This document shows positions 1 through 64,000 of a DNA stretch of 64,000 nt, one piece after another; position 1 is the stretch's first letter; each line of letters starts with the position of its first letter. The DNA comes from Zancudomyces culisetae HAW-14-8. Lineage: Eukaryota > Fungi > Kickxellomycota. Both the position numbers and the translations under genes were made by a program. The notes beneath the pieces are model-generated. The model saw only the letters and a list, made by a program, of their open reading frames with translations, had not been told where the DNA came from and searched no databases. The stretch lies in contig JBNJNM010000012.1 of the NCBI GenBank assembly GCA_052426225.1, positions 1,984,001-2,048,000 on the forward strand. The letters run 5' to 3'.

Positions 1-466
1 CGATGACAGCGATATAAAGACACATAACTTGACCCCAGAACAGATTGAAGCTGCACTGATAAAATACTCGGATTGCCGACCCCGTGACTCGGCATCAATG
101 ATAGACTTGGCTCTACACAACTATGTTGAAATGCGCAACAACGTGAACAAGCTTTCGTACAAGCTGCGGTTCATGATAGAAAAGAAACTATCCCTTTGGT
201 TCCCAAGCTATGTGATGCCGCTATATTCCATGGTTAGTTTTTCAAAGTTGAGTTATACTGAAGCAACTCGTCGATGGAATGCTCAAACCAGAGCAATCAA
301 CCGACTTGTGACAGTTGGAACAGAGATCAGTGCGATTTGCATTGCGGCCTCTTTGGTATGTATTGTGTCGGCTTTGAGTCGCCGAGGTTATGCACCATTT
401 GCAAGACTTAATGGACTTCGAATTCCAAAACTACAGGAGATTTTTAACCTTTTTAGATCCCAATAA
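1..466 (+). CDS. BNA4: Kynurenine 3-monooxygenase, C-terminal part (5' end outside window)
   Basis: Translation has 'DLALHNYVEMR' and 'PLYSMVSFS..SY.EA', typical of the KMO C-terminus, followed by a hydrophobic membrane anchor. Confidence 0.85.
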   Translation, partial: DDSDIKTHNLTPEQIEAALIKYSDCRPRDSASMIDLALHNYVEMRNNVNKLSYKLRFMIEKKLSLWFPSYVMPLYSMVSFSKLSYTEATRRWNAQTRAINRLVTVGTEISAICIAASLVCIVSALSRRGYAPFARLNGLRIPKLQEIFNLFRSQ

Positions 467-639
467 ACCGAGATAAACAATAAAATAAAATAAAATAAAA
501 TAAAAACAATCAAAGCATGTATTTCTTTTTATTCACATTTTCGTTTTCATTTTGATCAAGTTTCATTTTTAGCTTTGTTTATTGAATAAGAAGGTTAAAT
601 AAAATAATAAATATATAATATATTAATTAAAGAGAAAAA

Positions 640-3477
640 TTAATTATTGGAAGATCTGTTATATTTATTAGCAGACGAAGAGTTATATTGTCTGGAATCG
701 CCCTTAGATCTTTGGTTAGGACCGCCACTAGGATTAGAACGGCGAGATGAAGACTGCTTAGATTTGTTGTGGGGCATATTCTTTGACTTGTGAGATGAAG
801 ATTGCTTAGACTTGGCCTTGGCAGAGCCAGCATTGGCATGTTGTGGATGAGAAGAATCGTAACGGTTAGCAAAGGCCATAGCAGATGAGGAAGAATCAAT
901 AGGTTGCGAAGCAAAGGCACTCTTTTCAGCGAGAGGTCTGCCACCGTTGATCTTGAGTTCAAAGATCTTTTCGTTGGCATCGGCAAGAGAAGTAACTTTG
1001 TCAGAAAGATACAGCATGGAAGATTGCAGGCGGGAAGTGGCATCAGCAGAAGTACGTTCAAAGTGTATGGTACGAGCGATTTCGTCAAGGGTAGCAGGGA
1101 GATCAGAAGAATAAATCATCATGGCGAGAACGGAATAGAGCTTGCGGGAAGGAAGATCAAACATGGCGGAAAGAGTGTCGATGCTCATAGAGTCGTAGTA
1201 AATGCGGTAGGTTAGCAAATAAGTTTTGAAGGCTTCGACCTTGATCTTTTCGCGCAAGAAGCCCTTGACGAGAGCAGCATCAGGCAACAAACTCCAAATC
1301 TTAACAGCATCAATATAACGGAAAGCATTTTCCCAGTCACCAACAGCCAAAGACTTAGCAGCAGCCATGATGTGGTCACGAGAGTTCTCTGGAGGACCAG
1401 TAAAGATCATGCGGCTGTTGTAATCCAACAATCTGCGCAGTAGACGGTTGGTGGGTTGTCTCTTGGAATCGGATTCAGACAAATCAACCAACATTGAGCA
1501 GGTCAAGAAAGAAGATTCCAGCAACTCAAAGTTGATGTGCATGTGGAAAGGAAGCAGGTTTTTCTTGACAATAAATTCCATTTCTTGAGATAGGCCAGAG
1601 TGTTTTTGGTTGAGAGAGGATTGACCAAGAAGCTCACTAACGCGACCAGTGTTCATGATTTCCAACAAGTGACTAAAGGCCTCTTGGAACATACCAAGTC
1701 GGAACGCAGCCAAACCCAACTGAGCAAGCGCACGATTGTACAGAATCTGAGTAGCGATATCAGCCTGGCCAATTGAATCTTGCATGTGAGAAACCAAAAA
1801 CATATCTCTAGCTGCGTAGTAGCGTTTGTGGAGAGCATGATGGTAGATATGCATAAGCATGGCACGGGCACGCAGCATTGGACTACCTTGCGAGTAAATA
1901 CGGCCACACAACTCTGTCATCAATTGCTCGGAATCCACAGTAGCAGATTCTTTGTCGCCTAGAGCTTGAGCAATCTGAGCCTCAACGCTGGCAGTGATCT
2001 GGTCGGGACGGAAGTGGATGTATTCGATACGGCGGATGATGGCACGGCACTCTTCGTCTTGCTGATCCGTGTTGTGAAGGTATCTTTGCATTCTCACAAC
2101 GGTTTGGTACAACGCAAAGTCGTCGGCCATACGTTCAACATAGTTTGTTGTGTGTGGATCAATGGCTACCAAAGATCGTCTGAACTCGTCATATACACGT
2201 TCCAACAACCCAACAAGAGAACCTGGATACACAACGTTCAGCCCGTCACGTTCGCGTTGCTCCAATTCTTCAAGCTCTACTTCTCCCTCGGTGTGTTCTG
2301 CTACCACAACTGATGGGCTGGTCTCAAGCACTCCCAACAACCTGTTGATCAATTCCAACGCTGCTTTCCATGATGCTGTGATTTGTGTTTCTGATCCTAT
2401 ACCAAACATATCGATTTGTGCTGGAATCAAGACCATCAGAACCTCTACTCGCTGCAGTGGTGTTTCTGCTACCTTGTACATCTTCTCCAAAGTTGCTACG
2501 ACTTCGTGTTTGGCTGTTCCTCGTCGACCTCGACTCTCCACCACTTCCTTGAGCTTAGCTCCCAAATTCTCAGCGCTCAATGCTGCTTCCTTTTTGGCCT
2601 TTCTTGTTACGGTTTTGAAACCATCATCCTCTTCGCTCTCTTCCCCGCTCTCTTCCTCTTCCTTCTTCTTGTCTACCCTAGCCTTTTGTTTTTGCTCCTT
2701 CTTGTCCTTTGGCGCTGCTACTGTCTTTTTCTCTGCTGGTTCGCGTTTAAGCCACTTGTTTATTCCTTTCTTTCCTGTATCTGAGTCGCTATCTGAGTCG
2801 CTTTCTGACTCACTCTGCTCCCAGTAGCTGTCTGAGCTCTCCTCGTCTTCCTCAACTGCCTTCTTTTTGCTTCCTCCTGCTGTCCTCTTTGTCTCCTTAA
2901 CTTGATCCTCCTCCCTTCCTTTTACCTCTTCATCTTGTTCTTCTTCGGAAAGTATTGGGTTTTCTCTGTATTCCTGCACCTGTCTCTCTTTTTCTTTAAT
3001 CACCTTCTTGATCCTCTGTTTCAGTGTGTTCAAGGCTCGCGCATTGTTTGCATTCAGTTTCTTGATTGCTGCCTTGTCCTTGAATTTCTCCATCCCTGCC
3101 TCTATCTTCACCACTGTCTTTATCAAGTATCTCTTTTCTACTGCCGCATCTGAACCACTCTTTGTCAACTTTGGCATCACCTTGCTCAACTTGTCAAAGT
3201 CCGCTTGTACCACTGTCCAATCGTTAATCTTGAGCCCATTTCTTATTCCCTTAATACTATTAAGTGCCTCATCCGTCTGCTTATCCTTTGCACTCTTTAC
3301 TACTCTCTTGACTTCATCTTCCGACTCATCACTTGAGGAATATCCCCCCTTTGCAAATCTACTAGCAAATTCTCCCTTTGACTTGCTCTGGATTTCCCGA
3401 TCTGAATAGTCTGACCCTGATGAAACACTACTGTCCGAATCGGATCCCGATGTATCTCCTTTAAAGAAACGCGACAT
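640..3477 (-). CDS. NIP1: Translation initiation factor eIF3 subunit C (PCI domain)
   Basis: N-terminal 'MSRFF', 'KRVVKSAKDK', 'QILYNRALAQLGLAAF', 'LPFHMHINFELLE', 'FTGPPENSRDH'; intronless, 945 aa. Confidence 0.97.
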   Translation of the reverse strand: MSRFFKGDTSGSDSDSSVSSGSDYSDREIQSKSKGEFASRFAKGGYSSSDESEDEVKRVVKSAKDKQTDEALNSIKGIRNGLKINDWTVVQADFDKLSKVMPKLTKSGSDAAVEKRYLIKTVVKIEAGMEKFKDKAAIKKLNANNARALNTLKQRIKKVIKEKERQVQEYRENPILSEEEQDEEVKGREEDQVKETKRTAGGSKKKAVEEDEESSDSYWEQSESESDSDSDSDTGKKGINKWLKREPAEKKTVAAPKDKKEQKQKARVDKKKEEEESGEESEEDDGFKTVTRKAKKEAALSAENLGAKLKEVVESRGRRGTAKHEVVATLEKMYKVAETPLQRVEVLMVLIPAQIDMFGIGSETQITASWKAALELINRLLGVLETSPSVVVAEHTEGEVELEELEQRERDGLNVVYPGSLVGLLERVYDEFRRSLVAIDPHTTNYVERMADDFALYQTVVRMQRYLHNTDQQDEECRAIIRRIEYIHFRPDQITASVEAQIAQALGDKESATVDSEQLMTELCGRIYSQGSPMLRARAMLMHIYHHALHKRYYAARDMFLVSHMQDSIGQADIATQILYNRALAQLGLAAFRLGMFQEAFSHLLEIMNTGRVSELLGQSSLNQKHSGLSQEMEFIVKKNLLPFHMHINFELLESSFLTCSMLVDLSESDSKRQPTNRLLRRLLDYNSRMIFTGPPENSRDHIMAAAKSLAVGDWENAFRYIDAVKIWSLLPDAALVKGFLREKIKVEAFKTYLLTYRIYYDSMSIDTLSAMFDLPSRKLYSVLAMMIYSSDLPATLDEIARTIHFERTSADATSRLQSSMLYLSDKVTSLADANEKIFELKINGGRPLAEKSAFASQPIDSSSSAMAFANRYDSSHPQHANAGSAKAKSKQSSSHKSKNMPHNKSKQSSSRRSNPSGGPNQRSKGDSRQYNSSSANKYNRSSNN

Positions 3478-5943
3478 TTTATTCTATATATCTCGTTTTT
3501 TTTTTTCGTTTTGTGCGTGTGTGTTTGTTTGTTCTCCCTTCTTATTTACTGTATTTTTCCAAGATTTAGATTCTGGATTTTATTTTATTTTTTACAAACT
3601 TTGGATAATCTATTTATAATTTTCAAGAAAATTTTGTATAATCTCAATCCCACAATCTAGATTTCATTAATATTATGTGGTTGTCTAATCTCGATTAAAT
3701 CTTCGGTATACATACCTTGTATCTTTCTATCTCTTGCTTCTAATCTCGAAGGTTCTGGATTACAGATGTGGATTATCTTAATCAAATTTGGTAAATTTGA
3801 TTATATTTTTGTTTATGCCTGTAAAAAAAAAACAAATATTTACAATACTATTTTCTTTAAGGATGGAAAAATCTGGGGGTCAACTATACCCTGTAACTTT
3901 TTTTTTTTCTTCTTTCTTTGTTAATTTGTTGTTAACAGAAAAATTAATAAATCTCAACCCCTTCCAACTAATGCTGATTTTTTTTTTTTGTAGATTTCTA
4001 CTAAAAATGAGAAAAAATGAATTGGACTTGATTTTGCTCGCAATTTTTTCACCAGAATTTGGGGGGGGGGAGGGGGAAGAGAGGAGGAGGGAGGTGGTTG
4101 ATTGTTATTGAAAATTGAGGAATCAAGGCTAAATTTTTTTTTTGTCAAGAAGAGGAGGAAAAAAAAATTTTTTTTTTGTATTCCTGTGTTTAAAAAATTA
4201 AAAGTTTTGATTTTTAGTAATTTTAAATTAATTTTAATTGTAATAATTTATATTTTGATGCAAACGAATTTTTCTTGGAGGCAATCTAAAGATTTAGGTA
4301 TTGTATTCGCCTCTAAAATATTGAAAGCTATTTGCTGGTTATTGGCCAAAACGACATTTTCTTTAGAAAAGTTCAAAAAGTAGGAACTTTTATTCCAAAG
4401 TGCTTTTGGAAGTGGGTTTTTGGTTTTTGGTATTTGCTTTTATCATTTTAAGCGAAAATTTTTTTTTAATAAATATTTATTGTTGCTCTTTCTTTTATAT
4501 ACATAGTTCATTATATATGGAATAGTGGTAGTGCGAATTGTTGTGTGTATGGAGATTCTTCAATATTTGGTGTAATTATCATTTTTGACTAAATCTGTGA
4601 TACCACAGACCAGATCGAGATATTGACAAAGATATTCGTATACATTCTTTGTGTGTTTTTGTCTTGATGTTATTTTTTTTGTCTATTCTCACTAAATAGT
4701 AAAACTTGTCGGTAAAAAAGGATGATAGTATATAACCTTTTTGAACGTTGAGGGTGTCCCAAGGGCAAACCGATACTTTAGCAGTCCCCATACTGCACAT
4801 AATTAGTCTCACTTTATCAGGGTATATTTACACCTTTTTGGAACAATATTTATATATACAAAGTATAAGTAGAGATAAATACGTATTGGAAAAAGTAGAA
4901 AAAAAACTAATGGTACATTAATGCAAGCCCAATAATGTTGATGGGGTGGGTGTTTAATTTTTTATTATATTTTTGTTTTTGTTTAGGCTTTGAAACCTAA
5001 ATGTACAAAAGGTACAAGAAAATTAATAGTCAACAGACTTACAAGGATAATTAGCAAGAGAGTTTTGTTTTTTTTCTAGTTTTTTTCTGAATTAAAAATA
5101 TTGAGGAAAAACCAATGGCAAGTCTACAAACAGAAATTAAAATTAATAAAGTTTCATATTTGGCAACAACTGCTTATGATTTAATAATTAAAAAAAGAAT
5201 AAATAATGCATTTTGGATTCCGACTTTGAAAAATGAGTGGTTTTTGCCATGAGTAGATTAAAAAAAATAAATAAAAAATAAATAAAAAATAAATAAAAAA
5301 AGTAGTAAAAATTTTTTTTTTCTGTTGGTGAAATACTTAGCTGGCACTGAGTCCTAAAGAAACTAAAAGCATTCGCCCAATACTAGGTCAATTCCTATTC
5401 TAAACTATTCCTACTTGTGTCTTTTAATATGAAAAAAATAACAATAATAGTTACACTAAAAAAAAAGAAAAAGCAATGTTAATAGTGATAATTCTATTGT
5501 ATTTTTTTTTCCATTTATAAGGGAAATTTAAATTAATCGCTGATCAAACTTGATTATACTGCTTTATTTCAACCGCAACTTTTAGTTTTGTATAACAATA
5601 ATAAAAATACATTGATATATTATACATTAATCAAACTTTGTTAAAAAAAATAATACATAAGGGATAGTGATTATAACATTCAAATCTTTTATTAACCCGG
5701 AATTGACTACAACACAAACCAAAATAAGAGAACCAGCAAAAAGAAAAAGGGGGGGAGAAATACGAAAACATACAATAATTATCCTAATAGTAATTATACC
5801 CGGAAAAGCATTTTGGTTTTTACAATTATATTTTTTTCTTTTCCCCCTCGCCTCTTATTCTTACAATTTCAAATCTATATAGTTAAGAGGCTTGGGCATA
5901 AAGAATACGATAAAGTAAAAGAAAAAGAGGAGAAACGAAAAAA

Positions 5944-8900
5944 ATGAACGAGTTGAAGAAATATTTGGACTATTTGGCCGACTATTCGTTTGATGTGGTA
6001 AGTCTTGGTATACACTACATTATACCTTATCCTGGGGAGCTAGTATATTTATTTATATTTTGTAAGAATATGAAAATAAAATAAAGGGGGGGGGTGGTGT
6101 CAAATAAAATAAACAAGGAGATTTAATAAAATGTAATGTGGTAAATAGAGAGATCAACAAATTCCTGCTGGAAGTTTCTATGGGTAAGAAAAATTCAAAC
6201 ACAATAAATGTTCTTTTTAAACTTTAAGAGTTTTAAAATATTTATTTATAAAATATTAAAAAAAACAAACAAACTACAATAATAAAATAGGCTTTTTGAT
6301 CAAGTACCTTACAAGAAAATACGAATGAGTCAGGATGTGTTTGTAAAAAAAAACAAACTGAGCACACAGGAGCGAAAAAAGACCAAAACCGCAACGATTT
6401 ATGAAGAGGCGGGAGGCGGGATAGGCGTGGCATCAAATGTTAGCACATTGTATGGTGGTATGGGAAAGGGAAGTGTGGCCCGGGGGTATTATGAATTTGT
6501 AGAGTTGGAAAAGGATACTATTGTGCGGGAAATAGTGCGATTGTATGTTGAGTGCGAGGAAAAACTACAGCATGAAACTAGCGGAATACAAGTAGACTCC
6601 CAACAGAATTATGCGGCTGGTTCGGATGATAAATATCTACGAAACTTGACAGAACTAATTATGGGAGTAACCAGGATAGATGATGGGAGTGTAATATTGG
6701 ATGGAGCATTTGAGGCACTGGAAAAGATATTTGAAATGTATTTAGATGAGCGACAACAACAAATAAAGCAAGAGCAAGGGCAAGGACAAGAAAAACAAAA
6801 AGAACAAGGGCAGGAGCAGGAGCAGGGGCAACGAAACGAAAGCAGAAAAGAAAAAATTGGCGATCTGAAAAATACTAATGGAGATGCTTCAGGGGGAGAG
6901 GCTAATTTTGATCAGATTACTGGCGATGATAAAAAATTGATGGTATCGAATTTGTGGAGAGAAAAAATGTCTAGGAGGGTATGTAGGCTGAAGAGGCTTT
7001 TTGATGCTAATCGACAAAGAAGCTGGATAAAAGCAGCGGAATTGATAAAGAAAATAATGTATAAGGCAACGGCTATATCGATACCAGCCAATAGAAGAGA
7101 GTCTGCGGACGGATACGAAAGAAAGTATTCACAGAGTGTTGTTCTGGAAGAAATCCGAGTGGTAGATGGGGAACAATTGGATTGGAGCAAAGAAAATGAA
7201 GTATCAGATGTTTCTGATGATGGTATTACCATGAATGTAGATGTAAATCTAAATGTAGATAAAGATGTAAATGTGAATATGAATATGAATATGAGTATGG
7301 ATGTCAATATGGACGTAGGTGTAACTACAAATGATGAGAAAAAACACATTAGAGAGAAAGAATTTAGAGTAGATCAAGTAGCAAAAGGGATGGTAATGAG
7401 AGAACGAGAGAGCCGAGAAATAGTGAGACACATTTGGCACGAGTTGATAGCAGCAGTTGAAAAGGATGTAGAAGCAACGGGAATGAGGTTGTTAGGGCAG
7501 GAGAAGAATAGAAAAATGATGGAAAAGGATAGAGGAAGGAGAAAGAGATATTCGATAAGGGATAGGTATTATAGAGTGATGTTTGAAAAAGCAATGGAGA
7601 TAATAGCATATTTCAAGGGGAAAGTAGCAGAGGGAAGCAAAGGGTATTCGATACCGGCATTTTCGTTGGCAGAGGAGTTGGATCCAGGAAGAGAGATAGC
7701 AGAAAGCGGAATCTTGCCATACGAGATGCAGCAGATGGTGGATACAAGTATAGCACGAAAGATCCGAATGAGAAAAATAGCATTTCCACCGGATAGTACG
7801 TGGCCAATGGTATCGCATGCTAGTCGAACGCATGCAGAAAAGCATATATATGATCATACAGGATATGCCAGTTTGCGAGATACATTACCAAAGAGAGAAT
7901 TGGAAAAGGGAACATCGGCAGATAGTTATTTGGCGGGGTTGCTATACCAACAAGCAGCTATTGACGATGTGTATAGAACTATGCGAGATCATAGAATGAT
8001 GAAAAGACGTACTGAGCGGGAGGCAGACAGAAGAAGTTATAGAGTGGTTCAGTTACAACGGGAGGCGATTGTTGGAGGTAGTATTACAACTAGCAATAGC
8101 AATAGCAATAACAATAGTGGTGGTAGTAGTGGTAGTGGTAGTGGAGGGGTAGCGGTGGCAATGGGAGTGGATAGACTTAGGGGTGATGTAAATGTGAATA
8201 TGAATGTGAACTTGGCAAACTATAACCAGAATATTGGACAACAAAAAGAAGGAGGAGAAGGAGAGAAAGGAGGAGGAGAGGAAAGAGTTAGCCTGTTACA
8301 ACAGATGGAACAAGCAGAAGATGGAAGACTTGTTTTAGATGTGTTGGTTAATAGCATTAAACTAACGGTTTCTAGATCACAAACAAGTGAACCGGGTGAA
8401 GAAGAGGTAGATATAGAAGGGGAAAATGAGATTCGAGAAAATGTAAAAGGGATGGCAAGGTTGAGTAGCATAAAAGCGAGAATTCCTGAGCGAATGGAAA
8501 AGCAGTGGGAGGCGTTTAATAAGCTTTCAGATCAATTGTACTATTTTGTGCAAGCGGATGTGATACAATATGAGGATGTACACAAAAGGTTATACCAACT
8601 AGTGGTGCCAAAGGCAGGCAAATATGGGGCAGGGCCCAAATTGGCTAAGGATAATGCACTGATATGGTTTTTGCTACAGCTTTTCCACATTGAAAAAGTG
8701 GGCAATGGGATAATTAAACATGATTTTGAGACACGCGAAAATTTGTTTGCACAATTTGTGGAAATGTATAATGAAACACAGATATATTCCAGAAAAAAGG
8801 GGTTTTATTTGCGCGACTTGTCGTTGCAAGGGATAATGAATCATCAACAAGCAAACATCCAAGATTTACAAGGAATAAAGTATCGACATCCAAAAGTTAA

Positions 8901-9280
8901 AAGTGCAATGGAATTGGTACAGCTTGCCTATTTACTGCAAACAGAATTTGGTCAGCGATGGAAAGAAGATTTGACACAAGATGTTCAAACCATGTTTTGT
9001 GACCAAAATATCCAGGGCATAATTGAAATTGCAGTAGTGAGTTTGGCGCGACAGTATATAGTTCCCAATACAATGTATGGGTATTTGGTACCAGTCAAAA
9101 AGCAAGTAGGATATTTACAGAACCATACTACTCGATTCTTAAAAGGTGGAATAATTAATTACCGAGTATTGGATATGGTAGGAATTGGGGCAAAGCTTCG
9201 GTTGTTACAGTTGATATATAAAATGATGTTGGATCATGAACAAGGTCCACAGTTTATGTTTGAGCAGAAAGCCGATGACA

Positions 9281-9319
<39 letters not shown>

Positions 9320-12300
9320 TTGGTTCTGGTTCGAATGAAGAAGTTATTAATTGTGTATCACCATATGTGATGGATGTAGTATACAAGTTGTTGTATAGTG
9401 CACCTTATACTAACGAATTGATGATGAAAGAAGTACTGGAAAAGTTACGGAGATGTGATAAGGCCATGGCAATGGGAAATGCGCTATTTTCAGATGCAAC
9501 GGTTCGTTGGTTATTTACTATTTACCAATTGATGAATTGTCGACTGTTGCGATTCTTCAAGTACTATGCTCATGCTGACCACTTGGTACATCATTTGCGT
9601 CACTCTTTGGTTTTTACGCGCCATCCTCAGTTGTATACAACTTTGGAGTGTTTTGCATTGTGTTTGGTCAAGCTACAGCATAATAAAGGGTTTTTGGCAG
9701 CATTGGTTAATCCAGATTATCATGGAATTCCTCTTACAATGGTTCCACAAATGAAAACATCTACGCTTGTTGATACAGATCTTGTAAAAAACACAGATAT
9801 CGGTACTAGTATTGATACTACTACTACTACTACTACTACTACTACAGGTACAGGTATAGGGACAGGTACAGGTATAGGGACAGGGATAGGGACAGGGACA
9901 GGTATAGGGATAGGTGTAGGGGTAGGTATAGGGGCAGTTGCAGGTACAAATACAAATACAAATATAAATACAGCAACATTCCCAAAAATGGAAAAAACAA
10001 TAGCTCCCAATGGTCCACAACCCATCGTTAACTGGAAACCAAAACAATCATGGTTTCGATGTACGTTATTATCACGCAATGCCGTCATGGTAATTTCACG
10101 AATCATGTTGATTAGAGGACTGGGTGACGTTGCCGAAATCAAACTTTCGGATTGTATTGAAAGCCTTTCAGAAAAGATACCACGATGGTGCGAACGTGTC
10201 TTGCAGTACATGGCACCGCAAGTGCGTGACTATTTTTTGAGTCGGCCAGAGTACTTGATGACTTGTCCAGTCCATAGCCATATTATTGAGATTTTGCAGG
10301 ATAAAGATGTATATGCCAAACTGGTAGATTCCAATGACAGTATTCCTGATGACCTGGTTGTTCAAAAACTAGTTGATTATTATAATGAAACTGTTGATAA
10401 ACCTAAATTGTTTTTATGTTTGATTTGGTATTTGGAAATCAAACGATTAGAACAAGAAGAACAAGAACAAAAACAAAAACAAGATACTGAAAATGTCAAT
10501 ATAAAACCAAAAAAATCTAGAATGGGCTTTATTTCTTTGGTAAGAAAAGTCTTATTGAATTTTAAACTTTCATTAAAAGCTGAGAGAGCATCAACAATTA
10601 TGGATTATATTACTGTATATATTGATATTGGATACCAAGATGATCAACAATTTGTTTCAAACGAAAATAACAGTAATGGCAACATTGACAACAACATTAG
10701 CAACAACAACAACAACAACAACAACAATGATGATGATAAAGAAAATAAAAAATTGGATATGGAAAAACGCATGAAACTGGCTAAATTGCTTTTAGGCAAG
10801 TTTATTTGGGAATACACATTTTTACACAACGAACATGTACTCTACGCATTAACCAGAGGAGAATATGATCTCCATGACTCCAAGACACGAGCGGCACTGG
10901 TGAGATTCCTGTTAATAGAATCACCTCACTTTCAAGAACGTCTTAAGTACTGGACTGAATTGGATTTCCCAGGTCGGTATTGGACCACTGACGATTACTA
11001 TGCCAAACAATTTGCGTACCTTACTAAATTTCCTGAATTTTTCGAGTATGAAGGGTATCTAGTTAATAACTCTCAAAAAACATTTTCATCTACTTCTACT
11101 GATACTTCTACTTCTACTTCTACTCCCGAAAATGATTATGAATTACTTCCACCTATTAGACATCCGATCCTTCCTGTCTACTATGAAAATAATATGGTAC
11201 GTCTAGTGCCTGTACTGGATTATAGTATCGATAGACTAATTGAAGCTGGAAGAACACAACTATTGATAGATCTGATGGATCACTTATCCAAACTATTTAG
11301 GCTGGACCAAGTTCCCCTAACTTCATTATACCATAAATTGTATGTGTATTTTGGTGCGCCTTGCCTATTTAACATTGATTTACTACGCAGTTTGGCTCTT
11401 AGTTATTTGGATCTTACCCAACAACAATTTTCGCGTGAGTTTGAAGGCTTTTTGAACCGTTTTATGCGACCAGCATCGTCATATTCATATCTGGAATATT
11501 ATGGTTTAAATTTTAATCAACAACATCAACAACATCAACAACATCAACAAAAAAGTGTGGCTGATGGTCATAGTTATAATATGGAATTTATTGATTCTAA
11601 TGAGCAACTAGTTAACCAACAAAATTACCCTTCTTCTAATTTTACATTTACTTCATCATCATCAGGTCAGGTTAATGGTGATAGTATTGGTGATGAAAAA
11701 ACCATGTTTGATTACAACACGCATATTACTGATCGATATATTTTGTTACTGGTTAATCGACTGGCCCTAATTTTAACTACTGAAATCGATCCCGATAGTA
11801 ATCGTACGGGACTACCAGAAGTTCATTACCGAGAGATTCCCAATCCTGTATTGTTAGCACTCACTGAAGCTGCTGTAGAAGTATTAATGTGGTGGTGTGT
11901 TACTAGATCATTTATTGCAAAAAACAACAACAACAGTGGTAATGGTAATGGGTATTTCATTCCTGAACAACCTAAACTTGCTTCTACTACAAAGAGATTT
12001 TATGAACAATTGAAAACACAACAGGAAAAGAGTCAACAACAACAACAACAACAACAACAAAATACTGTTGATGGTGATAAGAGTGGTGATAGTAGTAACA
12101 AGAGAATTTTTATTAAAATTTCTACTTCAAAAGTTGAAAATTCTAAAGTACGTAATGAAATTATAGAATGGAAGTCGCAAGTTGGTAACCAAGCCAAACA
12201 ATGGGAGTTTACTAGAAAATGGTTACGGATGGTTATGGAAATTTCACTATTTTCTTATCCTACAACAAAATCAACAACAACAACAAAATCAACAACAACA

Positions 12301-13665
12301 AAATCAACAACAAAAATGAGCCAATCTGATCTCGTAAAATCTAGAATCAATCCCAATTTCTACCAACAAATCGTATCTCCACCATCACCATCTACTTCAA
12401 AACCAACATCAACATCAACATCAACACCTACATCTACCAAGACACAACCAACGCTAATGCCAGTGGCTTATCTTCATGCCACTGGATTGTTTTCAAACTT
12501 TATTCCAACTGAATTAATGGCTGCTCATGTTATAAAGTACATGGCCAACATTCTAATTGTTCAGCAAGAAAATAGCAGCAATGCACCTTCTTATTATCAA
12601 GCCAACCCAGAATTATGGAATATTGATCAAGTCTATGGTTTCTTTGACAAGACTAAATCCAATGTATCGATCTTCTCTCTCCATTCTAAATATTATGAAC
12701 ATTGCTACAAGACCACCACCAATCATTCCAAACAAAATAATAGTAGTAATAATAGTAATAATAATGGTAATAGTAATGGTAATAATAATAATAGTAGTGG
12801 TAGTGATATTGGTGATGTTATACCAGAATCATGTATTCCAAACTCCTACCTTACTTTATTACATTCTGTTCTGCATTATGGTGGTGTTGGCAATATAAAA
12901 CTACTGATTGCTACTATTGAGCAGCTATGTGATCCTTCAACCAATTTATTGGATTTGTTGCAACCTGATTGGTTCCCAAAATTCGACAACCAGTATCAAC
13001 AACAACAACATCAACAACATCAAGAAAAGGAAAAAGAAGCGTCAAATACCATAAATAATACTGACAAATCAATTCGTGTTCAACTAGAAACGTATTCCCA
13101 ACTACTTTATCTGGTTGGAATTATCTGTCCCATCCTTTATCGGTTTTCCAATTATCCAAAGTTACTTTGTCGAGTGATTAAATGTCTTTTCAAATTATTC
13201 GTCAAAATTTCAAACAAAAATTCTTCTACCACATCAACTACCACCACCAGCTGTGCTACTGATTTTAACATTAACATTAACATTAACGCTAACACTAATA
13301 TTGATAATGATATTGATAATGGTAATGGTAATGGTAATCCAGAACAAGGTCAAGGTCAAGGTGAGAGTGAGGGTGGTTGTCAGAATGAACAACATATTGA
13401 TACTCACATCTTTATCGATTTATTAATCGACTTTTTCCATTTTACTCGTGAAAAATTCCCGATTAGTCAACGTCCTCTTTACTCGAATAACTTTGATACC
13501 TACTTTAACTCTGACTCTGGCTCTGACTCTAACTCTGACTCTGGTTCTGACTTGGAATCGGATTTAGCTTGTACTTTGAATTTTTGGACTACTGATATCA
13601 AACATTTGGTAGATTCTGTAGCTTGTCCAAAACTTAAATTACGATTGTTACTCTTGGTTTTGTAA
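5944..13665 (+). CDS. MED23: Mediator subunit 23-like protein, heavily expanded (~2487 aa). Exons 5944-5997, 6149-6183, 6291-13665
   Basis: MED23-like blocks 'DNALIWFLLQ', 'HPQLYTTLECFALCL', 'YLTKFPEFFEYEG', 'LPVYYENNMVRLVPVLDYSIDRLIE', 'EIPNP..AL'. Two GT-AG introns join MNELKKYLDY... in frame with the long ORF. Confidence 0.8.
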
Positions 13666-13783
13666 ATTATGATAAAAGTCCTTTGTTCTTTGCCTTTTCT
13701 TTTTTCTTTTTTCTTTTGTTTTATGTTTTATGTTTTACGTTTTATGTTTTATTTAATTAAATATTTTTTTCTAATAATTTTTC

Positions 13784-16753
13784 TTAAACAGTGTTCCAAG
13801 ATTGTGCTACTATATTACTAACACTACCAACTTTATGGCTGTTTTTTTCTACTCTTTCTACTTGTACTTGTGCTTGTAAGATTCCTCCTTGTCCATATGA
13901 TGGTGTGGAAACACAATTTTTCCAATTGACATACAAACTTGGTAATTCCAATACCTCAACCATTATTTTTCTATTTTTTATTAGTATTTGTATTTGACAA
14001 ATGAATATCAATATTTATGGTTTATGGTTTATGATTTATGGTTTATATACTTGCCTCACAAACTGATAATCAAAATATTTTGATCCATCAAATAGACCAA
14101 ATAACACTTCGTATTCACCATTTGTCGCTTTACTCTTGTCTGCATCAACTCTTACTTTTGGTATACAAATCTTTATATAACTTGGGTTTTTAACCTGATC
14201 ACTACTACTACTATTACCACTACCATAATCGTCATTTTCCCTTGATAAAATTGTGGTATTGTCACCTTGTCTTTTGGATTGTATTTGTATCCATTTTATA
14301 ATCCCATACTTTGTTTTTCCCTGATTAATAATCTCTGTCTTGAACTTCTCAATTACCAAGAGGTCCATAGGAACAGGTGATACCTGAATAAATGGATGTT
14401 GTATTTGTGTTTGCTGTCTCTGTTGTTGTTGTTGTTGTTGCTGGTACCGTGGTTGTGGAAATCTTGGGTTGCTATATACATTTTGGTGACCATCATTTTT
14501 TATAGATATATACGAAATTATTGGTACTTGAGTAATCGAATTTTGGTATATATTATTGATTTTGGATATATATTTATCTATTTCCGCCACCATACTCTGT
14601 GTTGTCGCCACAGTTTCAGGATTCACATTACTATACTCAAGCTGCTCATATACTGGTGAAAATACCAATTGGTTACTTTCCATATTACCTGCATTGTAGT
14701 GGTCAATTGGTATTATCAATACATGTCCACTTTGCAATCCGCTGTTAGTACCGCTGCTAGCAACACCACTATCATTTAGCCTCTGTGGTTGCAGTGGAAT
14801 CCCACCTTTTGCTGCTGCTATGTACACCTGTTGTCCAATATCTATAATCAATTGTTTCTCCAAGTTTGGATTAGATAAACAGAACCAACACCACCTCATC
14901 GAATCACCACCACTCATTTGTTGTTGTTGTTGTTGTTGAGTTGGTCTGTTTATTTTCAGTGGACAATCGTGAATGAAATGTGCTGCTCTAGCTTTACATA
15001 TCTTACACACATAATTGTTCCCTGGTCTCCTAATGAACCCTTCATTACTTTCCCCATTAACACTATCGCCATCTTGTAGTTTCATCCGTTTGACTCTACC
15101 ACTATCGATATCATCATTAATACCAAAATCATTGTTATTACTTCCAATACCAGCTGCAGTTCCATTAAAGTTGGGATCAGTGTGTACAATCGATTCAGAT
15201 GTCATCTCCTCCTTACTAAATGGACAACTAGTAATGGTAGTTGGAACTGGTGGTGCCTCACACTCCCCACTCTGTACCTTGGTTGCTGGTCTTATATGCA
15301 CTGCATAATACCATTTCTGGTACTTTATCCCTTCCCTCAAGTTGCCTTTGTCTCCAACATCCTGTATATTACCCACGTTTTCAATCAGTTTTTCTTTGAA
15401 ATTCCCATAATAGCCTCCTAATCCAATAAATCTAGTGTATTCCTCAATACCACCACCAATTCTGTTATTTCCATCTCGTACATTTCCTTGATGTTTATTC
15501 CCACGACCATAGCCTTCAGTATGACGATTACCACTTAAATTACTACAATAAAACGGCTCTCGTTCATAAAATTCTTCTCGTTGCGTTGAAAATACGTATT
15601 GCGGCCTTGTATTCCCTATCAATTCCGCAAGCAATCCACTAGTTCCAACATTCTCCTTGCCATTCGAATTGTAATTAATAATTCTGTTGTCAATGTCTCT
15701 AGGCCATTGATACGTCACCAATACATCCAGTCTTGATGAATTTTCAGTAACATTGTCTCCAACTTGTGTTAGCATTTCTTCCTCTTGCTGATTGCTATTA
15801 CTGACTATCTCTAGTTGTTTACCAAGTTGTTGCTCAATGCTTACAATGTCGTTTTTATCGAAAAAACAGTGTCCACTTTTCCCATGGTCTTCAATTCCCT
15901 ATTTCATGCATACGGTCCAAGCTTTATTAGTTGACTCATATTACTTATCTACCTACTCTCAATAACCTCTTTAACACGATTATATATTCACAACAAAGAA
16001 AAAAAAATTCCAGGGATTTACCTCGATTCTTTCAATTCCCCCAAGAATACCTATTCTGATCCCTGTTTCGCTCTGGAAAACCCCGCCATTTGTATTACTC
16101 TCTCCAAAATAACAAAATAAATTATCGCAAAGTTGTACAAATGATTTATGTTCTTTTTTCGCATTCTCGATTTTACCCGATATGCTCTCTGGAAGCTCGC
16201 AATTACAGTCATACCCACATCCACAAGAATTTCCGCATTTTTGCTGATCACCAGCATCATTTCCACCATCGACTTTCTTATTGCAAGTATTGCAAGCAAA
16301 CACTATCGTTTGCACTGGAACTTTGATTTCTCCTCCCAACAATCGTTCTAGCTCCTTTGCATCACCTGTACCAGCAGTATTGTTGTCGATTTCATCCTGT
16401 GTATGCGAACCAGCACAATTGCAAAAAAACTTGCCTGCCACCAAGATTAGTTCTATGATACCACCCGCCTTTTGATTGAGTCTGCAAAGTCTACTAAAAA
16501 AGTCGCTGTACCCACCGCAAACCGACCCGGTTACTATTCTGTTTTTGGCAATGTAGTGGATTAATGTGAGTAATATGCTTTTACTATGTCTTTTTCTTTT
16601 TCTTTTTCTGAAAGGCATGCCTGTTCAGACGGCTTTATGACAAAGCTTTGATTATTTTTAACAAAAAAAAAAGTGCGGTAAGAGTATAAGGCAGTATCTT
16701 TTAGTGCAGAGTAAGCGGGTAATTTTAACTTACATTTTACTTGTGTTATTCAT
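13784..16753 (-). CDS. CWF19L1: CWF19-like 1 / Drn1 (metallophosphatase-like N-terminus, CCHC knuckle, CwfJ C-terminal domains); 4 exons, last intron GC-AG
   Basis: Spliced start MNNTSKI|IVTGSVCG; 'DVLVTYQWP', 'FYEREPF', 'TRFIGLG', 'CWFCLSNPNLEKQLI', 'GHVLIIPIDH', 'QFVR|KIMVEVL..NWKNC'. Confidence 0.88.
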
Positions 16754-17083
16754 TCTTGCTATTTATTATTTTTGAGGTTCAACTTGAAAGTTGATTATTA
16801 TTTTTTTATTGTGTTTTTCGATTCTATATGATGCTGGAAATAGAAAATAGCTCAAAATTGCAATAAAGGAAGTTTCTACAATTAGTTATCCAATTAATAA
16901 TTAGGAAAATAGCACTAATTAATATAAAGGAAATTAAATGGTAAATAAATAGCAAGCAGAGTTGCTGTCTTTTACTAAAACAAAATAAAAATATATAAGC
17001 TCTCACAAATTTCCGGTATATAAAAGCACATTATAGTTACGAAAGTACTAACAAGCTTCCATAGAGATCTACCCAAGCATAAA

Positions 17084-19372
17084 ATGAAGTTGCAATCCAC
17101 GCTTCTTTATTCTTGTACACTGTTTGCAAATCTGATTTCCAAATGTAATTGTCAACAAACCGAGAGTATATATCCGAACGAGCGTTATTCGGAAAACCTG
17201 TTTCTAAAGTATGTTCCCAACCAGCTTTATTCCGGTAGTAGCGAATTTGGAAACAAGGTAATAGCTCAATTTGATTTTCTGATTTCCAGAACCCTTACAG
17301 AAGACGTACAAGGTAAGCCTGTGCTTTCGTTTATTTACTACAAAAAGTTAATCATAGAAACAAAGTTAGGATTGGAGGCTGAGAGGAGAAAAGGGAAAAC
17401 CACCTGAATATGGAGAGATGTTTTGAACCTGGTACTAACGGAAAAAAAATGCTACAATATAGCGCATTATAGATTGTATCCTAGATTGATTGGAGATTTA
17501 GTTCAGAAAAGTAATATCACATCGTTCCAGCTGTCTTTTTCGCAAGGGAAATGGAATACCGAACTCTGGGGAAATCCGCCGATCAACAGTGCTGCAACGG
17601 GTGCGGAAATATACTCTCGTTTGGGAAATGGTATCGGGTAAGCACTATTTCTATTTTCAATGCAAGACATAATTCCCAATCATGATTTTGAAGAACATTA
17701 TCAGTATTATGTGTGCTTACTCTAAAAGGGAGGGTATGAACAAATCCAGTAACAACAAAGCACTACAATAGGAAGAGACAGGCTGACTGGAAAGAACTAA
17801 TAAACAGTTTATCGGGAGTGTTCTGTGCCTCGTTGAACCAGGCAGATATGAAAAATGTAGTGTTACCACAGTTCGCATATATTGATAACACTAGTATTGG
17901 TGGTGGTAACAACGACCAAAAGGTCAGCAGTACGGATTTTTTCCATGTATTCTTGGCACAGGAGAACTTGTGTACTGAAAACCTTACACCATTTTTAAAA
18001 CAATTACCTTGTCAAGCCAAAGGTGGAATTGCATCTCTACTAAATGCTCACAAACTGCTCAACTCTGAATATTACTCGATGGCTATTTCTCATACTGAAG
18101 AGTGTGTTGTAAGTGTCTCTTTTGATGCCTTTTTTTTTCTCTCTCTTTTTTATTGTGTGATTTCAAATTGACTTGTATTTATATGGATCAATAGGATGAA
18201 CAGTGCAAGAAAAAACAATGGAAATTTAAACAAAGCATAACAGTCGTATTCAAAAATGATGGGGATACTATTGATACTGAAAAGCTGTTCAAGGCCAAAC
18301 TTACAAAGATATGCCCAGTATCGGAATCCAGCAAGATTTATTTTATTAAAGAGAAGAGCGATCCATCAATCTCATTATCATCACTGGTTCAAAGTCCTAG
18401 TGCTAAAGAGATCGAAATAGACGAATCTACAAGGGCATTAGAGTTTGATTTGTTGGCAACCGAGCTGGAACCCAAAATCGAAATAAATGTTGCAGAATTC
18501 AAAAAAGAAAAGCGAATTGATTACATAGTTGGTGTTCATAAACACATAACTGGCCCTCCTGGTGTTAAAGGGGGCATTCAAATAGTACTAGAAAACAAAT
18601 CGAGTGTTGAGCAGGATATAGTATTATTTGATAGCACTCCATGGTTTTTGCAGGTGTATTTACACACGCTAAACATTAAAAGCGATGGACAGAAAGTTGA
18701 TATAGGTATTTGATCTCACTCTATATACTCATCTCCTTGTATTTTTTTTATAGGTATATGTATTTGTTTCTAATGTTTTTGTACCTCTCTGTATTAGATC
18801 CGAAGAACCTATACTTTCGACCAGCCATATACAGAGAACGGCCAGCTTTACTGGAGTTGAAAATGAAACTAAAGCCGAAATCTACCACGACAATATCATA
18901 TGAGTTTGATAGAGTGTTTATCAAAATGAACGAGCACCCACCAGATGCGAATAGAGGGTTCAATGTTGGCCCAACTGTCGTAGAATTTAGGATGAATATG
19001 CAAGATAAAGATACCTCTGAAAAAGTCATGCCCTTGGTTTGTCGAATTAACCAGCTTTTATCACATGGAAAAATGTAAGTTTATTTATTTATTAAGTTGT
19101 CGACTTTTGTTTCTTTTCTTCCCGCCCCCCCTCCCTTCCCCTTCCCCTTTCCCAATCTCTCCTGGAATGCTAAATATTTACATATCAGTTTATATTTATA
19201 TAGGAAAACATGTAGAGTGCGAGTATATTCCGAGCTGTTTTTGGCGTATTTACCAACACCGGATTTTTCAATGCCATACAACGTCATTACCTTTACATTG
19301 ACGGTTGTCGCCCTGTATTTTGGAAGACTTTTCAATCTGTATTCAAAAAGATTTGGTTATGAGATAGATTAA
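17084..19372 (+). CDS. GPI16: GPI transamidase component PIG-T/Gpi16, multi-exon
   Basis: Signal peptide; 'LSFSQGKW...WG', 'ENLCTENLTPFLKQLPC', 'PWFLQVYLHTL', 'EHPPDANRGF', 'LPTPDFSMPYNVI' across GT-AG exons. Confidence 0.95.
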
Positions 19373-19627
19373 ACCCTGTTATTTGTTGAGAGGGAGAATG
19401 GGTTTGATTACAGTTCTCAATTTTATATAAATATATTCATGTTTTATAGTACATTCCATACATTGACATAGTAAATAAAAAAAATTAAACACAACAGCAG
19501 TACGATTTAGAATAAGAATAATAATATAAATGAGTAAGAGTAAAAGTAAGGGTAAAAGTAAAGGTAAAAATAAAAATAAAAGAGGGGTGTCAACACATAC
19601 AAACTCAACCCGCTCTAGTCGCGTGAT

Positions 19628-20788
19628 TTACGCGCTCTTGTTACAGTATTTGTGCTTTTCTAGCTGTCCAATCATCTCTATATTATCTCTATATCCCTGG
19701 TTTACCATAATACATAACAGATAAACTATCTGGGGCAAAACCCAAAACATAATCTCAACAATCGATGACAGCCTAAACAGACTGAAAATCATGAATATTA
19801 ATCCGAATCCCATAACAAAAAACCGGATCTGTTCAACTGTAATATTGTAGCTACCACTACTTATTTTTTTCTGCAGAATATCGTTTTTTAATACAGAGCA
19901 AAATTCAAAATACTTCAATCCCTTCAACACCATATAGACTTTATCGACAAACGTTGGCACCTTTTTGGTATCAGCGTCACACGAGGTTCTTGCAACCTCA
20001 CTAAGGCCTAGGTACTGATGTTTGTACAGATTTTCGAGTATTGTTGCTGTGCTTTCAAGGGAGTGGATCAGCGCCAATGTTGTAAATACTGTTGCTATCC
20101 GCCTATATGGATGCTCGATTTCCAGTTGTGATAGTATCAGCAATTTAGGAACCTGCGGCTTCTTTACTACTGGATACAATCCCAGTGTTGTTATCGAGTA
20201 TCTATGATCGTATAATTATAAAATTAGCTTGGTATACTATATCGCCAGAATATGCACCCCCCCTCCTTCTCGTCCTTAGGTTGTTTACTTTTTTAAAAAT
20301 ACATCTATCCAATATTCGAGAACTTACATCAAGGTTAATACTAGCGCAAAAACCATCAACACACCCTATTTTATCAGTTTTCAGAATATTCATAATCTAC
20401 AGCCTTGTTTAGATATCAAATGCATAAAGAAAAATAATAATATATTGAGTGTTGTAACCATACCGTAATCTGTTTTAAATCCTTTTCGCTTTGTTCTTTT
20501 ATTTCATCTATCACATACTCTTGCTCTATTTGTTTCATGGTTAAAAATAAGAACATTTACTAATGTACTTCCCTCCCCTCTTATTCACTCCAAATGTTTT
20601 GATTCTTCTCTTCATTTCCTTTTGTATACTACTGCAGTGGCAGTAACTTTAATTACTGTAAAATGAGATAGAAAGTATGTAATTCACAAACCTTCCTCTG
20701 TCAAGATTTCATGTTGCATTTCAAGTGGCTTTTTAGAACCACTCGCCTTTTCCTTCTTGCCGACAATATTTCCTCGCTTTCTGATCAT
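19628..20788 (-). CDS. Small uncharacterised multi-pass membrane protein, 4 exons
   Basis: Exons splice in frame: MIRKRG...ILTEE|EQEYVIDEIKEQ..|GVLMVFALVLTL|YSITTLGLYP...; several hydrophobic helices; C-terminus 'LEKHKYCNKSA'. Confidence 0.65.
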
Positions 20789-21263
20789 TTTTCACCGTTC
20801 TTCCTTTGCACTTATATTAATATGTATCGCCATGCAGTTTCTTTTGCAATTATATATAGAAGTATCGAAATAGGCTTTACTGTTTTTATGAGGTTTTACT
20901 ATTATTTTTTTTACGGCATGATTTATATTCGCATAATTATTTGTTGAGAATTCTTTAGAAAATCGTATGTGATTTTTTATATTTAAACTCCGCATAATCA
21001 ACAAATTATGCCAAAAGGAAATAGTAGCAAATTACAGATACTGTTAGCACCATTAAATTCTGACTCTGGTAACGAGAGGTTGAGCAGGTTAGGACCACGA
21101 AGAAAGTCGGAACCAGAAAGCTCATAAAAATCAACTTGCCATATTATTTATTATTTGTTTATTTACAGTTACTCTATGAACTCAACATCTCGGTTCAAGC
21201 CAAACGCTTTTTCAATATAATGGCGGTTAAAACATGAACAGTCCAGTTTCGGTCATGTGAGTA

Positions 21264-23496
21264 TCAGAAAGCATTCGGAAAAATGTGCGAGATACCCAAA
21301 TCTCCCATTGTCTGGATGGGTTTCGGAATCCGTTGCTGATTTTTTAGCAAATTTTCTTTGAGACTATTAATATCAACATCTTCAAAATACAAGTGCTCTG
21401 CATCAAACACTTTTGTCCATCTCTCAATCATCCTATTTCGATTATTATTTGTGTATACTTCTTAGTACACAATATTTACGTTTGTATTGTTATCCAGTAA
21501 TAGATCCATCCTAAACACAAAAATATTACTCTGTATCCTTTTTCGTGGCACTATCATCGATTCTGTCAGAAATGATGTAAAACATGACTTTGATCCCTAA
21601 AGAAATATAAATAAAACTCGAAATCAGCTACCCAAACGCCTCTGAAAAACAGCTATGTATATTTCGAACAGCAGGCCCATGTTGATAAATTTTCTTACCA
21701 TTCTCAAAAACCTCAAACAATCTTGTGCCGTTATAGTTATTATAGCTCTTTACTCCCCATGCAGTAACCCATATCTACTCCCAATTTAAAATATGAAGGT
21801 AATGAGACTTTTTTTTTTCAAACCTCATAAACCTCAATGTTGGAATAATAATCTGATGGTAGTAGCTGGACTTACCAAAACTTCCGGTTCAAGACGATGC
21901 GCATCTCCAATTATAAAGTAGTAAGTCGCATGTGCTGATATCCTGGTTAATATTTCTCTATTTACCATTTCTGTGAGCGATTTTTTTATCACCGTATTTT
22001 TGTCGTCTGCGCATCTACAAATTTGAGATATTGCGGTTGTAGATTAAAAATATATAACATAAAACAAACCCTGTGAAAAGTGTCGCATGCAATAAAATTA
22101 ATCATCAAATACATCCAACCACAACGGAGTATTTTATCCATGAGCTTCCAACCTACCCTTTATCTGCATTTAAAGTAATAGTAATTTTATGCAGCCATAG
22201 TTTCGCAATACCCTGTGTATCATTGCTTTCCATATCTAAATAACACAAAAATGATATAAACGTTCACATATTAGTATAGAAAGTACATAAATCAATAGAA
22301 TAAGAGTGGGATGACACTTGGAATAGTATCTCCTTTTCCAAAGGTTCTTTTTTCCAGCCGCTACAAAATACTTGGAATTCTCTGAATACATACCTGCTTT
22401 ATTCCTTTTCCCAAAATACCTTTCGCCTAGTCTTTCATTACATTTACTGCATCGAATATCTATTATTTCCTATAGTTACCAAATGATAGTATTTATTAGC
22501 GCTTTTCCACCTCTATGACCTTTTCGAATCGATATAGTGGAGACAAGCGAATATCTTCGATTAATACTCAAAATTAAATATAGATGTGCATACTTTGTTC
22601 GCAATACGCTTTGTATCATATACTACAGAGGTTGATTCGATGTTAGCTTCATCCAAACCTAAATAAACATCTCCAAGTTTAATTGTTTTGTGCCCCTCAG
22701 TCATATTACGCCCTCCTTTACCACCTTGAACACCTTGATCAGCCTCAACTAATTCTGTAATTCCTGTAAAAACCTTATTCTTGCTACCAATACCAAGATC
22801 GTTTTTATCAAAGCTGCCTGTAATACTTGCTCTCTCCATATTGACGTTGTAACTTTCACCGTCTGGATGGCATACCCAATAGTCAATCATTTCTGACCAA
22901 TACTCGGTGGGCAGATTTATTACTTTCCACTCTGTGCTTTCCTCTAGCTGTCCGCCATGGGAATTCGTGGTTAATATGAGATTTCTGCACTTTGTGCAGC
23001 TGATATTTTTTAACCTTTTCAGGTCCTTGGCATTGATTTTACCATACTCTTCGATCAATAAGTTGGTCAATTCGGTTATTTTTGGATTCAGTTTTCTTCT
23101 GGTAGCATTAGCACCATTTCTAGCCAACGTCGCCGATTTATTAGCACCCTCTGTGGAAGAGGATACATTTTGTTTTTGGGAAGCGTTTACCAACTTTAAT
23201 ATTTTCATTCGAAATCTAATTATTTTCGTGTCTTCGCTTTCAAGAATAGATGTCTGGCTTTCGTCGGGATCAATGGATAGAGGAAGCGTAATATCTTTTG
23301 CCCATTCCACGATACTTCCAAGTTTCATTCCCACACTTAATTTATCGTGTTCCAAGTTGAAGACAAAGGCACGAATATTCTCAGAAACAAATTTGGTGGT
23401 TGTAATGTACAAATCCGCAACCGAAAGGTTGGGCAGAGTTTCAATATACGTCGTGGGCACCCCAGAATCGCCCCATATCGCTGCATTTATATTCAT
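21264..23496 (-). CDS. IPA1: UBE3D/Ipa1-family HECT-like (HECT_2) protein, 7 exons
   Basis: 'ISCTKCRN', 'LPTEYWSEMIDYWVCH', 'IRCSKC'; six downstream exons spliced by hand stay in frame to '...HIFPNAF*' at 21264. Confidence 0.85.
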
Positions 23497-23830
23497 ATCT
23501 ATCTGCTTTTCTTATTTTAGGTTGTAGGTCTATTTTAGCTTCTGGTTTAACCCAATCTTTTTTTATATGGATTTTAGTTTACATGGGCTAAATTGGCGAT
23601 GAAAAATTTTCGATTTGCTAATGAAAATGCCACAAATGAAAACGAAAACAATGACTTGTGAATATACCAACAAAATCCACGAAAGCTGAAGTAAAAATTT
23701 GAAGGCGAGACTATTTTTATATTTGTGAATTCAAAAGCTACTTGCTTATTCAATTATTACATTTTTATCTTCTGTAAGGTGTATATAAACGGTACTGGGG
23801 TATCGCGAAGAAATAGGGTAATATCTAAGA

Positions 23831-24489
23831 ATGGAGCCAGTAAGTTTATCTCTCGCTATATATATCCCTAATTTGTTTAGCTAAATGCGATTTAAATCGG
23901 TCGAGCTAGTGTACACATAAAATAAATCCAAATTGTAAAAAGAGAAGTACCTAGAATTTAAACTTGCTGGAACGTAACTACATGTGGATGACGATTTGTA
24001 CTTTGATTTAGGAAAAGCTACAGACTCAAATTAACGACTCAATAACCCGATTGTTATCCAAACCGGGGGTTGCTGGTGTAATTGTATTATCTGGCGACGG
24101 AAAAGTTATCCACAGCACATTTGATGATGAGCAGACGATTATTAGAGCCGGACATGTTAAGCAAATTATTTGTGTGGCTTCAGAAATGGTCAATACCTTG
24201 GACGAGCAGGTACAAACATTATTTTCAGCACTTTTATTTGATATACTGTTGTTTTTTATGATTTTTATAGACAACTGGTCAGAATAACAATCAAAATACT
24301 TTGATAAACAACTAGGATGAACTACGGTTAATTCGACTTCGGACCAAAAAATACGAGCTATTAGTCTGTCCAGGTAATATTACTTGATAGAATTTTACTA
24401 ATTTGATGCAAAGTATTCATACTCTTTTCGTTTTAACAATAGACAAAGAGTATTTCACGATTGCGTTTCATAACGCTTCAGACAAATAA
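23831..24489 (+). CDS. DYNLRB: Dynein light chain roadblock-type, 4 exons
   Basis: MEP|EKLQ..RLLSKPGVAGVIVL..DGKVIHST...|DELRLIRLRTKKYELLVCP|DKEYFTIAFH. Confidence 0.92.
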
Positions 24490-24843
24490 AATGAGTGAGA
24501 AGGCAGAAAGGGGGAGAGGAGAGGATATATACAAGATATTCCTATTAACTATATATAATCAGCCGTAATATATATCTCAGCTAGCACACCAACCTTTCAC
24601 TCCTCTTGCTTTTGGTAAAAACGAATCAGCAGCCGCCATTTCAGTGTAATAGTTTGTGGGTAACACTAAACATCCCAACCACACCATTTTCTAATGAGAA
24701 CACTAAGTACTCGATCTCGAGTTTTGTAATTTTTTACTTCATTTTCGCTTTAGATTTTCTTTCATTTCTTTTTATAAAAAAATATAATAAAAAAACAACA
24801 ACTAAAACTTTAAAGGCATAATAAAAAGAGAAAATATAACAAA

Positions 24844-26246
24844 TTAAGCAGCTGCACGTCTTGCAATGGAACGCTTTGTGGTTTGGGCCTGGAAACCTGT
24901 CTTAATCGCAGCTACGGATCTAGTGGAACCGCATGACTCGCACTGAACAAAGTACAGTCTATTTTCCTTAGTAAGGATGGTTTCACCAGATTTACAAGTC
25001 CTGCATGTGACATATTCCATAATATATCTACGTAGAACGTTTTCTATTTGCTTTTGTTGGAAGCGACCCTTGATGATCAAAGCACCGCTAGGATCATTGG
25101 ATCCAGATGTACCCAATTCGGCAAACAAGTATTGGATTACGTGCTCGGAAGGACGATGCATTCTCCTGCATATATCTGGAAGATTGGCAAAGATAGATTT
25201 TTTGTTTCCATCACGGACGATTTGTGGTGGTGCTATTGTGTATCTTCGTTTTTCTCCTGCCAACTCTGGATTGTTCTCTCGAAGGATTGAGTAAAACCGG
25301 CCAAGTAGCTATTAAATAATTGTAGTAATTTGTACCTTTTAGCAAGACTAGTTATTACTGTTATCTGCGCATGGTTTCGAGCACATTTTATTGCTATAAA
25401 ACATCAAAAACTATTGTAGAAACAAAAAAAGCATAGAAAATCTGAATACTTACCTCTTCAAAAGTATAATCACGGTCTGTTCCTCCCCAACTTTCTTCTG
25501 TCTTATCGTCAGTTTTGCTTTCAACTTCATTTGATCCCTCACCCAATTCGGCCTCGAAAGCTGCCATATTTTTCTTTGACTTTTTTTTCTTCTTCTTAAT
25601 AGAGCTAAGGTCCATGAAATCCTCCTCCTCAGCCTCAGCAGCTGGAGCCTCATCCTCCTCGAAGGCCTAGTATTAGTTTTTTACGAGTTAGAACATCCGT
25701 TTTTTCAAATTTTGGTTTATGAATACATCATATCAAACAATAAAAGTAATTATTAAGTGCTAATCGTTGTACCTTTGGCTTCTTTGCCTTCTTCTTTTTC
25801 TTTTTTAGTTCGGAAAATGCATCATTAAGGAATTCTAAACAATAATAGTTTCGAGAGTGGATTAATTATCTGTTTGCATTTGAAAAATAGCTAATGTATA
25901 CCAGAATGAACAGAAACACGCACAACCAAATTTTCAAAAAAATAAAATGGAAAATATAAACATAAATATAAATTAGTCTGATTTTTCAAAGATACTCACC
26001 ATCTGCGTCTTCATCTCCCTTTTGTCCATCTGCTTCGACTTCATCTTCAAACACAACCTTCTTGGTCTTTTTCTTTTTTACCAATGTTGAAAAGTCATCC
26101 TAAATTATATTGTTTAAAAGATTATATGCGTGCTCTAATTTTCTGGAGGGGAAATACTGCTTTTGAGGTTGAGAAATTTCACTTACATCTTGATGATCTT
26201 CGATTGTAGTCTTTTGTAGTCTTTCTGATATTTCGTTATCGCTCAT
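24844..26246 (-). CDS. SUI3: Translation initiation factor eIF2 beta, 5 exons
   Basis: Three lysine boxes, 'RDYTFEELL', 'FAELGTSGS', '[18 protein letters not shown]', C4 zinc finger CRTC..CESC. Confidence 0.97.
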
Positions 26247-27421
26247 TTTATCTTTTTGGTTGATCGCACTGGACAAATCTAAAATATTTTTGATTTTATT
26301 TCGCTTCCTGATACCAACTAGTTTTTTATGTGTATATTAAGCTGATGTTTAAAACTTTTTTTTTCCAGAAAATATGTAAAAACCATTGCATAGCCTTTAA
26401 AGCAACCCATTTTTATTATTTGGAACAGCATGGGCCAATAATATTAGCATTTCGCCATTACTCGACCAAATACAGCCACATCATTTGCTCAATTGGCCTT
26501 AAAAAAAATATACTGCTCATCCCCAGCTTGAGAAATGTAGTGGAAAAAATTTTTTTTTTTCAATTGATGGTTGTAGAGGTTTGGGGGGGTTTCTTCAAAG
26601 CGTGGAAACCACGTCTTAACAAGTATTGCAGAATTAATGATATTGTCGCTTTTCTCTACCACTACAACTATCACTACTTTTCCAGTTTTTGTAGACAGAA
26701 AGTAGGAATAGCATCCAGGTTTATATACACTCAAGTGCACTTTTTTATTTATTTTGATTGTACCAACACATTTACTATGAAATACCTACAAGTTCGGATG
26801 TTGATACATTAGAAATCGTCAATCAAATGCATCAGATACACATCCTTCAATACACATCCTTGCTGCTGATATCTTTCCAATCAAACCAAATCTGTAAAAT
26901 GAATCATTAGAAACACGTCCTTTATTAGATATCATTCATAAGGAAATATTGTACCTCAAACAGGCGAGTATTCGCCTATTGAGTTTATTTTTGACATAAT
27001 ATAGCCATATTCACTCACTCTCAACACTTCTTAGCCATAAGCCTTCATTATCAATATCATTATCACGGGTATATTGACAAACATAGAAACAAACAGAGGC
27101 GTATATTTATTCTGAAACCAGTAGATTCTTATCTATCAGTATATCCTTGAGTCTCTTGGTCAAACGGTGTTTTTGTCTTGGACACAATTGGATGTTTAGA
27201 TGAACCAAAAACTAATTAATACCTAGATGATTCTCGGGTAATATAAAAAGAAGGAATTGGCATATGTCGACACATGTTACGTGGTAAAAGATAATTTTAA
27301 GATGTCTGGTTCATTTCTTAATAGATCTAATTTGGATCCTGTTTCGGAAATTGTATCGAAAGGGGCATTCACACCCCAATAATTCTCGTATCATTTCTTT
27401 TGGGGACTCCGAACTGTCGTT

Positions 27422-27677
27422 TTATCTGATATCATTTGACATCGACGTTATCAGATGCACCCGAATATATTTTTTGGACCATTATGGTGATAAACCTGTC
27501 AATTAATATTGTAAACACGTTATTCGCAGCAATTCTGCATATCTGATATAGTACTTGTTATTATACTTTCAAACGTGGTATTTTAATCAGATAAGCTATT
27601 AACAACCCTACTTTCTACTACTTTCACATAAGGTAGAAACAAGTATGTATTAAAAGTTTTTAAAAAAAGTATATAAA
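27422..27677 (+). promoter_or_regulatory. Cluster of ATCWGATAA (SreA/Fep1-type GATA) sites plus TATA box upstream of the secreted protein at 27777
   Basis: TTATCTGAT 27422-27430, TTATCAGAT 27448-27456, ATCAGATAA 27586-27594, near-match ATCTGATAT 27541-27549; TATATAAA 27670-27677. Confidence 0.65.
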
Positions 27678-27776
27678 CTGTTCCGTTTTCAAAGGTTTTT
27701 CTTTTTTTTGATCTACAGATAAACCTAACAAAGAAATAAAAACTGGTTTAAAAAAGCGTTCGGAAAGCACAGAAAA

Positions 27777-28463
27777 ATGAAAGCAAAGACTCTAATCTAC
27801 TTGGTACTGACACAGGCATTATCTGGTGCCTATTCCGCAAGTGTGAATGTCAATGGAGTTGAACCAGAACTTAACAAAACTATGTGGAAACTCCAAAATT
27901 CCAATTTTTTGGCAAAAAGGACACAGACTTCTGTAGGTGATGCCAATGGATATGCAAGTGGCAACGATTCTGGTGCCACTAATACTCCGACCAAAACTTT
28001 AAGCAGTACCAAGGAGATATTTGACGTTATTGGGCAGCTATACGGTGCAAAGGAGAAAAAAAGATTGCATGAAGCTTCGCTATTTAAACTCATCCACTCA
28101 AATGATGCGAATCAAGATACTCAGCAGAAAACTGAAAAGGAGAACCGCTTGAAGGATGAAATAAGAAGGGAGGATGACAGGATAGCCGAATATCAACAGA
28201 AGTTTGCTGGGATGTACAGCATACCAAATGCTGAACCAGGAACCCTGACTGAGCTTCTAAGACTCAAATCCTTGAACGATGTTTTGAATGATCTTTCACA
28301 AATTAGCACATATCTGAACGAGGAGTTGGAATTGGAATGTGGCTGTAATTCGAAAACCAGACAGAAGGCGTTTGTTGAACCCATCGAAAAGAACTTGGAG
28401 ATGACACACCGGGTAAAATCCAAAGTTCTACCAGCACTCAAAGCAAAGTTGAGAATAGCTTAG
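27777..28463 (+). CDS. Orphan secreted alpha-helical protein (paralog A, 228 aa)
   Basis: Signal peptide (..ALSGAYS/A), KR at residues 47-48, C-terminal 'YLNEELELECGC'; intronless; similar to the next gene. Confidence 0.8.
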   Translation: MKAKTLIYLVLTQALSGAYSASVNVNGVEPELNKTMWKLQNSNFLAKRTQTSVGDANGYASGNDSGATNTPTKTLSSTKEIFDVIGQLYGAKEKKRLHEASLFKLIHSNDANQDTQQKTEKENRLKDEIRREDDRIAEYQQKFAGMYSIPNAEPGTLTELLRLKSLNDVLNDLSQISTYLNEELELECGCNSKTRQKAFVEPIEKNLEMTHRVKSKVLPALKAKLRIA

Positions 28464-29142
28464 TTTATTGATACTTCACTTTTTTTTCTCGTTGAAATGT
28501 CGTTGGTTATAGCAAGGGTTTGGATAGTTGGATAACAAAATAAACCTCGCAATAGTGAATGTCATTTTTGGCTGCGTTATAAATTCAAGACTATTGTTTT
28601 TTAGGCGAGGTGTGAGAAAAGAAATAGAGGGGGAAGTGGGCGGGTGGGTTCTTCATTAGTTTGAATTAAACAAAAACCCAGTTTTTATTTAAACCTGGTC
28701 ACTTTTTCACAACTACTGCCGCTCGCTTATATTAAATATGCTAGTTCCGCCTAGATGGCTCAGTTCTTCACTCTACAAACTCGTATTACTGGTTTCAATA
28801 ACCAGTTTTTGATAGAATGGTTTACCAAACCACCAAAATGGAAACAGTGTTAAATATATTCCTTGACTAACTGAAAGCGTGAGTTGGTGTTTCCCAATTT
28901 GTAAAAATTAATAAACATTCTGGTTTACCTGCTTGTTTCATGGTACTGCAAGGTGGTTTTAACAGAAGTAAAAATAATAATTTTATATAAACACCTTGGT
29001 AATGGTACACATATATATATTCCCCAGTAGCTTCCCTTTTTTTAAAAAAATAGATATCACAAATTGCTTTGTATTCTTCAGAAAACATCATTCAAAAATC
29101 CAAAAACCCAAAAATCCAAAAATAAAGAAGTATTAAAATATC

Positions 29143-29844
29143 ATGCTAAAAGATTGTGTAATTGTGTGTGCTTTTTTGAGCTTGTTTGTGCAAGGACAAG
29201 AGTATAGCGAAGACACTATAAGTGATATTGAATATCATTTTGCAAACGTAGTTTATAGTACAGAGTATTTATACACACCTACCGATAATAGCCCAACAAT
29301 CTACCCTGAAGATGAAAACCGTGGTAATGATAGAGTAGAGCTCAGAAAAAGAAATAATCAAACCATTGACATACAAACGCCACGCGATGTCTACTTGAAA
29401 ATCAAAGGGAATGGATTGCTTCAAGACGTCCTATTAAGAAAGTATAGCGAGCTGTATATTTTAAGAAATAGAAAGAGCCAACAAGCAGATAATATGGACA
29501 CTGATCGAATCAATGATTTGAGTGAAGATTTTGAATCATTGAAGCAAGAATACAATGACGTATACAATAGAATTCATAAAAATCCGTTGTGGAAAGGAAA
29601 TAATACAGAATTAATTGATTCTTTCACGAGGTACTTGAGATTACATAGCCTAATTGACAGCTTGAAGAACATAAAACTATATCTGGCTGACGAACTTGGT
29701 GTTGAGTGTGAGTGCGAGCTCGATGGTAGGAGAGATAAAATGTTGAAATATATTAATTCTAACTTGGATATGGCGCAGGAAACTGAAAAAAAATTTACTC
29801 CAGCGATTTTGGAGCTCATCAAAGAGACAGAGAGATCAGCTTGA
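29143..29844 (+). CDS. Orphan secreted alpha-helical protein (paralog B, 233 aa)
   Basis: Signal peptide (..LSLFVQG/Q), RKR at residues 68-70, 'YLADELGVECEC'; TATATAAA at 28984-28991. Confidence 0.8.
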   Translation: MLKDCVIVCAFLSLFVQGQEYSEDTISDIEYHFANVVYSTEYLYTPTDNSPTIYPEDENRGNDRVELRKRNNQTIDIQTPRDVYLKIKGNGLLQDVLLRKYSELYILRNRKSQQADNMDTDRINDLSEDFESLKQEYNDVYNRIHKNPLWKGNNTELIDSFTRYLRLHSLIDSLKNIKLYLADELGVECECELDGRRDKMLKYINSNLDMAQETEKKFTPAILELIKETERSA

Positions 29845-30477
29845 AGTATAGCGTATTACTATAGGCTGCGATTTCCAGTTTTGGAACTTAGTATAGGATT
29901 TAATTGGTTTCATTACTAGCATTATTATTCTTAAAAGTGAAAAACTTATATTGAGGCCATGATATTGTCCGTTTTGTTTAAATGTTGAGATACCCTAGTT
30001 AATCTGCAAATACCATTTTTTTATTCCCAGGGGCGTGTATTGAGTACATATATAGATTGTTTGCGGCAGGGGAGATTAGTGAAAAAAGTATGTAATACGT
30101 TTGATCGTCCTTGTACTATATACCGCCTTGATGTAGCTACTTTAATCTCATGTCTTTGTTTTCCTGTTTTAAACATTGTGGATACTTTTCGCAGTTTTCC
30201 AGAAACCCAGAGGCTGATTTCGCAATTTGTTACACATAACCACGCGTATTTCAAAGCCTAATCCAAAGGCCTCGATATTATTGGGCAGTGGAAAATTGAG
30301 TTAGATTTGAAAACAATTAAAACAATTAAAACAATTAAAACAATTATAAATGTGGAAGATAAAAAGGTATCAAACAAATTGCAACAAATGTATACACCCA
30401 GACATTCATTTTTTACCTATTGCATCAGAATATTAAGAAATTCTACGCACAAACCTATAAACAATTAAGCAAGTCAA

Positions 30478-33400
30478 ATGGACGACTTGAACATAAACCT
30501 CTTGAAATGGGATAACAGGGTCCCATTGATGGAATTTACGGCAGCAAAAATAGTTGGTACGAAAAACTGGCTGGCTGTGGGCTACCTGACTGGAATAATA
30601 GCTATATTCTTTATCGATTCGGGGGACAACTCGGGAAAAAACAATTTTCAAAAAGTAAGCTTGTATATGTACTTGTTTCATAGTTACTGGACGTGTTGCG
30701 CACATCAAAATTTATAGCAATCTTCTGTGGAAAACAAAAATAGGAGCACAAAATAAAACCAGTATTACTATTATCTGGCCATAAAGCGGCAATTGCTGGG
30801 CTATTTGTCATCCCAAGCACAAAAGCAAAAAACGAAAAAGAGAAAGAAAAGGGGGGTGAGAGACTATTGAGTATAAGCGAGGCAGGGTAGGTGTACTTTT
30901 TATTAGCGATGGTTTCTCTATGTTTTGTACCTTGAAGAACACGACCACGCAATAGGCTTTTGGGTAAAGAAAACAAACCTTCAATTGGTACAAATTAACA
31001 CAAATTCTAATTTATAACGCTATTTGGTAGAGACATATCGGTATGGGACGTGGAGAACGGACAAAACATACATAGGAGTGAAACTATCGATAAATTTGAA
31101 GTACTTTCGACTTGTATTTCCATCAAAAGTGTAAGTATTTGATATATACCACAGTTGTTTATTCTGCTTTACTGCGTGCTCGTTTATCCAGAATGCACAA
31201 TACTAACTATATTGTAAAAAACATTAGGGAGGGGGCGAGAATTCGGGACTGTTGTTTGTTATTGGAAAAAGTAGAATTTTAATTTATCGAATACGAGGCT
31301 TAGAGCTGTTGTATACTTGGAAAATCCAAGGAGACAGGATAAGGACGCTCTGCGTGGATATTTATAGCACAAACACAGAGAGAATATTTACTTTTACGAG
31401 GAAAGGATGGATAAAAATATACGAATTTGATAGAAACTTATTGCTCAGATTGGGGAAAATACAGGAAAAACAACAATCTCTGGGAGGTTCTAAAAAAACG
31501 GAGGAAAAGGGCAGTCCGAAACATGATACTATAGGAATTCAAGAAGAAATCATAAAATATCACAGTGGGTATTTTACTGGAGAGCAGGGGGAGTATGGAG
31601 AGCAAATACTCTTTAATTTATATAAAGCGGACGAATTTGTATTGTTATCGTTAAATCATGTAAAAGTAAGTGCATTTAAGCCGGTGAATAGTGTTTAATA
31701 TCTCCTTATTCGTCTAGAACACATGGAGCCAATCAAAAATATTTATAAAAATAGCTATTTGAGATTTCCGGAGAGACAATGAGTGAGAAAATGCGGTGGG
31801 CAGTTAAGAGTTGCGATAACGCGAAGTTTGTGGGCGTTCATTTTTTGGCTGAGCATAGCATGATACTATGGAACTCAAACGGTACTCACACACTAGTAAG
31901 CACAGAGAAGAATGACATGCAATCAGATATTGGAACACTATCACTCCATGGTGTTGGTGGCATTTCGGGTGCTTTGGTATGCTGTTTCAAGAATAGTACT
32001 ATCGATTACGACAAAAACCTCAAGAAAATCACATCGAGAGAGGATGCTGATAATGGAGGTATAGGTACGAGAATTTCGGAAAATGAGGGGGTTCGCAATG
32101 AACAAAAAGTAAGGCAGTTAGATCCCAGTATCAGAGCTTGTGAAAGTCTTGCAAACATGACTTTTGGCGAGAGTGTAGTGAAGGGGGACGGATGGAATAG
32201 CGGATGCTGGAAATATTTTACCAAAGATAAAGACGTTCAAATTGAGTATATTGTTACCAAAAAGGGTAAAGCCGAGCAAATTACTTTTGAAAAGGTGGCG
32301 GTATATTCGGCAAAAAGTGACTGGGATGTAAACATGGAGGCCATTGGGCCAACAAAGAACGTTACTGCTAAAGTTATCAATGATGTCTATGCCCTAACGG
32401 GATACGAATGTGGTGATATTTTAGTTTCAAAAATCAACGATGCTTTTGATATGGAAAGCGGTAGAGGTGAGGAGAATGAGAAAAGCACAATCTGTTTGCG
32501 AGGAAATGGGTTTGCAATTACAGGGTTGAACATCTGGTGCGGTAGAAAAAGAGACAAAGTCAGCAAGAGTCATGTCAAGAATAAAGAGAACGAAATGGCT
32601 GGTGGTGAGTATGTCTTTTCAGGGAGCAAGGACTGTATAATTAGGATTTGGGCGTTGGGTACTGCCGAATGCTTGGTGGAAATAAGCGCTCTTACATCGC
32701 CAGTGGTAGGATTCAGATTTTTTGAAGCGGAGACTGAACATGGTTTCAAAAAAATTAAGGAATTGGTAGTGTGTATCGGAAAAGATAATTCGGTGGCTGT
32801 AATATCTCTTATGTTACTCAGAGCACTGTACATTATACCGCCTCTTTATTACCCGGTGAGTAGTGCAACACTTTCAAGTGAGAAAAAGGAACTTAAAATA
32901 GTGTGTAGTGATGACTCTGAATTGGTTATTGAGCTCGACCAGGAGTACATGCCGCTTCTTAACGAAATAGTATTGGGTGAGGACACAGCTCCTGATGATT
33001 TTGAATATTCGCGGTTTGGAAACCCTGAAAAGCCTGTATTTAGACTGCATGCACATACTATGGCTTTCCCATCCGCTTTTTTTTGCAATTTATCCAAAAA
33101 TCGAATGTTTGAATGTCTTGAGGTGAATGCAGAAAATTTGTTGCTAACATTAAAGGAAAAGACTGAAACTAAATCAGCACATTCCCAAGTTATGGCTGAA
33201 AAAGTGCTCTCAAGACTGTTATGCTGGGGAGCAAATATAGAAATCGATAAGGCACTGACGTCTAAATCTAAATTGCTCACACACGACAGTGCGTTTGGAT
33301 ATACATACAGCCTGAGTTCGAATGGTGCTCATGTGATTTTTATCCCAACTTTGGAGCGAAATTTAGAAAATTGGAAAATATCCTCAGTGCTAAACACAAA

Positions 33401-35699
33401 AAGGATACTGCTAATTCTAGTTTTGGTAAATTTAACATTTGCGGGTAATGCGGATATGGTTGTCAAAATAACAAAGCTATATACACATGAGATTTTCAAA
33501 CATGGCATCAAAAAGCCAGACCCAATATACCTAATCAAGTTAAGAAAACTCAGAAACAGTACTTTAATTCGGAAAGTAGCCAACAGCTTGCTGAAAAGTA
33601 CTATATACATTCTCAACCCAAGCGAAAGGAAGAATCTTGCTAGCAACTGGATCAAAGTTTTGGAAGTATATACAGCATCAATAATGCACTCCGGGGCGCT
33701 AAACAGATTATTGGACCATGTACCTAAGAAAGTCTCGCAGCAAATCGAGAACCCAGTAGATTTAGATCTGGAAAAGCTGGATATTGCCCTGCTGATACTA
33801 TCACACGTAGTTGATTTTCAAAAAGATACAAACACAATGTCGAACTTGGCTTGTGCAATGCAGGCAATTATCAACACCAATTTTGCACCGTGGGCCATAC
33901 TGTTGGACGACAACAAGAATAGTAAAAGCAAGTGCGAGTTATTGGAGACTATTTCTCTAGCTATAGAGTTGCTAGTATTCAAGAACTACTTGTATTTCAG
34001 ACCGTATATTGGCTCCAGAAACGTAGTTGTTGGTTTGCTTCAAATTTTGTACGCATGTAACTTCAAGCTGTATGTACTAAACGAATTGGCAAAAAACAAA
34101 CCCAGCGACATCAAAAGCATAAGCAGGAATGGCAAGTTGGACACCAATGTGACTAGTGGTGAGATTGACAACAAACGAGATGGCAGCCATGCACTTTTAA
34201 TGAGACACATTAAAAATATTGTGTACTTTGCAAAGTCCTCGCTAATAGTGATGTTAAAGCATGATTCCCAGCTAGTGATCAACACGATTTGTGAGTTTTT
34301 GCGTGGCGGTATGGATTACCAGGAAGCAACATTTTTAGTACATCTGATAATGCATCTGATATCAAAATCACCACAGCTATTGTATCCATACTTGGACAGT
34401 ATAATATCCTCAATGATAAAGTCCTTGAATTCAGAGGCACGAATCAACTTGGTTCAAGATAGCCTGTTCAACAGTGAAGTACAGAAACGTTATAGTGATA
34501 TTGTTGTCGTAGATTTTTCATTTATATCAAATTCTCGATTCAACTTTGATGGGATTGGCCAGAAACCGAGTAGTACCAGTAAAAAAGATGTCGAGACTAA
34601 TACCAACGACACTAAACCAAACCCTTCTGCTGAAAAGAAGCAAATCGAAACCAGCAACTCGACACAACCCAAGACATCCGCAAAGAGTGTGTTGCTGTTA
34701 TCAATAAAATCTGCGATCAACCGGATGGCGAGTATATTCAAATCGGTATCAACAGGATTTGCAGAGGACAGTTTTATTAGTTGTGTAGCTTTCGGTAATA
34801 ATAAGGGCTCAGTGAAAGTGTGTGATTTGGAGGGACTCACCAAGACATTTATTTTTGATACTAAAACCGAATCACTCGTTGTGTCAACCTGTTTGTCCAA
34901 AAACTGCAAGTACGTGGCGTTTTTTGCAATCTACGGGTTTAGTTTTTCGAAAAATGCTGATATTCAAAGCAATGAGTACCACGGCCTGCTAAATATTTTC
35001 AAAATAGGCAAAAAAAACTTGTCGATTCTCAACAATTTTTCTTCACTCTTCGCCAGTGGTACTGGCAGTAAAAATAGCAGCATCAATGCCGCAACGCTGA
35101 ATTACCATATCAATCTTGCCAACAAGAATCTCGGAAGGGCAGTGTGTCACGACACCAGCAAATCTGCCTCAACACCGACATCAGCCGCACATACTCCTGC
35201 TCTTTCTCAGACTCCGATTTCACGATCACCATCGCAGACACCTATGGGTACATTCGTTAACAGTGCTTATGAACGATCCTCCTCGTCATCAGTTCAAAGT
35301 CAGCATAGCCGCAGCAGCGTTATACTGATGAAACAAACGAACAACAACAATATCAACAGCATTAGTAGTGTTCATCCACTTTCTGGAAGCGGGCAGAATA
35401 ATGGTAGTAACGGCAATAGCATGGGTGTTAACCAGAATAAATATGTCGAATTCGTGCGTAAACCAGCACTGTTGTCAGATGCCGCGTCTCCTGGAAGCAA
35501 AGGTGTGGATAGTATGTCGGATGATTCAGGCGGCAAGTCAACGGTGCTGATCTCGAGCCCCATCAAATCTATGGTTGTTCCAAGCCAGTTTATAGTTTTT
35601 GAACATTCATGTGTCTACAATTTTGCGGACTTGGCGTGGATTGACGATAGATCTATCTGCTTAACCATTAACAACGCAAAATTTACCTGTTCGTTTTAG
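30478..35699 (+). CDS. WDR7/Rabconnectin-3beta-like WD40 protein, multi-exon
   Basis: N-terminal 'LAVGYLTGIIAIF' and 'PVLLLSGHKAAI', 'SGSKDCIIRIW', 'CIGKDNSVAVISL', helical middle, C-terminal WD repeats ending 'LAWIDDRSICL'. Confidence 0.7.
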
Positions 35700-36365
35700 C
35701 TAGATGGTGTGTTTGCTGAGCAGAATTCTACAGTTCGAGGTTTTGTGGTTTAGTCTTTAGTTTGAGTAGAAACGTTTGGTTAATTTACATTGTCCCTTTT
35801 ATAACACGTATTACTGCTATGTGTCTTCGGCTATAAATAAGATATATCAGTCTCAATCTCCATGCTAGACTAGTGGGTTAGTGATCTGATCTTCTGACTA
35901 ACATTTCCTTGCTTGTTAGCTTTTTTTATTTAGGAATATTGGAAAAATCGAAAACAAAACAAGCCAATCAGATAAATTCAGTAGGAAATAAACCAGTTGG
36001 AACGCAATGCACAAAACGAAATAAAAAACGAAAAAAACAAAAAATCAGAATCGGTGTTATTGGGTATGGACCATTTGCTTGGATTCCTGCATGTTTTGTA
36101 AGTTTTACGAGCTTTCAAGTTTCTGGAAATTTTTTTTTTGCTAAATTGAAAAGCTTGCCAATAGAGGGACGAGAAAATCGAAAAATAAAGAAAAATAGAA
36201 CGAATTGGCGAATTGGCGAATTGGCGAATTTATGGGCAGATACACCAAATTAATAAAAGGAGTTCAACAAACTTGGTTTTCCAAGCTTTTGATTTTTGAA
36301 TTTAAATCTCAGATATACACTTATTAACTCTTCAAGAGTAAATTAGAAAGGACGGATCATACAAA

Positions 36366-36948
36366 ATGTTCAGAACAGTTTCAGCAAAAACACTAAAGGT
36401 AAACGTTGTTTCTTAAAGTTTAATATTATTGCCAGAGATTCATTTCAGAGACAGATTTATTTTTTTCCAGCTATTGTAGATATTTGAGTAGACACAAAAT
36501 CGTAATTTACATTGAAATTAGAATTAAAATATGTAAAAAATTAAAACACGCACATTAGAGTGTCTCGACAATGGCATCCAGACGCAGCTACAGCATCAAC
36601 AAGGTAATCTTGGTTGGAAGAGTTGGAAATGAGCCAGAGGTAAAAGAAATTGGTGAAGGAAAAAAGGCAGTGAATCTTTCACTGGCAACCGGTTACAAGT
36701 ACAAGAATGCATCAGGGGATCTGTTGGAAAAAACCAACTGGCACCGCGTCAATGCGTACAACATGCTGGCTGAGCGTATAGAAAAATCAGTGTCGAAGGG
36801 CGCACTTTTGTATGTTGAGGGAAGAATCGACTACCAGACATATGAGAAGGAGGGAGTCGAACACAACTCTACCGTTATATATGCTGATAAGATGACGGTT
36901 TTGCAAAACCCAAAGAAACCTGAAGATGGTACCCAAGAACATGAATAA
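36366..36948 (+). CDS. RIM1: Mitochondrial single-stranded DNA-binding protein; exons 36366-36398, 36559-36948
   Basis: 'INKVILVGRVG', 'TNWHRV', 'KGALLYVEGRI'; short first exon supplies a mitochondrial-type presequence MFRTVSAKTLK. Confidence 0.93.
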
Positions 36949-37554
36949 CTTGTGTGTTGGACAAAGAGGGAAATCGTAGCGTAGAAATTTTGCTAAATTT
37001 TCTGTTTACTGTAGCTTTAAGTTTTATGTTGTTTTTACTTATTTGTTTCGGGGTTTGCTGCTTAATGTATGTGCTGAACTAAAGATAAATGTTAATAGTA
37101 TAAGAATATTGATGTTAGAGCAAAACATAATATCAAAAGAGTGTTGTTATTTGTTTTGCCATTAGCTCCCAAGTTTTTTTTAGAATCAAGAAGGGATAGT
37201 TTCATGGATGTAGAGGCAAGAGCGTAATGGTATTCAAACTATTATGAGTGCTTGCGTTTAAAACTGAGCTTGCGCTTACTTCCGCTATAGTTTGGTTACG
37301 GAGAAACATTCCAACTATTTAGAGACCATCAGTGTGTTTTTGATATTTCTACATTAAAATTCTTGGCATTCGCTTAATCAAACGGAAAAAAAAGGAAAGG
37401 AAAAACAAATAAAATAAAAAAATAAAATAAAAGAAAGCTCTGATAACTTTATGATGGATTTGAGAAATCTAGATCTCGCGTATGCAGCACAATTAGAATT
37501 ACAACAAAGCTTGTGAGGGGGAGGGGGGGTGGGGGTATATTCTAAATTGGATAT

Positions 37555-38757
37555 TTAATAGCATCCACTACCGTGTGCGTAATAATCATCTTCACTATCT
37601 GGTTCAGTATCCGAGGTATAGATATCAACATCTGTTGAGCTGGTATCATCGAACCTTTCTTCCTCTGGATTTTCCGACATCTTCTTTAGGAATCCAGGAT
37701 CCGCAGTAGTGTTATCCTTTGGTTCTTTGGCATTTTGCTTACTTTGTGTAGATCCACGCCTAGTTTTTCTTGGTCTGACGTTCGGTTCAACTCCTGTAGG
37801 AATACTATTTGAATTAATGGTGTTTAGTGTGTTTCCTGTCTCCTCTTGGTTACCTGTGAATGCCGACACATCGTGTCTTCCTTCAAGTTTGAGATTTGGC
37901 ATCACTCTATGACGGAATCGACGTAAAGGCCTGGACGGAAATCTATGTCTCTGCTGACCAAGTGTGTCAGAACCCACCTGCTGTATCATCTGATTAATAT
38001 TGCCACTATTCTCTTGATTTTGAGTTTCATTTGCGTGTGTGGAAAAACTACTTTGTCCTTGTTGCAATTCTGAGTTTGTACTATTTTCTGTAGCTGAAAA
38101 TCTACCTTCTTGAAGTGTTTTGCTGTCTTTGCTGTGTGCATTGTGTGCGTTGTGTGCGTTGGAGATAGGATCTACTAAAGAGTTTTCGAAGTTCCTTGGT
38201 TGTGGGAGGAGTACATTTTCAGTAGTTGTAGATCTATGGTGTGGGATAATACCACCAAGCGATGTACCCTGTAAATCGGTACTTCTTGAGATGATAGGTC
38301 TTTGCGAATTTCTAGCAATTTCATTCCTTACACTAGCTAGGTACAGGACGCATTCATCGTATGTCGTCACTCTACTTGTAAGACGCCTGGTGCTTCTTCG
38401 AGTTGATGTCCCAGTTCTTTGAATTCTTTCTCTCCAAAACTGGGTAATACGGGCAGACGTTAAATTTCGAGAATCAAAAATTCTTGAACTAAACCTCCTG
38501 CGATACCCAAGGGACACGTTATTGCCGTGAAATGGCTCGTGGCTGAACCACTCGATGGGTTCTCGTTCGGCTACATTGGGAATGGTTTCGTTATTCTCTG
38601 TAGTCTGTGCGACAGACGTGGTATCAGCAGCAGGAGTAGTAGTATCAGGCATAGTATTAGTATCAGAAGCAGATGATGGAGGTGGAGTTTCTTCGCCATC
38701 AGTTCTGGATGTAGATTGGCCAACGTGCTCGTTACTCATTGTGAACTCAAATTCCAT
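37555..38757 (-). CDS. Hypothetical, largely disordered protein (400 aa)
   Basis: Long intronless ORF rich in T/S/R/Q with an acidic tail; no recognisable domain. Confidence 0.65.
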   Translation of the reverse strand: MEFEFTMSNEHVGQSTSRTDGEETPPPSSASDTNTMPDTTTPAADTTSVAQTTENNETIPNVAEREPIEWFSHEPFHGNNVSLGYRRRFSSRIFDSRNLTSARITQFWRERIQRTGTSTRRSTRRLTSRVTTYDECVLYLASVRNEIARNSQRPIISRSTDLQGTSLGGIIPHHRSTTTENVLLPQPRNFENSLVDPISNAHNAHNAHSKDSKTLQEGRFSATENSTNSELQQGQSSFSTHANETQNQENSGNINQMIQQVGSDTLGQQRHRFPSRPLRRFRHRVMPNLKLEGRHDVSAFTGNQEETGNTLNTINSNSIPTGVEPNVRPRKTRRGSTQSKQNAKEPKDNTTADPGFLKKMSENPEEERFDDTSSTDVDIYTSDTEPDSEDDYYAHGSGCY

Positions 38758-38937
38758 TCTCTTTTTATATTTTTAATCCTTGTTAACTCGAAATTTGTAT
38801 CTGGAAACAAGAATCGACCTGACAGCAGATTGATTTGACTAGTGTATTCTTAAATATCCCTTTTCTGGTTAAATGTTAGTTATACTATCTCCCTATACCA
38901 CAGGCTTATGCTTGGTAAATGGATTGATTGCATTGAT

Positions 38938-39001
38938 TGTATGGCTGTATGGTTGTATGGTTGTATGGCTGTATGGTTGTATGGCTGTATGGTTGTATGG
39001 C
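38938..39001. repeat. Octamer tandem repeat (TGTATGGY)x8
   Basis: Read directly from the sequence. Confidence 0.95.
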
Positions 39002-39928
39002 TAGATAGTTGTCACTTGATATTCTTTTTATTTATTGCTGAAATAGATATTAAAAGAGCACTAGAGTTATATTGAAACACAATGTTAATTAGGATGATAT
39101 ATTGATTAGCAGAGTTTCATTTAAAAAAAAGTGGGTTAGGTAGAAAATTCCAAGTGTTTACAGAAGGGAAAAAATAATACAAGACGATATTGGAAATGAT
39201 GGGAAGGGGGAGGGGAATACAGACATTTATATACTTATCAATGCTCGTTTAGCTTGAAAAAGAAACAAAAAAGAGTGGGATATAGCGATTTGGGGAAACT
39301 GCAAGTAAAGCGGTTTTATCATTATCCTAGTTTGTAAACATTATTCAGATATATCATGAAACTGTAAGAGTAAGAATATAATATACATATACATATATAT
39401 GTGTGTGTGTAGAATATTCCGGGTATGCACACATTGATTACTCATAAACATTCTTTTTTACATTTTCAACTCGCAAATAATTTTAATTAGCTCAATTTTT
39501 GTTGGTGGGTCCTCCCCCCTCCCCACTCCCAGAGAATAATCACACAAATTCAAATCGATCTTTGAATTTAAAATGTAGTTAAATCTTCTTTAAAGTAGTA
39601 TTGTATCCTGGATATCAAGTCAGTACTAGATAACTACTATGTGTTTAGCAGTAAAGATAAAATCCAAGTTATTGGGTGTGTAATAATTCAGAATAAAAGA
39701 ATAAAAGAATAAAAAAATAAAAGAAAGGTAAAAAAATATAATAATGATGGTATGAATGATGGCGTGGATGATCAATAATGCATAATTCATTTCCTCACTC
39801 CCTCATCCTGATATTACTTTGATGACTAAAAATTTTTTTTCTCTTTGAAAGAAAAAGGTGGAAAAGTGTGGAAATGGTGGAGAAGTAGAGTTAAATGAGC
39901 AGTAAGAATGATGGTTGCACCGAGATTT

Positions 39929-39997
39929 GATGTGTGTGTGTGTGTGTGGAGGGGGTGGAGGAGTGGAGAAGAAAGAGAGAGAGAGAGAGAGAGAGAA
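39929..39997. repeat. (GT)n and (GA)n microsatellites
   Basis: tgtgtgtg... followed by gagagaga... Confidence 0.9.
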
Positions 39998-40582
39998 AAG
40001 TGATCCACATCATTTCATTTTGGTTTATCTAGGATTTTTTGCTTTTACTTAACGAGATATTTATTTATATCTATGCTAGACATATGCGCAAGTTTTCTTT
40101 TGTTGGTAAGTAATAGTAGTATCCAAAATAACATTTTAGTAATAACAATAACCATCAAAGCTGAAGTTTCCCCACCACTCCCATCTCTCTTTGTTGAATC
40201 AAAGAGAGATTTGTATCACATTATTGATTAACATGCTAATCAAAAAAAAATTTTAGGGAAAGAGAATCAATATTGATTTGAGAGCAAAAGAAAAAAGACG
40301 GTAAAAGAAGAAATATATACAAACTGGAAAGTGTGAGTGAATGGGTTGGTTAGGGGTGAGGATCATTATTTCTAGTGTTATAAGGTTCTGAAATAAAAAA
40401 GGTGAAGCGGAAAATGTAAGAGTATGTGATGTTCAAACTAATAAAATTGTGATATTATCATGTCAAGTTATAATGTGGCATTTATTCCTTAATTGTAAAT
40501 GTAGTTGATGTTGGGTTTTTTACTCTTTTTTTATTTGGACTTGATTCTGAACACTTACTACAAAACCAAACTCAAAACCAAA

Positions 40583-40636
40583 AATCAGAATCAGAATCAG
40601 AATCAGAATCAGAATCAGAATCAGAATCAGAATCAG
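40583..40636. repeat. (AATCAG)x9 microsatellite
   Basis: Read directly from the sequence. Confidence 0.95.
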
Positions 40637-41103
40637 AATATAAAAAATTTTTTTTTACTATTTAAATGTTGATGGTGTATGAATAGTATTATAATTAGTA
40701 TAGTTGGATCAGAATATCAAGTAAAATAAAAAAAAATTTTTTTTTGGTATATAAAGCTTTGCCTAGTCAATATAAATTTGAAATCGTTATTTATTTGGGT
40801 TTAAAAGTAATTTTATTGGTAAAAAAAAAAAAAAAAGGAACACACACAAAAAAAAAAATTTTTTTTTTATTTTACAGTTTTACATGTGGAAACTGTTATT
40901 GAAATAGCAATAATAATAATAATAATAAAAACATACATACATATAGAAACAGAAACAAAGAAAAATAATTTTTAAAAGTTTAATAACGATAATAATATAT
41001 ACAAGACGTACAAACATTCTTTCTTTTTTTTTATTGTTTAGAGATTTATGAGATAGAAAAAGACTTGTAAAAAAAAAAGAGAGAAAAGAAAAAAATAGGA
41101 GTG

Positions 41104-44100
41104 ATGGATATATCGAGACCAATTAATTCACAGGTTAAGAGCATCAAGTTCACGAGTTATAGCAGTGCGGAGGTGCGAAAGATCTCGGTGAAACAGATTG
41201 TAAATCCGGTTTTGTTGGATATCCTGGGAAACCCGACAAAAGGGGGGTTGTACGATCCTGCACTGGGACCATACTCGATGAATATTCTGTGTTCGACATG
41301 TAGTTTGGATTATGGAAGTTGTCCGGGGCATTTTGGACATATAGAGATGCCAACACCGGTTTTCAATACGTTGCTATTTGATTATATGTACAAGTTGCTT
41401 AGTGGCGTATGTTTTTTCTGTTTGAAGTTTAGGATGTCGCGAGTGGAAGGAGTAAAGTTGGAGTGTCGATTGAAGTTGTTAAAGTACGGAAGGGTTAAGG
41501 AGAGTATTGAAGTTGAACAGATGCAGTTGGAAAAGAAGGTATCGGGAGGAAAAAGACAAGGGCAAGGACCAGAAGATGAGAGCGAGGAAGCTGTTGGAGA
41601 GATATTTGAAGGGGAAGTTGAGGGAAAAGAGAATACAAAACAGATGGAAAGCAACCAAGAATTTATAGAGCGAATGAGGGAGTTTACAGCCAAGGCATTG
41701 GAAGGAGTAGAAGGGAAATCAGAGTATAGTGATGAGCAAAAGATCACATTGGTATATGAGGAGCGTAGAAGGGCAATAAAAAGTTTTTATGAAAAGATGA
41801 GTAAACTGAAATGTGAAAAGTGCAAGGCGCCAGGATGCAAGTTGCGAAGAGATGGTAGTTTGAAGGTGTTCAAACGACCATATACAGCCAAGGAAAAGGC
41901 GTTGATATATGCGATGGATATTAAGGAGCCAGATGTGTTGAAGATCGATGTTAGTAAATACAAAGCAGAGGATGAAGAAGAGAAATACGAGGGGATGAAA
42001 AATGGGGATGATGGAGAGGATCAATTAATGGAAGAAGATGAGGAAAATGGAAATGAGGATAGTGAAGATGGAGATAGTGACAGTGGAGAGGATATTAGTA
42101 AGCTAAAGGAACAAGTAGTCAAGCCAAAGGTAGGAGGAAAAGAGACGTACCAATATTTGACGTCAATACATGTTAAGAAGCTGATGAGTTTGGTTAGCAA
42201 GACGGAGGGCAAATTGCTGGAGTTGGTATTTGCACAGGAGAATGAGGAAGGGTCAAGGTATATAATGGACATGTTTTTTATTGAGACATTAGCAGTTCCA
42301 CCAACCAGATTCAGACCAGCAAATATGATAAATGGACAAGTGATGGAGAATCCACAAAACACGTATTTGGGAAGTATACTTAGCACATGTGCGAGTATGC
42401 GCGAGATAGTAGCAGGAACACAAAAGACCAATGGTGGTAAAGAAGGAGGAGCAAGCAAAAGTGTATTTGAGAGAATGATAGGAATGATGGTGCAGTTACA
42501 GCAACAGGTTAACAATTTTATAGATAGTTCCAAAAACCCAACTAAAGGTAAAAGAGGAGAACCACCAGCACCAGGAATCCGACAATTGATGGAAAAGAAG
42601 GAAGGGTTGTTCCGAAGCAACATGATGGGAAAGCGAGTGAATTATGCGGCAAGATCGGTTATTTCACCCGATCCCAATCTTGAAACAAACGAGGTAGGAG
42701 TGCCACCGGTATTTGCGACCAAGTTGACATTCCCAGAGTCCGTGACGGAGTTCAATGTGGAACAGTTACGCAAGGCGGTGATTAATGGGCCAGATGTATG
42801 GCCAGGAGCAAGTGCGGTACAACATGAGGATGGGTCAATTACATCGTTGGGGAGACTGAGTGTAGAGTCGAGAATAGCGTTGGCTAACCAATTGATGACA
42901 CCACAGCAAGGAAATGGGAAGCAAAGACTTGGGAATATTATGGAGTCGGGGGATACACATTGTGCGAAGAAGGTGATGCGGCATTTGCGAAATGGGGATT
43001 ATGTGATATTCAACCGACAGCCAACGCTGCATAAGCCATCGATGATGGGACACAAGGTGCGGGTGTTACCAGGGGAGCGTACAATCCGTATGCATTATGT
43101 CAACTGTAACACATACAATGCGGATTTTGATGGAGATGAAATGAACATGCATTTCCCACAGTCGTATGCAGGAATGGCAGAGGCACGGGAGATAGCCAAG
43201 ACGGATTTCCAATACTTGGCGCCTACTAATGGAGGGCCATTGAGAGGATTGATTCAGGATGCAGTGGATGCGGGAGTAATGTTGACCAACAAGGATACGT
43301 TTTTGACTCAGGAGGAGTATTTCCAGTTGATATATGTAGCAGTCAAGCCCGAGACGACGGGGCAGGCAGGAAGCAAGATTATTACGTTGCCACCAGCATT
43401 GTTGAAACCAAGACCTAGATGGACGGGGAAGCAGGTAGTATCTACAATACTTTTGAATTTGACAAGTGGGAAACATCCACCCAATATCACAGCAAAGAGT
43501 AAAGTATCGGCCAAGTTGTGTGGAAGCAAAGATGAGAGCCAGGTCGAAGTGGTAGATGGAGAGTTGGTGACGGGGATAATAGACAAGGCGCAGTATGGAG
43601 CATCGGAGTATGGTATGGTGCATGCGGTTTATGAGTTGTATGGACCGACAGCGGCCGGAGTGTTGTTGGGAATGTTGAGTCGGTTGTTTGTTAGTTATTT
43701 CCAATACAATGGGTTTTCTTGTAGTATTGATGATTTGAGATTGACAGCACAAGGAGAGGAAAAACGAAAGCAGATTATTAATGAAGCTAGTGGACAAGGA
43801 TATCAAGTAGCAAAAGAAGTTGTAGGATTAGCTGGAAAAGGTCAAAATCAAAATCAAAATCAAGATGAGGAAGAGAAGGATGAGGAGGATCAAAGAGAAG
43901 AGTTGAGAAAACGTATGGAGAAATTAACCAAGAATGGAGATCATGTAGCTCAAATGGATAGAGCAATGAAGGCCAAAACCAGTCAATTGACATCTACTAT
44001 TATTGACAGTACACTACCACAGCATTTAGAAAAGCCATTCCCTCGTAACCAAATGATGGTAATGACAACCAGTGGAGCAAAAGGATCGCAAGTCAACTTT

Positions 44101-46686
44101 TCGCAGATTTCGTGTTGTTTGGGACAGCAGGAACTTGAGGGCAAACGTGTACCATTGATGATTAGTGGCAAGACATTGCCATCATTTGCACGGTATGATG
44201 TAAGTGCAAGAGCTGGTGGGTATATTTCGCAGCGCTTTTTGACGGGAATCAAACCACAGGAGTTCTATTTCCATTGTATGGCGGGTCGTGAAGGGTTGAT
44301 TGATACGGCTGTAAAGACAGCCAATTCGGGTTACTTGCAGCGTTGTTTGATTAAGCATTTGGAAGATCTGTCCGTCCACTACGACTATTCGGTGCGGATG
44401 AATAGTGACGGTTCTATCGTTCAGTTCCTTTATGGAGAAGATGGATTGGATGTATGTAAACAGAAATATTTGTTGAGATCAATTGATGATGATAATAATA
44501 ATAACCGAAGAGACGATGCGTTTTTCAACAAGAATTACAATTTGATTCGTGACTTTAAATTATCTCCCCACTTGTTACTTTCTTCAGGAAATAACAACAA
44601 CAATGGAAATGGCGATGTATTGATTGATGAAATCAATGCCATTAAACACAACAAAAGGGCTACAAAGAAGCCTGGCAAGTATGATCCTGCAATTTCCATC
44701 TACAATCCTTCGCGTCATCTTGGATCCGTTTCCGAAAAATTCTATGACTACATTAATAATCTGACTGAAACTGGTGCCACTGCTTCTGACTCCAAGGCTG
44801 CAAAGAAACTCAAATTGTTGATGTATTTGTACTACATGGATTCGCTTGTTCATCCTGGTGAAAATGTTGGTCTTTTGGCTGCCCAATCTGTCGGTGAACC
44901 TTCTACCCAAATGACTCTAAATACTTTCCATTTGGCTGGTATTGGTGGTGCCAAAAATGTCACTTTGGGTATTCCTAGATTGCGTGAAATCATCATGACT
45001 GCTTCTAAACTACCAAAGACTCCCAATATGAAGTTGGTTTTCAATCTTGATAAATGCCTCAACAACAATCTTGATCTCAATATGGCTATTTCTAATATTG
45101 AAAAGACCTTGAATAGATTTACTTTGGCTGATATTATGGATAATATTCAAATCACTGAAACTCTAGTTTCCTTTGCCAATTCTAAATCTAATTCTAAATC
45201 TAACAATAACACCAATACCAATACCAAGGATGTTAAACAAACCGGTACTCGTTATAAACAATACAACATCCAACTCAATATTTACTCCTTACCTCAAATC
45301 ACTTCTTTATTCAGAACATCAAATAATTCTACTCCTCAAGAACTTGAAGCTCAAGTACTTGAAATCATTGAGCATACCATTGAAACTCAATTTGTACCAA
45401 GACTTACTTCTATTATTAACAAGGAAATGAGAACCAAGGATTCTTCATCATCTTCATTATCCTCTTCATCTCCAACTGCTAGTAATGGTGTAAGTGCGGG
45501 TAGAACAAGAAATACCAATAATAAAAATGATGCTAATGAAGAATTGGATAAATCTACTGAATTCAAAGTCAAATCATTATCCAACAAGTCTGCTACTCAA
45601 CAAGGTGGCAATGATGATGGAGATGATGAACAAGAGGAACAAGATGATTTGAATAATAATAATAGAGATCAAGAGACTGAAATGATGGAACTTGAATTGG
45701 GTGGTGCTGCTACTGACAAATATCTATACAACAAGTCAATTTCCAATAATGAACAAGTAGATTCCGACTTGGAAGTCGCTGACAAGGATGATTCAGACTC
45801 TGATTCTGATTCAGATTCAGACTCTGATTCTTCAAGTACTGATGTTGACATGTCTACAATTAACGATATCAAATCACAATTATCAAACTCAACAACAACA
45901 ACAACAACAAAAGCGACAAAAGCAACAACTAAAAAAGTTATCAAGACAGATTTAAAACGTCGTGACCGTATAATTTCAAGTTCCGCAAATATCACACAAT
46001 ACTCATTCACTGCTTCATCTACATTTGTTACTTGCAACATAACATATAACAATTATTCCAATACATCAACAATGAATTCCAAAAAATTCCTAATGACCGA
46101 GTATTGTGAACGAGCTTGTAAAAATTCCATTATTCATCATGTATCAGGAATCAAATCTTGTTATAGAATCACTGAAAATAACAACAATAAAAACAATAAA
46201 AACAATACTGGTGGTGCTAATACAGTTACATTTGGTACTGATGGTTCTAATTTTGTCGGAATTTGGAATCTCTTGACCTTTGACTCTGATTTGTTGGAAT
46301 CCTTGGATACTTCTTCCATCTACACAAATGACATCCATGCCATCCTCACCCATTACGGTGTAGAAGCTGCTCGTGCCGCCATCCAGCGTGAAATCAGAGC
46401 TGTCTTTGATGTCTACCATATCAGCGTCGATCCTCGCCACCTGGGCTTGATTGCCGACTACATGACCTTCTCTGGTGCCTACCGTCCCTTCAGTCGTGTC
46501 GGTATCCAATCTGCCACCTCTTCCCCTCTTGCTAAAATGTCCTATGAAACTACTTGTTCCTTCCTCAGAGAATCCGTTGTTTATAACGAAACTGATCATT
46601 TACGTGGTCCTTCTGCTAGAATTGTCGCTGGTGTCCCTGTTGCCTCTGGAACTGGCTTTTTCGATGTTCTTTCTACTCGTTCTTGA
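41104..46686 (+). CDS. RPA190: RNA polymerase I largest subunit
   Basis: 'MDISRP', 'GGLYDPALGP', 'CPGHFGHI', 'KKEGLFRSNMMGKRVNY', catalytic 'YNADFDGDEMN', 'GEPSTQMTLNTFH'. Confidence 0.98.
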   Translation: MDISRPINSQVKSIKFTSYSSAEVRKISVKQIVNPVLLDILGNPTKGGLYDPALGPYSMNILCSTCSLDYGSCPGHFGHIEMPTPVFNTLLFDYMYKLLSGVCFFCLKFRMSRVEGVKLECRLKLLKYGRVKESIEVEQMQLEKKVSGGKRQGQGPEDESEEAVGEIFEGEVEGKENTKQMESNQEFIERMREFTAKALEGVEGKSEYSDEQKITLVYEERRRAIKSFYEKMSKLKCEKCKAPGCKLRRDGSLKVFKRPYTAKEKALIYAMDIKEPDVLKIDVSKYKAEDEEEKYEGMKNGDDGEDQLMEEDEENGNEDSEDGDSDSGEDISKLKEQVVKPKVGGKETYQYLTSIHVKKLMSLVSKTEGKLLELVFAQENEEGSRYIMDMFFIETLAVPPTRFRPANMINGQVMENPQNTYLGSILSTCASMREIVAGTQKTNGGKEGGASKSVFERMIGMMVQLQQQVNNFIDSSKNPTKGKRGEPPAPGIRQLMEKKEGLFRSNMMGKRVNYAARSVISPDPNLETNEVGVPPVFATKLTFPESVTEFNVEQLRKAVINGPDVWPGASAVQHEDGSITSLGRLSVESRIALANQLMTPQQGNGKQRLGNIMESGDTHCAKKVMRHLRNGDYVIFNRQPTLHKPSMMGHKVRVLPGERTIRMHYVNCNTYNADFDGDEMNMHFPQSYAGMAEAREIAKTDFQYLAPTNGGPLRGLIQDAVDAGVMLTNKDTFLTQEEYFQLIYVAVKPETTGQAGSKIITLPPALLKPRPRWTGKQVVSTILLNLTSGKHPPNITAKSKVSAKLCGSKDESQVEVVDGELVTGIIDKAQYGASEYGMVHAVYELYGPTAAGVLLGMLSRLFVSYFQYNGFSCSIDDLRLTAQGEEKRKQIINEASGQGYQVAKEVVGLAGKGQNQNQNQDEEEKDEEDQREELRKRMEKLTKNGDHVAQMDRAMKAKTSQLTSTIIDSTLPQHLEKPFPRNQMMVMTTSGAKGSQVNFSQISCCLGQQELEGKRVPLMISGKTLPSFARYDVSARAGGYISQRFLTGIKPQEFYFHCMAGREGLIDTAVKTANSGYLQRCLIKHLEDLSVHYDYSVRMNSDGSIVQFLYGEDGLDVCKQKYLLRSIDDDNNNNRRDDAFFNKNYNLIRDFKLSPHLLLSSGNNNNNGNGDVLIDEINAIKHNKRATKKPGKYDPAISIYNPSRHLGSVSEKFYDYINNLTETGATASDSKAAKKLKLLMYLYYMDSLVHPGENVGLLAAQSVGEPSTQMTLNTFHLAGIGGAKNVTLGIPRLREIIMTASKLPKTPNMKLVFNLDKCLNNNLDLNMAISNIEKTLNRFTLADIMDNIQITETLVSFANSKSNSKSNNNTNTNTKDVKQTGTRYKQYNIQLNIYSLPQITSLFRTSNNSTPQELEAQVLEIIEHTIETQFVPRLTSIINKEMRTKDSSSSSLSSSSPTASNGVSAGRTRNTNNKNDANEELDKSTEFKVKSLSNKSATQQGGNDDGDDEQEEQDDLNNNNRDQETEMMELELGGAATDKYLYNKSISNNEQVDSDLEVADKDDSDSDSDSDSDSDSSSTDVDMSTINDIKSQLSNSTTTTTTKATKATTKKVIKTDLKRRDRIISSSANITQYSFTASSTFVTCNITYNNYSNTSTMNSKKFLMTEYCERACKNSIIHHVSGIKSCYRITENNNNKNNKNNTGGANTVTFGTDGSNFVGIWNLLTFDSDLLESLDTSSIYTNDIHAILTHYGVEAARAAIQREIRAVFDVYHISVDPRHLGLIADYMTFSGAYRPFSRVGIQSATSSPLAKMSYETTCSFLRESVVYNETDHLRGPSARIVAGVPVASGTGFFDVLSTRS

Positions 46687-46856
46687 TTTTCTCCTCTCTT
46701 TTTATTTTATTCTAATTTATTCTAATTTATTTATTTAATTTATTGACTTTTTATTTGCAATTGTTGTCTAACTCTATATATAAAACTACTAGCAATAATA
46801 ATAATATTAATATAATAATAATACCACAAAAACTATTTTTCTAAATACGTCTCCCT

Positions 46857-49800
46857 TTATGCTACTATAGAAAATAGTGTTCCTATCCCTCCGTCACATA
46901 TTCCAACTCGTTTCTTTTCCTTTCCATTTCCATTTACATTTCCATTTATGTTTATATTTATACTTTTTCCTTCAGTTTCAACAAACTCATACCATTCCTC
47001 TTCTCTTTTAAAAATAAATCCCAACATCATTGATGGATCCATTTCCTCCATTCGCATACTCTTTAATTTAATACTAACATTTCTCGCTCCAATCTTTGAA
47101 TGTTCATAATCCTCTCCTCCATTATACATTTCTTCTTTTGTTCCTGTTGTTGCTCTTGATCTTGTTTTCATGCTACCTCTTACGTTTTCATTAACTCGGC
47201 TACTCAACACCTCTATAAACTCCATTTCTCTATCTTTTCCACAATTATAACTATCATTATCATCATAACTATCACCATCACTATAACCATAACCATAACC
47301 ATTATTATTACTATTATTGTCTTTGTTTTGTGGTATCGTTTGCTGATTCTTTTTGATATAATGAGGATCCAGATACAGCAAATTACCATTCTGTTCACCT
47401 ATAAAATAAACGGATTTCCCTGGACTACCTCCAACTATCCCAATACTACTACCAAGCCTAAACATCCGTTGAATCCGTGAATGGTACTCCTTGTTGATTC
47501 CATGTCCATTCAACCCCAACCGTATTGGAACTAGTAAAACAACTGGTTTTCTCCATTCTCCCACTCCTCCTCCCACTCCCACTCCTCCTCCGTCAAAAAA
47601 TCCCTCTCGCACCACTTGTCTCACATTCACCAATTGATCCTTTGCTACCACCACCCGAACTGGACATTCCTCCCCATGCATCTCTGTCAACACCCGCATT
47701 GCATATGCTGCTGTTGTTGGTCCAAACCATTCTCCCACTTTTTTATCAAACCTCATCCCAGCCTGTGCAAATGCATGAATCGAATACTGCCCTCGGCTTG
47801 AATTCCTCGCTTTTCTTGTACTATATTCATCTATTTGATCATATCCCTCTTCTTCTTGTTCTTCTTGTTTTTTCTTTATACCTTTATTATTTGTTCCACT
47901 TTCACTACTTTCACTACTTTCAATACTACCACTCCTGTTGTCTAGTTCCATTTCTGTTTCCATGCCTGATTTTTGTACTTGCTGTTCTTGGTTTCTAATC
48001 TGTCCATAATAATAATACATATCTTTATACTCTGCAAATCGACTGTTATACTCATCATGTTCTCCTCCTCCTCTAAGATTACTTTTAGTACTTGCGTTCC
48101 TCTGTAAACCCCACATACTGCCCTTGTTAACAAGGCTTTTATTTCCATTTACAGTTTCGCAGTGTTTTAATTTTGGTTGTGATTGCGACCGTAATTTTGA
48201 ATGTGGTTGTGGTTGCGCTTGATCATCCGCAAACCACTCTTCAATCTGTTGATACCACATCCCCGACAATTGTTCCGGCGGCCTTACCGTACCAACATGT
48301 ACCCGCGGCCACACTGCAGTCACATATCCGTCTTCATATGTTGGATGACTAATTGGAACCACCCGCTTAAACACCTCTGCCAACATCATTTGTGCTGACC
48401 GATGCATACATCCCCATCCTACATCCGATGTATAACTTGATGGCTCTACTGGTTTAAACCCCTTCCCATATTGGAAATACATTCGCTGACTCACTGCATA
48501 TAACAGCTGCATCAACGTGTGTTGGTTTTCACTCATTTCGCTCCACCACAAATCCCGTGTAGTTGCTGTTGTTGTTGTTGTTGATTCGCCATTATTTTTA
48601 TCAGCTTCATTCTCTACTTCCTCATCAAAACAATCCTTTCCTATATAAACTTCTACCCGATTTATATTTTCATCTGCATTTGCTATTCTGTACGTATCTA
48701 TGTTTCCTCTTGTTGATTCTGCACTCAATTTATTCACCCTTTTGAACTCCAATGGTTTTTTAACCTTTGCGTTCTCCTCTTCTCCTCCCCCCTCGTCTAT
48801 ACTTGCTATTGGGTGAATAAACTTATCTCTGCTTTTACTTTTGTTTCTAATACTAGTGTCAATACGCCTACCAATACTATTGCTATGCCCAATAAACGAT
48901 ACTATGGTATTCATTCTTTCCATCATATTTGCACCTCCTTTCCCCCCTCTTTTCTCATCATTCTCTGATTGTTGTTGTTGTTGTTGTTGTTTTTCATAAT
49001 TATGAGCTTGCTCTTCCATATATGATTCTGGCCACAAATACTCTTGTAATGACCTTCTTTCTTCTTCCAACATAACCACCATTTTTTCTCTTACATTTTC
49101 ATCCCGTTGAAATTTCTTTCTTGTTTTCTTGTCCCAATTTCTCACATCCGAATATCCTATAACCACCTGTCGGATTTGTGTAATTCCATCTGAATATCCT
49201 TTCATCTTTGCACTGTTTTGATCCTTCTCTATCGATCCTTCCCCCCTACCCCACATACCCCCCTTATCCTCCATATAATATCCTCTAGCATCTTTCCCAC
49301 TATCAAGTAACTTTGTCATTTCATGCACTCCTACTTTTTCTTGTTTTTGTATAATCGATATTTGTATCAACTTTTTAACACGACACTCCCATTCTTGTTT
49401 GCACAAAATAGTGCCGCTCTTCTGTATTCTCCCCACCCGGCTCCCTTTTCTTTCAACTGAATTACTAGTTACACTTTCTCCATCTCTATCAGCTCTTTTC
49501 ATCGATTGTGTGCGTCCAGTAGATTGGTTTGAACATTTACATTGCGGCTTCTTGTAACACACCACCCATCCATAATTACTAATCTGCTTGATTTTACATT
49601 CACTCTTTTTGGCCCATTCCACTATCTTGCTTAATGTCACTGTTTGCTGGAAACTCGGAATCTCCCAACCATCACTCAACCTCCCATAAAACATTGGCAT
49701 CTCCGTCTTGACTTTTTGCTCATACTTATTTACCAACTTTATTCCCAAATATTCCGGTATTTTTTCGGGGTAGTTGTTATCACCATTATCGGTAACCCCA

Positions 49801-51821
49801 GAACCGCTGGTACTGTTGTGAACCTGGCTAGGGTTAGGTAAATTCCTACCTTCATTATCCTTGGTTGGTTTTCTGCCTTCCTGATAGCCATACTTGATTT
49901 TATCTGTATTCTCATCATCATTTCTACTTTTAACCACATGACTCCATTCACTGCTACTGTGATTCTCTGCACTTTTTTCGGCACGCATCTCATCCGCTCT
50001 CAACATTTTTGCTTTTCTTACCATACCCTGCTCTTCTTTCTGCTCAACATTCCCTTCTCTCACAAGATTCACACCCATCAACACCTCCTCCTCCTCTTCT
50101 AATGCTCGCTCACCGCCTATTTGCCTATAACTTTTTTCAAGTAATACAAATTCTCCTTCATTGCCAGGTAGTGTCTTTGTTGTTATTCTAGCAACACCTT
50201 CCCTTCCACCTCTCGTTTCTCTTGTATTTCCAAAGCCTTTTCCTTGTATATTCATTGCTTTTCCTTGCATTTTCATTGTTTCCATTTGCTTGTTTTTGTC
50301 TCTTGTCGTCTCTTCAAGATCTACCAACACAACATCATCACCTTGATAAATCCCTTTATTTTGTTCCCTTTCCTTTTTAAATACATTTCCATTCCATTTA
50401 ATACCTCTTCTTCCCTTGAAGACACGCGCTTTGTTATCCAGTCGCCCTACACTACCAGATGGCCTACCAGTTATGTTCTCCCAACTACTATTTTCATCAA
50501 CATTCTCTCCGTCAGAGTCTAATTCTAAATCAGATTCTGACTCTGCCTCAATATTGATATCTGCTTCCGCTTGTACCCCCATGTTCATTCTCATCGCCGC
50601 CTGTATTTCACTTCTTGTCTCCCCTACTCTCTCTATCTCCGTTTCTGTCTCTGTTTCTGTTTCTGTTTCTGTCTCTGTCTCTGATGTTGATGTAGATGTA
50701 GATGTCGATGTCGATTTGGATGCTGAGTTTGAGTCTGACCCACTCTCTTCGCTTGTTCGCTTTTTTTTACTATTTTTACAAGTAGGTGTCCCCCATGGAT
50801 CCACCCATTCTTTAGACCATTCTTTCGGCAGCTCTCCCAATCTCTTTGCTATTGTCATCCGCTTTTTTTTCAAAATTTCGTGCGTCTTGATTTTTTTTTT
50901 ATCTTTCCCTCCTTTCCTACTCTTCTCATTTATTTCTTTGGATTTCCGAGTCTTATTATTACCTTTAGTCGACACTTCCTTATTATTTTTACCACTACTT
51001 CTTACTGTCTCTTCAGACACTATACGCCCAAAACTGTCTGTGGCTCTTATCCCACTTTCCTCAGCCTTTTCTACATTATCTTTTATCTTTCCGAATGCCG
51101 TATGCAACGACCCTTTTCTAATGAGTTTCACATCTCTTTTGCGTTTATACATTCCCTCGTTCAAAAGTTCTAGCGGTAAGCTCACGTTTTCTTGACCTAT
51201 TCATTAGTTTCATCCAATTAAATACTTGATTATAAACCCAACTTTCCAGGACTTTATTTCTCTTATAGACAACAATAACACCCATACTATATCTATCTTA
51301 CCTCTAAATATATAGCATATTCCTAATACCCACACGGATTTGGCGCTGTATGTAACTGGGATTTCTTGCTCTAATTTAAGCAATCCCTGGATTCTCAAGT
51401 ATTGGACAGCCTGTGATTTAGAAATCCAGTTTCCTACCTGCTTTAGTAGTTGTGTTGATCTACCCACTTTATTATTCAGTGCTACAAGCCCATCGTTTTT
51501 TATATCTTCAATAAACTGTCTAGTACCACTAACACCGCCATTGCTAACTACCAACCCCCCATTGTCATTATTGTTATTATAATGGCCACTTTTAGCACCG
51601 GTAGTGCTGTCGGAATTGACCTGTCCTTTCCAATTCATTTCAAGGTAGTCCCCCTCATTATTTGAGATCACTTCAAATTCATCAGTCCCCCTTTCTTTTA
51701 TACTTTGTTTCCTTTTTAGCTTTGTATGTTTGTCATCCTTTACGTTAAGCTTATTTCCTACAACGGCCACACCGCTTGTGTGCAAATGCTCTGCACTTTT
51801 GTTCATCATCACAACTGACAT
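46857..51821 (-). CDS. ATG4: Atg4 cysteine protease (peptidase C54), ~1619 aa with very large insertions; exons 51821-51302 and 51196-46857
   Basis: 'VWVLGICY', 'YTSDVGWGCMHRSAQMML' (catalytic Cys), 'YSIH', 'GEWFGPT', 'GIVGGSPGKSVYFIG', 'LLYLDPH', 'MDPSMMLGF'; GT-AG intron joins the two ORFs in frame. Confidence 0.92.
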
Positions 51822-54800
51822 TTATGTTTTATTTTTCGATTAAATCTAACCAAAAATCACCTCCTTTCTTTGCTATGTACTGTCTTGTATTATGTATCTT
51901 TTTGTGCCTTATATTATTATGTCCAGGTTAACCCACTAATATTTTTTTTTTCCTTTCCCAAGTGCCTCTGTTTGAATTTTTTTTTTCCATGAGTAGTTTA
52001 TTTCACAGGCATTTTTTATCTTGTAATTTTGAGTTTAATTTTGTAATTTTTCCTATTTCCACTAAAAAAAGTAAAAAATATAAAAAAAATTACCACCTGC
52101 ATTACAAATTAGTTTGCCTTACAACTCAAAGCTCAATATTAATTGTGGTAATTATGCTACATACTTTTCCCGTTAAATAAATATAAACAGTTTTCAATAT
52201 CAACAGGACCAAAGTCCGTCCAGAAATCCACATATATCCCGCAAGGGCTTGTATCATTTGGCTTTCATTGTAAAACCACTTTGTACATTTTAAACCGGTA
52301 TTTTATGTGCCTATAAAAAAATTAAATTAAATTAAAGTAAAAATAAAGTAAAATAAATATTAAAAATTGTCAATAAGTCTTAAGGTTAAAGTAGATGATC
52401 CTTTTTACTCCTCAAAGTCATACATATATGGAAATGATTTTCATTGTGTTTTATTTATGTTGAATTTTCTTGATTTCGTTATTATTATTCCCTGTAAATA
52501 ACCATTATAATTGAATTCCAATGATATAGTTCTATATGCTACTATATGCTTGTATTCTCATTACAAAAATAGTCATGCTGTAAAGTGCGAGTTTTTCAAA
52601 TTCTTTTTTTTGTTTTAGTTCTACTTTTTTTTCTATACTTTATTCAAGGCAAAAATAATACGGAATGTTTGTTTTTCAAGCTTGTTTACTGCCTTGGAAG
52701 CCATGCTGACTAGCTAGTTCAACTCATCTTTTTATATTTTATTTTTGACCATCTATTTTTGTTTGTGGGAATCAAAATATCAAAGTTGTGCAGCTTTATG
52801 AGCATTTTCTTTTGTCGGCGGATCAAGTCTATTACGTTCCACTTTAAATACCACAATGCATCAAAATAGTTAATCTGGTACGCCTCATAACCCCAATACA
52901 CCTTATTTATGTTCTTTACGCAATTTCGTTTATTTCACTTTATTCTATTTCCTATTTAAATACTTTAAATCAATTTATTACTTAAACTACATAATAATAA
53001 AAATCGTCAGTAAAAATCCCAACTGTACAATGACAAACATCAGTAGCATTTTTTTTTGATGACTGTATATTTGTAACTTCAACTTGCAATGAAATCAAAC
53101 GAAAATGGCGATTATTCTCAATCATACTACTCTATATACCTAGTACAAAATGGCTCATAAAGGAAAAAAAATATATTTGCGTTTGAAGCGACTTTAGCTA
53201 ATCTATACAGAGTTGCCTAACGTTTTTAAATCACATATTAGCAAATATGTATATGAAAACCTGTATTCTAGTTGAACTAGTATCAAACTTAATACCAATT
53301 CTCTTCTTACCCTCCCCCCGCCCAAAAGCAAAGAGTTTTCAACGTTCTTGAGATCCGATAGTATAAAAGTTAAAGATGGTTTACCATCTTACATAACCAC
53401 ACGCCTATCCTTTTGTAGCACTTATTTAATATATACCCCACCTCTATCACCAATATTTGTTCTTTTTTTGGTTCCGATGGTTGTACAAACAATATACTCA
53501 CTAAAGTGAGCTAATGACAAATACGCTTCTCGACGATATAGTTCAATAACCAAATGAGTGCATGTTATAACAACCTCTACAAATGCTGCTATTTTGGTCA
53601 ATCAAGTATGATTATTGTTTAATTCTCAATTCTAGCATAAATAATAAGTGGCAACATAAATATAGAAAATCATGTACTGGCTATTGAGAAAGGTAGCATT
53701 TTTTGCAATTCATTTGTACATGGTAAATGCCGAATGCTTGTGTGTGAATCCCGAGGATAGTACACTCTTGCAAAAACTACAAACTTGTACTTTTTTATTT
53801 TTTTTCCATTTTCCGTATGATTTCTTGTGTTTACCTTTTTTAAACACTCAAATTCACAGCAGTCAAACAATCATAAAAATTAATCGTGTTTTCTTTAATG
53901 TATAGTACATATATAAATATTAATACATGTGGTGGAAGGTGATAAATAGAGTTTATTTTTAGGAATCCTGATATTCCTCGGCCATTACTTAATTGTAAAA
54001 TACAAAGATAGTAGTACCAGAGTAACGCTGTTTTGGATTCATTCTACATGTAGCATGATTCCGGCTCGAAAGAATTAGCATTGTTGTCATGAGCTAATCG
54101 AGATGATAGCTGTATTATTTTTTTGTTTAAACCAGTACATATAGTATTAGTAAATCAGAAGCTCTGGGTATGGGCATATGTATTTAGCTTGGATACAAGT
54201 ATTTATCCTAGCTATACCGATTATAAGCCAAGCTTTCATTGTGCAAAGTATACCCAATTAGATTGTACAGCTATCTTATCATAAGACGGAAAAAAATGAT
54301 CAAAATTCTGGGGGTTGGTTTACAATAGGAGCTTTGCCACTAAAAATTTCATAAAAAATAAAACAAAGCTGAACAACTTGGAATGGTAAACAAGCTATCA
54401 CAAAAGATGACCTTTGAAAATGATATCCTAGTACTAAGGTCGATATCTGTTTTGTTTGTGTTGAGCTTATAAAATGAAAGACGAGGATGAGGGAAGGAGT
54501 GATATTGTGATATTGTGATGTTGTGATGTACATAACCGTGCATTGCTGTTTCTTATGTAATAGTAGTTTGTGTTTAGCTTTTACAAAAGTGGAGAACAGA
54601 TGTGGAGAAAAGACCTATACAGTCCTCAATATATGCAAAGCATCAATACTGAAAGGACATGTTGGCTGGTCCATAAAAGCGAAAAAAAGAACATGTGAAA
54701 GGAGGGAGGAGAGGCATTTAATAATACTGTTCACGTGCTAATTGGGTGCATGGATTACCTACCATTATTTTCATGTTTTGTGAATGACCCATAAGAAAAA

Positions 54801-55166
54801 AAAAATAACCACAATTTTCAAAATCATTTGCAGGGAAGTAATTGAGGTATGATTCCGTTAAACCATTGGCAGGTCATACTGACATCTGGAACTGCTCTTT
54901 AAATTAAAAAAAAACCATAGCAGCCAAAGATAGTTTTTTTAGTGCGATAAAAAAGACTATAATAAATTACAGGCCAGGTTAGGTTAGGTAGGATCGAGTC
55001 AATCCAAGTAAAGTAGAGTATGATACGACACTGAAAACAGAGTAAAGTAGCATTGAAAATCAAATAAATAAATACACAAACGTCTTGGGCAACACGTAAA
55101 AGTAGTGGCAGCGGAGAAATCAAGTGAAAATAAGTGAATCCATAGACATTCTCATTAAAGCTAACA

Positions 55167-58100
55167 ATGAATAAAGACATGTGTAAGTATATACAAACTC
55201 AGATACCTATTATAAAATTTGACGTTTTGTGTGCAAAAAGACAAAAAAAAGATAAATAGGTGAGAATCCGCAAACATATGTACAAACCATTAATAAATTA
55301 CTATTCTTATCAAAAAAAATTAGTTGATCTGGTGTCATTGCACCCACTAAATTTATACAAAGTACCCGATGGTGTAATGCAGATATTTGTAAAGGACGTA
55401 CTCTTAAATCAAAAAGTCCGAAGAGCATTTTGTACGATCCAAATCGGAGACCAGGTATTCCAAACCTCTACTTGCGAGGGGGACGTTTTGCAATGGCATC
55501 AGGGGTTTGAGTTTGAGATTTCATACCACCAGCAGTTGTTTGGGCAGGTGAAGATTGATATATACGAGTACAACACTTTTTTTGCAAACAGATTGGTAGG
55601 AAGTTCCGTTATTCATATACGGGACTTGGAGGGCCAACCAGAGGTGTTTTGTGAAGGATATCCGGTATTCGACAGGATAGTTGGAGCAAGACCACTTTCA
55701 AAAATAAATCGTAAACAAAGGGGCAGCAAGACTATAGGAAAAATAAATCTAAGGATTAACTATCGCTACCAACAGGCGAACGATCCAGAGCACCAGCGAT
55801 CGCCTAGTTCAAAGATAAGCCATCTGAGCTATGCTAGTGAGGGATTGAAAAAGTTGCAAAAGGAAGCAGGGGAGTTGATTGGAAAGGGAATTTCAGATGA
55901 AAAACTTCTGGAGAGATTTCTTCAGGAGTATAAGGGCTATATGGAAAAATATAATGTCATGATTGAAGAAAACAAGAGGCTTTTGGAGATGACAGCAGAA
56001 AAGAGGGATAACGATGGTAAGTCTGACGAGACAAAAGTATCAGGTAAAGACACTAGACTCAACTCGAAACCCCAAAGTAAAAAACAGCAACACCAGCAGC
56101 AGTTTGAACGTAAGCAAAAACAGAAACACCTTGAGCAGATACAAAATCAGCAACAGTCTTCACAGAATAAACAAGAAAATGATGCAATGAGCGATCCAAA
56201 CAAAGAGGAAATTTCGGAAAAGAGCCACCCACCATTATTTTCTGCAAAAGGAATGAGTGGGCTTGGTACTTTTTTACAACCCCTGGGATTTACAAAAGTA
56301 GACAACCAAAAAACAAATGAATCTACTGAATCCAATCCAGAAGCCACAAAGTCTAAAGATAAGCAGACAGAAAAGGGTGGAGAGTCGGTGTTTTTTAATT
56401 GGAATTTTGATCTGTTTAGGTTTGGATCACCAGAGTATAAACAATCAGATGCGCGGAAGCAAAAGGGGATAAGTGGAAGGACCAGTACAGATTCACTAAG
56501 TTCTGTGGACTCAGTAAACCCAAATGATATCAAAGATGAGAAGAATAATGCTGATACTACAGAAAGTAAATCATTCGATATTACATCCGGTGCTGGCAAG
56601 ACAGAGTTTTCATTGACTGAGACAGTTGGAAACCTCATAAGAATATTAAACACATATTTCCAAAATGTTGGGTTGACAAGAGCACAAATGTTATATGGCA
56701 GTATTGAGCTGTATAATTTCCAGAATGATCCTATGTATACTAGTGTTAGAGCCCTGGAACCAAACAGTAAAGTGGTTGACCCTACAGCATTGGAGAGACC
56801 TAAATATTATGCAAAGTATTCGTTAGCAGCTTATGTAAGTTACTTTTTTATATATATTTCATTTTGATTTATTTTATACGTTTTAAAGAGAAAATTTTCA
56901 ATGTGACGATATTCTATATGTTGAAATGTAAAAGTATAAATATATATATACATGTATTATTAAACGCGTATTTAACTCGACAACTTTGAATATAAACCGA
57001 TAATGGAATAGGGATGGGTACTACTCTATTATTTTAATAAAGGGTCTACACTGTTTGAAGGAACCAAAGTAACATCAGATGTTAACAGCGTGTTGAACTA
57101 TTTAGAAATGGATGAAAAGGATATGCTAGGGTATGAATTTAGGAGCAACAAGGTGTTTATGCCGTGTTATTTCGTAGCAATAGATAGAAAATATGACGCA
57201 ATAGTATTATCGGTGCGAGGAACATTGAGCACAGAAGACTTGATGGTTGATTTGACATGCGAGTATGAAAAGTGGAATGGAGGGCTTGTGCATAGCGGAG
57301 TGAGAGCGATGGCGCAATGGCTGTTTACCAACGTATTGCCTGAAATGTTGGCATATGCCAGGGTAAAAAACATCAAGAATATAGTGTTTGTTGGTCACTC
57401 GTTAGGTGGAGCTACGGCGTCATTGCTGATGCTGATGATGAGAAAACAGAGTGAAAAGTTTGTTGATAATGGAGTTATCAGTTCGGATACACAGTTTACC
57501 GCATATTGTTATGGAAGCTTGCCATGTGTATCTGAAGAACTATCTGAATCACATAAATATAAAGATAAAAATACAACCAACTCCAAAAAAATTAAACACT
57601 TTGATGACAGGAAAAAGGTGGGAGAGGAAAAGAGTGAAATGGATACAGAGAATTACGGAATTTTTACATATATAAACAACCGGGATATAGTACCATCAAT
57701 GTCCTTTGGAGCATTTGCGGATGCCAAGTATATGGTTGAGCTAGCATACGAGTTGAGTGATGGAATAACTCAGACGCTATTTGGTACTCAATTTGATGGA
57801 AAAAAGAAAAGCCAAAGGCAAAGAAAGCTAGAAAAATTTGACCAAATGGTTGACCTGATTGAAGAGATTGTTGATAGTAGAGAAAATTTGAAGCTATTCA
57901 TTCCTGGGAGGATTTTCCATATTCGAGATATAAAAACATCCGCAGAAACTGCGGATATATGTGGCGAGAATGGGAAGATAAGGAGTAAGGGTGAAGTTGA
58001 AATCGAAAAAGGACTAGAGGTTGGAAAGAGCGAGTGTCTGATAATGGAGAGTGTAATTAAGCGAAGATTGTATGATTTATATTTCGGAGAAGTCCAAGAA

Positions 58101-58931
58101 CCACTAACAATGAGAACCCATACCAGCAGTGAAGATTTGGTAATAAGACATGATGAAAGTGGAAATGGAGATGCTGGTGGAGATGGTGATGGTGATGGGT
58201 ATGATGAAAGAGGTGGTAGATTGAGTACAGAAGAAAAAAATCTAGGTAAGAGTGATGGAATTAAAAGATCGAAAACTACATCAGCGTTACCCACAACAGA
58301 TTTAGAAAGAGAAGCAAAGGCATGCGATAGCAGAATTAGTAGCGAAAATAGTGAGCGAGAAAGTATCAAGCAGTTGCTGGATATATCATTTACGGATATG
58401 AATGAAAATACTAGTACTGGTTTTGTAATGGAAATCGATGGGGAAAAAGTAGTTTCAAAGAATGAAGAGAAGAAGGCAAGCGTAATGAGTAAAAAATCTG
58501 ACAAGACAGTCTCGGTGACAACTGGGGAGGTGTTGGTTAAATCGCAACCGACAAAACTGAAAAAATCAAGTACTCGAGGTAGTACAATTATGGAAAGGGG
58601 GCCAATAGCCGCAATAACAACTTTTATAACTGGATCAAAATCAAGCACAGGTACAAATACAAATACGAGTACGAATACAAATACGAGTACGAATACAGAT
58701 ATCAAAAAGGAAAAAGCTGGTAATGGTAATAGTGGTCGTAGTGAAGGAGGCGGAGAAGGAAAAGCTGAGGACAAGGACGCAAAGAAAAAGAAAAAGGAAC
58801 CGAAGAAAAAAGTAAAAGTGTACGAAATATACGACCAACGAGTGCTCCACTTGATGGAAGCGTGTCCTACGCTTCTGGTAGACCATTTCCCAGTCGCATA
58901 CGAAGATGCTTTATCAAACGCGGCTTTATAA
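55167..58931 (+). CDS. C2-domain plus class 3 lipase (DAG lipase-like catalytic domain), 3 exons
   Basis: C2-like N-terminus; spliced 'AAY|GW'; 'IVLSVRGTLS..D..VDL', 'VHSG', 'VGHSLGG', 'NRDIVP', 'DHFP..Y'. Confidence 0.85.
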
Positions 58932-59041
58932 TTTAAAAATAATCATAATAAAAGTGTAGTAGTATAGTTTTAATTTATATTTTGTAACGAAATTATTGCA
59001 AGAATAAAGAGAATCAAATAAAGCAAATAGAATAATCAAAG

Positions 59042-60658
59042 TTATAAGCTAATCTCTTGATTTTCAACATCAATAAAGCCTAATCCAAAAATCACCAAAT
59101 TCATAACTGTAGAATTAATGAAACCAGGGAAAAGACCCCTAACACCCCATGAAGAGCTGATTAGAGATGGTGGTGGAGATGATGAAGGTGATAGTGACGA
59201 CGACGATGCTCTCTTTTTACTGCTTGAAGATGGTGTTTGGTGGATTACATAAGATGTTTCACCACCTTCTTCAGTGAGAATTCTCCAGAAACAGTTGAAC
59301 AACCCGGTATAAGGCACAGGTGATAGTTTGACAACAGTTCTAAAGTCCTTAAAGTTGGCTGTTTGTGATAAAGAAGAATGTGATGGTGATGGTGTTGCTG
59401 TTGGTAAACTTGTATACGCTGGCTGACACATCAGTCTCTTTCGTGCAGTATCAACTGGAAGAGTGACCAGCAGGTTAAGTGTCCTCCATATGAAAATCAA
59501 AAACCGCATTTTAAACGTCGAGTCAAAGTAATCAATATCTGCCATAATAAACTCCATCACTCTGTTCCCCAGATTATTGAAAATCGGATTGATACTATGC
59601 TGAAGAATACATGGAATGCTAAGCCGAGGATTCAGGTATACGCCATGCAGTAGGCTTTCTTCGCGGTTGATTGTCTTGAGACCTTCAACTATCCCGTTGT
59701 ATTTGCGATGAATTGGTGAAGAGGACTGTACTTCCAACCGTGTACGCAGAATCTCTAGTGGTGATAACAAGTAGCCTACCAGGATATGCGAGGCTATTAG
59801 TGTGAGCGCAGATGGCGAATCCATATCATAGTATGCACTGCTGCCAAAGTTTGTCCCATCATATAGTCCAAGCATCTCATTTAACAGCCCTTCAATTGTC
59901 GGTTGTAAAAGCAAGTGGCTCATTTCGTAAAACCATTTCGTAAAACTTCCTTTAAATAAGCTTGTAACTCCTTCAGTTGGCAGACGAATCAAATCTTTTA
60001 GCATTGAAAATTTGTTATAATGGAATGTTTCGATTTGGTAAGGCTGAGTAACCGGAACACTTTTTCCGTACTCATTGACTGCAGAGACAGCATACCCTTC
60101 GCTACCAACTCTTCCTCTACTTGTGGTTTGTCTAATATTTGCTGCAGCCCCAGTTGAGCTAGCAGACAAGGCGTAATTTCCTGCCTGCTTTTGGATTTCG
60201 GCGAATTCCGAATCCTGATTATAATCCCTGGATGATTTCTTGCTACTAAATTTCTCGTATGTTCTCATGTCTTTGGGCTTATACTGCACTTGTATAAGTG
60301 TTTGAGACAAATGAACTGGATTAGAAAGCATCGAAATTCCTAGCCGCAAACCAGCAAAGCGGACAAGGCCATTGAAATCTGCCAGCGGACTGCTGGTTGT
60401 GATGACATCAAAGTCATCATCGTCAATAATAGCCATTCCATTCGTACCAGATCCGCCTATCGGTCCTCCGGCTTGTGATGGAGGAACAATTATTCCCGCG
60501 ACTCGCAAACTGTCAAGATTGGGATTCGAAGAGTAATTTTGATTTGAGCTTTCGGAAAAAAACTCGAAAGGATTTCCAACTATATTTTGGGCGTCTTGCC
60601 TGGCATTAGAAAAGGTTGAAGTGCCATTTGCACCATTGTTAGCACCGGAAGAATTCAT
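59042..60658 (-). CDS. UGO1: Mitochondrial fusion protein Ugo1 / SLC25A46-like carrier
   Basis: 'P.....TLIQVQY', 'EGVTSLFKG', 'LLQPTIE', 'LLSPLEILRTRLEVQ', 'TLPVDTARKRL..Q', 'Y.G..NC.W.I..EEG'. Confidence 0.88.
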   Translation of the reverse strand: MNSSGANNGANGTSTFSNARQDAQNIVGNPFEFFSESSNQNYSSNPNLDSLRVAGIIVPPSQAGGPIGGSGTNGMAIIDDDDFDVITTSSPLADFNGLVRFAGLRLGISMLSNPVHLSQTLIQVQYKPKDMRTYEKFSSKKSSRDYNQDSEFAEIQKQAGNYALSASSTGAAANIRQTTSRGRVGSEGYAVSAVNEYGKSVPVTQPYQIETFHYNKFSMLKDLIRLPTEGVTSLFKGSFTKWFYEMSHLLLQPTIEGLLNEMLGLYDGTNFGSSAYYDMDSPSALTLIASHILVGYLLSPLEILRTRLEVQSSSPIHRKYNGIVEGLKTINREESLLHGVYLNPRLSIPCILQHSINPIFNNLGNRVMEFIMADIDYFDSTFKMRFLIFIWRTLNLLVTLPVDTARKRLMCQPAYTSLPTATPSPSHSSLSQTANFKDFRTVVKLSPVPYTGLFNCFWRILTEEGGETSYVIHQTPSSSSKKRASSSSLSPSSSPPPSLISSSWGVRGLFPGFINSTVMNLVIFGLGFIDVENQEISL

Positions 60659-61313
60659 TTTGTCCTGTCTTCCATTTATTTATAGATGTACTTTGAGCTT
60701 GCTACACCTATATTTTCGATATCGTTGTTTCTAATATTAGTCTTGTTTGGGGGGGGGTTTCAATATATCTGAATATTAATGTAGTTGAATTTGCCTTTTT
60801 CTTAATTCTTTTGCAAATAAAAAGCCTAAGATGCTTTATCTTGACCTTTATTATTGTTTGCTGATTTTTTGCTCTTTTTGAATGTGCGTAAAAGAAATAT
60901 CGGTTTTTATCACATTCTGGCGGAATCACAATAAGGTTCTAGGATTTTTTTAATACAATATTTTTTTTTTTTGGTAATTCCAATTGCCCCGAGGCTTGGT
61001 TCTAATTTCTCTTGGTAAAAAAAAAATAAAAAGAATAAAACAGCCCAGAAATGGGAGAAGAAAAATCGTTTGGAAATAAACTGGCAAAAGAAAAACCCGA
61101 GAAAAATAAAGTAAATAATTTTTATTGGTTAGCGTAATGAACAAATCAGCGTTAAGGATTCTTCGTTGCTAGGTGTAAAAGATAAAGTAATGTAACGGGA
61201 AATCTGAGGGTTAAATCAACAACTAAATACAGAGTAAATATTAATCAAACAGAACACCAATAACAGCCGAATATAAATAAAAAATGCCTAAGAATGAATA
61301 AGATACAGGAGCA

Positions 61314-63692
61314 CTAGTGTCTACTGAATCGCTGGTTGTTTGATCTTGAGTAGCCGTTTCGGTCACCACCTCTGCCTCCATTTCTATCGCCACCTCTACC
61401 GCCATTTCTATATCCGTTTCCATTGCCATTTCTGTATCCATTTCCATTTCGGCCCTCGCCACCACCGCCACCACCACCATTACGGAATGAATAATTGTTG
61501 CTGTTAAAGCCATATCTGGGGTTAGAGCCATTTGAACGTCTGTTGTTCTGCTCAGGTTCTAGTTCAGGAAGTTCAGTGCATTTGGACAAAGACATGGTTG
61601 GAGTGTTACGCCACAATTTGTTACAAATGTAAACTGAACCTTGACCACTTGCAATTACATCTCCATTATCATCGCCATACTCATTTTCATTGTCATTATC
61701 ACCTTCGTTAGATTCTTCAAAGCGTACCAAATCAGAACGTATATCAAACAAAATGGTTGAGTGATCAGGTGTGATGCGGAAATTGTTTGTATCCTCAAAT
61801 TTGAGTGCGTTAAAGTTTCTTTCCAACACGGATTTAGCAAATTTGGGGAATCTAGCAGGTTCCTTAAGTGTCATAACCAAAGTAGTTAATGAATCAGATC
61901 CAGTAAGCAAAGAGCGTTCTTTGAGGCCTGCAGAATAGCCGGAAATAGTAGCCAATGAAGCGGCAAGTGCACTCAATACATTTCCACCAAAGTGCGAGTC
62001 GGCCAATGTCTGTGCACACTCGCTGAATAGAGAGACAACTTGTTTGTTGCATTTTGATACAGTTTCGGCTGCTGAGTTTCCTGCAGCAACAGCAATACTG
62101 TCGACTTGTGGAGGAGAAATCAGCTCACACTCTATTCCACAGAAGCGCTTAATCATATCCAACCAGTTTCCTTTTTGGGGTGTAAACAGTGTAATACACA
62201 TTCCGCTTCTGCCAGCTCGGCCAGTTCTTCCTGATCGATGGATATATGTCTCGGCATCTCGTGGTGGTTCAGAGTTGATTACCAAATCAACCTCTGGAAT
62301 GTCAAGTCCACGTGCAGCAACATCCGTGCATACCAAGAACCTGATGTCTGCCTGTCGGAACTGAGTCAGAGTCTGTTCTCTCAGCGCCTGTGTAATATCA
62401 CCGTGGAGTGGCAATGCGTTTCCTTTGAGTTTTGGATGCGCAACCAGATTGTTGACCTCCACCTTTGTCTCTGCAAAAATAATTGCTCGGCCGTTCATTC
62501 CATATACGGAAAGCAAGTCTGAAACAATATCATGATGTGCTGCCCACGAACACTGAATTGCCATGTGTTTGATCAACTCACTGGTCTTCAGTTTTTCCTT
62601 GCCTATCAAATCTATCTTCACATAGTTCTTCATGAACTCTCCGACTACTTTGTGAACCCATTCGGGGACTGTTGCTGAAAACAACAATACCTGGTATTTC
62701 CCTGTACGAGCTTCCCGTAGACTTTTCAACATTGCCTCCATGTCATCTTTAAATCCAATATCCAACATTTGATCGGCCTCATCCAAACACATAAACTCGA
62801 CCTCCTTCAGGTTCAATCTACCTCTGTTAAGATGATCAAGAAGTCTTCCTGGGGTTCCTACAACTATATCCACTCCGCTTCTCAATCCTTGAACTTGCTG
62901 GTCAATTGATGTTCCTCCATATATACACATCACTTTTAGTTTGTTGGTAATCGACTCAATCTCGCTGGCTACCTGCTTGGCGAGCTCTCTTGTTGGTGCC
63001 ATAATGATTGCTCTTGGTGGTCTGCCCCATTGTTGCTGTTGTCTCTGTCTTCCTCCACGGTTATATCCATTGTCATGTTTTTCTTCCTCATTGCTGCCAC
63101 TGCTTCCTAGCAGCTTTTGAATGATTGGCAATCCAAAACCAAGAGTCTTTCCTGTTCCTGTACGTGCCCTAGCAAGCACATCCTTGCCCTCCATAATTGG
63201 TGCAAGAACTGCTCTCTGGATTGGAAACAATATCTTGATTCCCTTGTTTTTCAACCCCTCTGTAATATCAGTTCTTAAACCATAGTTATCTACAGAATAT
63301 TCATCACTCTCTCCTTCTTCCTCTCCTTCATTGAGAATAATGTGTTCAATTGGTCCTATCTCTTCTTCTCCTATGTCCTCAGTCTCTTCAGTATTGCTAT
63401 CATCACTACTGTCGCTTTCCTCATCCACTTTTTGTCTTTTACTCTCTCTTTCTCCATTTTCACTACGCTTCTCACTCTTTGTCTTTTTTTCATCATCCGA
63501 GCTATCACTTTCACTGGATTGTTCACCAGATTTACGCTTCTTTCCATTCACTTTATCCTGCTTCTCTTTTGCTCTGTCTTTCTCTTTGCTTTCTTTATCA
63601 TGCTTGCTGCTCTTCTTGATCTTCTTGTCTGAGTCCTTCTTTTGTCTCTTTTCCTGGGTGGCTTTGCTCTTCTTTTCTGTTAGTTCTACCAT
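61314..63692 (-). CDS. DDX21: Nucleolar DEAD-box RNA helicase DDX21/DDX50-like (GUCT domain, RGG tail)
   Basis: 'ARTGTGKT', 'PTRELA', 'LDEADQML', 'SAT', 'LHGDI', 'TDVAARGLDIPEVDL', 'YIHRSGRTGRAG', 'RSLLTG'; start placed at ATG 63692. Confidence 0.9.
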   Translation of the reverse strand: MVELTEKKSKATQEKRQKKDSDKKIKKSSKHDKESKEKDRAKEKQDKVNGKKRKSGEQSSESDSSDDEKKTKSEKRSENGERESKRQKVDEESDSSDDSNTEETEDIGEEEIGPIEHIILNEGEEEGESDEYSVDNYGLRTDITEGLKNKGIKILFPIQRAVLAPIMEGKDVLARARTGTGKTLGFGLPIIQKLLGSSGSNEEEKHDNGYNRGGRQRQQQQWGRPPRAIIMAPTRELAKQVASEIESITNKLKVMCIYGGTSIDQQVQGLRSGVDIVVGTPGRLLDHLNRGRLNLKEVEFMCLDEADQMLDIGFKDDMEAMLKSLREARTGKYQVLLFSATVPEWVHKVVGEFMKNYVKIDLIGKEKLKTSELIKHMAIQCSWAAHHDIVSDLLSVYGMNGRAIIFAETKVEVNNLVAHPKLKGNALPLHGDITQALREQTLTQFRQADIRFLVCTDVAARGLDIPEVDLVINSEPPRDAETYIHRSGRTGRAGRSGMCITLFTPQKGNWLDMIKRFCGIECELISPPQVDSIAVAAGNSAAETVSKCNKQVVSLFSECAQTLADSHFGGNVLSALAASLATISGYSAGLKERSLLTGSDSLTTLVMTLKEPARFPKFAKSVLERNFNALKFEDTNNFRITPDHSTILFDIRSDLVRFEESNEGDNDNENEYGDDNGDVIASGQGSVYICNKLWRNTPTMSLSKCTELPELEPEQNNRRSNGSNPRYGFNSNNYSFRNGGGGGGGEGRNGNGYRNGNGNGYRNGGRGGDRNGGRGGDRNGYSRSNNQRFSRH

Positions 63693-63895
63693 TTTGTTCT
63701 TGCTTGCGCTCTTGTTTCTTGCTTTGGTTTCTGATATGAATGTATGGGTATTATTGATTAATATTTTCAAATACAAATATATAAATTCTTCTATCTACAA
63801 TATTTACAAGCTTTTCTTTTTTTCTTCCTTTTGTACTAAAGTTTTACTCAAGACATGCATATATACCTCTATTCCCAATACAAACTCTACTAAAT

Positions 63896-63972
63896 AAAAT
63901 TTTTTCACTACATTCGTTCGCTAATTACCACTGAAAATTTTTTTTTTTTTTTTTTACAGAAAAAATTTTTTA
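63896..63972. promoter_or_regulatory. RRPE-like elements (TGAAAAWTTTT) upstream of DDX21
   Basis: AAAATTTTTTCA 63896-63907, TGAAAATTTT 63932-63941, AAAAAATTTTTT ~63960. Confidence 0.55.
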
Positions 63973-64000
63973 GGTGAAAAATCACGATCTAAATCAATTA

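Follow-up and report, generated by a model that had tools for sequence, protein, structure and literature searches.

In fungi, the GATA-type repressors Fep1 and SreA carry an Fe-S/glutathione ligand on a linker of the pattern C-X5-C-X8-C-X2-C when iron is sufficient, and in this state they are bound to DNA. Zancudomyces culisetae, the organism studied here, is a fungus of the Harpellales that lives in the gut of mosquito larvae. The SreA consensus ATCWGATAA was defined in Aspergillus fumigatus (PMC2610380), and in the Aspergillus SreA regulon boxes of this sequence are found at siderophore and reductive iron-uptake genes (PMC2610380, PMC10294635). In the Mucorales, an in silico SreA site was noted earlier in the rfs promoter of Mucor lusitanicus (PMC9226013) and a DAP-seq study of Rhizopus microsporus included two SreA-like GATA factors (PMC12638772); these reports describe neither a regulon-wide pattern of site clusters nor an orphan secreted target (PMC9226013, PMC12638772), and a literature search found nothing on iron regulation in Harpellales.

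The window, a stretch of 64 kb (G000:C12:1984001-2048000 of a 27.09-Mb, 25-contig assembly), contains five exact matches to ATCWGATAA, located at 27422(-), 27448(-), 27586(+), 34342(+) and 35967(+), while dinucleotide shuffles give an expectation of 2.38 per 64-kb window. Three of the five fall inside 173 bp and the other two are isolated, the match at 34342 lying within a 1306-aa ORF. Iron box 1 (27422..27430, minus strand, ATCAGATAA, exact) is situated 355 bp 5' of the ATG at 27777 of an open reading frame designated ORF A and is overlapped by a one-mismatch partner at 27424(+). Iron box 2 (27448..27456, minus strand, ATCTGATAA, exact) is 26 bp from box 1, and iron box 3 (27586..27594, plus strand, again ATCAGATAA and exact) is 183 bp 5' of the ATG and is preceded by TA (TAATCAGATAA), thereby matching the extended TWATCWGATAA preference described below for 35 sites. 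In addition, a degenerate palindromic site (27539..27549, ATATCTGATAT) has one mismatch on either strand, and the near-copy at 27541 (ATCTGATAT, one mismatch) is part of this near-palindrome. A TATA box (TATATAAA, 27670..27677, plus strand) was read directly about 100 bp upstream of the ATG, and this TATA box and the ATG of ORF A are the features nearest to the boxes. In the 5' direction, about 1 kb is without a convincing ORF, and beyond this gap come a short open frame on the minus strand and, at about 24400-25700, a gene resembling eIF2-beta. The 477-bp promoter of ORF A is single-copy in the genome and does not belong to a repeat. An earlier note on this DNA had described three exact copies within 173 bp and a near-copy at 27541, placed about 180-355 bp upstream of the ATG at 27777 and followed by a TATA box, with isolated copies elsewhere and a few expected per 64 kb; all sites were found where it had put them, the measured distance of the exact boxes to the ATG is 183-355 bp, and the only copies elsewhere in the window are the two isolated ones. 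The triple iron-box cluster is confirmed as a real, non-random feature.

ORF A (27777..28463, plus strand) encodes 228 amino acids, its frame being open over 228 codons in DNA of 34% GC and its start context being A-rich. The predicted product begins with a signal-like hydrophobic segment (codons 1-21, 27777-27839) and has no other hydrophobic segment, the maximal 19-residue hydropathy after residue 25 being 0.33; the C-terminus is charged (KAKLRIA). A dibasic KR is present at residues 47-48, two N-glycosylation sequons occur, four long helices are predicted, and the only two Cys of the mature protein form a CxC (C-G-C at residues 188-190, 28338-28346). The gene had been regarded as unannotated in the earlier note, and this proved incorrect, as GenBank entry OMH86237.1 (428 aa) already covers ORF A as a hypothetical protein fused with its downstream paralog: the entry is 99% identical to residues 1-213 of ORF A and then runs into ORF B, the two being joined via a predicted intron starting near 28415. 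This fused model is probably a mis-merge and wrong, because both halves begin with a signal-like N-terminus of their own and ORF A stops at an in-frame TAG at 28461.

The downstream ORF B is a tandem paralog (29143..29844, plus strand, 233 aa) that shares the C-terminal helical CxC domain with ORF A (BLASTP E = 3e-9 over the C-terminal 66 residues), and no exact or one-mismatch iron box was found in its promoter between 27820 and 29200. A distant paralog, designated C, is encoded on another contig (G000:C15:347406-348218, minus strand; database entry OMH80705.1, 270 aa) and has its own box cluster upstream, such that two of the three family members, ORF A and paralog C, carry box clusters. Columns invariant across the three paralogs include E183, C188, C190, R195 and N206. 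ORF A had no Pfam match even at E = 10, a profile search of the PDB and a separate word search were empty, and a search of the ESM Atlas by features gave no relative. When a profile of the three paralogs was compared with 1.84 billion representative proteins, only two entries were obtained, both of them from Z. culisetae. The structural model of full-length ORF A (pLDDT 49.5) was unusable, and in a model of the domain formed by residues 75-228 (pLDDT 74.6) the chain folds into four helices, each about 30 residues long. With this domain model, Foldseek found no match in the PDB at E <= 0.001, the VIA wide fold search gave Z of 9-11, below the noise level of roughly 13 for helical models, and Atlas fold matches had TM < 0.5; none of the fold-search matches was more than a generic helical hairpin, and all were set aside as uninformative. 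Two known types of secreted iron protein were also ruled out as identities for ORF A, namely a CFEM hemophore, as no CFEM domain was detected in Pfam at E = 10 and two instead of eight mature Cys are present, and a GPI-anchored Fit-like mannoprotein, as there is neither a GPI-type C-terminus nor Ser/Thr repeats. No feature that could be recognised in the protein points to iron.

Genome-wide, 859 ATCWGATAA sites are present in 27.09 Mb. From this number, 0.013 triples within 173 bp are expected in the genome (Poisson), a value that rises to 0.065 if all DNA had the base composition of the ORF A promoter. Only the ORF A cluster and a cluster at C11:848281 have three distinct exact sites inside 175 bp, and at the FET3/FTR1 locus discussed below three sites lie within about 270 bp. 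A search for two sites at most 250 bp apart in all three relative orientations yielded 16 distinct loci, whose ORFs were scanned against Pfam. Same-strand pairs within 250 bp were seen 15 times, at 12 loci of unique sequence, compared to about 3.4 expected (Poisson). The reversed pattern, used as a control, gave 18 same-strand pairs, of which 14 belong to one dispersed repeat holding the palindrome AATAGACTATT, with most copies counted on both strands, two to a second, two-copy repeat and two to a 20-bp tandem. There was no independent unique-sequence pair among these 18, whereas the true-motif pairs are all in different, unique sequences. An argument against a regulon on the grounds that the raw counts are not above the control was for this reason dropped, the control pairs being copies of repeats.

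Single sites are not enriched in the genome (859 vs 781 for the reversed control) and neither are palindromic sites (49 vs 60 in the control), so most single sites must be non-functional and information is carried by clusters only, not by isolated sites or palindromes. Some pairs sit in coding regions or beside transposons, and hence clusters can arise without function. Neighbouring sites spaced by 24-34 bp were found at six candidate loci, against an expectation of about one in the whole genome; besides ORF A, these are the loci of the ferric reductase, FET3/FTR1, C11:848281, C11:1563682 and paralog C. When 35 sites from the candidate loci were oriented by strand, position -2 was T in 25 and position -1 was A or T in 33, and the resulting preferred extended site, TWATCWGATAA, is half of an inverted GATAA repeat. 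Among WGATAA elements, 28 of 42 (67%) were ATC-extended in the cluster promoters and 7 of 299 (2-3%) in the background, a comparison that is partly circular because the loci were picked by the motif; it shows that cluster promoters are not simply GATA-dense regions. The dispersed repeat of the control set, bounded by AATAGACTATT, at least 250 bp long and for the most part no further than about 60 kb from a contig end (G000:C8:38922, C8:55986, C8:2111022, C9:62723, C12:2493765, C13:2028024, C16:61913 and C21:34853), looks like a subtelomeric element.

The densest cluster in the genome, with nine distinct sites in 3.6 kb (C21:3301818-3305393), is located upstream of and between tandem genes for the iron permease FTR1 and a three-domain, FET3-like multicopper oxidase. 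In the six-frame search, this FTR1 (G000:C21:3303599-3305059) shows in-frame stops because introns split the gene; when its exons were read frame by frame, both REXXE motifs were present. Next in density are five co-oriented sites (C9:790411-791467) in the 1.3 kb preceding the ATG of a ferric reductase (Ferric_reduct, FAD_binding_8, NAD_binding_6). Two distinct sites each were found about 760 bp upstream of a rhizoferrin-type IucA/IucC NIS siderophore synthetase (C14:562388-562519), about 910 bp upstream of the ATG of paralog C (C15:349130-349173) and about 550 bp upstream of ISU1 (NifU_N; C12:2164037-2164125). A genome-wide scan for such clusters, suggested in the earlier note with FTR1, FET3, ferric reductase and siderophore transporter genes in mind, has placed its top hits at the FTR1/FET3 pair, at a ferric reductase and at a gene for siderophore synthesis. 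No cluster lies upstream of a second FTR1 copy or of three further genes of the reductase/NOX-like kind.

Further loci were recorded alongside. Within G000:C12:2159100-2169000, the Fe-S scaffold gene ISU1 is at 3907-4392(-) with iron boxes at 4938/4940 and 5018, and no alternative target was seen on the other side of this pair. The shut-off of iron-consuming genes during starvation is in ascomycetes usually the task of HapX or Php4 and not of the GATA repressor. Two distinct sites at C11:1563682 lie upstream of a gene for a 352-aa protein with a C-terminal DUF1636 domain (ORF 5751-6809(+) within G000:C11:1558700-1568600, with boxes at 4983/4985 and 5009, about 740 bp upstream); DUF1636 is a mainly bacterial, Cys-containing family, and the gene is a possible further regulon member. 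The three distinct sites at C11:848281-848383 form the tightest triple in the genome (103 bp; 4782, 4816 and 4874/4876 within G000:C11:843500-853400) and are without a clear target among neighbouring ORFs, being placed 3' of a STIMATE-family gene and 1.8 kb before a C2H2 zinc-finger ORF, with a CDF cation-efflux gene 3.5 kb away. The ORF and Pfam scan likewise gave no clear target for the clusters at C11:1260033, C12:2318773 and C21:2915515. Apart from C11:1260033 and C12:2318773, the remaining loci have site pairs inside coding DNA or beside transposons and are probably due to chance; Ty3/gypsy-type retrotransposon ORFs (protease, RT, RNase H, integrase) adjoin the pairs in C6:360900-370800 and C21:2910700-2920600, and these pairs are probably unrelated to iron.

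To compare the synthetase promoter between species, contigs carrying synthetase orthologs were fetched and exact sites upstream of the gene were counted, 12 kb being examined. In Furculomyces boomerangus three exact sites are located at -695, -382 and -306, in Smittium simulii two at -503 and -2579, and in Zychaea mexicana, a member of the Mucorales, two at -240 and -1111; no exact site was found upstream of the Mycoemilia scoparia synthetase in this 12-kb survey. About 0.6 sites would be expected in total across the 12 kb.

A search of the genome with PF00320 gave 14 GATA-finger matches at about 12 loci. Among them is the kind of two-finger, Cys-rich GATA factor that the earlier note had proposed to look for, an SreA-type open frame of 858 aa (G000:C15 about 727956-730530) with fingers at residues 373-397 and 584-608 and, between them, a linker at 525-543 (CPGNGSCNGKGGEPSCNGC) of the pattern C-X5-C-X8-C-X2-C. 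A heptad-like segment or coiled coil is present at its C-terminus. Residues 360-625 are 100% identical to an NCBI entry named 'Siderophore biosynthesis regulatory protein URBS1 [Zancudomyces culisetae]' and also match a Smittium ortholog and many entries named SREP, SreA, Sre1 or Sfu1. In an alignment with A. terreus SreA, Candida Sfu1 and the Smittium and Furculomyces sequences, the four linker Cys and nearby G, N and P residues are invariant. A second two-finger GATA factor (G000:C15:622408-625791, 972-aa frame) is without the Cys linker and is rich in Asn/Ser/Gly runs, with an MGMGMG tract. The CBC-binding motif of HapX/Hap4 (PF10297), a model of only 17 positions, had no match in the genome; should this absence be genuine, Z. 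culisetae would have only an incomplete version of the feedback pair that SreA and HapX form in ascomycetes. Together with the clusters at iron genes, the SreA-type factor makes an SreA-type regulon in Z. culisetae, as the earlier note had envisaged for an early-diverging fungus, well supported in silico, with ORF A as a probable member.

Other readings of the cluster have to be weighed. The boxes might be used by another GATA factor (nitrogen AreA-type, light or developmental), with ORF A answering another signal, since every ATCWGATAA holds the generic HGATAR core, which AreA/Nit2-type factors use in pairs at nitrogen-catabolic genes with no need of the ATC extension, and about 12 GATA-finger loci are available, including the second two-finger factor without the Cys linker. 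However, the genes marked in the same way are those of the iron permease and oxidase, the ferric reductase, the siderophore synthetase and ISU1 and not nitrogen genes, and the GATA elements of the clusters are overwhelmingly ATC-extended, the SreA-defined form (PMC2610380), which makes use by another factor unlikely. There is also a slim chance that functional iron boxes serve another transcript than ORF A, for instance a non-coding or divergently transcribed RNA between 26340 and 27400, and the stretch of about 1 kb upstream of the cluster without a convincing ORF would leave room for it. Against this, only 76-355 bp separate the boxes from the TATA box and the ATG of ORF A, the closest minus-strand frame that could plausibly be coding does not begin until more than 1.1 kb away, and a cluster is found, independently, upstream of paralog C as well.

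That the triple arose by chance in AT-rich DNA between genes and regulates nothing would be in line with a motif that shows no global excess and with the pairs that occur in coding DNA or near transposons, but it is highly improbable considering that just 0.013-0.065 such triples are expected in the genome and that the few comparable clusters are at canonical iron genes and a paralog. Finally, it is scarcely credible that ORF A is not a real protein-coding gene: although it has no homologs outside the species, it combines 228 open codons in 34% GC DNA with a signal-like N-terminus, a TATA box and an A-rich start context, its C-terminal domain with the invariant E...CxC...R...N pattern is shared by two paralogs, and the GenBank annotators predicted ORF A independently. 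The reading that we prefer, and consider likely, is that the ATCWGATAA triple and its degenerate copy are operators of a repressor of the SreA/Fep1/Urbs1 type that controls ORF A.

Compared with SreA of Aspergillus, the Z. culisetae system has an identical 9-bp consensus, a candidate repressor with two GATA fingers, a C-X5-C-X8-C-X2-C linker and a C-terminal coiled coil, and the same marked gene classes, that is, an ftrA/fetC-like pair, a ferric reductase and siderophore synthesis. It differs in that Zancudomyces is a gut symbiont of the Zoopagomycota, that its siderophore gene encodes an NRPS-independent IucA/IucC synthetase and not a SidA/NRPS system, and that the candidate target, ORF A, encodes an orphan protein with a predicted signal peptide. 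With Fep1 of S. pombe, Urbs1 of Ustilago and Sfu1 of Candida it has in common the invariant Cys/Gly pattern of the linker, as aligned with Candida Sfu1, and paired GATA elements upstream of iron-uptake genes, whereas its sites are often half-palindromic (TWATCWGATAA) and paired 24-34 bp apart. The likeness to the Mucorales is that of early-diverging fungi with ATCWGATAA upstream of a rhizoferrin-type synthetase, as in Zancudomyces, Furculomyces, Smittium and Zychaea. Rbt5, Pga7 and Csa2 of Candida, Fit1-3 of S. cerevisiae and Cig1 of Cryptococcus are, as the ORF A product would be, small signal-peptide proteins under an iron regulator, but no sequence, Pfam or fold relationship connects them with ORF A.

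Under the preferred reading, the 858-aa factor encoded on C15 would, as is established for Fep1 and SreA in iron sufficiency, carry an Fe-S/glutathione ligand on its linker and bind the boxes, and the bound factor would shut off the TATA-driven promoter of the ORF at 27777-28463. During iron starvation, the factor would leave the DNA and ORF A would be expressed, its product being a lineage-specific secreted helical protein with a single CxC that is probably processed by a Kex2-like protease. Because box clusters are shared with FTR1/FET3, the reductase and the synthetase, iron starvation probably induces ORF A. What we infer from these data is binding of the boxes, repression in response to iron, secretion of the product and whatever part ORF A may have in iron uptake. 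Co-regulation with uptake genes and the predicted signal peptide point to a role outside the cell when iron is limiting; a function in iron acquisition is a conjecture whose whole basis is co-regulation and secretion. The conserved E...CxC...R motif could bind a metal or be redox-active. In a bolder version, which we regard as rather doubtful, the three-member family of secreted four-helix CxC proteins would be a new extracellular iron-starvation factor, either a binder of metal, heme or ferri-siderophore or a protein whose redox-active CxC assists reductive uptake, and it would have been drawn into an SreA regulon of ancient origin.

The ORF A promoter thus probably adds one more member to a regulatory system that is already known, in a lineage that has not been studied and in front of a gene that is a true orphan. 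The cis-element and the Cys-linker repressor of the SreA/Fep1 system appear to work alike in Zoopagomycota and Ascomycota, and sharing by both lineages would place the system near the base of the terrestrial fungi. An iron regulon may in this way be read directly from the genome in a lineage without genetics, and it provides a functional handle on a true orphan, a homolog-less, predicted secreted protein that becomes a candidate for a part in living with little iron in the gut of mosquito larvae.
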